A stretch of 64,000 nucleotides of DNA from an uncultured Chloroflexia bacterium. Lineage in GTDB: Bacteria > Chloroflexota > Chloroflexia > QHBQ01 > JADMIH01. The position numbers and the translations under genes are program-made. The notes under the pieces were generated by a model. The model had not been told where the DNA came from and did not search any database. It saw only the letters and a program-made list of their open reading frames with translations. Location of the stretch: NCBI GenBank assembly GCA_963797095.1, contig CAWCNY010000002.1, positions 1,216,001 to 1,280,000 of the forward strand, read 5' to 3'. Shown piece by piece: positions 1-64,000 of the stretch (positions are counted from its first letter, which is position 1; every line of letters starts with the position of its first letter).

Positions 1-711
1 CAAGACCGCTCGCATGTTACCTTTCTCTCCCGGCTCTGCGACGTGCGCCGGGGCCTTGATCCGCCATATTAACAAGGCCGATGCGAAGAAGGTAGCCGAG
101 TCGATTACGATCGGTATCCATAACTCATGCGACAGGCCGATCAGCACGCCCGCCGCGCTCGTGCCCAGCAGCCCGAAGATCACACGGCTGGTCTGCGATA
201 CCGAGTTGGCCTGTAGCAGCGCCGATTGCGGCACGATGTTCGGGATGAGCGCGCTACGGGCGGGTGTAAACAGCGTGCCGACCGTCGCCTGGAGGAACCC
301 GATCACATACATCAGCCACAGGTAATCGGCTGTGCCCAGAAGGGCCACTCCTGCGAAGCCGAGCACAAGCGTGCCACGCACGATGTCCGACACCACCATT
401 ATCCGCTTGCGGTCGAGCCTGTCAACGTACACGCCTGCAACAAGCCCCAGCGTGACCTGCGGGATCAGCAGCACGATGAACATGGTGGCGATGGCCGCAG
501 CCGAGCCTGTGATCTGGTTGACCAGGATCAGCAGCGCCAGCAGCGTCAGGCTGTCCCCGAAATCCGAGATGATCTGCCCAAGCCACAGGAACCTGTAGTT
601 GCGGTTCTTCAACAGGTCTTTCAGCCCGGCGGGTTTTTCCGCTCCCTCTTCCATTTCCATTTCCATTTCCATTTCCATTTCCTTTTCTCTTTCTGCGCTT
701 TGAGTGCTCAC
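1..711 (-). CDS. MFS transporter (DHA3/MFS_3-like), runs off the left edge
   Basis: Manual translation from GTG at 711 after a GAGGAGG RBS: ...LKNRNYRFLWLGQIISDFGDSL...AGVYVDRLDRKRI (MFS motif A). Not in the ORF track because no stop lies in the window. Confidence 0.85.
   Translation of the reverse strand, partial: MSTQSAEREKEMEMEMEMEMEEGAEKPAGLKDLLKNRNYRFLWLGQIISDFGDSLTLLALLILVNQITGSAAAIATMFIVLLIPQVTLGLVAGVYVDRLDRKRIMVVSDIVRGTLVLGFAGVALLGTADYLWLMYVIGFLQATVGTLFTPARSALIPNIVPQSALLQANSVSQTSRVIFGLLGTSAAGVLIGLSHELWIPIVIDSATFFASALLIWRIKAPAHVAEPGEKGNMRAVL
649..682. repeat. (TTCCAT)5 hexamer tandem repeat encoding (EM)5 in the MFS N-terminus
   Basis: Seen directly in the sequence. Confidence 0.9.
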
Positions 712-842
712 CTTCTTCCTCCTCTTACCTTTCGCAGGGTGCAACTAACCGGCCCCGTGCATAACGCGCCGGGAAAACACGTCCGAATTGCCTTTTCACT
801 TTTCCGTGAGTAATATTAGGAAGGTCGTTGAGAGGGTGTTAC

Positions 843-1511
843 TCAGTCAATGTTGATAGTGGTCCTGTTGTTGGGTATGTCCTCCACCATTGGAAAGAGC
901 GCCACCGTAAAGCCGTATGTCCTCAGCGTTTCATCTTCTTCATCTGGCGTGCCCTCGTTTATGTGGAGGTTAAACTCTTTGGCGAGTGCTAAAAGCCGCT
1001 CCTGGAATTCGCCCACTCCTTCGGGCGTCAGCTTGGTGATCGACCTGAAGATTATGCCGTTGCGCTTGATAGGATCGCCTGCGCCTGGGGTCATAAGCCC
1101 TTTGTCGATGGCGTTGCGCACATCGTCGCGTGTCGAGTCGAACACCACGTGCAGCATCATATCCACAGGCCCGCCCTCTTCGGCCGGGTTTATGGCCAGC
1201 AGCGATTTGTCAACGTCAAAGCTGTATGCCCTGGTCCTGTACTGCTTCTCGATTATGCCCGACACGATCCTCTGGCTAACAACCCTTATCAGCCCATGTT
1301 CTTCCATCAAGTTGATGTGGTAGTACAGCTTGGTAGCTGTGAGCCCCAACCTGGCGGCAACTTCCTTCACGGTCATTGCTTTCACAACCAGTGTTTCCAG
1401 TATCCGAAGCCGTATCGGGTCCGAAACAACCTTGAGGGTCTCCAGGCTGCTGACTACGTACTCTTTCTCAGGCTCGAAAGTCTCTTCAAACGTTTGTATC
1501 TCGTCAGTCAT
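843..1511 (-). CDS. ArsR/SmtB-family winged-helix transcriptional regulator
   Basis: LKVVSDPIRLRILETL...TVKEVAARLG...KLYYHINLMEEHGLI; GGAG RBS before ATG 1511. Confidence 0.85.
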   Translation of the reverse strand: MTDEIQTFEETFEPEKEYVVSSLETLKVVSDPIRLRILETLVVKAMTVKEVAARLGLTATKLYYHINLMEEHGLIRVVSQRIVSGIIEKQYRTRAYSFDVDKSLLAINPAEEGGPVDMMLHVVFDSTRDDVRNAIDKGLMTPGAGDPIKRNGIIFRSITKLTPEGVGEFQERLLALAKEFNLHINEGTPDEEDETLRTYGFTVALFPMVEDIPNNRTTINID

Positions 1512-1616
1512 TACAACTCCGTTCACCATTCAAACTTTCTTAAATGATATATAACTCATAAATGGCTGGTTGTCAATAGGTTTGGCGAAAATTGCTCAAA
1601 ATTGCTAATATAGCCC

Positions 1617-3965
1617 ATGCTCCGCAAAGTAGTAGTTGTCTTCAAGACCCATTTTGACCTCGGTTTTACCGGCCTGCCCGACGAGGTGATGCGCGCCTAC
1701 ACAGGCCCGATGTTCGAGGCCGTCCGCAAAACGATGGACGCCACGGCCAACGAGCCGCCCAACCTGCGCTACCGCTGGACCCTCCCGGCGTGGCCCCTCC
1801 GCTTCCTATTGAACGATCCTTCGGTTCCGCTCGAAACGCGGCAGGCAGCCCACAAACTGGTCGAGAAAGGCCGCCTCAACTGGCACGCCTGGCCCTTCAC
1901 GACACACACCGCCTTCTGCGGTCTCGAAGACCTTGTGCGCGGATTGCACATCTCCCGCTCTCTCTCCGAGGAGTTCGGGCGCTGGCCCACGGGCGCGAAG
2001 CAGACCGATGTGCCCGGCCACACCTGGATCTTCCCCACTTTGCTCACCCAGGCGGGCGTGAAGTTCCTGCACCTGGGCTGCAACTCAGGCAGTCACTCCC
2101 CCCATGTGCCGCCCTTCTTCTGGTGGGAAGGCCCCGATGGCTCGCGCCTCCTTACTTTCTACTCACCCGGCGGCTACGGCACGCCCCTCCTCCCGCCCGA
2201 CGACTGGCCCTACGACACATGGCTCTCTCTCCAACAGACAGTTGACAACCACGGCCCCCACACGCCCGAAGAGCTACACCGCATCCGCCACACGATTGAG
2301 CAGGGCGCGCCCGGAGCCGAGATCCTCTTCGGGCAGCTAGGCGATTTCTCCGACTCCCTCTTCGAGCACCCCGAACAACTGAGCGACCTCCCCGTCGTCC
2401 CCTTTGACCTGGCCGACACCTGGATACATGGGGTAGGGACCATGCCCCGCGAGGTAGCCCGCGTTCGCGACCTACGTGCCAAACTGCTTGAACTTGAATG
2501 TGCCCTGGCAGAGCACGAATGGTCCAACGCCGACAATTTCCCCCTTGCCTGCAAAGTCGCTCCTATGATTGACGCCGCCTACGAGCAACTGCTCCTCTTT
2601 GGCGAGCACACCTGGGGCCTCGACGTAAAATCGACCATCAAGCGCGCCTACGGCGACGACTTCAAGCACGCCCTCACTACCGGACCATACAAGCGCCTGG
2701 AAGAGTCCTGGGTAGCGAAAGCCGCCTACGCGCATCGGGCCGAAGCATTCTACAACCAGGCACTTCAGATTGCACAGGAAAGCGTCTTTATTGGACCGCC
2801 CTACGAACAGGAAACAAGCCCCACCCCGCAAGGCGATCTCCCCGACAACGTGCTGGAAAACAGCTGGTTCAGGCTGGAAGTCGACCCCGCCACCGGCGGC
2901 ATAACCTCTTTGCTCGACAAGCGCACCGGGCGCGATTGGGTGGACAAACAGAGCCACGAGCCATTCAGCGCCTACCGCTTCGACCTCTACTCGGTTACCG
3001 ATATAGCCGAGTTCCTTCGCGCCTATGGCCTCTATTTCCAGGATTGGTTCGTGCAGGACTTCGGCAAGCAAGGCTACCCTGAGTATTCCACTCACATTAC
3101 GGCCTACGCACGCGACTTCAAGCTATCCAGGAGCGGCCAGACGATCACCTTGAGCGGCGGCCATCTGAAGGCACGGGAAGCTCACAACTTAGCTCTGCCC
3201 AAACAAACCATCTCAATAGAGATCACCCTACCGGAGTCCGAGGCCATTGTTGACATAACATTCAAAGTTGAGGGCAAAGAAGCCACACCGCTTGCGGAAA
3301 GCACCGTTGTGCCTCTTCCTCTAAATCTCGCGAAACCCACCTTCAGGCTTGGGCAAACAGGCTCCGTGATGGACCCCTCACGCGATATTGCCGCAGGCGC
3401 GAACCGCAATCTCTGGTGCGCCGGTTGGCTCGACATCTCCGATGATAGGTTAGGCCTATCTGTCATACCTCACGATATGCCCCTCCTCTCCATCGGCGAC
3501 ACAGGCATCTATCGCTTCGAGCCTGAGCGTGCTCCATCCGAGCCGGTGGTATACGCCCACCTCTCGAATACGCAGTGGGGCACGAATTTCCCGCAGTGGC
3601 TAGAGGGCGATTACAATTGGCGTATACAGCTCATGCCTCACACCGGCGATTGGCGCAGGAGCATGCTCTGGTATGTAGAACGCCAACTGCCCTTCGTGAC
3701 GCCCCTGGGTCTCGTGCTGCAAGGCATACGCCCCAGGCACGACGGACCCGGCCTCATTCTGCGCTTCTGGAACTCGCTGGGCGAGCACGATACCGGCAGT
3801 CCTCTGGTCCTGTCGCACCCCGCGAAATCGGTCTGGCTCTGCGACCTGCTGGAACGCCCCATCCAGCAACTTCCAGTCCTCCCCTGGGACGACAACGCCA
3901 TAGTCGCCGATATACCCTCTGCGCCCCACGCCATCCAAACCCTCCTGATAGAATTCGACCAGTAA
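1617..3965 (+). CDS. Glycoside hydrolase family 38-like protein (DUF5054-like)
   Basis: N-terminal VVFKTHFDLGFT, DVPGHTW, PFFWWEGPDGSRLL and EHTWG motifs. Confidence 0.75.
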   Translation: MLRKVVVVFKTHFDLGFTGLPDEVMRAYTGPMFEAVRKTMDATANEPPNLRYRWTLPAWPLRFLLNDPSVPLETRQAAHKLVEKGRLNWHAWPFTTHTAFCGLEDLVRGLHISRSLSEEFGRWPTGAKQTDVPGHTWIFPTLLTQAGVKFLHLGCNSGSHSPHVPPFFWWEGPDGSRLLTFYSPGGYGTPLLPPDDWPYDTWLSLQQTVDNHGPHTPEELHRIRHTIEQGAPGAEILFGQLGDFSDSLFEHPEQLSDLPVVPFDLADTWIHGVGTMPREVARVRDLRAKLLELECALAEHEWSNADNFPLACKVAPMIDAAYEQLLLFGEHTWGLDVKSTIKRAYGDDFKHALTTGPYKRLEESWVAKAAYAHRAEAFYNQALQIAQESVFIGPPYEQETSPTPQGDLPDNVLENSWFRLEVDPATGGITSLLDKRTGRDWVDKQSHEPFSAYRFDLYSVTDIAEFLRAYGLYFQDWFVQDFGKQGYPEYSTHITAYARDFKLSRSGQTITLSGGHLKAREAHNLALPKQTISIEITLPESEAIVDITFKVEGKEATPLAESTVVPLPLNLAKPTFRLGQTGSVMDPSRDIAAGANRNLWCAGWLDISDDRLGLSVIPHDMPLLSIGDTGIYRFEPERAPSEPVVYAHLSNTQWGTNFPQWLEGDYNWRIQLMPHTGDWRRSMLWYVERQLPFVTPLGLVLQGIRPRHDGPGLILRFWNSLGEHDTGSPLVLSHPAKSVWLCDLLERPIQQLPVLPWDDNAIVADIPSAPHAIQTLLIEFDQ

Positions 3966-4005
3966 TCAGCAAGCAATACGAAGTACGCAATATGAAGTAC
4001 GCAAT

Positions 4006-4515
4006 ATGAAAATCATCCTCCTCGCCGTCCTCACCCTCGACGGCAAGATCGCCCGCAACGACCATCATCTTTCCAACTGGTCGTCCAAAGAGGACAAGCG
4101 TATCTTCTCGGCTGCCACGCGCAAAGCAGGCGTGCTCATCCTCGGCAACAATACCTTCAAGACCCTCTCCGCACCCCTCCCAGGCAGGCTCCATGTAGTC
4201 CTCACCTCCAACACCTCCGACAAGACGGGTGTGCCTGGCGTAGTCGAATACACCAGTGCCACCCCCCACGAAATAGCCGCCGGCCTGGAAGCGCGTGGCT
4301 ACATCGAAGCCATTCTTGCGGGAGGCTCTCTGGTCTATACCCTCTTCCTCAAAGCCGGGTTTATAGATGAACTCTGGCTCACCATCGAACCGATTGTGTT
4401 CGGCTCAGGCATAGACCTCTTTGCGGGCGAATCTCTCGACGTGCGCGCGCGCTTGATCTATTTGGAAAAACTGAACGAGGCCGGATCGCTCCACCTGCGC
4501 TACAGTTTGCGCTGA
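4006..4515 (+). CDS. Dihydrofolate reductase / RibD C-terminal domain protein
   Basis: AVLTLDGKIA, LILGNNTF, PLPGR, AGGSLVY, IDELWLTIEPIVFGSG. Confidence 0.85.
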   Translation: MKIILLAVLTLDGKIARNDHHLSNWSSKEDKRIFSAATRKAGVLILGNNTFKTLSAPLPGRLHVVLTSNTSDKTGVPGVVEYTSATPHEIAAGLEARGYIEAILAGGSLVYTLFLKAGFIDELWLTIEPIVFGSGIDLFAGESLDVRARLIYLEKLNEAGSLHLRYSLR

Positions 4516-4535
4516 GCATGTGTGTTTGCTATAAT
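4507..4535 (+). promoter_or_regulatory. Sigma70-type promoter (TTGCGC-17-TATAAT with extended TG)
   Basis: Consensus match upstream of ORF 4551 and the tRNA. Confidence 0.55.
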
Positions 4536-4550
4536 AGTTGAGCCTGAGCT

Positions 4551-5237
4551 ATGAAACACAAAGACGCGGAATACGAGCGGGCAAGAGCCTTACACGAGCA
4601 AGGCTATTCGATTAGAGAGATATGCAAGTTAGTGGATGCCGCAAAAGGCAGCATTAGCATATGGGTCAGAGATATATCTCTTTCTCAAGAGCAGTTACAG
4701 AGGCCAGGCAATAATCGAGTTATAGCACGCGAGAAGGCGAGGGCAACAGTTCTCGCGAACCGAAATAAGAGGATTGCGCAGTACTACAAGGAAGCTGAGG
4801 AGGAATTTAGAGTTCTGCGCCAGGATCCAGAATTCATGTTTGGTCTGGCACTGTATATCGGGGAAGGATACAAGGGCCCGAATACTGAGGTGGGATTCAT
4901 AAACTGGAACCCTCAAGTCGTTCTCAAAGCCTTGGAGTTCTTTGCGAGAATAGGTGTTGCAAAATCGCACATAAGATGTAGAATAACTCTGCATCCGACA
5001 CAAAATAAAGAAGAAGCCGAAGCATTCTGGAGCAAAACACTAGATATCCCGCTGACTCAATTCAACCAAACTTATCAGGCTATTAGTCCTGGAAGCAGAG
5101 GGAAGCGGGGCCAGAAATGGCCCCATGGTGGGTGTACTATTAGGGCTTACTCGGTTAGCCTTAAGCACAAATTGAATAGGTGGATGGAATTATCTCTCCT
5201 AGAGAGTAACCAAAATGGGCCTGTGGCGCAGCGGTAG
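4551..5237 (+). CDS. HTH + LAGLIDADG-like protein overlapping the tRNA 5' end
   Basis: N-terminal HTH (ARALHEQGYSIREICKLVDAAKGSISIWVRD), then GLALYIGEGYK...GFINWNP (LAGLIDADG-like helix). Lower GC than the flanks; the stop codon lies in the tRNA D-loop. Confidence 0.6.
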   Translation: MKHKDAEYERARALHEQGYSIREICKLVDAAKGSISIWVRDISLSQEQLQRPGNNRVIAREKARATVLANRNKRIAQYYKEAEEEFRVLRQDPEFMFGLALYIGEGYKGPNTEVGFINWNPQVVLKALEFFARIGVAKSHIRCRITLHPTQNKEEAEAFWSKTLDIPLTQFNQTYQAISPGSRGKRGQKWPHGGCTIRAYSVSLKHKLNRWMELSLLESNQNGPVAQR

Positions 5238-5291
5238 CGCAGGTGACTCATAATCACTTGGTCGTAGGTTCGAATCCTACCGGGCCCACCA
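5217..5291 (+). tRNA. tRNA with CAU anticodon, probably tRNA-Ile2 (lysidine)
   Basis: Cloverleaf GGGCCTG/CGGGCCC-A-CCA; anticodon arm GGTGA-CTCATAA-TCACT; GGTTCGAATCC T-arm. Resembles ileX-type rather than initiator tRNA (G1-C72 paired, no GGG/CCC anticodon stem). Confidence 0.9.
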
Positions 5292-5336
5292 AATGAAAGA
5301 GGAGGTTTGGCTTTGTGCAAACCTCCTCTTTCATTT
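5291..5336. terminator. Bidirectional intrinsic terminator
   Basis: 19-bp inverted repeat AAATGAAAGAGGAGGTTTG/CAAACCTCCTCTTTCATTT between convergent genes. Confidence 0.8.
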
Positions 5337-5353
5337 CCGGCGAGTGACGAATC

Positions 5354-5956
5354 CTACAGGGTCACATTGCTCGTATCACGCGTGTACTGCCCGGCCATCC
5401 GGCCATCGTGCTTCCCTTCCGCAAACTCCTCGATCATCTTCCGGTTGAAAGCCGGGATGTCGTCGGGCTTGCGGCTCGTCACGATGCCGTTATCCGTCAC
5501 CACCTCCTGGTCGACCCAGTAGGCTCCGGCGTTCTTCAAGTCGGTCTGTAGCGATGGGTACGATGTCATTGTGCGCCCATTCACCGCGCCCGCCTCGATC
5601 AATGTCCAGGGGCCGTGGCAGATCGCTGCGATGGGCTTGTTCGTGTCTACGAACGCCTTCACAAACTGCACAGCTTGCTGGTTCATGCGCAGCTTGTCAG
5701 GGTTCATCACCCCGCCGGGCAACAGCAGCGCGTCGTAATTATACGCGTTAGCGTTGCTCAGAGGCACATCCACCGGGAACTGGTCGCCCCAATCGGTGTG
5801 CTGCCACGCCTTCACCATCCCACCTTCCGCTGGCGATACCAGCACCGTTTCCGCACCTGCTTCCTGGAGAGCCTTCCTCGGCTCTGTCATTTCGACCTGC
5901 TCGAAACCGTTGGTCACCAGAATCGCTACTTTCTTTCCGTTCAATTTGTCGGCCAT
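5354..5956 (-). CDS. PfpI/DJ-1 family type 1 glutamine amidotransferase-like protease/glyoxalase
   Basis: GFEQVEM, LLLPGG, AAICHGPW, TSRKPDD. Confidence 0.92.
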   Translation of the reverse strand: MADKLNGKKVAILVTNGFEQVEMTEPRKALQEAGAETVLVSPAEGGMVKAWQHTDWGDQFPVDVPLSNANAYNYDALLLPGGVMNPDKLRMNQQAVQFVKAFVDTNKPIAAICHGPWTLIEAGAVNGRTMTSYPSLQTDLKNAGAYWVDQEVVTDNGIVTSRKPDDIPAFNRKMIEEFAEGKHDGRMAGQYTRDTSNVTL

Positions 5957-6135
5957 CTAAATACCTCCTTTTTAGTGCATGGTGTTTCGAAACGTATTGG
6001 TGTGATGCCATGCACATCTATATCGTAGCAATCCGCGTGCCCACGATGGACGACAGGCCGCCGACGATGATAAAATGCGATTGCCACTCGTCACTCGTCA
6101 CTCGTCACTCGTCACTCGTCCATCAGGAGCCAGCC

Positions 6136-6744
6136 ATGCCTACAGGCCAACCCATCCCAGGCGTTTGGGAAGAAGACGACTGCGCCACCTGGCGCGGGTG
6201 GCTACTTAGCTACGACCAGGCTATCGCAGCTCTCGGCAATGAAAAGCTCACAAATCTCGACCGCTGGTTCCGCAAAGAACTGCCCCTCAAGATCCTCGAA
6301 CGCACCCCGCCCTGTATCTATCACGACGATCTACAGGGTATAGCCGCCTGGAAAATGCACCGTGGTGTCTGGCGCGAATATAATCGCCGCCTCGTAGCGG
6401 GCAACCCACCCGAAAAGGTCGAACAAGTCAGCCGAGATGCCTTCGCCACAGTGCCCGACCCTCGCAAGCCTGTGGCTACCCTGGCTACCCTCGCGGGCGT
6501 GGGTCCGGCCACCGCCTCGGCGGCTCTCGCGGCCCTTGCCCCTTACTACTACCCCTTCTTCGATGAATTAGTAGCAGCCTTCATTCCCGGCCTCGGCCCT
6601 GTCGCTTTCACCCTGCCCTACTACCTGAAATATGCGGCAGCCATCGCCGAGCGTCGCGATCACCTCAACGCCACCTGCTCCAGCATCTCCTGGACCTCCC
6701 ACGATGTGGCCCAGGCCCTCTGGGCGCTCGCCTCCTCACACTAG
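6136..6744 (+). CDS. Uncharacterised helix-hairpin-helix protein
   Basis: LATLAGVGPATASA HhH motif; WKMHRGVWR; AGGAG RBS before ATG 6136. Confidence 0.7.
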   Translation: MPTGQPIPGVWEEDDCATWRGWLLSYDQAIAALGNEKLTNLDRWFRKELPLKILERTPPCIYHDDLQGIAAWKMHRGVWREYNRRLVAGNPPEKVEQVSRDAFATVPDPRKPVATLATLAGVGPATASAALAALAPYYYPFFDELVAAFIPGLGPVAFTLPYYLKYAAAIAERRDHLNATCSSISWTSHDVAQALWALASSH

Positions 6745-6750
6745 CCTACT

Positions 6751-8178
6751 TTACATAACACCATCGAGATTCCCGGCGTTGTGCGTCCTGATCAATTCGC
6801 TATACCACCTGGCGCTCTTCTTCGGGACGCGAGTCAGGGTCTTCCGGTCAACGTGGATCAGCCCGAACGCCGCTTCCGGCCTGTAGCCCTCCGCCCATTC
6901 AAAATTGTCCATCAGTGTCCAGGTAAAATACCCCTCCACCGGGATGCCGTGCAGCAGCGCCTTGTATACCATGTGCAGGTGCTCTTGCAAATATTCAATG
7001 CGCGGCCCGTCGTCTATCTCCTCCTCCTGACCATCCCACGGTGTGACGAGCGCCATCCCATTCTCCGTCACGTATATCCGCTTCAACCCGAAGGCCCTGT
7101 ACCCGAAATAGACTTGCTGCAAGATATCGTATAGACCCTCTGAGTAGTATGGTGGCCGGAAGATAGGCCAATCGAGGCTGTTGGTAGGCCCACCCCTGTA
7201 GATCACCTCCTCCGACTCCAACTCGCCGCCCGCCGCCCGATACAGCCCACCCCGGTAATAATTCACCCCCAGGCCGTGCAGCTTATCGCCTATCCGGATC
7301 GTTCCCATGTCCTTCTCATAATCCGCGGGCATCGCATCGCCGTACAACTCCACCATCCATTCAGGATATCGCCCCCTGAAAGTGGGATCGAGGAACCACA
7401 TATTGTAATACCCATCCCTGAAGAGCGCGGCCTGCATATCTTCACGCGATGTAGAAACCGCATAGGCAGGCTGGAAGTTGAGCGTGCTCACTATCCTGGC
7501 GTCGGGCTTACGCTCCAGGATCGCCCGGCAAGTAAGGCCCTGCGCCAGCAGAAGATGGTGCGCGGCCATCAAGGCGTCTTTCAGGTTCTCCCGGCTATCG
7601 CTGTGCCTGCTGCCCGGCGCATGTATATTTTCGTAGTAGCTCAGCATAGAGCTACACCACGGCTCGTTGAACAGAAAATACTCGTCTACAAGATCGCCCA
7701 ACTCCTCCGTCACCACCTCAGCGTGCCTCTCCAGGGCGTGAGCAGTATCGCGGTTAGTCCACCCGCCACGCTCGTTCAGGTGCTGGGGCAGTTCCCAGTG
7801 ATACAGCGTCGCATAAATAGTAATGCCACTCTCGCGCAACGCCTCGAAATAGCGCCTGTACCATTCAATTGTCCGCTTGTTCACCACGCCGTCCTCGGTC
7901 AGCACTCGTGCCATCGACACCGATGTCCTGTAGTGTTTGATGCCGATCCTGCGCATGTGCCCTATATCCTCGCGCCAGCGATGGTATCTATCTATCCCGT
8001 CATCCGGCGTAGGCATACCACGCTCGATAGTGAACTGCCGCCACATCGTCGGTAGCGAGCCTTCCTCTTCCATCGTATACTTCTCCCCGATTACCTGCAA
8101 ATCGGCCTCGGCAACACCGAACTTGAAATCGGGCGGGAAAATTGCGGCACGGCTTGGATCGACAGATAGCAAAGGCAT
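6751..8178 (-). CDS. Glycoside hydrolase family 1 (beta-glucosidase)
   Basis: TLYHWELP, FNEP acid/base, VTENG nucleophile, DNFEWAEG. Confidence 0.95.
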   Translation of the reverse strand: MPLLSVDPSRAAIFPPDFKFGVAEADLQVIGEKYTMEEEGSLPTMWRQFTIERGMPTPDDGIDRYHRWREDIGHMRRIGIKHYRTSVSMARVLTEDGVVNKRTIEWYRRYFEALRESGITIYATLYHWELPQHLNERGGWTNRDTAHALERHAEVVTEELGDLVDEYFLFNEPWCSSMLSYYENIHAPGSRHSDSRENLKDALMAAHHLLLAQGLTCRAILERKPDARIVSTLNFQPAYAVSTSREDMQAALFRDGYYNMWFLDPTFRGRYPEWMVELYGDAMPADYEKDMGTIRIGDKLHGLGVNYYRGGLYRAAGGELESEEVIYRGGPTNSLDWPIFRPPYYSEGLYDILQQVYFGYRAFGLKRIYVTENGMALVTPWDGQEEEIDDGPRIEYLQEHLHMVYKALLHGIPVEGYFTWTLMDNFEWAEGYRPEAAFGLIHVDRKTLTRVPKKSARWYSELIRTHNAGNLDGVM

Positions 8179-8310
8179 GTAGCACTCCAGAACAAGCAGT
8201 CAATATTCAACCGTGATTGTGAAGCAACACACCAAAGTTGTCAATCCCATAGTTCCACGAGATGGTCACCTGGTTAAAAGGTCTGTAAGATTTATTTCAC
8301 GCTTGGCTAC

Positions 8311-8370
8311 TTGTGCTAAAGTCCAACACGACGTATAATGTGGCATCAGTCAGGTCTGCAGCGTCGCAGA
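8311..8370 (+). promoter_or_regulatory. Promoter TTGTGC-17-TATAAT and possible LacI-type operator (TCTGCAGCGTCGCAGA)
   Basis: Consensus spacing; imperfect palindrome just downstream of the -10. Confidence 0.45.
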
Positions 8371-8627
8371 GATAGGTAGAGTGCTTGGCTCTCCGCCAGG
8401 TGGTAGGGCATTCTACAACATTGTCCCGGCCATACATAGTGGGATACGCTCTAAGGTAGCGCGACCTTCCAGTCCCATTTCCATTTTCGCATACCTACTT
8501 GTCCCAAAGAACTATGCCTTCTTAATTCTATCCGCGCCCCATGGCAAGGAGGTGATGAATATCGTCACTAAGCATGACCATTACACTCGATAGTATGAGA
8601 ACATCTAATGTAAGGAGGAAAGCATAG

Positions 8628-10034
8628 ATGGCTAAGAAATGGTTTACTATTCTCACATTGATGGTGGTTGTTTCCGTTCTGCTCGCAGCGTGCGGTGAAG
8701 AACCTACAGCTACAGTCGTACCGCCCACCGCTACCACGGCAGCGGCTGAGCCTACCGCCACCACAGCAATGGCTGAGCCTACCGCCACCACCGGGACGAC
8801 GGCTGCGGCAACAGCTACCACCGCCGGCGGCGATATGCCTTACGCAGGCACTGAGGTCAGCATCTTTGGCGTGGCCGCTGACGAGCAGGCTCGCCTCTTC
8901 CAGAGCGAGTTCGATGACTTTACAGCCCGCACCGGTATCAAAGTTACCTACGAAGGCGACAAGAACTTCGAGAGCCTGATCCGCGTTCGCGTAGAAGGCA
9001 ACAGTGCTCCCGATATCGCCACATTCGCTCAGCCTGGCCTCCTCACTGACTTTGTCAACCAGGGCAAGATCGTTGACCTCAATACCTTCATGGATAAGGA
9101 CTATCTGAGCAAGCAGTACACCCAGGCCTTCCTCGACCTCGCTACTGTCAACGGCAAGATGGCCGGTGTATGGCACAATAACGACGTAAAGAGCCTCGTC
9201 TGGTATCCCAAAGCCGCCTTCGACGCCAAGGGCTACAAGGTACCTACCACCTGGGACGACATGCTCAAGCTCTCCGACCAGATCGTTGCTGACGGCGGCA
9301 CCCCCTGGTGCATAGGTATCGAATCTGCGGGTGCTACCGGCTGGGTAGGCACCGACTGGGTTGAAGACGTTATGCTGCGCACCACCACCCCGGAGAACTA
9401 TGACAAGTGGACAACGGGCGAACTCAAGTTTGACTCTCCTGAGGTCAAGAATGCGTTTGACACCGTCGGCAACATCTGGTTCCATGACGGCTATGTCTAC
9501 GGCGGAACCGATACTATCCTTACCACAGCCTTCGGCAATTCGCCCGCGGGTCTCTTCACAGATCCACCCAAGTGCTGGCTACATCGCCAGGCGAGCTTCA
9601 TCACCAACTTCTTCCCCGCAAGCGCCACGGTTGGCACGGACGTAGACTACTTCTACCTGCCGCCAATCGATGCGACCTATGGCAAGCCCGTACTCGGCTC
9701 AGGCTCCATCGCCGCTATGTTCAACGACCGCCCTGAGGTTCGCGAGGTCATGAAGTTCCTGGCGACCGGTGAGTCGATCAAGAAGGAGGTACAAGCCGGT
9801 GTAGCTGTAGCTCCTCAAAAGGATGCAGATCCTAGCTGGTATCCCAACGACGCCTCTCGCGGCTTCGCTCAGATCCTCCAACAGGCTACCACCTTCCGCT
9901 TCGACGGTTCCGACCTCATGCCGGCTACCGTTGGTGCAGGCACCTTCTGGACAGGCATTGTGAGTTGGGTTCAGGCTAATGGTACAAACACCACAGATGT
10001 CCTGGATACCATAGACGCAAGCTGGCCCAAGTAA
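8628..10034 (+). CDS. Sugar ABC transporter substrate-binding lipoprotein (alpha-glucoside AglE-like)
   Basis: Lipobox LAAC, P/T/A-rich linker, KSLVWY, WCIGIESAGATGWVGTDWVED, FRFDGSDLMP. Confidence 0.9.
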   Translation: MAKKWFTILTLMVVVSVLLAACGEEPTATVVPPTATTAAAEPTATTAMAEPTATTGTTAAATATTAGGDMPYAGTEVSIFGVAADEQARLFQSEFDDFTARTGIKVTYEGDKNFESLIRVRVEGNSAPDIATFAQPGLLTDFVNQGKIVDLNTFMDKDYLSKQYTQAFLDLATVNGKMAGVWHNNDVKSLVWYPKAAFDAKGYKVPTTWDDMLKLSDQIVADGGTPWCIGIESAGATGWVGTDWVEDVMLRTTTPENYDKWTTGELKFDSPEVKNAFDTVGNIWFHDGYVYGGTDTILTTAFGNSPAGLFTDPPKCWLHRQASFITNFFPASATVGTDVDYFYLPPIDATYGKPVLGSGSIAAMFNDRPEVREVMKFLATGESIKKEVQAGVAVAPQKDADPSWYPNDASRGFAQILQQATTFRFDGSDLMPATVGAGTFWTGIVSWVQANGTNTTDVLDTIDASWPK

Positions 10035-10127
10035 GCTAAAACTCAAGGTTCGAAGTTCAAGGTTCCGAGCGGATATGCTTGGGGCTTTGGACTTTGAACC
10101 TTGAACCATAAAGAAGGAGCGAGATAT

Positions 10128-11234
10128 ATGGCCCAGACAGAAACAGCGGCGCCCGCCCCTTTCAACCCGCTGGCGTGGGTTGCACGCATACTTGTCTCGC
10201 TGATCGTGCCAATCGTCACATTTATCGTACTCTGGCAGGTCTTTATGTTCTTGCGCGACAGCGACGCGCCCAAGCTCGTCATTGCCGTCGTAGCGATAAT
10301 CTGGGGCGTAGGCGGTGTAGCCATCTTATTCGTGCTCTCCAACTGGGTGGTCGAACGGCTTTCCGATGTCTGGAGGGCGCGCATCCAACCCTATGTATTC
10401 GTGGGACCGGCCCTCGTCATGCTGACCTGGTTCCTGGCTCTACCCACTGTTCGCACCTTCTATCAGAGTTTCTTCGATAAAACCACCACCAATTTCGTTG
10501 GCCTTGATAATTACCAGTTTGCCTTCACTAACTCCGCCATGTTGGAGTCGTTCATAAATAACCTTCTGTGGTTGGTATTTGGCACAGGTTTGAGCGTATC
10601 GTCAGGCCTCTTGATCGCAGTATTGGCCGACCGCTCCAAGTTCGAGCGGGTCGCAAAATCGCTCATCTTCCTGCCAATGGCGATCTCTTTCGTGGGTGCG
10701 GGTATTATCTGGAAGTTTATCTACGCATATCAGCCGCCAGGCGAGGAACAGATAGGCGTCCTCAATGCCATCGTCACGTCCGTGGGTGGTAATCCCGTGA
10801 ACTGGATCGTCCAAAGGCCCTGGAATACACTCTTTCTCATCATAGTTTTCGTCTGGCTCCAAACAGGCTTTGCGATGGTGCTCTTTTCGGCTGCGCTCAA
10901 AGGTGTGCCAGGCGAACTACTGGAGGCCGCCAGGATCGATGGCGCGAACGAATTCCAGATCTTCTTCCGCGTGATCATCCCCACCATCCTCGGCACCATA
11001 ATTACTGTCTCCACGGCCATTATCATCGCCACGCTGAAAGTGTTCGATATCGTGTACGTGATGGCTAGCGGCGGCCAGTATGGCACCGATGTGATAGCAA
11101 ACGAGCAATATAAACGCTTCTTTACCTTCGGCGACTATGGAACCGGTTCCGCCATAGCCATCGTCCTCCTGATCGTGACAATACCCGTCATGGTCTACAA
11201 CCTGCGTCAGTTCCGCGAAAGGAGGGCTTTCTAG
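10128..11234 (+). CDS. Sugar ABC transporter permease (AglF-like)
   Basis: TM helices; EAARIDGA EAA loop. Confidence 0.92.
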   Translation: MAQTETAAPAPFNPLAWVARILVSLIVPIVTFIVLWQVFMFLRDSDAPKLVIAVVAIIWGVGGVAILFVLSNWVVERLSDVWRARIQPYVFVGPALVMLTWFLALPTVRTFYQSFFDKTTTNFVGLDNYQFAFTNSAMLESFINNLLWLVFGTGLSVSSGLLIAVLADRSKFERVAKSLIFLPMAISFVGAGIIWKFIYAYQPPGEEQIGVLNAIVTSVGGNPVNWIVQRPWNTLFLIIVFVWLQTGFAMVLFSAALKGVPGELLEAARIDGANEFQIFFRVIIPTILGTIITVSTAIIIATLKVFDIVYVMASGGQYGTDVIANEQYKRFFTFGDYGTGSAIAIVLLIVTIPVMVYNLRQFRERRAF

Positions 11235-12127
11235 TGGCTCCTACACAGCGTAACATATTCTCTATGTTCCTGGTTAATGCCGTCCTCATTGTGATCTGCG
11301 CACTCTGGACCATACCCACCATCGGCTTGCTCGTCTCATCCTTCCGCCCCAGAGATCAGGTGCTCACCACCGGTTGGTGGAAGACCGACCCTGGCAGCTT
11401 CACGTTCGCTAACTACGAGCAGGTACTCGGTGGAAAAGAGTACCCCGACCCTTCGCTGCCGGGAGGCGTGGCGAAGGGCCAGAACATGCTCAACTCCTTC
11501 CTGAACAGCGTCACCGTCACCATTCCCGCCACCCTGATCCCCATTTTGATAGCGGCTTTCGCCGCCTATGCATTCGCCTGGATGAACTTCCCAGGGCGAA
11601 AATTCTTCTTTACGGTGGTGGTAGCGCTGCTTGTCGTGCCATTACAGATCGCCCTGATCCCGCTCTTGCGGGACTACACGGGCCTGAATCTGAACGGCAC
11701 CTTCCTGTCCGTCTGGTTGGCCCATACCGGCTTCGGGTTACCCCTGGCAACCTACCTGCTCTTCAACTACATAAGCTCGTTGCCCAGGGATCTCCTCAAA
11801 TCGGCCTTCATCGACGGCGCTTCCCACTTCACCATCTTCTACCGCCTCATATTGCCGCTGTCTCTCCCTGCCCTCGCTTCCTTTGCCATCTTCCAGTTCC
11901 TATGGGTCTGGAACGACCTGCTGGTAGCCCTGGTCTTCCTGAGTAGCGGCGGCCCCGACTACGCGGTGCTCACCCAGCAGCTCACCACCATCACCGGGTC
12001 TCGCGGCCAGGACTGGAACCTCCTAACCGCCGGTGCCTTCGTAACAATGGTTGTCCCTCTCATAGTCTTCTTCGCACTCCAGCGCTTCTTCGTGCGTGGT
12101 CTCCTCGCAGGCTCGGTCAAAGGCTAG
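11234..12127 (+). CDS. Sugar ABC transporter permease (AglG-like)
   Basis: TM helices; SAFIDGAS loop; WVWNDLL; QRFFVRGLLAGSVKG. Confidence 0.92.
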   Translation: MAPTQRNIFSMFLVNAVLIVICALWTIPTIGLLVSSFRPRDQVLTTGWWKTDPGSFTFANYEQVLGGKEYPDPSLPGGVAKGQNMLNSFLNSVTVTIPATLIPILIAAFAAYAFAWMNFPGRKFFFTVVVALLVVPLQIALIPLLRDYTGLNLNGTFLSVWLAHTGFGLPLATYLLFNYISSLPRDLLKSAFIDGASHFTIFYRLILPLSLPALASFAIFQFLWVWNDLLVALVFLSSGGPDYAVLTQQLTTITGSRGQDWNLLTAGAFVTMVVPLIVFFALQRFFVRGLLAGSVKG

Positions 12128-12157
12128 TAACCCAATCGCTAATCGAGTGTTACATAG

Positions 12158-12267
12158 CATGTGTCATCCCAAATTTCAGATTCCGGTTAGCAGGCGTACA
12201 ATCTGGTTCTAAAACAAGCAAATTGGCGGCGAAGCCGCCAATTTGCTTGTTTTAGAACGTCTCTCCC
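12158..12267. repeat. Partial copy of a dispersed palindromic element (homologous to 53198-53398, inverted)
   Basis: GCAGGCG..CAATCTGGTTCTAAAA..AAATTGGC....CCGCCAATTT..TTTTAGAACGTC shared with the reverse complement of 53284-53398. Confidence 0.75.
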
Positions 12268-12341
12268 TGTGTGTGTTGCAATCGCCTTGCCGGCTGTTGG
12301 CCCTCTTTTTGCTAGTAATACTTTGGCGAAAGGAGGCCACC

Positions 12342-12653
12342 ATGGACGACAATCAACGACCGCTGTTTCAGGGTATGGACGAACAAGAACGGGTCTACGC
12401 CCCCGAGGAGCTAGCTCCCGACGATCCAAGGCGTAAACGTGTAGAGGCTGATGAGCATAGCGGCGACAGACCGGGCTATGAAGCTGATGAGCCTGACCTG
12501 GCTATGCCTGTCGCAAATATCGGCGATGCGCCCAGCTCAGGCATGGCCCCGGTCGAGCCAGAGTCTGAGGAGCGGCGCGATGCCTCCGGCAACCCGGTTG
12601 ACCGGGGCGACAATCCGTTGTATAACGACAACGAGCCTGCCGATAAACCGTAG
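12342..12653 (+). CDS. Small acidic hypothetical protein
   Basis: Strong AAGGAGG RBS; followed by a terminator. Confidence 0.7.
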   Translation: MDDNQRPLFQGMDEQERVYAPEELAPDDPRRKRVEADEHSGDRPGYEADEPDLAMPVANIGDAPSSGMAPVEPESEERRDASGNPVDRGDNPLYNDNEPADKP

Positions 12654-12689
12654 CTCAGATCGCCCATACTCACGTCTTAACAACCTATA

Positions 12690-12722
12690 AAGCGCGCCTG
12701 AAAATCCTTCCGGCGCGCTTTT
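12690..12722 (+). terminator. Intrinsic terminator
   Basis: AAGCGCGCC...GGCGCGCTT hairpin plus T-tract. Confidence 0.6.
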
Positions 12723-12748
12723 CCTAATACAACAGGAACAAACCCAGG

Positions 12749-13711
12749 ATGAACAACCCAATCCCCATACCCCTCGAAGAGATCCGCGCCGCCCGAGAGC
12801 GCATCGCGGGCGCTGCCGTTCGCACCCCCCTCGTCCCCCTCTACGCCGAGGAGATCCCGGCCCAGATATACCTGAAGCTCGAAAACCTCCAGCCCGTCCG
12901 CAGCTTCAAGCTGCGTGGTGCCGCCAACGCCATGGCCCTCACCCCGCCTGAGCAACTGGAAAAGGGTGTGTGGACCGCCAGCGCGGGCAACATGGCCCAG
13001 GGCGTGGCCTGGTACGCCCGCAAGCTCGGTGTGCCTTGCACCGTAGTCGTGCCCGATACCGCCCCCGCCACCAAGATAGCCGCTGTCGAGCGCCTCGGCG
13101 GCAGCGTCGTCAAAGTCTCCTTCGATGATTGGTGGTGGATCTTCACCACCCACACCTACGAAGGGATGGAGGGCCTCTTTGTGCATGCCTTCGACGACCG
13201 CGCTGTCATGGCGGGCAACGGTACCATCGGCCTCGAAATCCTCGAAGATCTCCCCGACGTGGACGCCGTGATCATCCCTTACGGGGGTGGTGGCCTTTCG
13301 TGCGGCATCGCCTCGGCCCTGCGCGTCCTCAAACCCGCCGTCCGCATCTATGCCTCTGAAGTAGACACCGGCGCTCCCCTGGCTGCCTCTCTGGCCGCCG
13401 GGCATTCCGTTCGGGTGGACTACACCCCAAGCTTCGTGGACGGTATCGGCGGCCCAAACGTCTTCCCCGCTATGTGGGAGCTATCCCGCGACCTGCTCGA
13501 CGGCTCTCTCGTCGTCTCCCTTGAAGAGACCGCTATAGCTCTCAAATTCCTCGCCGAGCGCAACCAAGTCATCGCCGAAGGCGCTGGCGCGACCTCCGTT
13601 GCCGCCGCTCTCGCCGGCGAGGCGGGCACGGGCAACGTGGTTTGCGTAATTTCCGGCGGCAATATAGACTTTGAGAAGCTGTCGAAGATATTGCACGGTG
13701 AGATACCCTAG
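12749..13711 (+). CDS. PLP-dependent threonine/serine dehydratase
   Basis: KLENLQPVRSFKLRGA, SAGNMAQG, PYGGGGL, ISGGN. Confidence 0.92.
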   Translation: MNNPIPIPLEEIRAARERIAGAAVRTPLVPLYAEEIPAQIYLKLENLQPVRSFKLRGAANAMALTPPEQLEKGVWTASAGNMAQGVAWYARKLGVPCTVVVPDTAPATKIAAVERLGGSVVKVSFDDWWWIFTTHTYEGMEGLFVHAFDDRAVMAGNGTIGLEILEDLPDVDAVIIPYGGGGLSCGIASALRVLKPAVRIYASEVDTGAPLAASLAAGHSVRVDYTPSFVDGIGGPNVFPAMWELSRDLLDGSLVVSLEETAIALKFLAERNQVIAEGAGATSVAAALAGEAGTGNVVCVISGGNIDFEKLSKILHGEIP

Positions 13712-13755
13712 TTCGCGGCTCGAACAGCTACCTGAGCCTGAGTGGAGAAAAAGCG

Positions 13756-14121
13756 TTGGATCTACATCTGGAAACGAGAGGAAACCAGAGCTTCCTTGTA
13801 GGCGCACCCGATACACGCCTGCTAGCCTCCCCTGACGATGTAGTAGACCTTATTGGCGCTTGCTTCGAACACAAAGCGCGTTCGCACCTCCTCTATGCCG
13901 AAAACCTCCCTGAGCATTTCTTCGACCTGAGTTCCGGTGAAGCAGGCACCATCCTCCAAAAGCTCAGAAACTACCGCATAAAGATGGCCGTAGTAGCGCC
14001 GCCCGACAGCGTTCGCCAAAGCACGATGTTTCGGGGGATGGCAAGAGAAGAGAGTAAAGGCGGCGACTTACGCGTATTCGACGATCGTCCCTCAGCCGAA
14101 GCATGGTTAGCAGGCAACTGA
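13756..14121 (+). CDS. DUF4180-like protein
   Basis: [26 protein letters not shown] signature. Confidence 0.75.
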
Positions 14122-14155
14122 GCGAGCGAATACAGTCAAGCGGAGAGGTGAACTT

Positions 14156-15055
14156 ATGCTCTTTGGCGGCATAGAAGCAGGCGGCACCAAGATCGTCTGC
14201 GCGGTAGGCACAGGCCCCGACGACCTGCGGGCCGAAACCCGCTTCCCCACAACCACTCCCGATGATGTGCTCGCTCGCATTACCTACTTCTTCCGCGACC
14301 AGCAGGCTGTCGCCCCGCTCTCGGCCATCGGCATCGGCTCCTTCGGTCCCGTCTCCCTCACCCCCGGCAAGCCCGACTACGGCTATATCACCTCCACCCC
14401 CAAGCCCGGCTGGCGCGACGCCGACCTCGCGGGAGCAGTCGAACGCGCCCTCAATCTACCCGTCGGCTTCGACACCGATGTAAACGTGGCCGCCCTGGGC
14501 GAGTGGCGTTGGGGCGCGGCCCAGGGCCTCGACACGTTCCTCTACATCACCGTCGGTACGGGCGTCGGGGGTGGCGGCCTCTCCAATGGCCGCATGATGC
14601 ACGGCCTGATCCACCCTGAGATGGGCCACATCCGCATCCCCCACGACCTCCAGGCCGATCCCTTCCCCGGTTACTGCCCATACCACGGCGACTGTCTCGA
14701 AGGACTGGTCAGCGGCCCCTCTATGAGGGCACGCTGGGGCGTCCCCGCCGAAACCCTCCCCCCCGACCACCCCGCCTGGGCTTTGGAGGCCCACTACCTC
14801 GCCCTTGCTTGCGTCAACTTCATTTGCACCCTCTCCCCACAGCGCATCATCCTCGGTGGCGGCGTCATGACCCAGCCCCACATATTCCCCGCAATTCGCC
14901 ATGAGGTACAAGTCTTGCTTTCAGGCTATGTTCAGGCGGGCGAGATCATCACGGACGCCATAGAAACCTACATAGTGCCTCCAGCCCTCGGCGGCAGGGC
15001 GGGCGTACTCGGCGCTATCGCTCTAGCCGAACTAACCGCGCAAAACAAAACATAA
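14156..15055 (+). CDS. ROK-family fructokinase
   Basis: [36 protein letters not shown]. Confidence 0.92.
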
Positions 15056-15064
15056 ACAGGTCCC

Positions 15065-16690
15065 ATGTCAGACTCCCAACAACCCGCCCAATCCCCAACC
15101 AAACATTATAAATGGTGGCAGACCGGCGTCATCTACCAGATCTACCCGCGCTCCTTCCAGGACTCCAACGGCGACGGTGTGGGCGACCTGCCCGGCATCC
15201 TCCAGCGCCTCCCCTACCTGCGATGGCTCGGCGTTGATGCCATCTGGATTTCCCCCATCTACCCCTCGCCGATGTGCGATTTCGGCTACGATGTAAGCGA
15301 CTACACAGGTATCCACCCACTTTTCGGCACCCTCGACGACTTCGACCGCCTCCTGGCGGGGGCACACCACCACGACCTGAACGTCATCCTAGACCTCGTG
15401 CCCAGCCACACCTCCGACCTTCACCCCTGGTTCCAGGCGTCCCGCTCCTCGCGCCACGACCCCCACCGCGACTGGTATATCTGGGCCGATCCTGCGCCCA
15501 ATGGTGGCCTTCCCAACAACTGGCTCAGCCGCTTCGGCGGCCCCGCGTGGACCTTCGACGAGGCCACCGGCCAGTATTACCTGCACTCATTCCTCAACGA
15601 GCAGCCCGACCTCAACTGGCGCAACCCCAACGTGCAAGCCGCCATGCTCGATGCTATGCGCTTCTGGCTAGATCGTGGCGTCGACGGCTTCCGCGTAGAC
15701 GTAATAGACCGCATAGTCAAGGACGACCTCCTGCGCGACGACCCGCCCAATCCCGATTGGCACCCCGGCATGGAGCCTTACAAATCGCTCTTGCACATTT
15801 ACAGCATGAATCGCCCGGAGGTACACGATGTCGTCCGTTCCATGCGCTCCCTGCTCGACACCTATCCCGACCGTATGATGGTAGGCGAGTCCTATTTGCC
15901 TATACCGGATCTGGCTAAGTACTATGGCGACCACCTCGATGAAGTTGAACTTGCCTTCAACTTCGAGCTAATTCGCGCTCCCTGGGCCGCCCCATACATT
16001 CGCGACTACATCCGCCGCTACGAGCGGTCGCTGCCCGAAGGCGCATGGCCCAACTGGGTCCTTGGCAACCATGATAACCATCGCGTGGCTACCAGGCTTG
16101 GCCCCAGGCAGGCGCGCGTAGCCCAGATGCTTCTGCTAACGCTGCGCGGCACTCCCACCTGCTACTATGGCGACGAACTTGGCATGCCCGACGTGCACGT
16201 ACCGCCCGACAGAATTCAGGACCCCTGGGGCAAGAACGTGCCGGATCTTGCCCTGGGCCGCGACCCCGAACGCACCCCCATGCAATGGGACCCCACCCTG
16301 CACGCGGGCTTCTCCACCGCAGAACCCTGGCTCCCCCTCGACGACAACTACAGGTCCATGAACGTCGAAGCAGAGCACAACGACCCCAATTCCATGCTCC
16401 ATTTCGTGCGCGCTCTCCTGACCCTCCGCCGCCACACCTCCGCCCTCACCGTAGGTACCTGGCAACCCGTCGCTACAAAACCTGATACCATACTTGCGTA
16501 CACGCGCAAGCACCAGGATCAACTTACGCTGGTAGCTCTCAATTTCTCAGACCAAAACCACACCCTCGACCTCTCAGCCTTAGGCACAACGGGCCGCGCC
16601 CTGATCTCCACTCACTGCGACAGGCAAAGCGAAGAATCGCTCTCGACTCTGCTGCTGCGCGAAAACGAAGGGGTAATCGTCAGGCTCTAG
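15065..16690 (+). CDS. GH13 alpha-glucosidase
   Basis: YQIYPRSFQDSNGDGVGDL, GFRVDV, VGE, NHD, GRDPERTPMQW. Confidence 0.95.
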   Translation: MSDSQQPAQSPTKHYKWWQTGVIYQIYPRSFQDSNGDGVGDLPGILQRLPYLRWLGVDAIWISPIYPSPMCDFGYDVSDYTGIHPLFGTLDDFDRLLAGAHHHDLNVILDLVPSHTSDLHPWFQASRSSRHDPHRDWYIWADPAPNGGLPNNWLSRFGGPAWTFDEATGQYYLHSFLNEQPDLNWRNPNVQAAMLDAMRFWLDRGVDGFRVDVIDRIVKDDLLRDDPPNPDWHPGMEPYKSLLHIYSMNRPEVHDVVRSMRSLLDTYPDRMMVGESYLPIPDLAKYYGDHLDEVELAFNFELIRAPWAAPYIRDYIRRYERSLPEGAWPNWVLGNHDNHRVATRLGPRQARVAQMLLLTLRGTPTCYYGDELGMPDVHVPPDRIQDPWGKNVPDLALGRDPERTPMQWDPTLHAGFSTAEPWLPLDDNYRSMNVEAEHNDPNSMLHFVRALLTLRRHTSALTVGTWQPVATKPDTILAYTRKHQDQLTLVALNFSDQNHTLDLSALGTTGRALISTHCDRQSEESLSTLLLRENEGVIVRL

Positions 16691-16698
16691 CCCGAATA

Positions 16699-19600
16699 CT
16701 ACTTCCCCAACCCGAAAACCGCTGCCGCATTATCGAACGGATAGAGCACTATATACTCCCCATCGGCTGCTGGCGCAATCCCCGCCGGTATAAACGGCAC
16801 CCCTGATGGTGCGAACACCCACCTGTTCTTCTCCGTCCCATCGGTTCGGTACTCGATAACCGCCTTGCCGTCATACTGCGTCAGCAGCGCGTCCCCGTCT
16901 GGCGTGCCCGTGATGCGGTTGCCATCGCGTGCCGTGCCCTCGCCCATCGGCCACTGTGCCAGCGGCTTCAGGTCGGGCGTGAAACTCTGCACCCTCTTAT
17001 TTCCCGCATCGGTCACAAACAAATACCCCTGCGGCGACTCCCACACGCTCGACGGTTCCACGAACTGCCCCGGCGCGGTGCCGTTCTCGCCCAATGTCAA
17101 CAGCGTCTGTCCCGTAAAGCTCACCTTTAGCACGTGCCCGAACCCCGTATCTGCCACCCACAAACTGCCGTCATTAGAAAGGGCCATCCCGCGTGGGAAA
17201 TAACATTCGCACAAATGGATGCGCCCCTCCTCCTCCCCATCCGGGCTGTATGTGATCAGAGACATTGCAGCCGAATCGAGCAGCAGCACCTTGTCATCAT
17301 GGACCAGCATCGCCGAGCCTTCCTTCAGCGGCGCGCCATCGCCCCCTGTGACATTCCATGTAGTTATGGGTGTCCCATCCGGCCCGAACTTATGTATCCT
17401 GCTATCGTCTTCCGAGTAAATATAGAAGTTGCCTTGCGTATCCATTGCCGCTGCCCGTGGGCGTGGCAGGCCCATCTTCCCCGCGCCTGCAAGTACCAAA
17501 CTGGGCACAAGCCTATCCCCCGCGACCACGGGTGTGGGCGGCGGTGGCTGGGGCTGGCTCTCACCCTGGTCCGGTGTCTCCGGCGGTTGAGGTTGTCCTA
17601 AATCTGCTGCGCTGCCCGCCCGCGTCCAATCCGTATCATCCGCTTCATCGATACTGGGCCATGATCCCGAAGCAGGCACGTCAGGGTATTTCCCCATCAC
17701 AGGCAACAGGAAATCCTGCGGAATGATGTACTTGTCGCTCATCCCAGGCGGCGTCCAGTACAGGTACATATGCGAAAAACCGTCCAGGTCCTCATATTGG
17801 ATGCGAATGTCGTGCAACCCCACCGTCAAATTTACCTGGGCCGACAACACCACGTTCGGTTGGGCGTTATACAGCACCTCGTTGCTGTCTATAAGCAGGC
17901 GCGCCCTGCTCAACTGCTCTGTGTAAAAAGTGTACACACCATCAACCGGAGCATATACCTTCCCAACCCACTCCACAGTGTAGGGCCTGTTGAGCGGTAT
18001 CACATGGAAATAGAACGATATCTGCGGGTCAATCCGCACGATCTCCGGGTTGGTGTTGAAGACATCGCCCTGGCGCAAATACGCGGTCAGCCCGTGTGGC
18101 TCAACCTTCCGCGGATCGAACAGCATCGTGCTCGCAATAGGCGACATCAACGAGTCTCCCTTGCCCATGAGCAGGCTGCCGAAATCAACCTTCGTACCCT
18201 GTGTGCCCGACAGCACCACGCTATGCAACCCTATCGCCAGGCTCACGCTCTCCCCCGCTGCCACGTCATTGCCGTCTATCGTAATCTGCGGTGCGGCTCC
18301 CGCGCCCTGCCACCCGAACTTGTACGGCGCGTACTCGTTGATCTTGAGCGTGGCGGCGCTGTGCGATTCGTCTATAGTTTCCGTCCCACGCACGCTCCTG
18401 ATATCCTCAGGCGAGATCACGATGCTGTACAGTTGCGGGTCTTGCCCGTTCGGCCCATATATGATCTGCATTTGAGCGTTCGGATATAACCGCTTGATGC
18501 TCAGTACGTCCGCTTCGTCGTTGCCGCCGAATATTACGGCCACATTCTTCTCGTCAGTGAAAGGCAGGATGCGCCCTCCCGGCCACACCTGCGGCTGCTT
18601 GCCGGGCGCGAGATACATGCTTGTTGGCGTGCCCACCTTGTCCGGGCTGATGTACACCTCGTAATCGTCCCCGAACTGGCTGAGCAGCGTCCCAACTGCC
18701 CGGTTGGGCCCCCACATCTCCAGCCACACCGACATATCGTTCATCTGCTTGTTGAAGTACCGGTCTATATTCATAGCGCCCGACCACACAGGCACCACGA
18801 TCACCGCTGCTGCCACCCCTCCATACAACAGGCGACTGTATGCGCGGGTCTGGCCCACCCTCTTGCGGTTGCGCCACCATGCCCAGGCCGCCGCTATACG
18901 TGCGTCCAGCGCGCTCCAAACCCCTCCTAAGAAGATCGCGGCCACCAGTGCTGTAACTACGCTGTTCTCCAGCGTGCGGTGGCTCTGCGGCGCTTCAAAC
19001 AGCAAAGAGAGCACCCCCCCCGAGATCGACGCCACAAACCATGCCACCGGAAACAGGTACTGCCATCTCCACAGCCTGAGCACGCACGTCGCCAGCCCCG
19101 CGAAGAAGAGCGCGGCGGTCAGCCAATCGAGCATCGGCTCCCCGGGCAGATTGTGCCTGGGATTGGAGTCGCCCCGGTAATCGAACATATCGAGGTGGCG
19201 GCGTATGCTCTCTGCCAGTGCGTCCGACCTCCCCTCGCTTCCTGTTGGCGAGAAAATGGTGACGGTGCTCGCCCGGCTGGTAAACGTGTCGGGGTGTTGT
19301 ATCGCGAACGTGCCGAGCGGGATGAATGTCAGCAGCGCGCTGACGACGAACACCGACACTCCCGCCCGCACCGCCCGGAAGAAGCGCATCCGCTCAGTCA
19401 CCAGCCTGTAGGCGAACAAAATCGCCAGCACCACCGGCAGCACCTGCGAAGCTAAATAGCTCTGTAGCGCCAGCCCCATCAGCACGCCCGCCCCCGCGTA
19501 GTACCCGAAGCGCCCGGTGCGCAGCCCCTGCATCACGCACAAATAGACGCCGACATCCAGCGCGATAGTTGGCAGCGAGTTCATTCCCAGTCTGCTGAAG

Positions 19601-21039
19601 GTGATATTCCATGCCGATGCTGCCAGCAGACCCCCTGCTATCAATCCAACTCGCCAGTTGTATAGCCGCGTGCCAAGCACGTACAGCATTGGCACCGTCA
19701 GCGAGCCACCGATGGCCGGGAGCAACCTCAGCTGCCATATCCCCGCGCCCAGGAACTTGATAATAATCCCCAGCACGTAGAGATAGATCGTCCCCATCGT
19801 GTAATAGCCGCCGATGAAGGCGTGGTGCACAGCGTCAGGTTGCAGCAGTTGCTGCCCAAGCAACCCCTCTTCCGCTTCGTCAAACCACAGGCCCGGCGGC
19901 GCGTTCTCAAGGTTGGGGAACCGCAACGCCATCGCCAGCACAAACAACCCGATGATGATCGCCCAGTGCCAGCGCGGCGATAGCCCGCCTCTCCATACTC
20001 CCTCTGCCCCGCTTGCCCCTTTTTGTTCGTCCTTCAGCGCCTGTTGCCCGTCGGTTTCAATAGCGGGCGGCACGCTTCTTTCCCAAACCACCCATGCCGC
20101 TCCGAACAGGAGCATCGCCGCGATCCACATCAGCCATGCCCCCGTGTTCGTCAGCCATCCGGTATTGACTTCGGCTTCGGGCAGCGCATTGCTCTGGACA
20201 TAGAACAGCGGCACCGAGGCAATCCCAAGCACCAGCGCGCTGCCCGCCAGCCCGGCGAACAGCCACCTCCTTATCCTCGACATCGAGCGCAGGCTTGCAA
20301 AGAATCGCGTCGTCTTGTGCGTCGCCATTGCGGGCCAGGGCGTGACCCCCAGCACGAACAGCAGTCCCGCCACCCCGAACAGCACCCAGCTTAATGTAGG
20401 CGGCTCCGGGTCGCCCGCCACGCGAGCATCCGACACCAGTTTCTGCCCATAGAACGCAACCCCCAGCGCCGCCAGCGCCAGCACCCACCCCCATCCTGCC
20501 CGCAGCCTTGTCAGCGTTGCCCACAACCCCTTCTTCTCGGCGGGCGCAGGCTCGGTCTCCTGCTCGGGCTTTTGCTCAGCCATGACAACAGTAGCAGGCC
20601 CTACCACTCGCGCAAGGCCCTTTTTCCGCTCCTTGCTTTCGTGCGCTCTACGCACTGGCAGTGGCGCGCTAACCACCTCCGGCTCCGTTTCCAGTTCCTT
20701 CGGTTCCACGCGCGCAGGTGTAGCAGCAGCCCGCGTCTCAGCAGGCGCTTCGGGTGTCTTCTCGGTGAGGGTTTGAGCAGCTATCGCGGCACGATCAGGC
20801 TTAGGGGCACGCCCCGGCACAGGCGCGCGCTTCTTGATCAGCAGAGATTCGCGCTTCACACTCGCCTGGGCGAGCAAGGTCGCCGCAGGATCGGGCGCTA
20901 CCCCTTCGGGTGCGATCTCTACATCACCTGTGCTTTGCCTGCGAGATTCGGTGGTTGCGGCTTCTTCTTTATCGCTCGTCGCGCCGTTATCCTTGCCTGC
21001 CCTAGATCCGGATTTACGTGGCTGGGACGAATTAGGCAT
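16699..21039 (-). CDS. Large GT-C (PMT/ArnT-like) membrane glycosyltransferase with PA14 and NHL-repeat domains
   Basis: Disordered N-terminus; LALRF...PPGLWFDE motif; many TMs; VEWVGKVYAPVDGVYTF (PA14); LWVADTG/FVTDAGNKRVQ (NHL). Confidence 0.8.
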   Translation of the reverse strand: MPNSSQPRKSGSRAGKDNGATSDKEEAATTESRRQSTGDVEIAPEGVAPDPAATLLAQASVKRESLLIKKRAPVPGRAPKPDRAAIAAQTLTEKTPEAPAETRAAATPARVEPKELETEPEVVSAPLPVRRAHESKERKKGLARVVGPATVVMAEQKPEQETEPAPAEKKGLWATLTRLRAGWGWVLALAALGVAFYGQKLVSDARVAGDPEPPTLSWVLFGVAGLLFVLGVTPWPAMATHKTTRFFASLRSMSRIRRWLFAGLAGSALVLGIASVPLFYVQSNALPEAEVNTGWLTNTGAWLMWIAAMLLFGAAWVVWERSVPPAIETDGQQALKDEQKGASGAEGVWRGGLSPRWHWAIIIGLFVLAMALRFPNLENAPPGLWFDEAEEGLLGQQLLQPDAVHHAFIGGYYTMGTIYLYVLGIIIKFLGAGIWQLRLLPAIGGSLTVPMLYVLGTRLYNWRVGLIAGGLLAASAWNITFSRLGMNSLPTIALDVGVYLCVMQGLRTGRFGYYAGAGVLMGLALQSYLASQVLPVVLAILFAYRLVTERMRFFRAVRAGVSVFVVSALLTFIPLGTFAIQHPDTFTSRASTVTIFSPTGSEGRSDALAESIRRHLDMFDYRGDSNPRHNLPGEPMLDWLTAALFFAGLATCVLRLWRWQYLFPVAWFVASISGGVLSLLFEAPQSHRTLENSVVTALVAAIFLGGVWSALDARIAAAWAWWRNRKRVGQTRAYSRLLYGGVAAAVIVVPVWSGAMNIDRYFNKQMNDMSVWLEMWGPNRAVGTLLSQFGDDYEVYISPDKVGTPTSMYLAPGKQPQVWPGGRILPFTDEKNVAVIFGGNDEADVLSIKRLYPNAQMQIIYGPNGQDPQLYSIVISPEDIRSVRGTETIDESHSAATLKINEYAPYKFGWQGAGAAPQITIDGNDVAAGESVSLAIGLHSVVLSGTQGTKVDFGSLLMGKGDSLMSPIASTMLFDPRKVEPHGLTAYLRQGDVFNTNPEIVRIDPQISFYFHVIPLNRPYTVEWVGKVYAPVDGVYTFYTEQLSRARLLIDSNEVLYNAQPNVVLSAQVNLTVGLHDIRIQYEDLDGFSHMYLYWTPPGMSDKYIIPQDFLLPVMGKYPDVPASGSWPSIDEADDTDWTRAGSAADLGQPQPPETPDQGESQPQPPPPTPVVAGDRLVPSLVLAGAGKMGLPRPRAAAMDTQGNFYIYSEDDSRIHKFGPDGTPITTWNVTGGDGAPLKEGSAMLVHDDKVLLLDSAAMSLITYSPDGEEEGRIHLCECYFPRGMALSNDGSLWVADTGFGHVLKVSFTGQTLLTLGENGTAPGQFVEPSSVWESPQGYLFVTDAGNKRVQSFTPDLKPLAQWPMGEGTARDGNRITGTPDGDALLTQYDGKAVIEYRTDGTEKNRWVFAPSGVPFIPAGIAPAADGEYIVLYPFDNAAAVFGLGK

Positions 21040-21155
21040 GTAAATTGACCTTCTTACATAACAAGTAAGATGTGCGGGATCGTCGCAAGTACACTTATTC
21101 TACCACAAAGAGCCGCCACCACGCAGATGCCCACATCATGGTACAATACTATATT

Positions 21156-21845
21156 ATGGAAAACTTGAGAGTCCTTGCGGTGTCCGACGTTGTACAGCCG
21201 AGACTCTACAACAACAGCATCACCTCATGGCTTCCCCATATAGACCTGCTCATCAGTTGCGGTGACCTGCCCCCCTACTACCTCGACTTCCTGGTCAGCA
21301 AAATCAACGTACCCATGTTCCACGTTATAGGCAATCATTGCTATGTCACTCACGACGCCGTCAGTAATCGCTGCTCCCCAGCCGACTACCCTGGCTTGCG
21401 CAACCTCAACGGCAGATTGACCGAGTACATGGGCCTCCTCATGGGTGGCATTGAGGGCAGCCCCGTCTACAGCAAAGGCCCCCACCAGTACACCGAGCAG
21501 GCAGTCGAGCTAAATCTCCTCAGGATGGTGCCCGGCCTCGCCCACAATAAGGTGCGCACCAGCCGTTATCTTGATATACTGGTATCACATGCACCGCCAA
21601 GAGGTATCCATGATAACCCTGACCCGGCTCACAGAGGCTGGGCCTCCCTTCTCCCTTTCATTGATCGTTTCAAACCCGCCGTTCTGTTGCATGGCCACAC
21701 CCATCGCTACGATCCGTTACTTCCAATGCGCACGAGGCGTGGTCCCACCGAAATAATCAACGCCTACGGCCACGTTCTCCTTGAGTTTGCTAGAGACGAA
21801 GCCTCCCTACCCTGGCAACTGGCAAGCTCATCCCTACGGAGTTGA
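21156..21845 (+). CDS. Metallophosphoesterase (Icc-like)
   Basis: AVSD, CGDL, GNH, SHAPP, HGHTH. Confidence 0.88.
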   Translation: MENLRVLAVSDVVQPRLYNNSITSWLPHIDLLISCGDLPPYYLDFLVSKINVPMFHVIGNHCYVTHDAVSNRCSPADYPGLRNLNGRLTEYMGLLMGGIEGSPVYSKGPHQYTEQAVELNLLRMVPGLAHNKVRTSRYLDILVSHAPPRGIHDNPDPAHRGWASLLPFIDRFKPAVLLHGHTHRYDPLLPMRTRRGPTEIINAYGHVLLEFARDEASLPWQLASSSLRS

Positions 21846-21852
21846 CTGATCA

Positions 21853-22890
21853 ATGGACGATGCTAACAGGTACGACACCCCGCTTGCCCAACGCGCCGCT
21901 GCCGACTTCGAACGCGCGCGCTTCAAAGCCTTTCTCAACGATCTAGTCGCGGGCCTATCTCGCCGCCCCAACTGGCTCCTCGCTTTCGAGGAAGTCCAGC
22001 GCGCCATCCCGATCAAAGGCCAGTCCTACAGGGGTATGCACAACGTCCCTGTTGCCTCCATCGTGGGCAGCGTCGACCGCTACCACGACTTCAATCGCGC
22101 CTTCCTCCCCACTCAGACCCGCACCCGCTCGCGCTGGGAGAGCGTGGACCGCGCCAACCTCAGCGACGTGATCCTGCCCCCTGTCCAGCTTTACAAGGTG
22201 GGTGATGTCTATTTTGTCAAGGACGGCAACCATCGTGTGTCGGTGGCCCGCGAAAGAGGGGCCGAGTTCATAGACGCCGAGGTGATCGAGCTAACAACCG
22301 CTGTGCCCCTTACCCCCGACACCGACCCCCGCGACCTCCTAAAGATGGGAGAGTATGCTCGCTTCCTCAGTGCTACCCAACTCGATGAGCTCAGGCCCGG
22401 TGTTCATATAGACTTCAGCAGCCTGGGCCGCTACGACGACCTCCTGGAACACATCTCCGCCCACCGCTGGTACATGGGCATCGAGCAGAACCGCCCCATA
22501 GAGTGGCAGGAAGCCGTCCTCGATTGGTACGACAACATCTACCTCCCTCTAGCCAGTATCATCGAGCGTACCGGCATCCTCAAGGAATTCCCCGGTCGCA
22601 CGGTTGGCGACCTCTACCTCTGGATCATGGACCACCGCTGGTATCTACGCGAGGAGAGTGGCGAAGATATCGGCATGGAGACCGCTGCCCTTCGCTACAC
22701 CGAGACTTACGGCTCGTGGACCCGCCGCGTTATTCGCTATCTTCGCAAGCTAAGGCAGGCTGCTACCCGTCCCCTGGTAATCACAGCCCAAACCATCGCC
22801 CGCGCCCTCGGCGCAGCCCCCAGAGACCCCCAACCAACAAACCACGACCAAAATACAACCCCCGACACCCACACCAACACAGACGCATAA
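21853..22890 (+). CDS. ParB-like N-terminal domain + DUF4032-like protein
   Basis: IVGSVDRY, PPVQLYKVGDVYFVKDGNHRVSVA (ParB/Srx box); LLEHISAHRWY; DLYLWIMDHRWYL. Confidence 0.75.
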   Translation: MDDANRYDTPLAQRAAADFERARFKAFLNDLVAGLSRRPNWLLAFEEVQRAIPIKGQSYRGMHNVPVASIVGSVDRYHDFNRAFLPTQTRTRSRWESVDRANLSDVILPPVQLYKVGDVYFVKDGNHRVSVARERGAEFIDAEVIELTTAVPLTPDTDPRDLLKMGEYARFLSATQLDELRPGVHIDFSSLGRYDDLLEHISAHRWYMGIEQNRPIEWQEAVLDWYDNIYLPLASIIERTGILKEFPGRTVGDLYLWIMDHRWYLREESGEDIGMETAALRYTETYGSWTRRVIRYLRKLRQAATRPLVITAQTIARALGAAPRDPQPTNHDQNTTPDTHTNTDA

Positions 22891-22893
22891 CCC

Positions 22894-23901
22894 CTAGTCA
22901 CTCGTCACTCGCCACTCGCCACTCGCCACTCGCCACTCGCCACTCGTCCTGACCAGATTAGCCCACCCCTTATAGTCCCTGAATCCCACGCTCTCATACA
23001 GCGCGATTGCGTTGCTGTTCTTCCCCTCTACCGACAGTTCCACTACCGGCACTTCCATCCGCAAATATTCCACCCCCATCACCAGCAGCGCGCGCCCTAT
23101 TCCCCTCCCCCTGTACTCCGGCATCGTACCAAGCGAGTTGATATGCCCAACTCCTACCCCGCGCCTCTCACACTCCTCAGGGTGTATCGCCGTGAAACAG
23201 AACCCCGCGACCTTCTCGCCCTCGAACGCGAAAAACAGTCCCTCGGGTCGAAAATCCGGCTCCTTCGTGACAGCCGTCATTTCCTCCAGCGTGCGCTGAA
23301 CAGACCCGTAATGCTCGGCGAAAGTCGCATTACGCACCTGCATAAATAGCTCCTCATCCTCTCCCGGCACGAATGTCCTCACACTGAATCCCTCCGGTAG
23401 CACCGGCTCCTCCCTCACCTCAACCTCGGCAGGCAATTGCAGATCCCAAAAATATCGATCCAGTTCGTAGCCCCGCCTCTCAAGGAAATCGATCAACAGA
23501 TTGGCGTTCTTATTAGGGGTCATGACCGGTAGCGGCAGGCCGTTCTCGGCTATGTAATCCATCAAAGCCTTATAGAGCGCATTGCCGATCCCGCGCAGCC
23601 TGTAATCCGGGTGCACATGTATCCAGCCCCAGGCGTGCTCGCTGCCGGGACTGTGGCTGTAGTCACCCGCCCCTACCAACCTGGAAGCGCCATCACTTTC
23701 CATAGAGGCCAGCAGAATATGCCCTGTATTGAGAGGGCTATGGAACCAGCGCAACATCTCCTCGGCGCTTGTGCCCTCCACTGCGTCCGGCTCTAGCTCC
23801 GCGCATTCACTCGTAAACCGCGCCACCTCCGGTATATCCCCTTCCTCCATCCATCGAATTGTCAATCCCGGTACTGCGCTCTCTTTCTTCGCGGTTTCCA
23901 T
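22894..23901 (-). CDS. Tandem GNAT acetyltransferase (MshD-like)
   Basis: Two acetyl-CoA motifs, VHPDYRLRGIG and PEYRGRGIGRAL; C-terminus runs into a heptamer repeat. Confidence 0.88.
   Translation of the reverse strand: METAKKESAVPGLTIRWMEEGDIPEVARFTSECAELEPDAVEGTSAEEMLRWFHSPLNTGHILLASMESDGASRLVGAGDYSHSPGSEHAWGWIHVHPDYRLRGIGNALYKALMDYIAENGLPLPVMTPNKNANLLIDFLERRGYELDRYFWDLQLPAEVEVREEPVLPEGFSVRTFVPGEDEELFMQVRNATFAEHYGSVQRTLEEMTAVTKEPDFRPEGLFFAFEGEKVAGFCFTAIHPEECERRGVGVGHINSLGTMPEYRGRGIGRALLVMGVEYLRMEVPVVELSVEGKNSNAIALYESVGFRDYKGWANLVRTSGEWRVASGEWRVTSD
22897..22948. repeat. Heptamer tandem repeat (CACTCG[C/T])n
   Basis: About 7 units; related arrays at 6084-6120 and 35722-35764. Confidence 0.9.
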
Positions 23902-24213
23902 CAATGTCGCCTCCCCTTCAAGATTATTCAAGTCATTCTACCAACCGCACTGCTCGCCGCGCATCGTCCAAACGCCCTATTTCTTCGCACACTGACCACG
24001 TTCGCCGCTCCTCCAACGATCTTGATCCCTGTCGGAATTTCCTTACAATTTCCCCGAATCCCACAACCTTACCCCACCTTTTTGCGTACTATTTCTATGT
24101 GACAATCAGACTAAAGTCCCATATCCGCTCTTTGTGAAATCCCGTACAATAGTTTGGATACATTAGACAGCCCTACAAAAGAACGGTACAACAGGTCTTG
24201 GAGGTAGAACCTA

Positions 24214-27200
24214 ATGCACGTAATCACCCGGTTCTCTCTTAAGAGAGCCTCAGTAGTAATCATGCTTGCCGTACTGGTCATCGCCAGTGGCCTTTATTCC
24301 GCGGGCCAGCTTAAAAGCGAGCTTTTGCCCGATATCGCCCTTCCTGTGGTCAGCGTCATTTCGATCTATCCCGGCGCTGCCCCCGATGATGTTCGCCGCG
24401 ACGTAACCGAGCCTATCGAAAAGGCTATCGCGGGCACCCCCAACCTCAAGAACCTCAACTCGACTTCGAACGACAGCGTCTCCTTCGTCTCTGCCGAGTA
24501 CGAATACGGCACCGACATGGAGAAGACCGAGAAAACCGTCGAAGACCTGGTGAACAACCTCACCCTCCCCAGCCAGGTGCAGAACCCAACAGTTGGCCGC
24601 TTCTCCTTCCAGGACATCCCTGTGCTGGCCTACACAGTCAATACCTCCGAAGCAGGTGAGGATGCCCTCGCCAACTTGCGCCGTGCTCTCGAAGACAAAC
24701 TCGTTCCTGAGCTAAAAGCCATCCAGGGCGTCAACTCGGTCAGTCTCTCAGGTGGCGGCACTCGTGAGGTCCAGGTCACTTTCAGCGACAAAAAGCTGAC
24801 CGATAACGGCCTCACATCCTCCGGTGTGATCGGCGTCCTCCAGGCCAACAACATCTCCTTCCCCACAGGCGAGGTCGTCAAGGACGGCCAGACCTTCCCC
24901 GTGCGCGTCACCAACCAGTTCACCTCCGTTGACGACCTCAAGAACGTCGTCGTAAAACCTTCCGTCCCCAAAGCCGCCACAGGCACAGGCGCTCCGGGTT
25001 CGCAAGGCAATCAGCAAGGCTCGCAGGGCACCCAGGACAATTCATCCGAAATGCTCCCTGCCGTCACCCTCGGTGAGGTGGCTGATGTGGCCCTCATCAA
25101 CTCCAGCGGCAACTCCATAAGCCGCTCCAACGGCAAGCCCAGCCTCGCCGTCACCATTTACAAAACCCAGAACGCTAACACAGTGCAGGTTGCCGATGCC
25201 GTTAGCGCTGTGATGAACAACGTGCCGACCCTCGTCCCCGGCGCTGAAAAAGAGGTCCTCTTCGACCAGTCAACCTTCATCAAAGAGTCCCTTGACGGCC
25301 TAATCCGCGAGGGCCTTCTGGGCGCGATCCTGGCGATCATCGTCATCCTCATCTTCCTCGCCAGTCTCAAGTCCACCCTCGTCACCGCCGTCTCCATCCC
25401 CCTCTCCGTGCTCATCGCCCTCACCATGTTCAACGTGCTAGGCATTACCCTCAATATCATGAGCCTGGCGGGCCTGGCGGTCGCCATCGGGCGTGTCGTA
25501 GACAACTCGATAGTGGTCCTCGAAAACATCTACCGCCACCACTTCCAGCGCGGTGAACCCCTTCGCGAGGCCGCCTTCAGCGGCACCAAAGAGGTGGCAA
25601 CCGCCATCACCGCCTCCACCATCACCACTGTCTGTGTCTTCCTGCCTCTTGGTCTCCTGGCCGGCCTCGTCAGCGAGTTCTTCCGGCCCTTCGCCCTCGC
25701 CGTAACCGTGTCCCTTCTCGCCTCGTTGCTGGTGGCTCTCACGGTCATACCGGTGCTGGCGGCCTTCTTCCTGCGCACCGGCAGAGCCACCAACCCTGTA
25801 ACCCGCGCCATCTCTGTCCCCTTCAACTCCATCGGCGATGCCTTCCGCCGTATCTTCAAGGTCAAAAAACTAGACCCAAAACGCTTCCTGAACGAAGAAG
25901 AAGAGCGCGAGACCTGGGTGCAGCGCCTCTACGCTCCCGCCATCAAGTTCGCTCTCAGAAACACCCGGACCAAACTGGGCGTGCTCGGCGTCTCCCTCCT
26001 GCTCTTTGCTGCTTCAATTGCCATTCCCGCCTTCGGCCTGATCGGCACCTCCTTCATCAGCTTCGGTAGCGACAAAGTGCTCCAGGCCGAATTCGAAATG
26101 GCCCCCGGCACCGACCTCGCCACCACCGACAAAGCCTCCCAGGCCATCGAGGCCGGGCTTCAGAACCACCCCACCATCCTCAACTACCAGGCCAACATCG
26201 GTAGCGACTCCGATAGCGCATCGGTTGGCCTGGGTGGTTCGCTCGGCAACGCCTCCACCGGACGCCTCACCGTCACTCTCCAGCGCGACGCCGATCTAAA
26301 AGCCGAAGCCGCCTGGCTGCACGATCTGATCGCGAGCAAACAATCCGACCTCAAGATCGAGGACTTCAGCGTCACCCAGGGCACCGGCGCAGGCCCAGGC
26401 AGCAGCGCCTTCTCGGTCGTTGTCTCAGGCAACAACTACGACGATGTGCTCAAGGCCAGCGACGCGTTGGTAGCCTCCTTCAAGAACATCAAAGACCTCG
26501 ATAACGTCGCCAGCAACGCCGCCCGCGCCAAGTCTGAGATCCGCGTCAAAGTGGACCCGGCCAAAGCTCTCGCCCACGGCTCTACCACCATTCAGATCGC
26601 GAGCCAGATTCGCGGCCTCCTTACCAGCCAGGACGTGACCCAGGTCACCATCGACGGCCAGACCTACGACGTGACCGCCGTCTACGACAAGTCCACCCTC
26701 AACGACATCGATGCTATTCGCAATATCAAAGTTGGCGCTGTCAACCCCGTGGCCCTCTCCGAGGTGGCCGATGTTGCTATGGTCGATGGCCCCGTCTCCG
26801 TCACCCGCGTGAACCAGGAGCGCTCCATCACCGTCAGCGGCACCATCAACAGCGACAGCACCTCCGGTGTCACCTTCGCGGCCCAGGAAGCCATTGATGC
26901 GCTCAATCCTCCCGCCGGAGTCACAGTCAGCATCGCGGGCGTGTCGGCCCAGCAGTCCGAAGCATTCGGCCAGATGGGTGTGGCCCTTGTGATCGCCATC
27001 GTCCTCGTTTACCTGGTGATGGTGCTCACCTTCGGCTCTCTCTCCACACCCTTCGTGATCATGTTCTCGATCCCGCTGGCCGCCATCGGCTCCATAGTGG
27101 CCCTCTTCGTTACCGGCAGGCCCCTCGGCGTCAGCTCCCTTATCGGCGTCCTTATGCTGGTAGGCATCGTAGTCACCAACGCCATCGTCTTGCTCGACCT

Positions 27201-27579
27201 TGTTGAGCAGTTGAAGGCGCGTGGTATGTCCACCACCGATGCCCTCATCCGTGGCGGCAAGACCCGCGTGCGCCCCATCCTTATGACCGCCGTCGCCACC
27301 ATGATCGCCCTCCTTCCCCTGGTGCTCGGCTTCAGCGAAGGCTCCATCATCGCCTCCGAGCTTGGCACCGTCGTGGTGGGCGGCCTCTTCACCTCCACCT
27401 TCCTCACCCTCATAGTCGTGCCGGTCGTCTACAGCCTCCTCAACTCCCTCCGCACCCGCTTTGGCGGTCACAGCGAACAGGAACCTGACGATGCAACTGC
27501 TGACTCTATACCCCACAATGGCGTAGAGCACACCACCGGTTTCCTCGGCGACAAGACCGGCCCTTTGAGCGCGATCTAG
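24214..27579 (+). CDS. RND efflux transporter (AcrB/SwrC-like)
   Basis: GRVVDNSIVVLENI, GIVVTNAIVL, RVRPILMTA. Confidence 0.95.
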   Translation: MHVITRFSLKRASVVIMLAVLVIASGLYSAGQLKSELLPDIALPVVSVISIYPGAAPDDVRRDVTEPIEKAIAGTPNLKNLNSTSNDSVSFVSAEYEYGTDMEKTEKTVEDLVNNLTLPSQVQNPTVGRFSFQDIPVLAYTVNTSEAGEDALANLRRALEDKLVPELKAIQGVNSVSLSGGGTREVQVTFSDKKLTDNGLTSSGVIGVLQANNISFPTGEVVKDGQTFPVRVTNQFTSVDDLKNVVVKPSVPKAATGTGAPGSQGNQQGSQGTQDNSSEMLPAVTLGEVADVALINSSGNSISRSNGKPSLAVTIYKTQNANTVQVADAVSAVMNNVPTLVPGAEKEVLFDQSTFIKESLDGLIREGLLGAILAIIVILIFLASLKSTLVTAVSIPLSVLIALTMFNVLGITLNIMSLAGLAVAIGRVVDNSIVVLENIYRHHFQRGEPLREAAFSGTKEVATAITASTITTVCVFLPLGLLAGLVSEFFRPFALAVTVSLLASLLVALTVIPVLAAFFLRTGRATNPVTRAISVPFNSIGDAFRRIFKVKKLDPKRFLNEEEERETWVQRLYAPAIKFALRNTRTKLGVLGVSLLLFAASIAIPAFGLIGTSFISFGSDKVLQAEFEMAPGTDLATTDKASQAIEAGLQNHPTILNYQANIGSDSDSASVGLGGSLGNASTGRLTVTLQRDADLKAEAAWLHDLIASKQSDLKIEDFSVTQGTGAGPGSSAFSVVVSGNNYDDVLKASDALVASFKNIKDLDNVASNAARAKSEIRVKVDPAKALAHGSTTIQIASQIRGLLTSQDVTQVTIDGQTYDVTAVYDKSTLNDIDAIRNIKVGAVNPVALSEVADVAMVDGPVSVTRVNQERSITVSGTINSDSTSGVTFAAQEAIDALNPPAGVTVSIAGVSAQQSEAFGQMGVALVIAIVLVYLVMVLTFGSLSTPFVIMFSIPLAAIGSIVALFVTGRPLGVSSLIGVLMLVGIVVTNAIVLLDLVEQLKARGMSTTDALIRGGKTRVRPILMTAVATMIALLPLVLGFSEGSIIASELGTVVVGGLFTSTFLTLIVVPVVYSLLNSLRTRFGGHSEQEPDDATADSIPHNGVEHTTGFLGDKTGPLSAI

Positions 27580-27605
27580 TCAAGCCACCAACACAAAACA
27601 AAGCA

Positions 27606-27634
27606 AAACGACCGTGCCCAGCGCACGGTCGTTT
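27606..27634. terminator. Bidirectional terminator
   Basis: AAACGACCGTGC/GCACGGTCGTTT between convergent genes. Confidence 0.75.
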
Positions 27635-27655
27635 GTCTATCTGAAGGTGTGGGGT

Positions 27656-28036
27656 CTAGGCGGGCTGGCCGAAAGCTTTCTTCACATCCGGGGTCATCAG
27701 GTAGTAGATGATGATACCGGAGATGATCACCTGGATGATCAAGCTTCCGATATTAGACCATCCCAGGATCAGGTAGAGGATGTTCAGGACTACGTTGACC
27801 GCTTGGATACCGAGGCCCAGCATCCACGCCCAGGGCTGCAATGTCCACGCCCCATAAGCGAATGCCAGATCCGCTATCGCCAGTACCAGCGCTATAATCC
27901 CGAATATGGCTCCGGCGGCGCCCGCTGTTGATAGTGCAAATAAGGCTAGCGCGCCCACGAGGCCGAACAGTCCACCAATAGCCGCCAGTACAGCAAGGAT
28001 CGTGATGCCCAGCGGACGTTGCGATGTTTGTTGCAT
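27656..28036 (-). CDS. Small 4-TM membrane protein
   Basis: RPLGITILAVL...YYLMTPDVKKAF pattern; GAGGGG RBS. Confidence 0.8.
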   Translation of the reverse strand: MQQTSQRPLGITILAVLAAIGGLFGLVGALALFALSTAGAAGAIFGIIALVLAIADLAFAYGAWTLQPWAWMLGLGIQAVNVVLNILYLILGWSNIGSLIIQVIISGIIIYYLMTPDVKKAFGQPA

Positions 28037-28295
28037 TTGTATTTACCCCTCCCTATACAAATTCGTTGGTGCTTTGGATATCCGCGCCAGGGAAATAGAA
28101 CGCAAGAGCGCGAGGTATATAAGCGCTCCCTTGCACATCCCTCGTGCCGGAGAGTATACGACAGGTTAGGCACGCGAGTCAATACTTTTCCACCACATTT
28201 TAGGGCATACTTACATCCTCTTTTCATTTAACCCTCAATACCCGTTAGCTGTCACTTCTTGTAACCCCTCCAGGAAAGCCGCCCAACTCAGCTTG

Positions 28296-28321
28296 TCATC
28301 CTGAACGAAGTGAGGGATCTC
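28296..28321. repeat. REP-like element GTCATCCTGAACGAAGTGAGGGATCT
   Basis: Related copies at about 35613 and 36203. Confidence 0.65.
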
Positions 28322-28439
28322 GATCTCCAAGATCCCACTTCGGGAGCGCGCCAGGCCCAAGAGTGTATGAGTTGGACAAGATCCTAGACACACCTCTTAG
28401 TCGAGCCTTACAAGTAGCTGTCCAGATCGCAATCGACTT

Positions 28440-28463
28440 GTAGGGGCGAGGCATGCCTCGCCC
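28440..28463 (+). repeat. GTAG-class REP palindrome
   Basis: GTAG followed by the perfect palindrome GGGCGAGGCATGCCTCGCCC. Confidence 0.7.
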
Positions 28464-28496
28464 TGTGTGGCCTCAACGCCTAGATCCTGAAAGTGC

Positions 28497-28892
28497 TCAG
28501 TCAAGAAGCCAGGATCCGGACAGCCATAACCAGGAGAAGAGTATGCCGCACCCCAAAAGCAAGAACACTCCCAACGCATTCAACAAATATCGGCGATACT
28601 TCCTGGCTTGCTCCCTGTCCCTCAGTGCGCGCACCAGGAACACACTGCTAATCACTACAAACTCCGCCTCGAACACCAAACCCACAGTAATAGATCCCGA
28701 TGATCCACCTCCGAAATAGAACGAGGCGGCAATCTCCCGGCAAGTAGCATAAATACTGAGCACTCCTGCTCCCAGGCAGATCAAGTACACGGCAACGAGC
28801 CAGCGTACCTCCCATGCCTTCCCTGTCGTCCTTTCCTGTGCTCTCTCAGCCATCCTTCCTACCCTGGCGGCCTTCACATGGTCTCGCATCAA
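28497..28892 (-). CDS. Hypothetical 3-TM membrane protein
   Basis: Three hydrophobic segments; no recognisable motif. Confidence 0.45.
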   Translation of the reverse strand: MMRDHVKAARVGRMAERAQERTTGKAWEVRWLVAVYLICLGAGVLSIYATCREIAASFYFGGGSSGSITVGLVFEAEFVVISSVFLVRALRDREQARKYRRYLLNALGVFLLLGCGILFSWLWLSGSWLLD

Positions 28893-30293
28893 AGTGCGCT
28901 GCCAGCGGGCGGCCCCTTAACGTGCCTGCCACCCACAGCGTGCCGGTAGGCGACACCTCGCTCGCGTTCAGCCCATCATCTATCCCTAACCCGCCTGCGG
29001 GGCGCGGCTCTCCTACTCTCGGACTTGCCACCACCTCCCACTTGCTTCCATCCCAATACTGAACAAGGGTCTCTCCTGTGTAATCCTGGCTCAATTCGCC
29101 AATTCCCACAGTCCACACGCGGTTCGCCCCATCTACTGATATCCCATCTACTGATATATCGTTTAGCCACCCGTCCCCTTGGCGGCCCGTGATCTCGACT
29201 TCCTGCCAATGCTCGCCGTTCCAGTGCTCGGCATACGTCTGGCCTGCCTCACTGGCCGTCCCCGAACAAGTGCCTAGCGCCCACACATCATCTTAGTTCT
29301 TGCCCGCCACGCTTAGTAAGATTGGTCCATAATGCACTTCGTAGTCTTGGCCCGGTCCAACATAGCTACACACAGTCTCCGTTTGCACGTTCTTCCACCT
29401 AACCCCGTCCCAATGCATTGCCAAATCTTTGCCGTTCCGATTGTAGCTACGGTCTTCCAAACTACCCACTACCCATACATCATTCACAGATATCGCTACT
29501 ACATCTTCTGGTCCCCCCATATTTGCTCATTTTGCGCCTTGTCTGCATCGCTGATCAATGGGGTAGTAACCGACGCCCATTCCTTGCCATCCCAATGCAG
29601 AATTACTGGATTGAATGTGGATCCTCCTACCGCCCGGATGTCTGTAGCCGACACCGCGCTAATTGCTCTCAGCTTGCCACTCTTGGGAGGAGCGTTGACA
29701 AACTTCCATTCCTTGCCATCCCAATGTTCAATCAGGGCTCGTGTTATGTTGATACCGCCGACGGCCCATACATCGTTCTTTGAAAGTGCCACCACGTCCT
29801 CGAAATCATACCTATACCTATCGACCTCGTAACCCGTCTCGACCTCGTAATCCGTCACCTCAGGCTTTGCCACCGGCACATGCCTCAATTCCTTCCCATC
29901 CCAATGCGCTATCACTCCCTCCGAATCCGAAAAATAGCATAGGGTATATCTACACTCACTTTTGCCCACAAACCACACGTCATCGTCGGCAAGTGCCGTC
30001 ACTCCATAGAAAGCTGCCGACTCTGCGTAAATCTGCAAGCTGCTCTCGTCAAGCGTAGTCCACATTCCGCATACACCACCCGCCTCCGCATCGCTGACCA
30101 CCTTCACATCTGGCATGTTCAGTACCGAAAGTGGGTCGTGATGTCCCCAAACCAAATCCAGGATCCCCTGTCTGAAAATAGTAGCCACGACCCCTCCCAA
30201 CAAAGGCAACACCGGCACCAGCGTGACCACTTGTGCTGCATTTGGTTGCCCATACTTTCCTATCTTGGTTTGCTTGGCATCTCCGTTCTTCAC
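28846..30293 (-). pseudogene. Fragmented beta-propeller-like repeat protein (DVWAVG...HWDG..W repeats)
   Basis: The same repeat continues across three ORFs: frameshift near 29515 and an in-frame TAA at 29293-29295. Confidence 0.7.
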
Positions 30294-30525
30294 AATGAAA
30301 TTATAGCACCCAATTTTATCTTCTTTCTCTTTGGTTTGGTGCTGAGCAAATCACACCAAACTTCGTGCCCTTCGCCCTTCTTCGTATCTTCGTGTACATA
30401 GGAACGCCCACCTTGAGCACAGCCCCATCTGTATGCTATAACTGAGCTACCATCCCGGCCTACCTCTTGCTATACCTTTACCATCACCGCTGCCCGTAAT
30501 CAAGCCCACCAGAGGTTGATCGCCC

Positions 30526-32610
30526 ATGCTCCTGCCCACTTCCCGAAAACCCGCTCTCAACGCCCCCCGCCGCCCTAACCATCCAATACGCAACAAGCAC
30601 CACGCAATCTGGCTGCTCATCTGCCTCCTTCTGTCTGCGGGTTCCTTCCTCCTGTCCGGCGCTCAGGCCCAGGCTCCCTCCTTCGCCGACCCCACCTTCG
30701 AGACCCTCTGGAACCGCACCAACTCTCTCGTCGCGTCCGGCGACGTGCAGCGCCCCTGGGTGTGGGGTCCTTCCCCCGGCCCCTCTCTTACCGAGCCTTT
30801 CTCCGGCCTCCCCGGCAACTCCCACCTCGTCCAGTACTTCGACAAAGGCCGCATGGAGATCAACAATCCTTCCGCCGACCCCACCGACCCCTTTTACGTC
30901 ACCAATGGCCGCCTAGCAGTCGAGCTAATCTCAGGCCAAGCCCAGGTCGGCGTCAACGCCTTCGAGAATCGCGGGCCCGCCCAGATCGACCTCGCCTCCG
31001 ACGCCGACGACCCTACGGCCCCCACCTACGGCTCCTTCAATGGCGTCTCAAGCATCCCCGGCGCTCCCAACGTCCGCACCGCCCCCGACCATACTGGCTC
31101 CATAGTTCGCACCGCCATCGACCGCCAGGGCGAGACCCAACCCTGGCCCGAAAACCATCTCGATTACGGCGTCCGCTACGCCCACTACGAAGAGACCACA
31201 GGCCACAACATCCCCGACGTTTTCTGGGATTACCTCAACCAGCAAACCGCCATCGTCCAGGACAAAGAGGTCGTGCAAGGCCCTCTCTTCTATCCCTGGT
31301 TCTCCATCACAGGCTACCCCATCTCCGAGCCATATTGGTCCTACGTAAAGGTCGAAGGCGAATACACCGACGTGCTCATCCAGGCCTACGAGCGTCGCAT
31401 CCTCACCTACGTCCCTCATCTCCCATCCCCTTTCAAAGTGCAGATGGGCAACATCGGCCAGCACTACTACGAATGGCGCTACCAGGCCAGCACCCCCGCC
31501 ACCCCCCCACCCCCCGCCGCTACCCCTACCTCGCCCGGTCCCCCTCCCAAGCCTAACGTCACCATCGACGGCATAGAGTACCGCCAGTCCATCGTTGATA
31601 TCAACGGTACCTTCTGCATCATCACCAACCGGGGCGACACCCCCATCTCCTTCGACGGCTGGCAACTCGATAGCCCCAAGTGGGGTTTCGTGGATAGCTT
31701 CCTCTTCCCCAACGGCATCACCCTCGCACCAGGCGCGAGCATCCGCGTCCATTCCGGCCCAGGCCGCAACTCTGATACCGATGTATATATGTCCAGGCCC
31801 ACGGTCATGTGGAACGGCCAACCCTACGATTACGCCGTCCTCTACGACAACTACGCCCGTCAGGTGGCCGATTTCTTCCCCGCCGGCGATGTCGGCTTGC
31901 CTCCACCCGCCAACCCCACTGACACCCCAGAACCCGGTAAAGCCACCGATACCCCAGAGCCTGGCAAAGCCACCGACACCCCCGAACCGGGTAAGGCCAC
32001 TGACACTCCCGTGGCCCCTCCACCCAACGAGACCGCTCCCGTGCCTGCCTCTACCGAAACCCCCACCGTCACTCCCACAACCGGCTCTCCCACCGCAACC
32101 GGCAGCCCCACCGCTACCGCCACATCCGGCGCAGGGACCGACTGCACCGACCTTATGGTGAACGGCGGCTTCGAGGATATTGAACGGAACTGGGTCGCCA
32201 GCACCAACAGCGATGTAGACCTCATAACCGACGAACTGCCCCACACAGGCACCTACTCCGCCATTATGGGCTTCTTCGACAACTCCGACGATAAGCTCTA
32301 TCAGGTCGTTACTCTCCCCTCCGATCTCAAATCCGCCGACCTGAGCTACTGGCGTATCATAGGCAGCGATGACGACAGTGGAGTAGATCACGATTTCCTC
32401 TATGTCGATGTGCTGACCGAATCCGGCAGCCTTCTGGGCACGGTCGAAACCCTCAGCAACCGCGACGCCGATAACACCTGGCAGCAATCCACCAAAAGCG
32501 TCCTTTCCTTCGGAGGTCAGAACGTCCGCATCCAATTCCGCGTAGCGACCGACGCCTCCATAAATACGGCCTTCGGCATCGACGACGTGAGCCTCAAGGC
32601 CTGTCACTAA
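30526..32610 (+). CDS. Secreted multidomain protein: Chloroflexi-type N-domain, lamin-tail domain, P/T linker, C-terminal jelly-roll domain
   Basis: Signal peptide; VQYFDKGRMEIN/GHNIPDVFW; ITNRGDTPISFDGW..LAPGASIRVHSG (LTD); 3x TDTPEPGKA; NGGFE...IDDVSL. Confidence 0.75.
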   Translation: MLLPTSRKPALNAPRRPNHPIRNKHHAIWLLICLLLSAGSFLLSGAQAQAPSFADPTFETLWNRTNSLVASGDVQRPWVWGPSPGPSLTEPFSGLPGNSHLVQYFDKGRMEINNPSADPTDPFYVTNGRLAVELISGQAQVGVNAFENRGPAQIDLASDADDPTAPTYGSFNGVSSIPGAPNVRTAPDHTGSIVRTAIDRQGETQPWPENHLDYGVRYAHYEETTGHNIPDVFWDYLNQQTAIVQDKEVVQGPLFYPWFSITGYPISEPYWSYVKVEGEYTDVLIQAYERRILTYVPHLPSPFKVQMGNIGQHYYEWRYQASTPATPPPPAATPTSPGPPPKPNVTIDGIEYRQSIVDINGTFCIITNRGDTPISFDGWQLDSPKWGFVDSFLFPNGITLAPGASIRVHSGPGRNSDTDVYMSRPTVMWNGQPYDYAVLYDNYARQVADFFPAGDVGLPPPANPTDTPEPGKATDTPEPGKATDTPEPGKATDTPVAPPPNETAPVPASTETPTVTPTTGSPTATGSPTATATSGAGTDCTDLMVNGGFEDIERNWVASTNSDVDLITDELPHTGTYSAIMGFFDNSDDKLYQVVTLPSDLKSADLSYWRIIGSDDDSGVDHDFLYVDVLTESGSLLGTVETLSNRDADNTWQQSTKSVLSFGGQNVRIQFRVATDASINTAFGIDDVSLKACH

Positions 32611-32714
32611 TCGGTAGTCGGTAGTCGGAAGAGGCCGAGCGGTACACGAACCCAAAACCCAGGAACTACTCGCTACTCGCTACTCGCTACTCCGACTACC
32701 GACTACCGACTACC
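32611..32714. repeat. Inverted heptamer arrays (TCGGTAG)n ... (CTACTCG)n(ACTACCG)n
   Basis: Seen directly; can fold into a long hairpin. Confidence 0.8.
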
Positions 32715-32718
32715 AACC

Positions 32719-34563
32719 GTGTCCACCCTGACAGCCACCCAACCCACCCCCTACCGAATAACCGCCGGTATCGGCGCGGGTGCCGGTGCAGCCTTCGTCA
32801 TGCTGCTGGTGATGGCCCTCCTCCGTCTCATCTTCGGCTTCCTCACCATCCCTGAGCTACTCCTCAACCCCATCCTTCGCATCATGGGAGGCCAGGCTTT
32901 CTCCGACCTCCTCGACCGCCTCTACTACGCCGGTCGCCCCCTCCTCTTCGCCACCATCCTGGAAGGCACCCTCCTCCTGGGCGCGCTCCTCGGCCTTCTC
33001 TACACCGCCCTCTCCCGCTCCAACTCCGTCACAGGCGAGCGCGCCGCCCTCCTATCCAGCCCTCTTGGCGGTCTCCTCTACGGCCTCCTCATAGGCATCC
33101 TCCTCAACCTCCTGTTCCTCCCCCTGGTAGGCCAGCCCCCATTCGCCTCCTCTCCCTACGGCCTCTTCTCCAACTCCCCCATCCCTCTCTGGCTCGGCAT
33201 GTTCCTCCTTGCCACCACCTTCGGCACCGTCCTCCACCTCCTCCTCCCGCGCAATACCTCTTTCTTCGCCACCTCCGACGATGATGACGACCTCGCCCTC
33301 GACGAAGGCCGCCGCGATTTCCTCCGCGTGCTGGGCGGCACCTTCGCGGCCCTCGCGGGCGGCGCGCTCTTCGCCGCCGGGGGCACCATCCTGGTCCAGG
33401 GTGGCCTCCAAAGCCCCGTCAACAACAACCTCGACAGCGCCGGAGTATCTTCCCCACCTGAACTTCCCACCGTCCAACCTGAAGCTACCGCCACCAAACC
33501 ACCACCCGCCCCCACGCGCACCTCCACCCCCCTCCCCACCTCCACCCCCCTCCCCACCTCAACTCCTCGCCCCCACCCCACCGACGCCCCGCCTCCAACC
33601 TCCACCCCTATCCCACCAACCGACACCCCCTTCCCGCCCACTGACACCCCTCTCCCCACGGCCACTCCCACCCCCGCGATCAACGTATCGGAGCTTACCC
33701 CTACCGCCAGCTTCTACCACGTCAGCAAGAACTTCTTCGACCCCCAGCCCGACACTAACACCTGGCGGCTTGAGATCAAGGGCCTCGTCAACAACCCCTA
33801 CACCCTCACCTATAACGACCTGATCGCCCTCCCCTCCGTAGAGGTAGTCGTAGGCATGATGTGCATCAGCAACCCCGTTGGCGGCTCTCTCATCGGCAAC
33901 ACCCGCTGGCGTGGCGTGCCCCTGGCCGACCTCATCGCCAAAGCCAAACCCAGGCGCACCGTCGTGGATGTGGCAATGACCGCCGCCGACGGATACACCA
34001 ACTCCATCACCTACGAGAAGGCCACTGACCCCGATGTTATCCTCGTCTGGGAAATGGACGGCGCTCCCCTCCCCTACGACCACGGCTACCCCGCCCGCCT
34101 GCTGGTGCCCGGCATCTACGGCATGAAGCACGTCAAGTGGCTCACCACCATCGAACTTGTCGACTACGACTTCCGGGGCTTCTGGCAGCAGCCCGACCAG
34201 GGTTGGAGCGAGCCTGCCCCCGTCAAGACCATGAGCAAGATCGTCTACCCCACCGCCGACAAATCCCTCCCCCTTGCCACCAACCCCATCTCCGGCGTCG
34301 CCTTCGCGGGCGACCGCTCCATCTCTCGCGTCGAAGTCAGCACCGACAACGGCACCACCTGGGCCGACGCCTATCTCAAGCCCAACCTGAGCGATACCTC
34401 CTGGGTTCTCTGGGCCTACGACTGGACCCCTCCCGCCCCCGGCAAATACACAGTCCGCGTTCGCGCCACCGACGGCCAGGGCAACACCCAGACCTCCAAG
34501 CGCACCGACCCCTACCCCAACGGGGCCACCGGCTACCACACCATCACCTACACCATCAAATAG
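32719..34563 (+). CDS. Membrane-anchored sulfite-oxidase-family molybdopterin oxidoreductase
   Basis: TM N-domain; RRDFL Tat-like motif; MCISNPVGG Mo-Cys; HGYPARLLVPGIYGMKHVKW. Confidence 0.9.
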   Translation: MSTLTATQPTPYRITAGIGAGAGAAFVMLLVMALLRLIFGFLTIPELLLNPILRIMGGQAFSDLLDRLYYAGRPLLFATILEGTLLLGALLGLLYTALSRSNSVTGERAALLSSPLGGLLYGLLIGILLNLLFLPLVGQPPFASSPYGLFSNSPIPLWLGMFLLATTFGTVLHLLLPRNTSFFATSDDDDDLALDEGRRDFLRVLGGTFAALAGGALFAAGGTILVQGGLQSPVNNNLDSAGVSSPPELPTVQPEATATKPPPAPTRTSTPLPTSTPLPTSTPRPHPTDAPPPTSTPIPPTDTPFPPTDTPLPTATPTPAINVSELTPTASFYHVSKNFFDPQPDTNTWRLEIKGLVNNPYTLTYNDLIALPSVEVVVGMMCISNPVGGSLIGNTRWRGVPLADLIAKAKPRRTVVDVAMTAADGYTNSITYEKATDPDVILVWEMDGAPLPYDHGYPARLLVPGIYGMKHVKWLTTIELVDYDFRGFWQQPDQGWSEPAPVKTMSKIVYPTADKSLPLATNPISGVAFAGDRSISRVEVSTDNGTTWADAYLKPNLSDTSWVLWAYDWTPPAPGKYTVRVRATDGQGNTQTSKRTDPYPNGATGYHTITYTIK

Positions 34564-34640
34564 CCCCTGCCGGCCATCCCCCTCGCCCGCCACCCCTTGA
34601 ATCCCCATGTTCACCACACCAACCCCAAGGAGACACCACA

Positions 34641-35507
34641 ATGAAAATAGGCGTAGGTCTACCCATCACAGTCCCAGGCACCCCCGGCACCCTCCTCGTA
34701 GAGTGGGCCAAACGCGCCGAGGACCTCGGCTTCTCGACCCTCACCACCATCGACCGCATAGCCTACCCGAGCTACGAATCCCTTATCGCCCTGGCCGCTG
34801 CCGCGGGTGCCACCCGCACAATCCGCCTCATGACCAACATCCTCCTCGCACCCACCCGCAATCCCGTCCTCTTAGCCAAAGAAGCCGCCAGCCTCGACCA
34901 ACTCTCCGGCGGCAGGTTCACCCTCGGTATCGGCGTGGGTGGTCGCCCCGACGACTTCGACCTCACCGAGCAAAACATCCACACAAGGGGCAAGCGCCTC
35001 GACGCCGCCCTCGACCTCATGCTCAAAGTATGGCGCGGCGACCTCATCCCCGGCAGCGCCAAACCCGTGTCTCCCATCGCCACCCATGATGGCCGCATCC
35101 CCATCCTCATAGGCGGCACCTCCCAGCCCGCCCTCGACCGCATGGCCCGCTTCGCCTCCGGCTGGACCGCAGGTGGTGGCCCTCCTGAGCGCAGCATCCC
35201 CTTCCTCGATAAGGTTCGCCAGGCCTGGCAGGCCGCAGGCCGCGAAGGCAATCCCCGCCTCGTCGCCCTCTGCTACTCCGCCCTCGGTCCCAACGCAAAG
35301 GAGCGCGCCACCCGCACCCTCATCGACTACTACGGCGATTGGGGCAACGGCATACTTTCCTTCATGCCCGACGCGCCCCAGGCTCTCCAGGATATAGCAG
35401 GCAGATTCCAGCAAGCAGGCTTCGACGAGCTAAACTTCAGCCCCACCATAGCCGAAATGGATCAACTGGAGGGCCTCGCGCAAGCAGTCCTCAATCTCTC
35501 AAGCTAG
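34641..35507 (+). CDS. LLM-class flavin-dependent oxidoreductase
   Basis: AEDLGFS, LAKEAASLDQLSGGRFTLGIGVG, PILIGG; AAGGAG RBS. Confidence 0.9.
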   Translation: MKIGVGLPITVPGTPGTLLVEWAKRAEDLGFSTLTTIDRIAYPSYESLIALAAAAGATRTIRLMTNILLAPTRNPVLLAKEAASLDQLSGGRFTLGIGVGGRPDDFDLTEQNIHTRGKRLDAALDLMLKVWRGDLIPGSAKPVSPIATHDGRIPILIGGTSQPALDRMARFASGWTAGGGPPERSIPFLDKVRQAWQAAGREGNPRLVALCYSALGPNAKERATRTLIDYYGDWGNGILSFMPDAPQALQDIAGRFQQAGFDELNFSPTIAEMDQLEGLAQAVLNLSS

Positions 35508-35785
35508 CCCACCCGCGATCCAGCGCCGGTGCAAAGTCAGATAAAAGGCATAGAGATTGCCACCACTCTACGCCTTGCTATCCTTGTTACCATCCTTGTT
35601 ACCATCCTGCTTGTCATTCTGAACGAAGTGAAGAATGACACATCCAATCTAGGCACGTCGAGTACCCACTTTGCACCCGCCCCGCCCCGCGATCCCACTC
35701 ACCGCTCACCATTCACCTCACCACTCATCACTCGTGACTCATCACTCGTCACTCATCACTCGTCAAAAACCATACCTTTGGCCAC

Positions 35786-35814
35786 TTGCAAACACAGAAC
35801 AAGTGTGCTAAGAT
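35786..35814 (+). promoter_or_regulatory. Promoter TTGCAA-17-TAAGAT containing a near-consensus GAAC-N4-GTTC SOS box (GAACAAGTGTGC)
   Basis: Exact 17-bp spacing; one mismatch to the Gram-positive/Chloroflexi-type LexA box. Confidence 0.4.
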
Positions 35815-36645
35815 CCAATACAAGAAGTACTTTCAACCTCCCTGCCGCGCAGCATGGAGGACATAAGGACGAGACTGGTGTCCCTATGCAACCTTTGCGT
35901 TTAGCACCTTACCAAAGGAACAAAACAAAAGGAGAGAGCAGCCAAAGTCGCAGGCCGCACCCGTGTTGCATCACGACTGCACCACGACCACAATCTCAAA
36001 AAGCGCTCCGGTCTCCCACCACCGGCCCCTAACGGGACCAACACGGAGCAGTAATCCAGTGTGCATTCGTGTCACACCTCTAAAGGCAAGAGGAACCCTG
36101 CGCCACAAGTACCAGTTGCGCCACAGGGACACCATCCCGTAAGCCGACCATCCACCGCTCTACTAACGATGACCTACAAGCAAACGAACCAACAAGGTCC
36201 TTGTCATCCTGAGCGAAGCGAAGGATCTCGCTCTAAAAGATCACACTTTGGCAACCAACCAACCCACAGAGTGCCCACACCAAGCAAGGTCCCCACAACG
36301 CAAAAGATCAAGATGCGTTTCCAGCAAGACCATCCTTAGCAGAGCACAACCAACAACCAGACAGAAAAGGAGGAGGGTGCATAAGGGCCCAAAACCCCTA
36401 TGCACCCTCTTCCCCATACCCACCAATCGACACTCCCCACTCCGCACTCCCCACTCCGCACTCCCCACTACAAAAACCTTCGTGCCCTTCGTACTCCTTC
36501 GTACTCCTTCGCATCTTCGTGTACAAAAACCCCAAATAAGCCATACGCACTCCGCACTCCGCACTCCGCACCCCTCCCGTTTGGTATAATACCCACAAGG
36601 CGTACCGCGCACACCGCCGGAAACAAAATAAGGAGGACCCTATCC

Positions 36646-38610
36646 ATGAAGGGTGCCAGGTCATACCGAAACCGATCCTATCTCATAGGAGCATTAGCGC
36701 TTATCACAGGCACGGCCCTCGCCGTCGCCGACCGCGCAGGCCGCATCAGCAAGAACGGGTCGCGCCCACACCGCGCGACAGAAAAACTCCAATATGGCTT
36801 CCCCAAGCCTCCCATCCCCACCTACGAGCGCGTCCTTGTCGCCATCTTCAGCCGCGTCAACCGCCGCGTCGAATGGCACAAGCTCCCCCTCCCCCTCGCC
36901 ATCCTCAACCTCCTCGCCCTCCGTGTCCAACTGCGCGAGCACAACCTCCACGACACCACCCCCATCTCCCGCATGGAAGACATCCCAATCTCCAAAATGG
37001 GCACCCACGTCCTCTACCAGCGCACACCCGACGGCATCTTCAACGATCTCAAATACCCCGAAATGGGCAAAGCGGGCGTCCGCTTCGGTCGCAACGTCCC
37101 CCTCGAATACACCCACCCCGACCCCGAACCCGCTCTCCTCAACCCCAGCCCCCGCCTCGTCAGCCGCACCCTCATGACCCGCACCGAGTTCATCCCCGCC
37201 ACCATCCTCAATATGCTCGCCGCCGCCTGGATCCAGTTCATGACCCACGACTGGTTCAACCACGGCCCCAACAGCCCCGATAACCCCCTCGAAATCCCTC
37301 TTACCGACGACGACCCCTGGACCGACCGCCCCATGCGCATCGAGCGCACCCCCGCCGACCCCACCCGCACCCCCGAAGAAGACCGCGCGGGTGTCCCCCC
37401 CGCCTATATCAACACCCAGTCCCACTGGTGGGATGGCTCAGGCGTCTACGGCTGCGACGACGCCACCTGCGCCGCCCTGCGCACCCACCGCGACGGCAAG
37501 CTCAAGACCGACCGTGGTCGCCTCCCCCTCGACCCCGAAACCGGCCTCTCCATCACCGGCTTCAACGACAACTGGTGGATCGGCCTCGGCCTCATGCACA
37601 CCCTCTTCACCCTTGAGCACAACGCCATCGCCGACCGCCTCAAGCGCGAGTACCCCGGCTGGACCGACGAGCAGCTATACCAGACCGCCCGCCTCATCAA
37701 CGCCGCCCTCATGGCGAAGATCCACACCGTCGAGTGGACCCCCGCCATCCTTCCCAACCCCGTGATGCAAATAGCCATGAACGCCAACTGGTGGGGCCTC
37801 GAAAGCGAGCGCGTCAACAAAGCCTTTGGCCGCCTCTCCGACGACGAAGTGCTCAGCGGCATCCCCGGCTCCCCCACCGAGCACAACGGTGCCCCCTTCA
37901 CCCTCACCGAGGAGTTCGCCTCAGTCTACCGCCTCCACCCCCTCATCCCCGACGACATCACCATCACCTCCCTCAAAACGGGCAAGGTGCTCAAAGAGCT
38001 ACAATTCATCGAAGTCACCAACCGCAACGCCGCCACCGTCATCGACGACAAAGTTGATGTCACCGATGTCCTCTACTCCTTCGGAACCTCCCACCCCGGC
38101 GCGGTCTGCCTCCACAACTACCCCCGCTTCCTGCAAGACCTCAACACCCAGAAAGGCGCGCACGTAGACCTGGCAGCAGTTGACATAATGCGCGACCGCG
38201 AGCGCGGCGTGCCCCGCTACAACCAGTTCCGCCGCCTAATCCACCGCGAGCCTGTTACCTCCTTCGAAGAGCTAACCCCCAACGAGCAGTGGCAGCGCGA
38301 ATTGCGCGAGGTCTACAACAACGACATAGAGGCCGTTGACCTTCAGGTCGGCATGATGGCCGAAACCCCGCCCGAAGGCTTCGGCTTCAGCGACACGGCC
38401 TTCCGCATCTTCATCCTGATGGCCTCGCGCCGCCTCAAGAGCGACCGCTTCTTCACCACCGACTACAACGCCAGGGTCTACACCCAGGCAGGCATGGACT
38501 GGATCAACAAGAACACAATGGTGACAATCCTACTGCGCCACTACCCGGAGCTAGCCGCCACCCTGAGAGGAGTAGAAAACGCCTTCGCCCCCTGGCCCAA
38601 GATCCATTAG
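36646..38610 (+). CDS. Animal heme peroxidase/cyclooxygenase superfamily, alpha-dioxygenase-like
   Basis: AAWIQFMTHDWF (distal His), EEFASVYRLHP (catalytic Tyr and proximal His), RDRERGVPRYN; AGGAGG RBS. Confidence 0.9.
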   Translation: MKGARSYRNRSYLIGALALITGTALAVADRAGRISKNGSRPHRATEKLQYGFPKPPIPTYERVLVAIFSRVNRRVEWHKLPLPLAILNLLALRVQLREHNLHDTTPISRMEDIPISKMGTHVLYQRTPDGIFNDLKYPEMGKAGVRFGRNVPLEYTHPDPEPALLNPSPRLVSRTLMTRTEFIPATILNMLAAAWIQFMTHDWFNHGPNSPDNPLEIPLTDDDPWTDRPMRIERTPADPTRTPEEDRAGVPPAYINTQSHWWDGSGVYGCDDATCAALRTHRDGKLKTDRGRLPLDPETGLSITGFNDNWWIGLGLMHTLFTLEHNAIADRLKREYPGWTDEQLYQTARLINAALMAKIHTVEWTPAILPNPVMQIAMNANWWGLESERVNKAFGRLSDDEVLSGIPGSPTEHNGAPFTLTEEFASVYRLHPLIPDDITITSLKTGKVLKELQFIEVTNRNAATVIDDKVDVTDVLYSFGTSHPGAVCLHNYPRFLQDLNTQKGAHVDLAAVDIMRDRERGVPRYNQFRRLIHREPVTSFEELTPNEQWQRELREVYNNDIEAVDLQVGMMAETPPEGFGFSDTAFRIFILMASRRLKSDRFFTTDYNARVYTQAGMDWINKNTMVTILLRHYPELAATLRGVENAFAPWPKIH

Positions 38611-38649
38611 TTCCAGTTGCTAAGATGGTAAGCGTTCGCCCTTAGGGTG

Positions 38650-38757
38650 AAGGGGGTGCAGGCGGAACAGCCTGCCGGGCGGGTTTGGGGGTGTCCCCCA
38701 ATCTTTCCCCCACAATTTACTTCTCCCCTCCCACGTATGGGAGGGGCCGGGGTGGGC
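38650..38757. repeat. GC-rich palindromic REP-like cluster
   Basis: GCAGGC..GCCTGC, TTGGGGG..CCCCCAA and CCCCTCCCA..TGGGAGGGG hairpins in an intergenic space. Confidence 0.55.
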
Positions 38758-38793
38758 CTTGATTGTGAGTACTCGGCAACCAGGAACGAGGAA

Positions 38794-39450
38794 CTAGGAA
38801 CTACCCACCAGATACTCCAAAAACCAATCGCGCGCCAATCGCGCAACCTCCTCCATAGTCCCAGGCTCCTCGAACAGGTGCGTAGCACCCGGCACCAGCA
38901 CCAGCTTCTTCACCCCCGGCAATTGCTCAAGTGCCGTCTCGTTCAAAGGGATCACATGAACATCGTTCCCGCCCACGATCAAGAGAGTAGGTGCCTGCAC
39001 CCCTGCCAGCACCTTCCCGGCAAGGTCGGGCCTCCCACCCCTCGACACCACCGCCCCCACATCGTCAGGGCGTTGCGCCGCCGCCATCAGGGCCGCGCCA
39101 CCTCCGGTGCTCGTCCCGAAGTACCCGAGTCGCAGGTCCCGTGTCGCCTCCTGCCCCTGCAACCACTCGGCCGCCCCCACCAATCTCTCCGCCAGGAACT
39201 CGATATCGAAGCGCAGGTGCCCCGTAATCGCATCTATGCGCTCCTCGTCCATCGTAAGGAGGTCCATCAGCAGAGTAGCCAGTCCTGCCTTGTTCAATAC
39301 ATGGGCCACATACCGGTTGCGCCTGCTGTGCCTGCTGCTTCCGCTCCCATGCGCGAAGAGCACCACGCCTGTAGCGCCCTCAGGCACGACCAGATCCCCG
39401 GCCAACGTAACGCCGCCCGCCTCTATAGATACCGATGTGCTGTTGTCCAT
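38794..39450 (-). CDS. Dienelactone-hydrolase-family alpha/beta hydrolase
   Basis: FAHGSGSSRHS, GTSTGG, VSRGGRPDL, GATHLFEE. Confidence 0.9.
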   Translation of the reverse strand: MDNSTSVSIEAGGVTLAGDLVVPEGATGVVLFAHGSGSSRHSRRNRYVAHVLNKAGLATLLMDLLTMDEERIDAITGHLRFDIEFLAERLVGAAEWLQGQEATRDLRLGYFGTSTGGGAALMAAAQRPDDVGAVVSRGGRPDLAGKVLAGVQAPTLLIVGGNDVHVIPLNETALEQLPGVKKLVLVPGATHLFEEPGTMEEVARLARDWFLEYLVGSS

Positions 39451-39489
39451 AAGCCCCTACCTTGCTGCAAGCTGCGTTCAGTTCGTGAA

Positions 39490-40155
39490 CTACGATGTAC
39501 CACTGCCGCTCTTCGAATCATGCAGCAAGTTGCGTACCTGCTCATCGGTTGTGGGGCTAAAATCGTGATACCAGAGGCCAACAGCGAAGAATTGGTCGGG
39601 AGTATAGGGGCAAATCACGTCATCCACGGTGCTTCTCAACAGTGCGCAGGTCTGGGCCGCGGCCACCGGCACCGCCACCACCACCCGTGCAGGCCCCTGC
39701 TTCTTGAGCGCAGCAATCGCCGCCCTCATAGTCGAGCCGGTCGCCAGCCCGTCGTCCACCAGTATGACCGTCTTGCCTGCCACCTCAGGTGGCGCACTGT
39801 CCCCACGGTACAGGCTCTCGCGCCGGGCCATCTCCTGCCACTCCCGCAGAGACACCGCCCTGATCACCTCGTCCGGGATGCCCATCTCGTCTATCACCTC
39901 CCGGTTGAGCGACATCACCCCTCCGGTGGCGATAGCACCCATTGCCAACTCCTCGTGGCCGGGCACTCCCAGTTTCCTCACCAAATAGACGTCGAGTGGC
40001 GCGTGCAAAGCCTTCGCCACCTCGTAAGCTACGGGCACACCGCCCCTCGGCAAGCCGAGCACCAACACATCGTCCCTATCCCGGTAAGCCTCCAACCCCT
40101 CGGCCAGCCTCTGCCCCGCGTCCTTCCTGTCTCTATACTGCGGTTCTGCGGGCAT
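39490..40155 (-). CDS. Phosphoribosyltransferase
   Basis: LGLPRGGVPV, ILVDDGLATGST. Confidence 0.92.
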   Translation of the reverse strand: MPAEPQYRDRKDAGQRLAEGLEAYRDRDDVLVLGLPRGGVPVAYEVAKALHAPLDVYLVRKLGVPGHEELAMGAIATGGVMSLNREVIDEMGIPDEVIRAVSLREWQEMARRESLYRGDSAPPEVAGKTVILVDDGLATGSTMRAAIAALKKQGPARVVVAVPVAAAQTCALLRSTVDDVICPYTPDQFFAVGLWYHDFSPTTDEQVRNLLHDSKSGSGTS

Positions 40156-40616
40156 ACATCCTTCCTCTCTGCTCTACCTTCCAGCGTTCAAACCACCGCG
40201 CTCCCATTATAGCACCCAGCAAGAACCAAGCCTGACGTGCGATGAGTGACGAGTATAGCAGTACGAAGTACGAAGTACGGGCCATATTCTGTCTTCACCT
40301 TGTTAGTATTAGGGAAGAAGAGGCAAACAAAACCGGCATGCCCAAGTTGGGTAGCCGGTGCCGGATTCCGCCTGTGATGGAGCGCATCACGAACCTGTAG
40401 AGATTCGTGAGCGACTGAGATTCTCTTTACCGGACCATAGTCTCCCATCCTTCAGGGCGACAGAAAAGCCAGGCTGTCGCGCCCTCTAATGTGCGGAACT
40501 GCCGGAATTATTCCATATCGTTTATAATCTTGTACTGTGTAGCGACATACAACTAACGGTGGTAACTGATCCTAGATCCTTCTGGTCCAACTCCCTAAAA
40601 TCTCGGAGGGTATTGC

Positions 40617-41609
40617 ATGGGTGATGCTATAGTTTGGTGGATTGCGCTCCAACTCATAGGTCTGGCGTCCGTGCCTATAGGCGCTGTACTGCTACGCGCC
40701 CTGCCAGATCGGGGCTACTCAGTCAGCAAGCCGCTGGGCCTGTTGCTTGTAGGCTGGCTGGCCTACACGCTTGCCATGGTGCGCGTGCTCCACTTCGACC
40801 GGATCTCTCTCACCCTTTGCTTGCTCATTGTGGCGGGCTTCTCCCTATACCTCCTCCTCCGCAATGGACGCTCACTTTTGTACGACCTGCGCGAGCACTT
40901 CTCCTCGCGCCACACACAAATCTACGTGGTGGTCTGCGAGGTCATATTCCTGATCGCTTACATTGTTTGGGCTTGGATTCGCGCTCACAATCCCGATATC
41001 CTGGATCAGGAGAAGTTCATGGACTTCGGCTTCCTGAACTCGATCTTGAAGAGCGATACGTTTCCGCCTAACGATCCGTGGCTGGCGGGATTCTCCATCA
41101 ACTACTACTATTTCGGCTACATCCTTATAGCAGGCCTCACTGCCCTCAGCGGTGTGCCAACCGAAGTAGCCTTCAACCTGGCAAATGTAACCCTGTTCTC
41201 CCTTACTGCCCTTGGCGCGTTCGGTGTGGTGCATAACCTGATTACAGGTCGCCTCCTGGCCGCTGGACGAACTGCCCGCCGCAGCCATCGTCCGGCCCCC
41301 GCCGAGCGTCCCATGCGTGATAGGCGTTATACCCCCCCGCCCCCTCCCGAACCGGAATATGTTCCCCGTAGGCGTTCTGCTCCTCCACCTCCCTCTGATC
41401 CTGAACCTGTGCCGCGTCGCCGCCGGACGGTGGCCGCCGACCGCCCGTCCTCGCGCAGACCACAGGCCACCGCTTCAGCGCCGGCCTCGCCTCTGCCCAC
41501 TCGTCGTGCCAGACCTCTGCACACCGAAGAAGGGGACAATGCCGACTTCGAAGGAGCAAGCTATACCGAATGGCTTCGTCATAACCAGGATGCACTCGGA
41601 CGGAGCTGA
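40617..41609 (+). CDS. DUF2298 (Chlor/Arch YYY) membrane protein, N-terminal part
   Basis: EKFMDFGFLNS, FPPNDPWLAG..INYYYFG. Confidence 0.8.
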   Translation: MGDAIVWWIALQLIGLASVPIGAVLLRALPDRGYSVSKPLGLLLVGWLAYTLAMVRVLHFDRISLTLCLLIVAGFSLYLLLRNGRSLLYDLREHFSSRHTQIYVVVCEVIFLIAYIVWAWIRAHNPDILDQEKFMDFGFLNSILKSDTFPPNDPWLAGFSINYYYFGYILIAGLTALSGVPTEVAFNLANVTLFSLTALGAFGVVHNLITGRLLAAGRTARRSHRPAPAERPMRDRRYTPPPPPEPEYVPRRRSAPPPPSDPEPVPRRRRTVAADRPSSRRPQATASAPASPLPTRRARPLHTEEGDNADFEGASYTEWLRHNQDALGRS

Positions 41610-44600
41610 AGAGGGCGTTGACGAGCATCTGCAAGAGCAGATCGAGCTTCAGGACGAAACTGATACCACCTCCGAAGTGCTTCATGAGAAGTCGCGTGGC
41701 AGGCGTCGTAAAGCCAGGGTAGAGGAACCGGTTGCCGAGGCCGAGGAGCCTGCCGAGGAGCCGGAACCCGAGGAACCTGAGGCAGTCGAGGAATCCGCAG
41801 AAGAAGCCGGAGAACCTGCCCAGGATGTTGATGAAGCTGATTCGGGTCAAGATGCCCAACCCGACGATGCCCAGGCCGATGACGAGCAAGAGACCGCCGG
41901 TGCAGAACCGGCATCTGACGAAGCGCCGGTTCGCCCCACCCGAAGGCGGAGGCAGGTCGCCGGTCGTGCTGCCGCCGGGGAGACCAAACCTTTGGAGGCT
42001 GTTCGCCCCGAACCGGTTCCGCCTGCGCCTCGTGCCCCCTTATCCGAAGACCCTCCTTACCTTCCGGTGGGGCCGGGTGGAGCAGAGCCGAGGGTTGTAC
42101 CCGCTTACCTCTCACCATATATCTACGCCATAATCGCCGCCCTCATGGTGGTGGCAATGGGCAACCTTACGGTGGCTTTCGCCACCAAGAGCGGGTCGTC
42201 AAACAACCAGGGGAGTCCATATACTGCCGGCAACGGCTTCACCTTCTGCTTCCTGTGTAATAAGGCCGACAGCTACAACTGGTTCGCGGCATCCCGTGTC
42301 ATATCGGACTTTGTCACCCAGCCCGATGGAAGCAAGCAAACCGTCGGCTTTGAAACTATCAACGAGTTTCCGGCGTTTTCCTTCCTGCTGGCAGATATGC
42401 ACCCGCACTTACTTGCCTTGCCTCTTGTTCTGCTTGCTATATCAGTTGGAATGGCCTTTGGCCGTAGGAGGGTGATTCGGGCCGAAGAGTGGCGCGACGG
42501 CATCCCGCCCGGTCTCGAAGCCTGGCTCTCTATTGGCCTGGCGGGCCTTATCGCAGGCTCTCTCTATACAGCCAATACCTGGGACTTCCCCACCTATACG
42601 CTTGTAATTCTGCTCTGTTTGCTCTTCCCCTATCTGGCAACCGGGCGCAGATTCAACCTGGGGGCGCGCTGGCTGCGACCATTCCTGGTACAGGCTGTCA
42701 TCCTGGGTCTGTTTGCCTTCATTACATTCCTTCCCTTCCACCTCACCTTCAAATCATTGGTGGGCGGCAACCCAGCATCGATCCCGGACAATATCGCCAA
42801 CATCCCTGTTGTGGGCTGGATCGTCAGTAAGTTGGCCGAACTGGTGCTGATCAACACGGCGGATAAGACCATACTGGGCTTTATCGTGATCTTCGGCGTT
42901 TTCCTGCTAAGCATCGTAGTGTGGATACTTTACGAATTCGCCTCTTATATGCGCCGCCGCTACGTTGCGGGGGACGATATCAACCGCAGCCTGGTCACAT
43001 GGGGTATTTTCCTGCTATTCACCTTCCTCATTGCTTTCCTTCTGAAGTTCCCGTTGCTGGCGCTTCTCCTGCCGATCATAGTCATCTCTTTCGGCTTGAT
43101 CTGGCTTGAGCCTCGGCGCACAGAGCGCAACTTCGCCCTTGTGCTGGTAGGAGTGGGTGCCCTGATCGGCCTGACGGTTGAGGTGGTGTTCCTCCGCGAC
43201 AACTTCCAGATGCGCATGAACACTCTCTTCAAGTTCTACTTCCAGATATGGATGCTGTGGGCTTTGCCTGCTGCTTACGCGCTGTGGCGCGTCCTTTACG
43301 CCGCTCTCGGCGACCGGGCAGAGGAAGCTCAGGAGCGTCGTATGGGCTACTATGTCCCGGTCAGCACCGGCAAACTGGCGGGCATGACAGGGTCATCGAT
43401 CCTGGCGGTGGTGTTTATCTTCCTGGTATTGATGGGTTCGCTCTACGTCTATTATGGGGCGGTTGCGCGCCAGGGCGTTGGCAGGGCACCTTTGCGCGGG
43501 TTGGACGGCATGGCCTACTGGCAGAATGTATCGCCCGGAGACTACGAAGCTATGAAGTGGCTTAAGGCTAACGGAAGTGGGAGCGACACTGTGTTGGAAG
43601 GCAGCGCGGTCGAGTATGATTACGCAGGTCGCATGTCGTCCTTCTCAGGCGTTCCCTCCTTGCTCTCATGGGATGTCTCGCATGAGGACTTGTGGCGTAC
43701 TAACCAGCCCGATGCTCTTGCTCAGATCAACGAACGCCGCCGCGTTATCAATTCCATTTACCAGGGCCAGGACCCGAACGGCGGCGCGCTTACCGCTGAA
43801 CGCCTGCTTGAGCTTCTGAAGCAGTATGGTGTGGACTATGTCACCGTAGGATCGGTTGAGCGCGGTCTGCGTGAAAGGGGCGAGAACCAGCGTGCAACGG
43901 AGAATGTCACACCATACTCCGAATCGCTTTTCAGCTATGCCCTCACCGAAGCATTCAGGTCGGGCGATACGATTATCTATAGCGTGGGTGATACTGTAGT
44001 GGGCAACGGCGCTATACCGCCGACGCCCAACCCGAATGAGACACCCAGCACGACCCCCCTGCCCGGCCAGCCGACCGTTGATACCAGTGCCACGCCTGTT
44101 GGCCTGTTCGCCAACACGGGGAGTGGGGCAAACCTGGGCCAGTTCAACCTGCCACGCGGTATCGCTCGCGACTCTGCGGGTAACTTCTACGTGGCCGATA
44201 CTCAGAACCTGCGCATCCAGAGATTCGACCCTCAGGGCAACTGGCTTCTCGCGTTTGGCAGCAGGGGCACAGGCGACGGCCAGTTCTCGCAGTTGAACGA
44301 TACTGGCGAGGGCACCGGGCCAGGCGGGGTCGCTGTGGACGCCGCAGGTAACGTTTATGTGGCCGACACATGGAACCACCGCATCCAGAAGTTCGACTCG
44401 AACGGCAACTTTGTGCTGGCCTGGGGTGGCTTCGTCAACCTCTCGGATGCCACCTCAGCAGCAGACCCCGATAGCGATAGCAAGTTCTACGGCCCGCGTG
44501 GGGTGGCTATTGGCCCAAGTGGCAACATCTATGTTACCGACACGGGGAACAAGCGGGTGCTCATCTTTGACTCCGACGGCAAGTTCGTGAGCAAGATCGA

Positions 44601-45036
44601 CAGCGGGGTTACACCTGAAAGATTGGCTCAGAACTATCCGTACGATCAGCCGGGTGAGATGAATGAGCCTATCGGTATCGCGGTAGACAAAGACGGCGAT
44701 GTATATGTGGCCGATACCCGCAACTTCCGTATCCAGAAGTTCGACAGCACTGGCAAGCCCGTCGCACAGTGGCCTATTCCGTCGCCGAACTGGGACCCGG
44801 GTCCATATCTTGAGCCATTCCTGGCGCTCGACGATGCGGGCAATATCTATGCTACTGCCCCCAGCGGAAAGACTGTGCTCAAGATAGACCCGACAGGCCA
44901 GATCGTGGGTGACAAGGCGGTTGCGAACAACGTCACACTACAGTTGCCGACCGGCATCTGGGCCGACCCCGACGGTACGATCTATGTGGTTGATACATAT
45001 GGCAATACGGTCTTGAACCTGGGTACGATACCTTGA
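41590..45036 (+). CDS. DUF2298 C-terminal part + NHL repeats (continues 40617-41609 after a +1 frameshift)
   Basis: TINEFPAFSFLLADMHPH, NTWDFP, RMNTLFKFYFQIW, then NHL repeats (YVADTWNHRIQKFD). Start position uncertain. Confidence 0.75.
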   Translation: MHSDGAEEGVDEHLQEQIELQDETDTTSEVLHEKSRGRRRKARVEEPVAEAEEPAEEPEPEEPEAVEESAEEAGEPAQDVDEADSGQDAQPDDAQADDEQETAGAEPASDEAPVRPTRRRRQVAGRAAAGETKPLEAVRPEPVPPAPRAPLSEDPPYLPVGPGGAEPRVVPAYLSPYIYAIIAALMVVAMGNLTVAFATKSGSSNNQGSPYTAGNGFTFCFLCNKADSYNWFAASRVISDFVTQPDGSKQTVGFETINEFPAFSFLLADMHPHLLALPLVLLAISVGMAFGRRRVIRAEEWRDGIPPGLEAWLSIGLAGLIAGSLYTANTWDFPTYTLVILLCLLFPYLATGRRFNLGARWLRPFLVQAVILGLFAFITFLPFHLTFKSLVGGNPASIPDNIANIPVVGWIVSKLAELVLINTADKTILGFIVIFGVFLLSIVVWILYEFASYMRRRYVAGDDINRSLVTWGIFLLFTFLIAFLLKFPLLALLLPIIVISFGLIWLEPRRTERNFALVLVGVGALIGLTVEVVFLRDNFQMRMNTLFKFYFQIWMLWALPAAYALWRVLYAALGDRAEEAQERRMGYYVPVSTGKLAGMTGSSILAVVFIFLVLMGSLYVYYGAVARQGVGRAPLRGLDGMAYWQNVSPGDYEAMKWLKANGSGSDTVLEGSAVEYDYAGRMSSFSGVPSLLSWDVSHEDLWRTNQPDALAQINERRRVINSIYQGQDPNGGALTAERLLELLKQYGVDYVTVGSVERGLRERGENQRATENVTPYSESLFSYALTEAFRSGDTIIYSVGDTVVGNGAIPPTPNPNETPSTTPLPGQPTVDTSATPVGLFANTGSGANLGQFNLPRGIARDSAGNFYVADTQNLRIQRFDPQGNWLLAFGSRGTGDGQFSQLNDTGEGTGPGGVAVDAAGNVYVADTWNHRIQKFDSNGNFVLAWGGFVNLSDATSAADPDSDSKFYGPRGVAIGPSGNIYVTDTGNKRVLIFDSDGKFVSKIDSGVTPERLAQNYPYDQPGEMNEPIGIAVDKDGDVYVADTRNFRIQKFDSTGKPVAQWPIPSPNWDPGPYLEPFLALDDAGNIYATAPSGKTVLKIDPTGQIVGDKAVANNVTLQLPTGIWADPDGTIYVVDTYGNTVLNLGTIP

Positions 45037-45098
45037 GCTGAGCGTTCAGTCTGGATGCCTGCGAACCTGAATTTAGTATTCGGGCGGACTGCCGTTGC

Positions 45099-45977
45099 TT
45101 ACGTTAGGGTGAGCACGGTGATCTCCGGCCTGCAAAAGAAGCGCATGGGCACCCCGACCACGCCTAAACCTCTGTTAGTGTACACAGCCATGCCATTCAC
45201 GTTGTAGAGGCCGGCGTAATACTTCCTGCCCATCGGCGGGAGGCGTGGCGGGCCGAGCAACGGCACTACTATCTGCCCTCCGTGCGAGTGCCCGGATAGT
45301 TGCAGGCTGAATCGCCCCGTTGTAGATGATACATCGGCGAAATCAGGCTCGTGTGCAAGCAGGATCGCCGTGCCGTTCTTCGGCAGTTTCTCCAGGGTTA
45401 CGCTCAAACGGGCCATGCGCTCGCGGGCCGAGTTTACCCCCGCGAGGTGCAGCACCGCACCATCCTTCCTGATGGTATACACGTCATTGTTCAGGTCGAT
45501 CATGCTCGATTCCGCGATAGTATGCCTGATCAGATCGGGGCCAAGGCCCCAGTAATCGTGGTTGCCGAGTACAGCAGCTACCCCATCCCGCGCTCTCAAG
45601 TGACTTAGTACCGGCACGATATCGGCTGGCGCTTCCGGATAGGTGTAGGTCACGAAGTCGCCCGTCACAGCTATGAGGTCTGGGTCTTCCACGTTTACCA
45701 GGCGCACGACTTCCTCTAGCCGCGAGTCCGGCATCCATTTGCCTGCATGTATGTCGCTGATCTGTACGATCCGGTAGCCCTTGAACGGCTCCGGTAGTCC
45801 ATCTATCTTGAGCGTCACGCGAGTGATCTCAACCCACTTCGGTTCCACACCTGCCGCGTATGCGAATAGACCACCCCCTGCGATCAAACTGCTTGCCATT
45901 AAGGTATCTATTGCCTTGATAATAATGTCTCTTTTGCCCGGCGCCTTGCGGGGCGCGATAAGTGCTTTTATGTTCAT
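45099..45977 (-). CDS. YkuE-like metallophosphoesterase
   Basis: SDIH, TGDF, GNHD, HEPD, SGHSHGGQ. Confidence 0.92.
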   Translation of the reverse strand: MNIKALIAPRKAPGKRDIIIKAIDTLMASSLIAGGGLFAYAAGVEPKWVEITRVTLKIDGLPEPFKGYRIVQISDIHAGKWMPDSRLEEVVRLVNVEDPDLIAVTGDFVTYTYPEAPADIVPVLSHLRARDGVAAVLGNHDYWGLGPDLIRHTIAESSMIDLNNDVYTIRKDGAVLHLAGVNSARERMARLSVTLEKLPKNGTAILLAHEPDFADVSSTTGRFSLQLSGHSHGGQIVVPLLGPPRLPPMGRKYYAGLYNVNGMAVYTNRGLGVVGVPMRFFCRPEITVLTLT

Positions 45978-46036
45978 ACGATAATTATCCTCTATGGGGC
46001 CGGGCAGGGACAATTAGCCTCCTGTATAATATCGCT

Positions 46037-46969
46037 ATGTTCAAGCACTTGAAAGGTGTGCGTGTCCATGTACCCGCCACATCGGCCAACCTGGGGCCGG
46101 GCTTCGATGTGCTTGGGCTTGCGCTCGGCCTATACAACAACTTCACCGTTAGCCCGTCAAACAGGCTGCAGATAGAAACCGTAGGCTTTGGCGATGAGGT
46201 GCCGTGTGACGAGACGAATCTGTTTTACCGGGCATTTGCTTTCCTTGTGCAGCGCATGGTCCCCAGCATCGCGATGCCCCCGGTGTATATCAAGATGGAA
46301 CTGGCTATACCACAGGGAAAAGGGTTGGGCAGCAGCGCAACGGCGGTGGTAGGCGGGTTGGTAGCAGCCACTGCAATGCTTGGTAGCCCATTGGATAAGC
46401 GTGCGTTATTGCCTCATGCTGTGGATCTTGAGCACGGCGGCCACGCGGATAACGTGGCCCCTGCCTTGCTTGGTAATCTGGTTGTGAATGCATATGATTC
46501 GACGGGTGATATGCGTATAGCGCTGGTTGTGCCGTTCCCTGATGATCTGCGTGCCGTCCTTTTGATCCCCGACTTTGCTATGGACACTGTGCAAGGCAGG
46601 GAGCTTATGCCGTCTCATTACACCAGGCAAGATGTGGTATACAATACCAGCCGCGTTGCCCTTTTATTATCTGCTCTCCAAACCCATCGCTATGACCTGT
46701 TGAGCACTGCCATGCAGGATGCGTTGCACCAGCCTTATCGTGCCAAGCTTTTCGCGGCGATGCCTGACCTGATCCGCGCGGCGCTCGATGGCGGGGCTCA
46801 CGGGGCGTGCCTATCGGGCGGGGGATCTGCTATCCTGGCGCTGGCGGAGCCGGGGATTGCCGGTCAAGTGGGTCATGCTATGTTGGAGGCCGCCCACGCC
46901 GCCGGGTTGGTGGGCGAAGTACGCGTTCTTGACGTGGACCGCGAGGGCGCTAGAGTCGAGTTGCTATGA
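46037..46969 (+). CDS. thrB: Homoserine kinase
   Basis: VPATSANLGPGFD, PQGKGLGSS, HADNV, SGGGS. Confidence 0.95.
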   Translation: MFKHLKGVRVHVPATSANLGPGFDVLGLALGLYNNFTVSPSNRLQIETVGFGDEVPCDETNLFYRAFAFLVQRMVPSIAMPPVYIKMELAIPQGKGLGSSATAVVGGLVAATAMLGSPLDKRALLPHAVDLEHGGHADNVAPALLGNLVVNAYDSTGDMRIALVVPFPDDLRAVLLIPDFAMDTVQGRELMPSHYTRQDVVYNTSRVALLLSALQTHRYDLLSTAMQDALHQPYRAKLFAAMPDLIRAALDGGAHGACLSGGGSAILALAEPGIAGQVGHAMLEAAHAAGLVGEVRVLDVDREGARVELL

Positions 46970-48270
46970 GTGCCGAGTTCCTTTGTCCGCAGTGCGGTCG
47001 CCGCTATCCTTTGTCTGAGGTTCGCTACCGCTGCGACTGTGGCGAGCCGCTTGATATTGTCTACGATTCTGTTGAGGTAGAGCCTGTTGAGGTAGAGCGT
47101 GCTACGTTCGATGCGCGTTTGGGTACGCTTCAATCGCCGTTTAGAAGCGGCGTGTGGCGGTATCGTGAGTTGCTCCCACCAATAGCCGACGAATACATAG
47201 TGAGCAAGCCTGAGGGCAACACTAACCTCTACCTTGCGGGCGCGGACGAGAGTGGCGGCTTGCGCCGCGTGGGAGAGTACGCGGGGCTGAGTTGGCTCGG
47301 CTTGAAGCACGAAGGTGAGAACCCGACTGCCAGCTTCAAGGATAGAGGCATGACCGTTGGAGTGAGCCAGGCGATGGCTCTCGATGTGAGCGCGGTGGCG
47401 TGTGCGTCTACGGGCAATACATCGGCCTCCCTGGCTTCGTATGCGGCACAGGCGGGCTTGCCTTGCTTTGTGTTCGTGCCGTCGGGCAATATCGCACCCG
47501 GCAAGCTGGCGCAAAGCCTTGCCTATGGGGCGATCACTTTGCAACTGGATGGCGATTTCGATCGTGCTATGAGCGTGGTGCAAACGGTGTGCGCGGATAT
47601 GGGCGTGTACCTGGTCAACTCGATCAACCCGTTCAGGATCGAGGGCCAGAAGACGATAGTGTTTGAGGCGTTGCAGCAGCTAGGTTGGGCGGCTCCAGAT
47701 TGGGTGGTTCTCCCGGCGGGCAATCTGGGCAACACCTCGGCGGTGGGCAAGGCTTTGTTGCAAGCACGCGACCTGGGCCTTATCGACCGCCTGCCGAGGA
47801 TTGCTTCGGTGCAGGCCGAAGGCGCCAATCCGTTTTACAGGAGCTATGCGTCAGGCTGGCGTGAGCAACCCACTGTGGAGGCCCATACGGTCGCATCGGC
47901 GATCAAGATAGGTGCGCCCGTTAGCCACTCACGCGCCCGGCGAGTGATCGAGGCTTTTGACGGAGTGGTTACCGAGGTTACTGATGAATCGATCTTGCAG
48001 GCCAAGGCGGTGATAGATGGCGCGGGCATCGGGTGCGAGCCTGCCAGCGCGGCATCCCTGGCGGGCGCTCGGAGGTTGGTGGAGGAAGGGGTGATTCGCC
48101 CGGACGAGAGGGTGCTTTGTATTCTGACAGGCCATCTGCTCAAAGATACGGATACTACTATCGCATACCACCTCGATGATGTGGAGGAGGCGCGTCCTTA
48201 TGCCAACCGCCCGATCAGCCTAGGCGGCGATATTGAGGATGTGCGCCGCGCCGTCGAGCGGTTCTTGTGA
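46966..48270 (+). CDS. thrC: Threonine synthase
   Basis: EGENPTASFKDRGM, ASTGNTS, NSINPFRIEGQKT, LTGHLLKD. Confidence 0.95.
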   Translation: MSAEFLCPQCGRRYPLSEVRYRCDCGEPLDIVYDSVEVEPVEVERATFDARLGTLQSPFRSGVWRYRELLPPIADEYIVSKPEGNTNLYLAGADESGGLRRVGEYAGLSWLGLKHEGENPTASFKDRGMTVGVSQAMALDVSAVACASTGNTSASLASYAAQAGLPCFVFVPSGNIAPGKLAQSLAYGAITLQLDGDFDRAMSVVQTVCADMGVYLVNSINPFRIEGQKTIVFEALQQLGWAAPDWVVLPAGNLGNTSAVGKALLQARDLGLIDRLPRIASVQAEGANPFYRSYASGWREQPTVEAHTVASAIKIGAPVSHSRARRVIEAFDGVVTEVTDESILQAKAVIDGAGIGCEPASAASLAGARRLVEEGVIRPDERVLCILTGHLLKDTDTTIAYHLDDVEEARPYANRPISLGGDIEDVRRAVERFL

Positions 48271-48581
48271 TGCGAAGGCAACGCGATTGGAGGCTGATAA
48301 GATCGAAGTCAGATGTGTACTTTGGTACAGCCGGTGATGCGGATTTTTGAGAGGTTGGTGCGACGGTGGTTGGTCTCGCCCTCATATACTATAAGGCATT
48401 GGTAGGACAAAACGGGACAGGTTTTGGGGTGTGCTTAAGTATGGTTTTGGGTGCGGGGTTTGAAGTTTGGAGTGCAGAGTGAATTTTCACCGCAGAGACG
48501 CAGAGGTTCGCAGAGATTGTTTGGATTTTGGTACACGAAGATACGAAGATTTGGCGAGGGGCACGAAAGGTGCCCCTACTT

Positions 48582-50631
48582 TTATTGTGTGGTGCAGGCT
48601 GGGTAGAAGGCGTTTGCTGCTATTTTGGCTATTTGCCCTCGTGTTACTGTGTTTTGGGGGCGGTAAGTTCCGTCGTCGTAGCCGCTGACTACTCCGTGTT
48701 GGGCTATTCGCTCGATGTAAAGCCAGAAGGTGCTGTTGGGTGGTACATCGGTGAAGGTTTGTTGGTCGGGCGGAATGGCTTCGCTGTACCCTGCTGCTAT
48801 GGAGGCCACCTTGGCGACCTGACCTCTTGTGAGGGTATTACCTGGGCGGAAGTAGGCACCTGGGCATGGTTCGCCTGGGCCACCGCATCGGTATCCCTCT
48901 ATTGCTCCGTGGGCATGCATCCTCTCTATGTAAAGCCAGAAGGTGCTGTTTGGGGGCACGTCGGCGAAGGTCTGCGTGCCGGGCGGGATGCTGTCGTTCC
49001 AGCCTGCCGCGTTGGCGATCACTTTGCTGGCCTGTCCCCTGGTTACCGGGTTGGCTGGGTGGTAGGTGCCGTCGCTGTAGCCCTGGATGATGCCCAGGCA
49101 AGCCAGGCATCGGACGCAGGGGTAGAAGGTCGAGCCTGGTGGTACGTCGGTGAAGGTGATGGCGCAGGGCGTGGGCGTAGGCGTTGTCACGGGTGTATGG
49201 GTGGCGCCCGGTGGGGTGGGTGGGATAGGGGTGATGATTGATGTGGAAGTCTCCGTTGCCTCTGGTGCAGGTGTAAATGTTGGAGTTGGGGATGAGGTGC
49301 CTGTTTCAGTAGGTGTGGGGGTGGGGGTGGATGTGGGGGTGGATGTTGGTGTTGACGTTAGCGTAAACATTGGTGTGGCCGATGGCGGAGGTGTGAGATT
49401 GGCAGTCGGAGTTGATGCCGGAGTGGGTGTTTGGGTCGGCGTTTGTATAGGTGTGGGCGTGTTAGTTGGTACAGGGAAGCATTCGAATTGGGGAGTGACC
49501 GTGATTGTATAGCCGCTGCAGCCGCTGTTGGGGGTGACTTCGCTGACTACCAATGTCACGTAGGTTGCTCTCCACGCCCTGAAGTTGTAGCTGCCAGTTC
49601 CGTCGATTATGTCGCCAATATCTCCTACATAAGCATCGCAGATGTTGTTAGGGTCGAATGGGCCGGGCGTGAACCTGTCGTATGCCACACTAAACAGGTT
49701 GCCTGAACAGCCGGTGGCCTCTACTCGTACATTGACGCATTGGCTGCTGAAACTGCTGTATGGAAGTGCAAAATAATAGGATTTGTAGTGCCGAGGGGTC
49801 GTATCCACCAGGCCCGGGCATGGCGGGTTGTATTGTGGGCAGGATGTGGGAGCGTGGGTCTGGTTCAAGAGGCCCACCTGGACGGGATCGTCCAGCGTAA
49901 TCGAAATCGGAGATGCTGAACTGGCAATAGGCCGGGAAGGTGGGGGTTCCGATGAAAGTGGCGGTCGGTATTGGGGTTATGGTGGGCGTGGGGGTGACGA
50001 GGCACTGCGATTGTGGGGTAAAGGTGAGTGTGAAGTCGGAGCAGCTACTGAGGGACGCTGCGGCGTCTACCACCACCGTGAGGAGTTGGCCGGGTTCGAG
50101 GCTGACGTTGTAGGAGCCGGTTGTGCTTATGACATCGCCTATGTCGGCCAGATAGCCGGAGCAGGGGTTTCCGGGGTTGAATACGGAGTAGGCGGCGCTG
50201 AAGAGGTTGCCCGCGCACGCTGTGGAGTTGAGGCGCACTGTTACACACTGGGCATTGGATGGGTTTTGGAAGGTATAGGCTTTGTACCTGTGAGGGTTGG
50301 TATCTGAGAAGCCTGGGCAGCTTCTGAGTTGGCATTCGGACGGAATGTGAGAGGAGAGGATCTGGGCGACCTGTATGGGGGCGTTGAAAGGGATCGAGTC
50401 GTGGATCACCACTTCGCAATCGAGGGAATAGGTTGGCGTGGTAGTGGGTACAGGGGTGGAGGTTTCGGTGGCATTTGGCGCATGGGAGACGGGCATGCGG
50501 GCCTGTGCGCTGATGGCTTGCGCGAGTAGCAGGCTTATCGCCAGGAGGATGGCAAGGCAAGCCAGCGTTGTCGCCAACTTTCGTAAGAACAGCTTTCTGC
50601 GTTCGGTTGGTTGAGCGTCGCGGTCTGCCAT
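48582..50631 (-). pseudogene. Secreted protein with a duplicated Cys-rich domain, P/T linker and SLH domains; frameshifted
   Basis: An extra T at about 49905 (TCC GAT T TCG ATT) separates ORFs 49690-50631 and 48582-49877; FTDVPP...TRGQ SLH repeats. Confidence 0.75.
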
Positions 50632-50714
50632 TGTGCCTCCCTCACTTGTATATTATGCCGTAGTGGGGGATATAATGAGTCGGACACTTTTTCATACAAA
50701 AGCGTGTGGTGTTT

Positions 50715-53198
50715 ATGGATCGCGATAACGAGATACAATTCGGGCAGTGGCTCAGGGCACGGCGGCGGGCGCTTGACCTCACGCGCGAGCGTCTGGCCGA
50801 GTGCGTCGGCTGCTCGGCGGCTACTATAGAGAAGCTAGAGACGGGGGAGCGCAAGCCCTCGCGCCAGATAGCGGAATTGCTGGCGCGCTGCATACGGGTG
50901 CCCAAGGAATCGCTTGCCGAGTTCGTGTTATTCGCGCGCGGTGGACCTGCTTTCGTGGCTCTTGATGATTTCGTCCTGCGGCAACCTTTGACGCGGGACG
51001 GTGTGCATCTGCCCGCCTCGCCTACAGAGTTTGTGGGGCGTAGTGCCGAGCTAGAGAGGGTACGCACCTCTATGAAGGACGATGGCGTGCGGCTGCTGAC
51101 CATACTGGGGCCGCCCGGTATCGGTAAGACGCGGCTGGCACTTGAGGCAGCTTCGGGCATGGCTTCGTTATTTGAGAATGGCGTATATTTTGTGCCGCTC
51201 TCAGGGCTGGCGAACGTGAACCTTGTCGTTCCGACCATCGCTGGGCAGTTGGGTATTCGCCAGTGGAGCCACCAGCCGGTGCTTGATGCGCTTGTGGAGC
51301 GATTGCGGGAGAGGTGGTTGCTGCTGGTGCTGGACAACTTGGAGCATCTGCTGCCTGCCGCGCCCGATATAGGGATTTTACTGGCGGGGGCACCGGGCTT
51401 GAAGGTGCTCGCGACGAGCCGCACGGCGCTTCACATCTATGGCGAGCATACGTTTGTGGTGCCTCCTATGTCGGTGCCTTCGGTTGAAGACGCCGCGCTG
51501 CTCCAGGACCTATCGAGGTATGAAGCGATTTCGCTGTTCGTCCGGCGAGCGAGGGCAGTCAACCAGGATTTCGCGTTGACCAGTGAGAACGCGGGAGAGA
51601 TAGTCGCTATTTGCAGGCGGCTCGATGGGCTTCCGCTTGCTATAGAGCTTGCGGCCAACAGGGCGCGGGTGCTTTCGCCGGGGCAAATATTGGAGAGGTT
51701 AGCGAGCAGCCTGGGCCTGCTGGTGGGAGGGGCAAGCGATCTACCTTCCAGGCAAAGGAGCCTGCGTGGCGCAATCGCGTGGGGTTATGATTTGCTTAAT
51801 GAAGGCGAGCAGCGGTTGTTCCGGTTGATGTCAGTGTTTGCCGGTGGGTGTCCGCTTGATGCTTTGCAGGAGATGGCCGTAAGTGGCGATGGTCGGGAGA
51901 TGGGGGTGGTGGACGACCTATCGGCGTTGGTAAGCAGCAGTCTGGTGGGACGGCAGGAGAGCGCCGATGGAGCGCGCTTCTTTATGCTGGATACGATCCG
52001 TGAGTTTGCCTGGGAGCAGTTGGTCGAGCAGGGTGAAGCGGTAGGAACCAGGAGAAAGCATGCAGAGTTCTATCTGCGGCTCGCCGAGCAGGCAGAGCCG
52101 GAATTGCAGGGTGGAGACCAGATCGCCTGGCTCCAGCGTTTGGAGCAAGAGCACGATAATATTCGGGCGGCATATAGCTATTTCCTGGAAGTGGGAGATG
52201 GGGTGTCGCTGGCGCGGATGGTGTCTTCACTGAGGCGGTTCTGGTATTTGCACGGGAATTTCTCGGAGGGGCATGAGTGGCTGAGGCAAGCACTGGCGCT
52301 TGAGGACAGGCTGCCCGATCTGCTGCTTGCCAGAGTGCTGCATGGGCTTGGCACGCTGGAATGGAGCGTGGGGGACCTGAAGTCGGCAGTGCACCATTTT
52401 AGCGAGAGCCTGGCGATATGGAGGGTGTTGGACGACCGCAGAGGGATCGCGGATATGCTGAACAACCTGGGTATCGCTCTGTTGCCGCAGGGTAAGTACG
52501 ACGAAGCGCGAGCGCACCACAGGGAGAGCCTTGAGATTTACCGCGAGCTGGATGATAGCTGGAGCATTTCGCTGGCTCTTGCCAACCTGGGGCTGGTGGC
52601 CCTCGATTCGGGGGAATACGAGGAGGCGGAGGGGTTGTTGCGCGAGAGCCTGGATATCAGGCGGGTATCGGGTGACGAGCAGGGGCTGGCGCAGTCGCTG
52701 AACAACCTGGGGATTGTAGCGCGGTGCAAGGGAGATATCGAATTGTCTTGCGCTCTGCACAAGGAGAGCATCGAGATGTTTCGGGGGATGGGCGACCGGT
52801 GGACACTGGCGATGGCGCTGTCGAACCTGGGCCATACGGGGCTTGGGGGAGGGTTGGCGAGCGCTCCTCGGTATTTCCTGGAAAGTCTCGATATGTTCAG
52901 GGATCTGGGTGCGAAGCAGGGGGTAGCAGGCTGCTTTGAGGGGTTGGCGCAGGTAGCGGGGTGGGAAGGAAGGGACACGCTGGCCGCCTGCCTCTTCGGG
53001 GTGGCGGAGGAGTTGCGTGTTGGGCTTGCCACCATTACACCCTACAACCTGATTACCTACAAGGCTAGTCGCGCCGCTGTGGCCGCGCGCTTGGGCGTGG
53101 AGGCTTTCCAGACGGCATGGCAGCACGGGAGCAGGTTGGACCTGGAAGGGGCTTATTCTTTGGTTGCTGATGCTTGGGCAGCCTTGGTTAGTCACTAA
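50715..53198 (+). CDS. XRE-HTH + STAND/NB-ARC ATPase + TPR regulator
   Basis: HTH (LTRERLAE...KLETGERKPS), Walker A GPPGIGKT, LVLDNLEH, LDGLPLAIELAA, TPRs. Confidence 0.9.
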   Translation: MDRDNEIQFGQWLRARRRALDLTRERLAECVGCSAATIEKLETGERKPSRQIAELLARCIRVPKESLAEFVLFARGGPAFVALDDFVLRQPLTRDGVHLPASPTEFVGRSAELERVRTSMKDDGVRLLTILGPPGIGKTRLALEAASGMASLFENGVYFVPLSGLANVNLVVPTIAGQLGIRQWSHQPVLDALVERLRERWLLLVLDNLEHLLPAAPDIGILLAGAPGLKVLATSRTALHIYGEHTFVVPPMSVPSVEDAALLQDLSRYEAISLFVRRARAVNQDFALTSENAGEIVAICRRLDGLPLAIELAANRARVLSPGQILERLASSLGLLVGGASDLPSRQRSLRGAIAWGYDLLNEGEQRLFRLMSVFAGGCPLDALQEMAVSGDGREMGVVDDLSALVSSSLVGRQESADGARFFMLDTIREFAWEQLVEQGEAVGTRRKHAEFYLRLAEQAEPELQGGDQIAWLQRLEQEHDNIRAAYSYFLEVGDGVSLARMVSSLRRFWYLHGNFSEGHEWLRQALALEDRLPDLLLARVLHGLGTLEWSVGDLKSAVHHFSESLAIWRVLDDRRGIADMLNNLGIALLPQGKYDEARAHHRESLEIYRELDDSWSISLALANLGLVALDSGEYEEAEGLLRESLDIRRVSGDEQGLAQSLNNLGIVARCKGDIELSCALHKESIEMFRGMGDRWTLAMALSNLGHTGLGGGLASAPRYFLESLDMFRDLGAKQGVAGCFEGLAQVAGWEGRDTLAACLFGVAEELRVGLATITPYNLITYKASRAAVAARLGVEAFQTAWQHGSRLDLEGAYSLVADAWAALVSH

Positions 53199-53398
53199 AC
53201 ATGAGACATTGCGAATCTTAAATTCGTGCGTAAAACAGATTGGGAATGACCAAAGACACCACCCTGACCTCTCCCCAAAATTTGGGAAGGGACGTTCTAA
53301 AAAGAGCGAAATTGGCGGATTTGCTGCCAATTTCGCTCTTTTTAGAACCAGATTGCGCGCCTGCGAAGCTGCACCCAAAATGCGGGATGTCTCATGTT
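53198..53398. mobile_element. MITE-like ~200-bp element with 12-bp terminal inverted repeats
   Basis: AACATGAGACAT (53198-53209) / ATGTCTCATGTT (53387-53398); internal long hairpin; partial inverted copy at 12158-12267. Confidence 0.55.
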
Positions 53399-53415
53399 GG
53401 AACGGGAAAAGGTTG

Positions 53416-55902
53416 TTATTCGAGGCCCTTCAGGGAGGCCAGGGGCCACAGGTGGTATTCGATCTCGGCTAACCCAGCTCTTACTACCGCGTCTACTACT
53501 TCCTGGGCCGGTTTGTAGCACTCGTCGGACTCGTCGAGGGGGACGTCGGCTGCGGCGTTGACTATTATGCCCGCTTTGGCGTAGCGCTTGTTGACTTCTT
53601 TCTGGGAAAGTTCGCGCTTGGCGGCTGAGCGGGACATGCGGCGTCCAGCGCCGTGGTTTACCGAGAAGCCGCTTCGGACCGCGCCGGGCAGCGGGCGGAG
53701 GACGAAGCTGTAGTCGTGGTTGCTGCCTGGGATGAGGATGGGGTGGCCGGTGTCTTCCCAGACAGTGCCTTCGAGAGCCGGGTAGCCTGCGGGGAAGGCG
53801 CGAGTGGCACCTTTGCGGTGTACCCACACCTCTCCATAGTCGGGATGCCACTCTTTTTGCACGAGGTTGTGGCTGATCTCGTAGATTAGCTCAAGGTCGG
53901 CCTTGAAGACCTCGCGGAACGCCTCGGCGATCTGCTGGAACAGGATCAGCCGGTTGATGATCGCGAAGTTGCCCCCGGCGGCTACGGCGTTCAGGTAACT
54001 GCGGTAGTGTTTGGAGTCGGGAGTGAAGTAGCCCATGTCGAGGTGCTTGATGCGGTCGGGCTCTTCCTCCTGTGCCATGTGGAAGTAGTTGGTGGCGAGG
54101 CCATGACCGAAGCCCCGGCTCCCGCTGTGCACCTGCACGAAGAGGGTCTGAGTTTCTTCGCTGCGCTGTAGCTCTATGAAGTGATTTCCTCCACCGAGAG
54201 AGCCAAGTTGTGGTATTCCACGCTCCGGCCGGCCTCTGCCTCCCCACGGTATCTGCCATTCTTCGTCTACGGGGATGCGGTTGCGTTCGGCGCGGCTGCG
54301 GTCGAAGGGTGCGCCGTAGCGCGAGATGTAGTAGTCGGCTCCGCCCTTGATGATCTTAACGAACTCATCCTCGGAGAGGGAACGGAGGGTGGTCTTGCTC
54401 TTGCCCCCCGCGCCCATCTCCACGCGTTGCATGACCGCGCGATTGAAGGCTAGGCGGCGTTCGGGGGTGGCGGCGTCGGCGGGCACATTGGACCTGGCGG
54501 AAACCATCCCGCAGTTGTGGACGAACACACCTGCTTCGAGCGCGAAGTTGCCATAGCCTGGGACCGTCAGGCAGTAGACATCCTCTCGATGAACTAACAT
54601 CTCGACCGCCACTACTTTGTGGTTATAGCCATGTTTGTAGCGACGGTGGCTGTGGATGCCAAAGCCTCCTCCCGGTATGACCTCGCCACAGGTTTCGCAG
54701 GTGTGGGACTTGTGAGCAACCTCTGAGGACTTCCTGCGTCCGGTTTCCGATTGGTTATAAGCAATCAGATAAGCCTTGTCGCGTTCCCCATTACCTGCTA
54801 CCGATGCCTTGAAGTGCTCAGGATTCCTCGCCATATACGTGAGTATATTGCGGGTACCTCTCTCGGCCATGTAAGCATAGCCCTCTTCAGTTTGAGCTTT
54901 TGCAGCGAGTGCGGCTTTCCTTGCTGTCTCGAATGCTTCGGACTGGAAGTGCGAATTGCGCTCGCGGAGGCTCTTATGGTAGGCCGTATGGTCGCGGTTC
55001 CCCATAAATGCAAGATTGGTAGGGCGATTATCTGTGGGTGTGAAGTTGCGGTGGTGTATGACGGTCTTCTGTCCATCAAACGAAGGTATTTCGCCCGGTA
55101 ACCCACCTCGGGCCATTATCGAATGCACCCGCTGATCGTTTTCATTGCCTGGGTGGCGCACAACTGTGTAACCGTCACGATCGGTATGTGAGCGGAATGG
55201 CATCAGAGATGTTCCAGGCTGAAGTTCGTGGGCCTGGCGATAGGCACCATCTCGTAGCATGAATTGATGGTTGGGGGTGCAGGTGATTTCGCGGCCATTG
55301 TCGAGGGTGACCTTCACAAGAGAAGCATCCGTGCGGGTTCTTTGGGCGGTGGCGTGGGCCACCACAATTTTGTGGTTGCTATCAAGCGCGTATACATGCA
55401 AGCTCTCTTCTCTATTCACAAGCTCCGCGATTGGATACGACTTACCATCTGCCGTGGGAACAAGTGTATCGCCCGTGAAACAGCCGATGTCATAGCCGAC
55501 CGGACCCATTGCCAGCGTGCCATCGGTGAGGATGACGGAGCCTACCGGCACACCGTAGCCGAAGTGTGCGTCGGGTGTGATTACCACTAGCTTGACGCCT
55601 GGAAAGCGTGTGGCGTTGACGATCTGAGTGTAAAGCACGTCCTCGGCTTCGTCGAGGAGTTTCTGGGTGAAGAAGAGGCGTACAGGCACATCGCCTGTGT
55701 CCTCGGTCTGAAGGTCGAAGTAGCCTTCGGGGTTCTGTCGGACAAGCCACTTCCAGTCGTGGGTGTGGATGATCTTGTCGGGCCGCTTGCCCTCGGATGT
55801 AGCCTGGGCTACCATCTCCTCTTGCGCCTTGGCGTCTATTTTCGCCTGCGTAATGGGAGACGGGATCATGTGCGGCTTGAGCTTTGTTTTCTTTTTAGCC
55901 AT
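53416..55902 (-). CDS. rtcB: RtcB RNA ligase (intein-containing)
   Basis: PDAHFGYGVPVG, VGYDIG/CG, GSLGGGNHFIE, VHSGSRG, SHN, HRKGAT, HGAGR, DE...YK. Confidence 0.95.
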   Translation of the reverse strand: MAKKKTKLKPHMIPSPITQAKIDAKAQEEMVAQATSEGKRPDKIIHTHDWKWLVRQNPEGYFDLQTEDTGDVPVRLFFTQKLLDEAEDVLYTQIVNATRFPGVKLVVITPDAHFGYGVPVGSVILTDGTLAMGPVGYDIGCFTGDTLVPTADGKSYPIAELVNREESLHVYALDSNHKIVVAHATAQRTRTDASLVKVTLDNGREITCTPNHQFMLRDGAYRQAHELQPGTSLMPFRSHTDRDGYTVVRHPGNENDQRVHSIMARGGLPGEIPSFDGQKTVIHHRNFTPTDNRPTNLAFMGNRDHTAYHKSLRERNSHFQSEAFETARKAALAAKAQTEEGYAYMAERGTRNILTYMARNPEHFKASVAGNGERDKAYLIAYNQSETGRRKSSEVAHKSHTCETCGEVIPGGGFGIHSHRRYKHGYNHKVVAVEMLVHREDVYCLTVPGYGNFALEAGVFVHNCGMVSARSNVPADAATPERRLAFNRAVMQRVEMGAGGKSKTTLRSLSEDEFVKIIKGGADYYISRYGAPFDRSRAERNRIPVDEEWQIPWGGRGRPERGIPQLGSLGGGNHFIELQRSEETQTLFVQVHSGSRGFGHGLATNYFHMAQEEEPDRIKHLDMGYFTPDSKHYRSYLNAVAAGGNFAIINRLILFQQIAEAFREVFKADLELIYEISHNLVQKEWHPDYGEVWVHRKGATRAFPAGYPALEGTVWEDTGHPILIPGSNHDYSFVLRPLPGAVRSGFSVNHGAGRRMSRSAAKRELSQKEVNKRYAKAGIIVNAAADVPLDESDECYKPAQEVVDAVVRAGLAEIEYHLWPLASLKGLE
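54514..55482 (-). mobile_element. 323-aa intein with HNH-type endonuclease inserted before the RtcB catalytic Cys
   Basis: CFTGDT N-terminus, ITCTPNH block B, VYCLTVPGYGNFALEAGVFVHN|C C-terminus; central VIHHRNFTPTDNRPTNL..H (HNH). Confidence 0.92.
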
Positions 55903-55998
55903 CTGGGTCCTTTCGTTGCGATCTTCTCTTTGCAAGGGTTGGTTGAATTGTACAATTGAAACTGCCTGATTGGATAGACAAGTGGACGGCGTGATTCG

Positions 55999-56487
55999 AT
56001 GGGCGCTTGGGAGGGCTTCTTTGTTGCGGAGGCCGGGGCTTCGGCTGCTTTGGCCGGGCTGATCTTCGTTGGGGTGTCGATCAACCTTGAGAAGATCATG
56101 ATCACCTCGGGGCTGCCGGGGCGGGCTTTCGAGACATTGCTACTGCTGCAGAACGTGCTGGTGTTATCTTCGGTTTCATTGGTGCCTGAGCAATCTGTAA
56201 CCGCTCTTGGGTTGGAAGTGCTTGCGATCGGGCTTGCAGTTTGGATCTACACAGTGGCTTCGCAGGCCAGTTATGGGAGAAAGCTGGAGGCGCAGTACAG
56301 GGGCTATTTCATCAGGAATGTGGCGCTCACGCAAGTAGCTTTACTACCGTTTCTAATAGCTGCGGTAGTTTTGCTGTTCGATGGGAATACATATGATGGT
56401 GTGTATTGGGTAGTGCCCGGCATGGTATTCTCCTTTGTGGTGGCGATAATAAACGTCTGGGTGCTGCTCGTCGAGATCAATCGCTAG
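55999..56487 (+). CDS. Hypothetical 5-TM membrane protein
   Basis: W..FF.A.AGASAALAGLIFVGVSIN; hydrophobic helices. Confidence 0.75.
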   Translation: MGAWEGFFVAEAGASAALAGLIFVGVSINLEKIMITSGLPGRAFETLLLLQNVLVLSSVSLVPEQSVTALGLEVLAIGLAVWIYTVASQASYGRKLEAQYRGYFIRNVALTQVALLPFLIAAVVLLFDGNTYDGVYWVVPGMVFSFVVAIINVWVLLVEINR

Positions 56488-56512
56488 CGGGGTTGCCAAC
56501 AACATACATGTG

Positions 56513-56596
56513 CGGAAGCGGCAGGACTCGAACCTGCAAAGCCCGAAGGCTCTAGCTGTTTAGCAAACAGGCTCCTGATCCAGCCGGATCACTTCC
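56513..56596 (-). tRNA. tRNA-Ser(GCU), non-canonical, no encoded CCA
   Basis: GGAAGTG/CGCTTCC-G; anticodon loop TTGCTAA; long variable arm GAGCC-TTCG-GGCTT; GCAGGTTCGAGTCCTGC. Confidence 0.85.
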
Positions 56597-56685
56597 ATTT
56601 CAGATTTCAGATTTCGGATTTCTGCTGGTTCTACATTCCGCGTCTAAAATCCGAAATCTGAAATCTAAAATCCAAAATCGATCTG

Positions 56686-56758
56686 TGCCTCCGGCAGGAC
56701 TCGAACCTGCAACCCACGGTTTAAAAGACCGCTGCTCTGGCCGTTGAGCTACGGGGGC
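56686..56758 (-). tRNA. tRNA-Lys(UUU), no encoded CCA
   Basis: GCCCCCG/CGGAGGC-A; GCTC/GAGC D-stem; GCGGT-CTTTTAA-ACCGT; T-arm. Confidence 0.9.
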
Positions 56759-56825
56759 GTGATATATAAGTGGTTGTGGTATCATGGTGTAGTGTGGCGT
56801 GGCACCCCACCGGAAAGGTGATACC

Positions 56826-57347
56826 ATGCGAACAGTGATAATGGCGTTTTGCACGCTATTTGTGTTGTGCCTTGCGGGGTGCGGGTCCGATGAGGGTGTG
56901 CCCTCTACGCAGGTAGAAGTTCTGCATATACAGGCCATGTTGCCAGGTACGGATTGGCACAAGGCGAGCACCGAGAAGAAGGGCGAATTTGAGACGGAGC
57001 GCTGGGAAAACGGCGATGGTACGCTCTTTTTCAGGGTGGCGGATGCTCCTGACGATGCACTGAGCTATCCGCTTATCCAGGCTAGCTCCGTTGCTCAGTA
57101 TATGGCGGTGATGGATTTCCCACCTTCAACCCTGGTGGAAGATTCAACGATGCTTGGGCGTAGCGCCCTGCGTATGGAGGGGGTTTCGCCTGAGAGCGAC
57201 GCTTATCACACGGTCGATTTCGTGTTTATCGCCGGCCTTCGCCATTTCTTCGTGGGTGCAGGCGCAGCCAATTCGGTTTGGGATGCGGGTGGGTCGGATA
57301 CCGTGTACGCCATAATCCAGAGTGCGAAGCTGGCTATAGTCAAGTAG
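56826..57347 (+). CDS. Hypothetical lipoprotein
   Basis: Lipobox LAGC; AAAGGTG RBS. Confidence 0.7.
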   Translation: MRTVIMAFCTLFVLCLAGCGSDEGVPSTQVEVLHIQAMLPGTDWHKASTEKKGEFETERWENGDGTLFFRVADAPDDALSYPLIQASSVAQYMAVMDFPPSTLVEDSTMLGRSALRMEGVSPESDAYHTVDFVFIAGLRHFFVGAGAANSVWDAGGSDTVYAIIQSAKLAIVK

Positions 57348-57374
57348 GAAATTGAACCAAGACGGTTGGAGTAT

Positions 57375-57415
57375 AGGCCACGACAGCGTGCCTGGAGTTC
57401 ACGCCATCGCGGCCC
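57375..57415 (-). other. 16-bp RNA hairpin right after tRNA-Ile(UAU)
   Basis: GGGCCGCGATGGCGTG/CACGCTGTCGTGGCCT pairs fully only on the minus strand (G-U wobbles). Confidence 0.6.
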
Positions 57416-57417
57416 GG

Positions 57418-57490
57418 TCGGCGCGCCCGGAGTTGAACGGGGACCGTCTGTTTATAAGACAGATGTGCAGTACCGCTACACCACACGCCG
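57418..57490 (-). tRNA. tRNA-Ile(UAU)
   Basis: CGGCGTG/CGCGCCG-A; TCTGT-CTTATAA-ACAGA; T-loop TTCAACT (one C-C mismatch in the T-stem). Confidence 0.8.
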
Positions 57491-57567
57491 GGGAGTTTGG
57501 AGCTCGAAGTTTGAGGTTTGAAGTTCCGACTACCGATTACCAGCAACTTCAAACATAGAATCTGGCT

Positions 57568-57653
57568 TGGAGGAAGCGGGGAGGCTCGAACTCCCAAGAC
57601 CCGAAGGTCCAGCCGTTTTCGGGACGGTTTGCTCACCAATTCGCATCGCTCCC
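57568..57653 (-). tRNA. tRNA-Ser(CGA), non-canonical (A8, C33, U73)
   Basis: GGGAGCG/CGCTTCC-T-CCA; loop CCCGAAA; variable arm GGACC-TTCG-GGTCT; GGGAGTTCGAGCCTCCC. Confidence 0.8.
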
Positions 57654-57737
57654 TTGGGGACGGACGAAAGACGAAAGACGAATATAAGGAGTTTGTTTGA
57701 TCGTTCGTCTTTCGTCCTTCCGTCATTTGTCGTACAG

Positions 57738-58307
57738 CTAACCCGGCAGGTAGGGCTGCCACTCTGCTACCAGTTCACCGCTGGCGGTGAAGCGGCGCAG
57801 GATTGCGTAAGGGTTGGGGCGCGGTTCACGTGGGACGGAGCGCAGACGCATCTTTGCCTGGTCGGGGGTGCGCTGCCCCTTCTTGTGATTGCAGTTGGAG
57901 CATGCCGACACGAGGTTGTCCCAGGTGTGGCGGCCACCCTTCGAGCGCGGAAGGATGTGGTCCAGGGTGAGGTCGCGGGTGTGCTTGCCGCAGTATTGGC
58001 AAGTGTAGTTGTCGCGCAGGAAGATCTCATGCCGGGTCAGGGATACTCGGCGTTGCGGGTGGCGCACCATGTACTGTAGCCGGATTACCGACGGGCATTC
58101 CACAATAGTGGATGGTGCGCGTACCATGCCTTCGCTGAACTCCAGCACCTCTGCCTTGCCGGTGAGAGTGAGAGTCAGTGCGCGCCGGGTGGAGCAGACG
58201 TTGAGAGGCTCGAAGTTCTGGTTCAGCACCAGCACAGGCGCGGCCAACAGGTCGATTGCGGATTTTAGATTGCTGACTGCGGATTGATTCTGTAGTTCGT
58301 CTATCAT
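57738..58307 (-). CDS. HNH endonuclease (McrA-like)
   Basis: VLVLNQNFEPL, RDNYTCQYCG, TLDHILPRSKGG..TWDNLVSACSNCNHKKG. Confidence 0.92.
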   Translation of the reverse strand: MIDELQNQSAVSNLKSAIDLLAAPVLVLNQNFEPLNVCSTRRALTLTLTGKAEVLEFSEGMVRAPSTIVECPSVIRLQYMVRHPQRRVSLTRHEIFLRDNYTCQYCGKHTRDLTLDHILPRSKGGRHTWDNLVSACSNCNHKKGQRTPDQAKMRLRSVPREPRPNPYAILRRFTASGELVAEWQPYLPG

Positions 58308-58445
58308 GAATTTGTATTCGGTATGTTGGCCGCGCCTGAGAGGGCGTGTCCAGGGCCTTTATGTCTCCTTTCTTGGGATTTTGGAATTGGAGTCAGGCTA
58401 ATGACTTGGACTTTCGTCGTTCGTCTTTGGTCCTTCGTCCGGTTG

Positions 58446-58521
58446 TGGTGTACCTGGGATGGCTCGAACATCCTACCTGCGCTGTATCAGAACGCTGCTC
58501 TACCGGGTGAGCTACAGGTAC
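58446..58521 (-). tRNA. tRNA-Ile(GAU), divergent
   Basis: GTACCTG/CAGGTAC-A-CCA; GCGTT-CTGATAC-AGCGC; GGATGTTCGAGCCATCC. Confidence 0.85.
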
Positions 58522-58907
58522 ATCTGGGGATGGTTTTCGGGGCTTGTCGCTACAGATTGCGCGCGTTTTGTAGCGCTCTTTCTCTCGGGAAGGCGGGCGG
58601 CTTCCCAGGCATTCGTGTCGCTTCGGCGCGGGGCTTTGAAGTCGAGGCTAACATTGCGGAGCGGTCTGGCGCATTGGAGGTACCTGTTTGTGCCTACTTC
58701 GTGCTTGCGAGACATCTTGCGGCAGGTGACGCACGCGAAGTGGTGTTTGTATGGGATGCGATGATCCTTTGGCTGTGGGAGCACGATTATCAGTGGAAGG
58801 CGGACAGGCTGCGGTATGTAGATGAGATTCCTGAGGAGGTAAGGCGAGGATGCGTCACGACCCAGGATTGTTTTTGTTCGAGGCCTGGCGTTTTCTTTCT
58901 TTTTCAA
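58512..58907 (-). CDS. Small Zn-ribbon-like protein (possibly degenerate; start uncertain)
   Basis: YKHHFACVTCRK...QCARPL...DFKAPRRSD..AW resembles a conserved CxxC..CxxC..FKAP family; the second knuckle is incomplete. Confidence 0.5.
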   Translation of the reverse strand: MKKKENARPRTKTILGRDASSPYLLRNLIYIPQPVRLPLIIVLPQPKDHRIPYKHHFACVTCRKMSRKHEVGTNRYLQCARPLRNVSLDFKAPRRSDTNAWEAARLPERKSATKRAQSVATSPENHPQMYL

Positions 58908-59481
58908 TGCCTTTCATGGCCGCACCCAGACAATCTGAGACGCTTTTGCTGAACCAGGCATGTGCCTTTTGGAGTGCGTGTAAGTCGTCCATAGTAAAGT
59001 GCATATCTGCGACACATTTCGGGTGTGTAATTCGATCTCGTATTGTACTCGCTTCTGTGAATGCCATCCACCCTTCATCGCCTCTATCGAGTTTGAAAGT
59101 GGAGCAAGCAGCCTTACTGAAGAACTTGAACGTGCCAGTTAGGTTATTCGTAGAGCTGATTTTGGCTTTTGAAGTTCTGACGTCGGAATTGTCGTTGAGC
59201 TTGGTTTCTACTTCATTGAGGAATTCAATCTCAACATGGTTGAATTGCACGCCGAGGTCTTGTGCGACAGTTATAACCTTCTGTTTCATGAGGAACAATA
59301 TACCTTCGATACTAGAGAACATTGATCGAGCTAATGCGCGTCCCCAGAACTGGCGGTTGTCGTCAGTAGCTGCTCTGCCACTGCTAAAAATGAAGCTGAT
59401 TTCACTCTTATAAGAATTTAGAAACTGTGTCATCTCGTCTTCATCGAGCGACGAGTTTATACTCTTATTTGAAGCTATCAT
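58855..59481 (-). CDS. Putative HEPN-domain ribonuclease
   Basis: All-helical pattern with an upstream E (FSSIEG) and a C-terminal RxxxxH motif (IRDRITHPK); low GC. Confidence 0.65.
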   Translation of the reverse strand: MIASNKSINSSLDEDEMTQFLNSYKSEISFIFSSGRAATDDNRQFWGRALARSMFSSIEGILFLMKQKVITVAQDLGVQFNHVEIEFLNEVETKLNDNSDVRTSKAKISSTNNLTGTFKFFSKAACSTFKLDRGDEGWMAFTEASTIRDRITHPKCVADMHFTMDDLHALQKAHAWFSKSVSDCLGAAMKGIEKERKRQASNKNNPGS

Positions 59482-59500
59482 GGCCTAACCCTTCTGATAG

Positions 59501-60825
59501 GTTGGTGTATTATCTTTTCTGTAAATTGGGAAATGTGGACCGGCTGAGATAGACAGCAGGTCAGGGTGTATCCTTTGAGTTGCGAAACACCAAAAGGAGG
59601 GCACCCATGACCTACCAGCCAGATTATACGTTATCGCAGGAACTGTTGGAACGTCTCAACGAAGAAGGATTAGACGCTTTACCAGAGATGATTCGAATCG
59701 TCATTAACTCAGCTATGCAAGCTGAGCGGCTCAAATAGTTGGGTGTTGGTGCTCCTTACGAGCGCTCTGCGGAGCGGCAGGACCAGTCCAACGGTTACAA
59801 GCCAAAGACGCTCAAGACCAGAGTGGGTGAGATTACCTTCTCTGTGCCCCAGGTGCGACAGGGCGACTTCTACCCTGGAGCCCTGGAGAAGGGACTGCGC
59901 TCGGAGCGTGCTCTCACACTGGCGTTGGCAGAGATGTACGTGCAAGGGGTCTCGACGCGCAGAGTGGCAGCCATCACCGAGAAGCTATGCGGTACCCAGG
60001 TATCCAGTGCTGCAGTGAGCCGAGCTGCCTCCCAGTTGGACGAGGTGCTGGAAGGGTGGCGCAACCGACCGCTGGGGGAGTGTCCCTACCTTATCCTGGA
60101 TGCCCGTTATGAGAAGGTGAGGCAGGACGGGCAGGTGAGAGACGCTGCAGTGCTGATTGGTATTGGCATCACCCGTGCAGGGCGACGGCAACTGCTGGGA
60201 GTATCGGTATCTTTGAGCGAGTATGAGGTGCATTGGCGCACCTTCCTGCAGAGCCTGGTATCGAGGGGGCTATCAGGAGTGAGGATGATAACATCCGACG
60301 CTCATGAGGGGCTGGGGGCAGCACGCAAGGCGGTATTCGGAGGAGTGCCCTGGCAGCGGTGCCAGTTTCATCTGCAGCAGAATGCCCAGGCTTATGTTCC
60401 CCGGCAGGAGATGAAAGCTGAGGTAGCCCAGGACATTAGAGCCATCTTCTCGGCATCATCATTGGAGCAGGCCAAACAGATGCTGGACAAAGCGGTTGCG
60501 AAGTATGAGAAGAGCGCTGCTCGCCTATCGCACTGGCTGCAAAACAACATCTTGGAAGGGTTGACCGTCTTTGCCCTCCCACAATCACAGTGGCGATCCC
60601 TTCGCACCACCAACGGGCTGGAACGCATCAACCAGGAGGTACGCCGGCGGACCAGAGTGGTGGGGATCTTCCCCAACGAGGCGAGTTGCCTGCGCTTGGT
60701 GACGGCAGTGCTGATGGAGATCAGCGACGAATGGGAGACAGGCCGAGCTTACATGACTTTTGACTACTGATTGACCAATTTAGAGGAACACCCTGACCAA
60801 TTTACAGAAAAAGGCTTGCATAATC
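59501..60825 (+). mobile_element. IS256-family insertion sequence
   Basis: Imperfect 29-bp TIRs sharing TTTTCTGTAAATTGG; 9-bp target duplication TTCTGATAG (59492-59500 and 60826-60834). Confidence 0.92.
59607..60770 (+). pseudogene. IS256 transposase with an in-frame TAG at 59736-59738
   Basis: ATG 59607 after an AGGAGG RBS; ...ERLK*LGVGAPYERS; EMYVQGVSTR, ILDA, SDAHEGL, WQRCQFH, RTTNGLERINQE. Confidence 0.88.
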
Positions 60826-60938
60826 TTCTGATAGTGAGCTAAAAGCGGCCTATCCGCAACTTCTGACTACGCTATGTACCCAATGTGCCTAGAGTAGCAA
60901 ATCTATTGCCATCTCTCGGTCTATGGCTTACAAGGATC

Positions 60939-60972
60939 TGGCAGTGCTATTAGACTTCCAATAACACTGCCA
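60939..60972 (-). terminator. 15-bp hairpin after the rsr stop
   Basis: TGGCAGTGTTATTGG-AAGT-CTAATAGCACTGCCA; no clear U-tract. Confidence 0.5.
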
Positions 60973-60980
60973 CTTTTACT

Positions 60981-62642
60981 TTATGCTATTTCACCAGTGA
61001 CAAAGTCCGACATAATTGCTGGTGCATTAGCGTCAAAACCTACTACGTCGAGCATGCCCGCGTCGTCTGGGTCCGAGATGGAAAAGCCGTTGGAGGTCAT
61101 ACCTACGACGATCATCTTGGCCGGGATACCCATCTTGTCGCGGTACTGGCGCAGGGCCTCTGCCGGGTGCGGCTTGCCTGCCCAGGTCTCCGAGTCGGTG
61201 TAGACAACGAAGACGTCGGCCTGGACCTTGTGATTCATAGCCCACTTCATCGGGAGAGCGCAGTCGGTGCCGCCCATCGGGATGGCCGAGGTGGTCTTCA
61301 CCACGTCGTCCAGCCGCTGGCGCGGGCTGATGTTGACCGGGGTGATACCCGGGTCGCCGCCGCCCCATTGGCCGCCGATTACACCCTTCGATGGAGCCGA
61401 GAAGGCCACGATGGTGTGGTCCTTCTCGACCGCCGCGGTTACGAGCGCCATTGCGGCGCTGCCGGTGCGTGCGTCGAGGCCGGGGATACCCGCGATCATG
61501 CTGCCGCCCATCGAGCCCGACACGTCGAGCGCCAGCAGCCAGCGCTTGTTGGTTGGCTGCACAGCGCCAAAGGCGATGTAGAATGCGTCGTTGAGGGCGT
61601 CGATTACGGGGGTTACGGGAGTCCAGCGCAGCTTGCCGCGCTCGCCCCGGCCCTGTGCGTAGGTCTTGATGGCTGCCAGCACCTTGATTGGGTGCAGACG
61701 TGCCTTGATGATACGGTCCTTCTTGCCCAGTTCGGCGACAACCTTGCGGGTCGCGTCGCTCATGGGCGCAATGAGGCCAACATCGGTCATCTTAGCCAGG
61801 TTGCGGATCATGGCCTCCATCGGCATGTTTGCCAGCAGGATTTCCCAGATGTCGCGGCTGTTGAGCCACTGGGTCGGGATTGCCTCGCGAGGCAGGTTGT
61901 AATCGAGGATGAGGCCCAGCACTTCGTTTTCGGTCTGAGCGCGCTTTGCTCGCTCGAACGCCCACAGGAGGCGAAGGTTCTCGTCCGGGTGTGGCTCGTC
62001 GCCTACCCACTCCCAGCCGTTCACCATCCAACCGTAGATGATCTCGTGTACGTTGTCTACCGGCTTCGGGTGGGCCAGGCGCAGGAGGTCGCGGTGCGAC
62101 CAACCGTCGCGCTGCTGGTACTTGATGGCTTGAAGAGCTAGCTTGTCCGCGGGCTGTGCATACCACTTGGCAACAGCCTCGCGCAGGCCACGACCCCAAC
62201 CGCGCAGACCGTCTACGTACTGTGCAAAGTGGAAGAGGTGGGTGCCGATGCGGCACACTCGCGGCAGGGCATCGAAAGCTGCTCGCTTGGTAGCGGCGTC
62301 GCCGTAGGTCGCTGCTAGAGCGAGGGCGAAGATCGCCGGGTCGTTTTTGGGTGCGCGGCCTGCCTCCGAGATTGCGACGATGCGCTCGACTGCGCGCTGG
62401 CCGTCTTCCTTGATGCAGTGAATAACTGCGTTGGCGTTTTCGGCGGTGAGGGCCTTTTCGGTGATGTAGTAGGTGCCGCCCTCGCTGCCCAGGATCAGCC
62501 ATCTATCGAGACGCATCCAGTCGTCGACCGTCCACGAGTAGCCGCCGCCGCTGTTGGCAACCTGGTCGCTGCCCGGTATCGGCTGGCTCTGCGGGGTGTC
62601 GTTTGCCTGGATGCTCTTTACAAAGTTGGTGATGTTCTTCAT
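60981..62642 (-). CDS. rsr: Ro60/TROVE + vWA RNA-binding protein (Rsr)
   Basis: NSGGGY, RWLILGSEGGTYY, RIGTHLF, GWGRGLR, KYQQRDGWSHRDLLRLAHP, DVSGSM, GGTDCALPM, VYTDSETW; GGAG RBS before ATG 62642. Confidence 0.96.
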   Translation of the reverse strand: MKNITNFVKSIQANDTPQSQPIPGSDQVANSGGGYSWTVDDWMRLDRWLILGSEGGTYYITEKALTAENANAVIHCIKEDGQRAVERIVAISEAGRAPKNDPAIFALALAATYGDAATKRAAFDALPRVCRIGTHLFHFAQYVDGLRGWGRGLREAVAKWYAQPADKLALQAIKYQQRDGWSHRDLLRLAHPKPVDNVHEIIYGWMVNGWEWVGDEPHPDENLRLLWAFERAKRAQTENEVLGLILDYNLPREAIPTQWLNSRDIWEILLANMPMEAMIRNLAKMTDVGLIAPMSDATRKVVAELGKKDRIIKARLHPIKVLAAIKTYAQGRGERGKLRWTPVTPVIDALNDAFYIAFGAVQPTNKRWLLALDVSGSMGGSMIAGIPGLDARTGSAAMALVTAAVEKDHTIVAFSAPSKGVIGGQWGGGDPGITPVNISPRQRLDDVVKTTSAIPMGGTDCALPMKWAMNHKVQADVFVVYTDSETWAGKPHPAEALRQYRDKMGIPAKMIVVGMTSNGFSISDPDDAGMLDVVGFDANAPAIMSDFVTGEIA

Positions 62643-62763
62643 TCTTTCTCCTTTCGGCCCCTTTGGGGCAAGATTTGTATTTGATAGCCGGTAGCCGGAA
62701 GTTCCAGGTTCCAGGTTCCAAGTTTCTGGTTGTGACTGCTGGCTACAGTGATAGCGTAGAGAT

Positions 62764-62814
62764 TCCTCCGCCGATAGAATATGGCTCTGAGCGCGGTATT
62801 CTATCGGCGGAGGA
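62764..62814. other. 18-bp perfect inverted repeat between the Y-RNA array and rsr
   Basis: TCCTCCGCCGATAGAATA/TATTCTATCGGCGGAGGA. Confidence 0.75.
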
Positions 62815-62823
62815 CCGCGAAAC

Positions 62824-63068
62824 GAGGCGGTCAAGAGACGCATTGGGAGACAATCTGGACGTTGGCTTGCGGCCTGTTCCAGCTATGTACCTCCGGCAAC
62901 CCCGGCTGGCGGGCAGTTACCTTCGGATTGTCTTGCTTCCCGGCGAATAAACCCCCGATGCGGGAGAACCCGGCCTGTTATTGGCCTCGTGGTCTGGTAG
63001 CAGTTCGCCTCTTGCTGATCCGGTTTGGGTTGGTCATGATAGGTAACCCAATAGCAGCGTACCGCCTC
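62824..63068 (-). ncRNA. Y-RNA-like element 1 (long, ~245 nt)
   Basis: 5' GAGGCGGUACG-CUGCUAUUG-GGUUACC ... CCCAAUGCGUC-UCUUGACCGCCUC 3' terminal pairing with the Ro-binding bulged helix. Confidence 0.75.
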
Positions 63069-63095
63069 AATTCCATGATACCACTACGATTGTTT

Positions 63096-63206
63096 CCCCG
63101 GTAGTCAAGGGGCGTAATGGCCGAGATTCGCCCAGGCATGAAGGGGCCTGAGCTTAGGATTTGAACCTGTGCAGGCCGATAACCCATGTACAACGTACCA
63201 CCAGGG
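63096..63206 (-). ncRNA. Y-RNA-like element 2 (YrlA-like, T-arm first)
   Basis: CCCUGGUGGUACG...GGGUUAUC...AGG-UUCAAAU-CCU...CUUGACUACCGGGG. Confidence 0.8.
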
Positions 63207-63324
63207 TGGGGGTGGGAGGGATCGAACCTCCGTTTTCGGGTCCCGTTAATCATCACCTGACGGCCCTGAAGGCAAGGTAACGATGATGAGTTTGCCCGCT
63301 GTGCTGCCACTACACTACATCCCC
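63207..63324 (-). ncRNA. tRNA-ended (circularly permuted) Y-RNA-like element 3
   Basis: GGGGAUG/CACCCCC-A acceptor, GUGU/GCAC D-arm, GGAGGUUCGAUCCCUCC T-arm; anticodon replaced by a long arm ending in CCUUGCC-UUCA-GGGCCG. Confidence 0.75.
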
Positions 63325-63397
63325 GATTTGGGTATTGATGGTAATTACGACTTACGAATTATGTGTCATTCCGACTACCGACTACCGACAGTACCGA

Positions 63398-63489
63398 GTG
63401 CAGGCGAATGTTGTTCAAGGGTTGTCTGATCAGGCAAAGCCCGGTCAGCCCTGTGGTGGACTGATAACCCTGTGAGCCGCGGCCCGCAC
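63398..63489 (-). ncRNA. Y-RNA-like element 4
   Basis: GUGCGGGCCG...AGGGUUAUC...CCCUU...UUCGCCUGCAC. Confidence 0.7.
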
Positions 63490-63510
63490 GCTGTTCTGTT
63501 CGTTTCTTTT

Positions 63511-63661
63511 CAGGCAGTCAAGGATGGCGTTTTGGGGTTTCTGGGGTGTGGGACTTGCACCTACTCTGTGGGTCTTTCACCCACTTTCAGCCCGCGAGTG
63601 CTGTTTTGCCATTTTCGCCATTTTCAAGATGGAAGATAACCCAAAACTGCGTACCGCCCTG
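63511..63661 (-). ncRNA. Y-RNA-like element 5 with an internal D-loop-like then T-arm-like domain
   Basis: GGCGGUACG-CAGUUUUG-GGUUAUC...GGCGAAAAUGGCAAA...GUAGG-UGCAAGU-CCCAC...CCCAAAACG...CCUUGACUGCC. Confidence 0.75.
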
Positions 63662-63680
63662 TATATTCGAGAAGAAGTGT

Positions 63681-63768
63681 GCCGGTGGGCAAGGGACGTG
63701 TTGGGAATGACTTTCGTCAAGCAGATTCACAGTCTGAGGGGTAACCCATACACTGCGTACCACCGGGC
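63681..63768 (-). ncRNA. Y-RNA-like element 6 (short)
   Basis: CCGGUGGUACG-CAGUGUAUG-GGUUACC...CCCAACACG...CCUUGCCCACCGG. Confidence 0.75.
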
Positions 63769-63781
63769 AACCATGTTTTGT

Positions 63782-63899
63782 TGGGGAGCAGCGGGAGTCG
63801 AACCCACGCAACCTCCCGAAGGAGGGTATCTATCCTCTGATAACCGTCAGCGGACGGCCCTTGAGGGCAAGGGATGTTGACGGGGTTTTACACTCCCCA
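63782..63899 (-). ncRNA. tRNA-ended (circularly permuted) Y-RNA-like element 7, no D-arm, long variable arm
   Basis: GGGGAGUG...CCGUCA..CCCUUGCCC-UCAA-GGGCCG..UGACGGUUAUC...CCUCC-UUCG-GGAGG..GUGGG-UUCGACU-CCCGC-UGCUCCCCA. Confidence 0.72.
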
Positions 63900-63911
63900 T
63901 GAGTGTGGTTC

Positions 63912-63984
63912 TGGCGGTCAAGGAACGCTCCCGGTGTGGGAGTTGAACCCATGTGCACCGGTAACCGGAAGCACCGTACCACCA
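63912..63984 (-). ncRNA. Y-RNA-like element 8 (minimal, T-arm only)
   Basis: UGGUGGUACG-GUGCUUCC-GGUUACC...UGGG-UUCAACU-CCCA...GGGAGCG..CCUUGACCGCCA. Confidence 0.78.
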
Positions 63985-63987
63985 TTG

Positions 63988-64000
63988 TGGAGACGGAGGG
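63988..64000 (-). tRNA. Probable 3' end of another tRNA or tRNA-like element cut by the window edge
   Basis: Reverse complement CCCTC-CGTCTCC-A fits a T-stem 3' strand, acceptor strand and discriminator; too short to be sure. Confidence 0.35.

Follow-up and report, generated by a model that had tools for sequence, protein, structure and literature searches.

A candidate Y RNA gene in tRNA topology upstream of rsr in a Chloroflexia bacterium

A 118-nucleotide element on the minus strand of the window (the whole stretch of 64,000 nucleotides analysed here), which we call U1, is probably a real gene for a conserved non-coding RNA, namely a Y RNA that has the topology of a tRNA and is predicted to be excised like a tRNA and to bind Rsr. 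We give this reading a probability of about 75%. U1 consists of a tRNA core with a Y module where the anticodon loop would be. In such a module, two helices, H_a and H_b, would lead to a bulged helix of GGCCG and CUUG(N)CC, the kind that would bind Ro60/Rsr in open Y RNAs, where the ends of the RNA form it. The strands of the predicted Ro helix of U1 would instead be joined by a short loop and the RNA ends would lie at the acceptor stem, making U1 a putative circular permutation of the bacterial Y RNA YrlA.

Architecture of U1 and its locus

The tRNA core was identified with the Rfam tRNA model (RF00005), which gave U1 a score of 45.1 bits, above the gathering score of 29 (E 2.3e-6 in a search of the window). 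The match covers model positions 1-71 and contains the acceptor, D, anticodon and T stems of a cloverleaf, with a 53-nt insertion in the anticodon loop that starts after position 32. The initial annotation, made from the sequence alone, had described a 7-position acceptor with one A.C mismatch and discriminator A, together with a D arm and a T arm, and all of these are present, reading from 63324 to 63207 (Table 1). The nucleotides of the tRNA elbow are all intact (U8, A14, G15, D-loop GG, A21, C48 and T-loop UUCGA), U8 and A9 lie just 5' of the D arm, and the variable loop has 4 nt. The anticodon stem GCGGG/CCCGA has four pairs and one G.A. A decoding tRNA would have a 7-nt loop with U33 and an anticodon; U1 has the 53-nt insertion instead and a loop remnant reading CGGG-A-CCCG, and without an anticodon loop it cannot decode. 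The discriminator is followed by CCCU, so that no CCA is encoded; the genome carries two genes of the PolyA_pol family (CCA-adding type). ARAGORN did not call U1 in default mode and, with introns allowed, reported it as 'tRNA-Arg(acg), intron at 32'. The unconstrained minimum free energy (MFE) fold, at -39.1 kcal/mol, is a cloverleaf with a long arm. This energy is no better than that of shuffled sequences (z = -0.35), 59 of 200 of which fold equally well, and by itself gives no support.

The long arm contains the hairpin CCUUGCC-UUCA-GGGCCG in which, according to the initial annotation, an extended anticodon arm ended. Its pairs are GCC(U) with (G)GGC, followed by a bulged C and then a G-U. 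The elements of this module are those of the open Y RNAs that surround U1, namely a GGCCG core that is spaced 11 nt from UUAYC and faces a strand with CUUG(N)CC, but here the 3' strand comes first and the 5' strand second, with a loop between them that closes the helix. This bears out the proposal that the arm holds the Ro-helix strands in 3'-loop-5' order. The GGCCG core was found in 30/32 closed modules and 91/143 open candidates, and the spacing from CG to UUA was 11 nt in 28/32 and 99/143, respectively; the partner strand CUUG(N)CC occurred in both alike. The bulged helix of Y RNAs, GNCG(AA)N0-1G facing CUUG..., is represented in U1 by GGCCGUCAG with CCUUGCC. U1 has UC after GNCG, versus AA in the published GNCGAAN0-1G, and the open Y RNAs of the locus also lack AA. 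Y RNAs form this helix from their 5' and 3' ends; in U1 the two strands are contiguous through a UUCA(G) loop. The closing helix is minimal (3-4 pairs), and the best thermodynamic register of the arm (-37.7 kcal/mol) is not the register conserved in the family (-30.7 kcal/mol).

U1 adjoins the Ro60 ortholog, as Y RNA genes do: the rsr start codon lies 565 nt downstream on the same strand. The interval holds further Y RNA-like elements, and more of them lie upstream, within an operon-like array that includes 21 ordinary tRNAs; an RtcB gene is found ~7 kb from U1 in the same island. Five neighbours of U1 were folded, including both that flank it, and each pairs its own ends, which argues that U1 is no misreading across neighbours. 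The open Y RNA on the 3' side starts with GGUGGUACG only 4 nt (CCCU) past the U1 discriminator, and its 5' motif is specific to the locus except for one looser match on another contig. The abutment was already part of the initial annotation; it recurs in the family, where 18 of 56 units have an open Y RNA 5'-strand core at most 14 nt downstream, and fits a punctuation role.

Four further tRNA-framed units, U2 to U5, belong to the same array. U2 has the acceptor GGGGAGU/GCUCCCC, a T arm and the module CCCUUGCC-CUCA-AGGGCCG...GACGGUUAUC; its D arm is not clear, and for its 5' end the model favours an alternative at 63932. None of the Rfam Y-RNA families matched in the locus. The YrlA model RF02553 (gathering threshold 69 bits) gave no match at E <= 10 in 61500-64000, and its six weak matches genome-wide (at most 24.6 bits) all fell outside the rsr locus. 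Weak RF01684 rows were seen in the Rfam scan. A promoter and terminator scan of the minus strand near U1 returned nothing exceeding shuffle expectation. A search of sequencing runs for the stretch found it in no RNA run; a single run, of soil DNA, came up with a word share of 0.12.

Table 1. Features of U1 and of the array upstream of rsr. R1 and R2 are covariance models made here, of the tRNA-framed unit and of the arm alone, respectively; L009 coordinates refer to this locus.
Feature	Position	Strand	Evidence or remark
rsr (Ro60 ortholog)	60981..62642	-	Pfam vWA_Ro60 7.2e-64, TROVE 2.5e-47
Last open-ended Y-like RNA before rsr, GGCGGUACG...UCUUGACCGCC, ~243 nt	62825..63067	-	paired termini by script
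Open-ended Y RNA ('element 2' of the initial annotation), 5' GGUGGUACG...GGGUUAUC, 3' CCUUGACUACC	63100..63203	-	ends pair in MFE
U1, predicted tRNA-framed Y RNA, 118 nt	63207..63324	-	Rfam tRNA 45.1 bits, R1 74.1 bits, MFE cloverleaf and arm
U1 acceptor 3' strand CACCCCC and discriminator A	63207..63214	-	CCCU next
U1 T arm GGAGG-UUCGAUC-CCUCC	63215..63231	-	Rfam alignment and MFE
U1 Y module: H_a (UCAUC/GAUGA), H_b, closed Ro-type helix, end UUAAC	63245..63290	-	R2 36.9 bits, E 5.8e-5 genome-wide
U1 closed Ro-type hairpin CCUUGCC-UUCA-GGGCCGUC	63259..63277	-	core and partner strand as in open Y RNAs
U1 anticodon-stem 5' strand GCGGG	63295..63299	-	pairs with 63236-63240 CCCGA (Rfam alignment and MFE)
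U1 D arm GUGU-AGUGGCA-GCAC	63301..63315	-	sequence reading and Rfam tRNA alignment
U1 acceptor 5' strand GGGGAUG	63318..63324	-	pairs with 63208-63214 CACCCCC, one A.C mismatch at pair 5
Open-ended Y-like RNA upstream of U1, GUGCGGGCCG...GGGUUAUC...CCCUUGAAC...GCCUGCAC	63397..63492	-	ends pair in MFE, z = -2.68
Open-ended Y RNA GGGCGGUACG...CCUUGACUGCC	63512..63659	-	paired termini (script) and MFE
Open-ended Y RNA CCGGUGGUACG...CCCUUGCCCACCGG	63683..63768	-	paired termini (script) and MFE
U2, second tRNA-framed unit	63783..63898	-	R2 46.8 bits; R1 47.4 bits for 63783-63932
Short open-ended Y RNA with T-arm-like hairpin, GGUGGUACG...CCUUGACCGCC	63912..63985	-	paired termini (script) and MFE
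U3, third tRNA-framed unit, 3' end only in window	63988..64000	-	whole unit L009:3988-4111; R1 126.2, R2 54.0 bits
U4, tRNA-framed unit beyond window	L009:4544-4678		R1 88.1, R2 55.9 bits
U5, tRNA-framed unit beyond window	L009:4695-4809		R1 36.8, R2 43.2 bits

Relatives, covariation and distribution

Most relatives of U1 keep a 7-nt anticodon-like loop and carry the Y module as an additional arm, inserted between positions 28 and 29 where the anticodon stem has its 5' strand. By comparison of the sequences, U1 appears to be a derived form without the anticodon loop and atypical of the family. Units without an anticodon hairpin recur, as in U5, L011:9630-9738, L016:997-1099, L035:1046-1151 and L014:9824-9928.

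Among 40 genomes of the order that were searched, one contained a close ortholog of U1 (L010:9059-9176, 83% identity). It keeps every helix of U1 through changes on both sides. In its acceptor, GGAGACA/UGUCUCC, both partners of pairs 3, 6 and 7 are changed and pair 5 is no longer mismatched; its anticodon stem is UCGGG/CCCGA, so that the first pair is U-A. The same was seen in the wider family. In a MAFFT alignment of 19 units, 93.5% of cells were paired, compared with 35.8-51.9% when the partners were slid, and 19 of the 33 pairs were changed on both sides; none of 500 shuffles came as high. For 33 modules aligned in the same way, 88.6% were paired versus 28.6-51.5% when slid. The hairpin-closing pair was CG in 12 of these modules, AU in 8, GC in 6, UA in 3 and UG in 2, so that loop closure of the Ro-type helix appears to covary in the family; the module helices H_a and H_b likewise appear to covary in relatives. 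The Ro-type helix is near-invariant, with one-sided changes only, save one pair that is changed on both sides in 3 of 146 rows, an alignment fitted to the model and whose counts lean towards it. For the pair beside the bulge, 63 rows have U-G, 11 have C-G and 1 has U-A. Such near-invariance is the pattern that a protein-binding site would be expected to show.

Thirteen Chloroflexia units have near-identical bodies, and here Y32, U33, R37 and A38 are each present in 13/13 while the triplets are of 10 different kinds. This statement comes from reading one of the alignments (A2); the automatic anticodon-loop finder picks the longest stem and mis-assigns several rows. Two possible tRNA identity marks were considered and rejected. 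G3:U70, the alanine mark, is not conserved (pair 3:139 is AU in 7, GC in 6, GU in 4 and CG in 2), and the 8-bp acceptor with G-1:C73, the histidine mark, also occurs with anticodons other than GUG.

The arm is specific to the locus. A strict arm motif has five matches in the whole 6.0-Mb genome, all on the same strand in the array upstream of rsr, and a genome-wide search with R2 at E <= 1 returned the same five sites only. In a phylum-wide sample, R2 matched 0 of 150 other genomes. In a sample of 151 genomes of the class, the module was found in 17 and TROVE in 21, with both in 16, so that 16 of the 17 module-bearing genomes also have TROVE/rsr. Among the matches listed, the module lies on the rsr contig and strand, 0.3-5 kb upstream of rsr; extra module matches on other contigs in two genomes (G049 and G130) are the exceptions.

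Of 81 rsr loci, 28 contain tRNA-framed units with acceptor pairing within the unit, 56 units in all; these loci belong to Chloroflexota and four other phyla. A regular-expression census of 'closed modules' (131 rows, 61 loci) was noisy with open-Y-RNA junctions and chance matches in coding sequence, and its counts were not used. Long R1 matches in Verrucomicrobiota were rejected as tRNA-framed units, with only 3-6 of 7 acceptor pairs within the unit. In these loci, the next unit supplies, across a short loop, the 5' strand for the acceptor 3' strand, and the 3' partner of each Ro 5' strand lies downstream; the weak R2 matches in Verrucomicrobiota (E 4e-4 to 5e-3) are the same junctions.

Comparison with known RNAs

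To our knowledge, in all forms of bacterial Y RNA described so far the RNA ends form the Ro stem and the acceptor stem is closed, and the known Ro-Y RNA complexes contain a helix with free ends. Engineered tRNA scaffolds, which are artificial, use a tRNA body to get a foreign hairpin cut out and stabilised, and in the eukaryotic MALAT1/mascRNA a tRNA-like punctuation marks the cleavage site in a longer transcript. U1 differs from both in having a Ro-binding-type helix as its passenger and in its place in a bacterial rsr operon.

The closest known RNA is YrlA (RF02553), described in Salmonella Typhimurium and Mycobacterium smegmatis. In the portions of the two papers available to us, YrlA is tRNA-like and bound by Rsr, and in M. 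smegmatis RNase P cleaves it and CCA is added (Chen 2014); YrlA has been likened to a circularly permuted tRNA (Wang 2018). Like U1, it is adjacent to rsr and combines a GNCG Ro stem with a tRNA-like domain, which in these portions comprises a D arm, a T arm, an acceptor-like stem and a variable loop, with the Ro stem running into the position of the anticodon stem (Chen 2014; Wang 2018). The order of YrlA given there is Ro 5' strand, variable loop, T arm, closed acceptor, D arm and Ro 3' strand (Chen 2014; Wang 2018); that of U1 is acceptor 5' strand, D arm, Ro 3' strand, loop, Ro 5' strand, variable loop, T arm and acceptor 3' strand. The motif order of U1 is thus a circular permutation of the published one, in agreement with the initial claim of a permutation opposite to that of YrlA. 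YrlA ends at the Ro stem, its acceptor is loop-closed and its T arm lies 5' of its D arm, whereas U1 ends at an open 7-position acceptor, its Ro helix is loop-closed and its D arm lies 5' of its T arm. U1 also falls below the RF02553 threshold and lacks the T-before-D order with a loop-closed acceptor.

The likeness extends to the Y RNA with a 7-bp acceptor stem that, in the available text of Chen 2014, tRNA enzymes handle as a tRNA end. The cleavage described there opens the closed loop, after which the RNA consists of two pieces and its Ro stem is open; in U1, by contrast, a single chain would hold both a free acceptor end and an intact Ro helix. With the open-ended Y RNAs found in the array and at other rsr loci, U1 shares the GGCCG (or GUACG) core, the 10-11-nt spacing to GGUUAYC, CUUG(N)CC and the location. 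It differs from them in its swapped strand order, its loop closure and its full tRNA frame as effector module. Permuted tRNA genes of Cyanidioschyzon and some archaea show that a tRNA and its circular permutation are interconvertible as genes (cited in the available text of Wang 2018); unlike U1, they are precursors of decoding tRNAs via a circular intermediate, and no such processing is implied for U1.

A published accessory tRNA array resembles that of U1 in placing ~20-25 tRNA genes beside RNA-repair genes. The portion of that paper available to us does not report Y RNAs or tRNA/Y hybrids in arrays, and 'Ro60' and 'Y RNA' occur 0 times each in the text of the paper. No description of a tRNA-framed or loop-closed Y RNA was found in the literature covered, in part as excerpts, which included Chen 2014 and Wang 2018, the Thermus phage Ro60 paper, a 2026 tRNA-mimic preprint, the L-array paper and a mycobacterial survey; the Chen 2014 supplements, Sim & Wolin 2018, Sim et al. 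2020 and Burroughs & Aravind 2016 were outside this scope. In the available text of Chen 2014, 'permut' has 0 occurrences.

Alternative explanations and proposed role

An alternative suggested by the RtcB gene of the island is that U1 is an intron-bearing tRNA gene, from which the 53-nt arm would be removed, for example with an unknown endonuclease cutting it out and RtcB joining the ends, so that a normal tRNA results. ARAGORN with introns allowed indeed calls three of the five units intron-bearing, and most relatives would become complete tRNAs, with an anticodon loop of 7 nt, if the arm between 28 and 29 were excised. Excision to a normal tRNA was an outcome named in the initial annotation, but it fails for U1, where the flanks read GCGGG-CAAAC... 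and ...ACGGGA-CCCGA and no excision gives a 7-nt loop with U33. An intron-bearing tRNA would combine an insert near 37/38, a bulge-helix-bulge motif or group I core, and normal exons, a combination that U1 does not have: the 'intron' of ARAGORN starts at position 32 and not at 37/38, a bulge-helix-bulge motif was not seen (checked by eye), and no group I intron matched in Rfam. Moreover, sequence conservation is highest in the insert, which corresponds to the Y-RNA stem, whereas an intron would show the reverse, and units without any anticodon hairpin recur. We consider splicing very unlikely. A misreading across two neighbouring open YrlA-type Y RNAs, in which the D half would be the 3' part of one, the T half the 5' part of the next and the 'loop' their spacer, has a precedent in the junctions of the Verrucomicrobiota loci, which are exactly of this kind. 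The acceptor strands of U1, however, pair within the unit and both are changed in the ortholog, 54 of 77 long rows have 7/7 acceptor pairs within the unit, and the hairpin-closing pair covaries. Both elements that flank U1 pair their own ends and leave no free partner strands, and such a misreading is therefore hardly to be expected here.

A tRNA shape that serves only for processing or stability, recruiting RNase P and 3' processing while the hairpin binds a partner other than Rsr or nothing, seems improbable, albeit less so. In its favour, U1 lies among 21 ordinary tRNAs, 18 of 56 units are closely followed by an open Y RNA, and Rsr binding by U1 is a prediction from sequence. However, the other 38 units have no open Y RNA next, punctuation needs no conserved insert, yet the insert is conserved and copies the Ro-binding stem, and 16 of 17 module-bearing genomes have rsr. 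Finally, the missing anticodon loop, the A.C mismatch in the acceptor, the shuffle-like fold energy and the single close ortholog in 40 genomes are what a decaying tRNA pseudogene with a chance insertion might show. This we regard as extremely unlikely, as the ortholog keeps every helix through changes on both sides, the elbow nucleotides are all intact, and the insert fits a family model with 0/150 matches in the other genomes of the phylum sample.

For the preferred reading, a tRNA-framed Y RNA, we propose the following pathway. U1 would be transcribed within the tRNA/Y-RNA array upstream of rsr and released by tRNA-processing enzymes, RNase P making its 5' end and tRNA 3'-end processing its 3' end; the same step would also make the 5' end of the open Y RNA 4 nt downstream. 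Rsr would then bind the internal hairpin, and the tRNA-shaped body may provide stability and a module for binding effectors, as proposed for YrlA. A bolder and rather unlikely extension is that the members of the family are Rsr-tethering tRNAs which RNase P and a CCA enzyme would mature, with a free acceptor and mostly a genuine anticodon loop, and which would act as decoys or sensors for anticodon-loop ribotoxins and couple tRNA damage to the Rsr/RtcB repair island. The fixed loop frame with a free triplet in the thirteen Chloroflexia bodies would fit such a decoy or sensor. The three grades seen here, namely a tRNA with an extra Ro arm, an arm that replaces the anticodon loop, and open YrlA arrays whose linear motif order is the same, would then be surviving steps from tRNA to Y RNA. 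From one step to another, the choice of complementary segments that close would shift by half a repeat.

Bacterial Y RNAs are thought to derive from tRNAs, perhaps from dimeric tRNA transcripts. A family of the opposite topology, with an open acceptor, a closed Ro helix and often an anticodon loop, would offer concrete intermediates to compare for this hypothesis. Genes for tRNA-framed Y RNAs are now invisible or mis-called as 'tRNA with intron' or pseudo-tRNA, and R1 together with R2 would allow their annotation.

Anatomy of U1 and its surroundings

The initial annotation had described U1, the element upstream of the Ro60 ortholog gene rsr, as a tRNA in which a Ro-binding helix takes the place of the anticodon. 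Sequence, Rfam alignment and minimum-energy fold bore out the described anatomy in every detail, including the A.C mismatch in the acceptor stem; the structural part of the hybrid reading holds, and it now extends to a family. With 45.1 bits against a gathering threshold of 29 and a window-wide E of 2.3e-6, the Rfam tRNA model aligned to U1 from end to end, placing the 53-nt insertion in the anticodon loop, and the nucleotides of the tRNA elbow are all present. ARAGORN made no call for U1 in default mode; with introns allowed, it read U1 as 'tRNA-Arg(acg)' and put an intron at position 32. In the unconstrained minimum-energy fold (-39.1 kcal/mol), U1 forms a cloverleaf whose anticodon arm is elongated; that energy is ordinary for the composition (z = -0.35; 59 of 200 shuffles folded as well). 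U1 has the cloverleaf of a tRNA but no anticodon loop, and it cannot decode. Only 4 nt past its discriminator begins an element starting GGUGGUACG.

Features of the rsr locus and parts of U1
Feature	Coordinates	Strand	Description
U1	63324 to 63207	minus	tRNA-framed element with 53-nt insertion
U1 acceptor 5' strand		minus	GGGGAUG, then U8 A9
U1 D arm		minus	GUGU-AGUGGCA-GCAC, then A26
U1 anticodon stem		minus	GCGGG, 53-nt insertion, CCCGA
U1 variable loop		minus	AAAC
U1 T arm		minus	GGAGG-UUCGAUC-CCUCC
U1 acceptor 3' strand		minus	CACCCCC + discriminator A
Inverted repeat, 18 bp	62764-62814	minus	between last Y-like RNA and rsr ribosome-binding site
rsr	60981-62642	minus	vWA_Ro60 7.2e-64, TROVE 2.5e-47; start codon 565 nt downstream of U1
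Mutator-family transposase gene	59739-60770	plus	4.5e-107; directly downstream of rsr
Four tRNA genes	56514-58521	minus	Ser-gct, Lys-ttt, Ile-tat, Ile-gat; between rsr and rtcB
HNH endonuclease ORF	57738-58307	minus	among these four tRNA genes
RtcB RNA ligase gene with intein	53416-55935	minus	RtcB 4.7e-91 in two stretches; Intein_splicing 5.1e-22
21 ordinary tRNA genes	L009:4811-7690 = 64811-67690, beyond window end	minus	directly upstream of Y-RNA/hybrid array

The DNA from rsr to the window end holds at least six open-ended Y-type RNAs (5' GGYGGUACG...GGGUUAYC and 3' ...CUUGACYRCC, or GGGCCG/CUUGCC variants), and in all five that were folded their own ends pair. The whole genome, in which the window is contig C2:1216001-1280000, showed that the array runs on past the window end with three more tRNA-like units carrying the same insert, followed by 21 ordinary tRNA genes (Phe, Pro x2, Asp, Gln x2, Arg x3, Asn, Tyr, Val, Glu x2, Cys, Ala, His, Met, Leu, Gly, Trp, Lys), many of which encode CCA. 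Since the housekeeping tRNAs sit at other sites in the genome, the 21-gene array looks like an accessory 'L-array' joined to the rsr/RtcB island. The BatA/VWA, methyltransferase and RecJ genes beyond it are unrelated. Past rsr come, in order, the Mutator-family transposase gene, tRNA-Ile(gat), the HNH endonuclease gene, tRNA-Ile(tat), tRNA-Lys, tRNA-Ser and the RtcB gene, so that the transposase gene parts rsr from the tRNA/RtcB section of the island. The tRNA-Ile(tat) anticodon is unusual in a bacterium.

The array spacers are filled with period-7 short tandem repeats of 2-6 copies each (L009:2701-7186, where L009 is the present locus; window 62701-63625 and beyond). They comprise 15 different heptamer units, e.g. 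GTTCCAG, CCGACTA, ACGAATG, GGTAGTC and AGGATGA, and presumably resemble the heptamer STRR repeats of cyanobacteria. The perfect inverted repeat (UCCUCCGCCGAUAGAAUA ... UAUUCUAUCGGCGGAGGA) is followed by GGAACCU heptamer repeats, has no U tract and may be a processing or regulatory hairpin.

The inserted module and its place in the tRNA frame

The tRNA parts of U1 and of the four further units of the array, U2-U5, differ widely; common to them is the insert C-UUGCC-loop-GGGCCG-NNGG-N-UGAKGRUUAWC. The strict insert pattern matched five times in the 6.02-Mb genome, always in this locus on U1's strand. The insert presents its 3' strand first, with a loop joining both strands, and includes the GNCG motif, which Chen et al. 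2014 assign to the Ro-binding strand. With Rsr as the protein query, 80 loci were retrieved from named public assemblies, most of them metagenome-assembled, and pattern scans placed the insert immediately upstream of rsr in numerous Chloroflexota loci and in some other loci too. From all 81 rsr loci, 32 closed modules were compared with 143 open Y-RNA candidates. The core GGCCG was present in 30/32 and 91/143, respectively, a CG-to-UUA spacing of 11 nt in 28/32 and 99/143 (36 more at 10 nt), and the opposite strand was CUUG(N)CC in both sets. Core, spacing and opposite strand thus identify the insert as a Y-RNA stem module. U1 has the sequence-level features of a Y RNA (motif, spacing, position adjoining rsr) and lacks the topological ones.

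A MAFFT alignment of 19 units gave a common structure of acceptor stem, D stem, a two-pair outer anticodon stem (27-28 with 42-43), helices H_a and H_b, a bulged Ro-type helix, inner anticodon stem and T stem. H_a, for example, is CCAUC/GAUGG with the variants UCAUC/GAUGA, CCGUC/GACGG, CCCUC/GAGGG and UCCUC/GAGGA. Paired cells made up 93.5% of the alignment, versus 35.8-51.9% with partners slid by 1-3 columns; both sides changed in 19 of 33 pairs, and none of 500 shuffles reached the observed values. In a second MAFFT alignment, of 33 modules from different lineages, 88.6% were paired versus 28.6-51.5% when slid. The hairpin-closing pair beyond GCCC/GGGC varied there (CG 12, AU 8, GC 6, UA 3, UG 2), which argues that closure of the hairpin is under selection. 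The Ro-type helix itself is nearly invariant: in an alignment fitted to the model, and so leaning towards it, the pair beside the bulged C was U-G 63 times, C-G 11 times and U-A once, and the other pairs showed one-side changes only, except one with both-side changes in 3 of 146 distinct rows. A sequence-conserved helix flanked by covarying ones is the pattern that a protein-binding site would show.

In most units, GGUUAYC is followed by a short hairpin with a 7-nt loop, and the dinucleotide that follows position 26 base-pairs with the one right past this hairpin (GC/GC, GG/CC, GA/UC, CC/GG, GU/AC). By the hairpin and its flanking pairs, most units are thus tRNAs in which the Y module splits the anticodon stem between positions 28 and 29, forming a three-way junction. 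In all 13 Chloroflexia-type units of the 19-unit alignment, position 32 was C or U, 33 U, 37 A or G, and 38 A; an automatic pass over 63 long rows, some of them mis-assigned, showed the same tendency. The triplets in the 13 were ACU, AUU, GUU, AGC, CUU (twice), CGG, UUU (twice), UGA (twice), GUG and UCU. These 10 different triplets sit on nearly identical tRNA bodies (e.g. L009:3988-4111, L010:9637-9759, L017:4353-4473, L014:9658-9779), and several begin with A, which is unusual for decoding tRNAs.

Other units have no hairpin, and the module directly replaces the anticodon arm (U5, L011:9630-9738, L016:997-1099, L035:1046-1151, L014:9824-9928). U1 represents a third form: its anticodon stem is complete and leads through an internal loop to the module, and a remnant CGGG-A-CCCG occupies the place of the inner stem and loop. 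The one close ortholog of U1, L010:9059-9176, has the same layout; L010 is probably the same genome as sampled genome G037, whose 83% identical copy was the only other match among 40 genomes of the order. Relative to U1, acceptor pairs 3, 6 and 7 of the ortholog changed on both sides, pair 5 is repaired, and the first anticodon-stem pair is U-A versus G.A in U1. For U1 the family-conserved helix register has -30.7 kcal/mol versus -37.7 kcal/mol for the energy-favoured one; read from the alignment, the ortholog is able to form the family register only.

Linkage to rsr and spread of the family

A covariance model of the Y module alone found five sites at E <= 1 in the organism's own genome, all in the locus, no match in 150 other genomes sampled across the phylum, and 75 sites at E <= 0.01 in the 81 rsr loci. 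In a class sample of 151 genomes, in which related genomes are not independent and three positives are flagged unpublished, 17 had a module match and 21 a TROVE match: 16 had both, one the module only (G121, 73% complete), five TROVE only and 129 neither. Where both occurred, the listed module matches shared contig and strand with TROVE and lay 0.3-5 kb upstream of it, apart from additional matches that G049 and G130 carry on other contigs. In the organism's own genome, a covariance model built on entire units had 45 matches, and those longer than 100 nt fell only in the five units.

The whole-unit model also matched long stretches in Verrucomicrobiota loci, which we rejected as tRNA-framed units. 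They are tandem arrays of ordinary open YrlA-type RNAs. There the 'acceptor' 3' strand finds its partner in the 5' strand of the following unit, a short loop apart, and every Ro 5' strand finds its own in a 3' strand further downstream; within single units no more than 3-6 of the 7 acceptor pairs form. Such arrays (L032, L033, L045, L050, L065 and others) lie about 1 kb upstream of rsr; their acceptor hairpins are closed by a short loop (e.g. CUCGCG-UUCGG-CGCGAG), their Ro stems are open, and their linear motif order is that of the tRNA-framed units, with closure half a repeat out of register. The DNA motif order is equal in both kinds of array, and the difference is which complementary segments close.

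Because of these cross-junction matches, only rows with 7/7 acceptor pairs within the unit were counted as tRNA-framed, which left 54 of the 77 long rows among the best 150 matches. Adding U1 and L056:8666-8787 (6/7 each) gives at least 56 units in 28 of the 81 loci, a lower bound, with U5 ranking below the best 150. By their database labels, the 28 loci are Chloroflexota (Chloroflexia, Anaerolineales, Ardenticatenaceae, Caldilineaceae, Promineifilaceae), one Armatimonadaceae, one Abditibacteriaceae, one Actinomycetota and one assembly labelled Cyanobacteria. An Anaerolineae unit, L086:2073-2275, carries ~75 nt extra, consisting of GGUAAUCGGU / ACCGAUUAC-like repeats, inside the loop closing the Ro-type helix, so this loop tolerates large insertions. 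In one Chloroflexia assembly (L021:11762-13784), six or seven units lie downstream of rsr on the opposite strand, in contrast to other loci, where they are upstream on the same strand.

Proposed working and relation to YrlA

We favour, at odds of roughly three to one, the reading that U1 is a Y RNA in tRNA topology that is released like a tRNA and bound by Rsr; the anatomy, conservation and linkage to rsr on which it builds are direct observations. RNase P and tRNA 3'-end processing would free U1 from the array transcript, of which it would be a part. Two PolyA_pol-family genes are present in the genome. M. smegmatis YrlA, a published open-ended Y RNA, is cut by RNase P and receives CCA (Chen 2014). 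The 3' cut of U1 would also release the 5' end of the following open Y RNA. In 18/56 units no more than 14 nt separate the discriminator from an open-Y 5' core, and several of these units have CCA encoded directly before the core. Rsr would bind the internal helix, and the tRNA body may serve as a stability and effector module, as proposed for the tRNA-like body of YrlA (Wang 2018).

The same source likens YrlA to a circularly permuted tRNA whose acceptor stem is closed, and cites a model that derives YrlA from dimeric tRNA transcripts (Wang 2018). Whereas YrlA has this permuted topology, that of the present family is non-permuted; the YrlA model RF02553 had no match at the locus, and the portions of the literature on YrlA, Ro60, tRNA mimics and L-arrays available to us contained no description of a non-permuted Y RNA. 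We would file U1 as a variant among the Y RNAs and tRNA mimics rather than as a member of YrlA.
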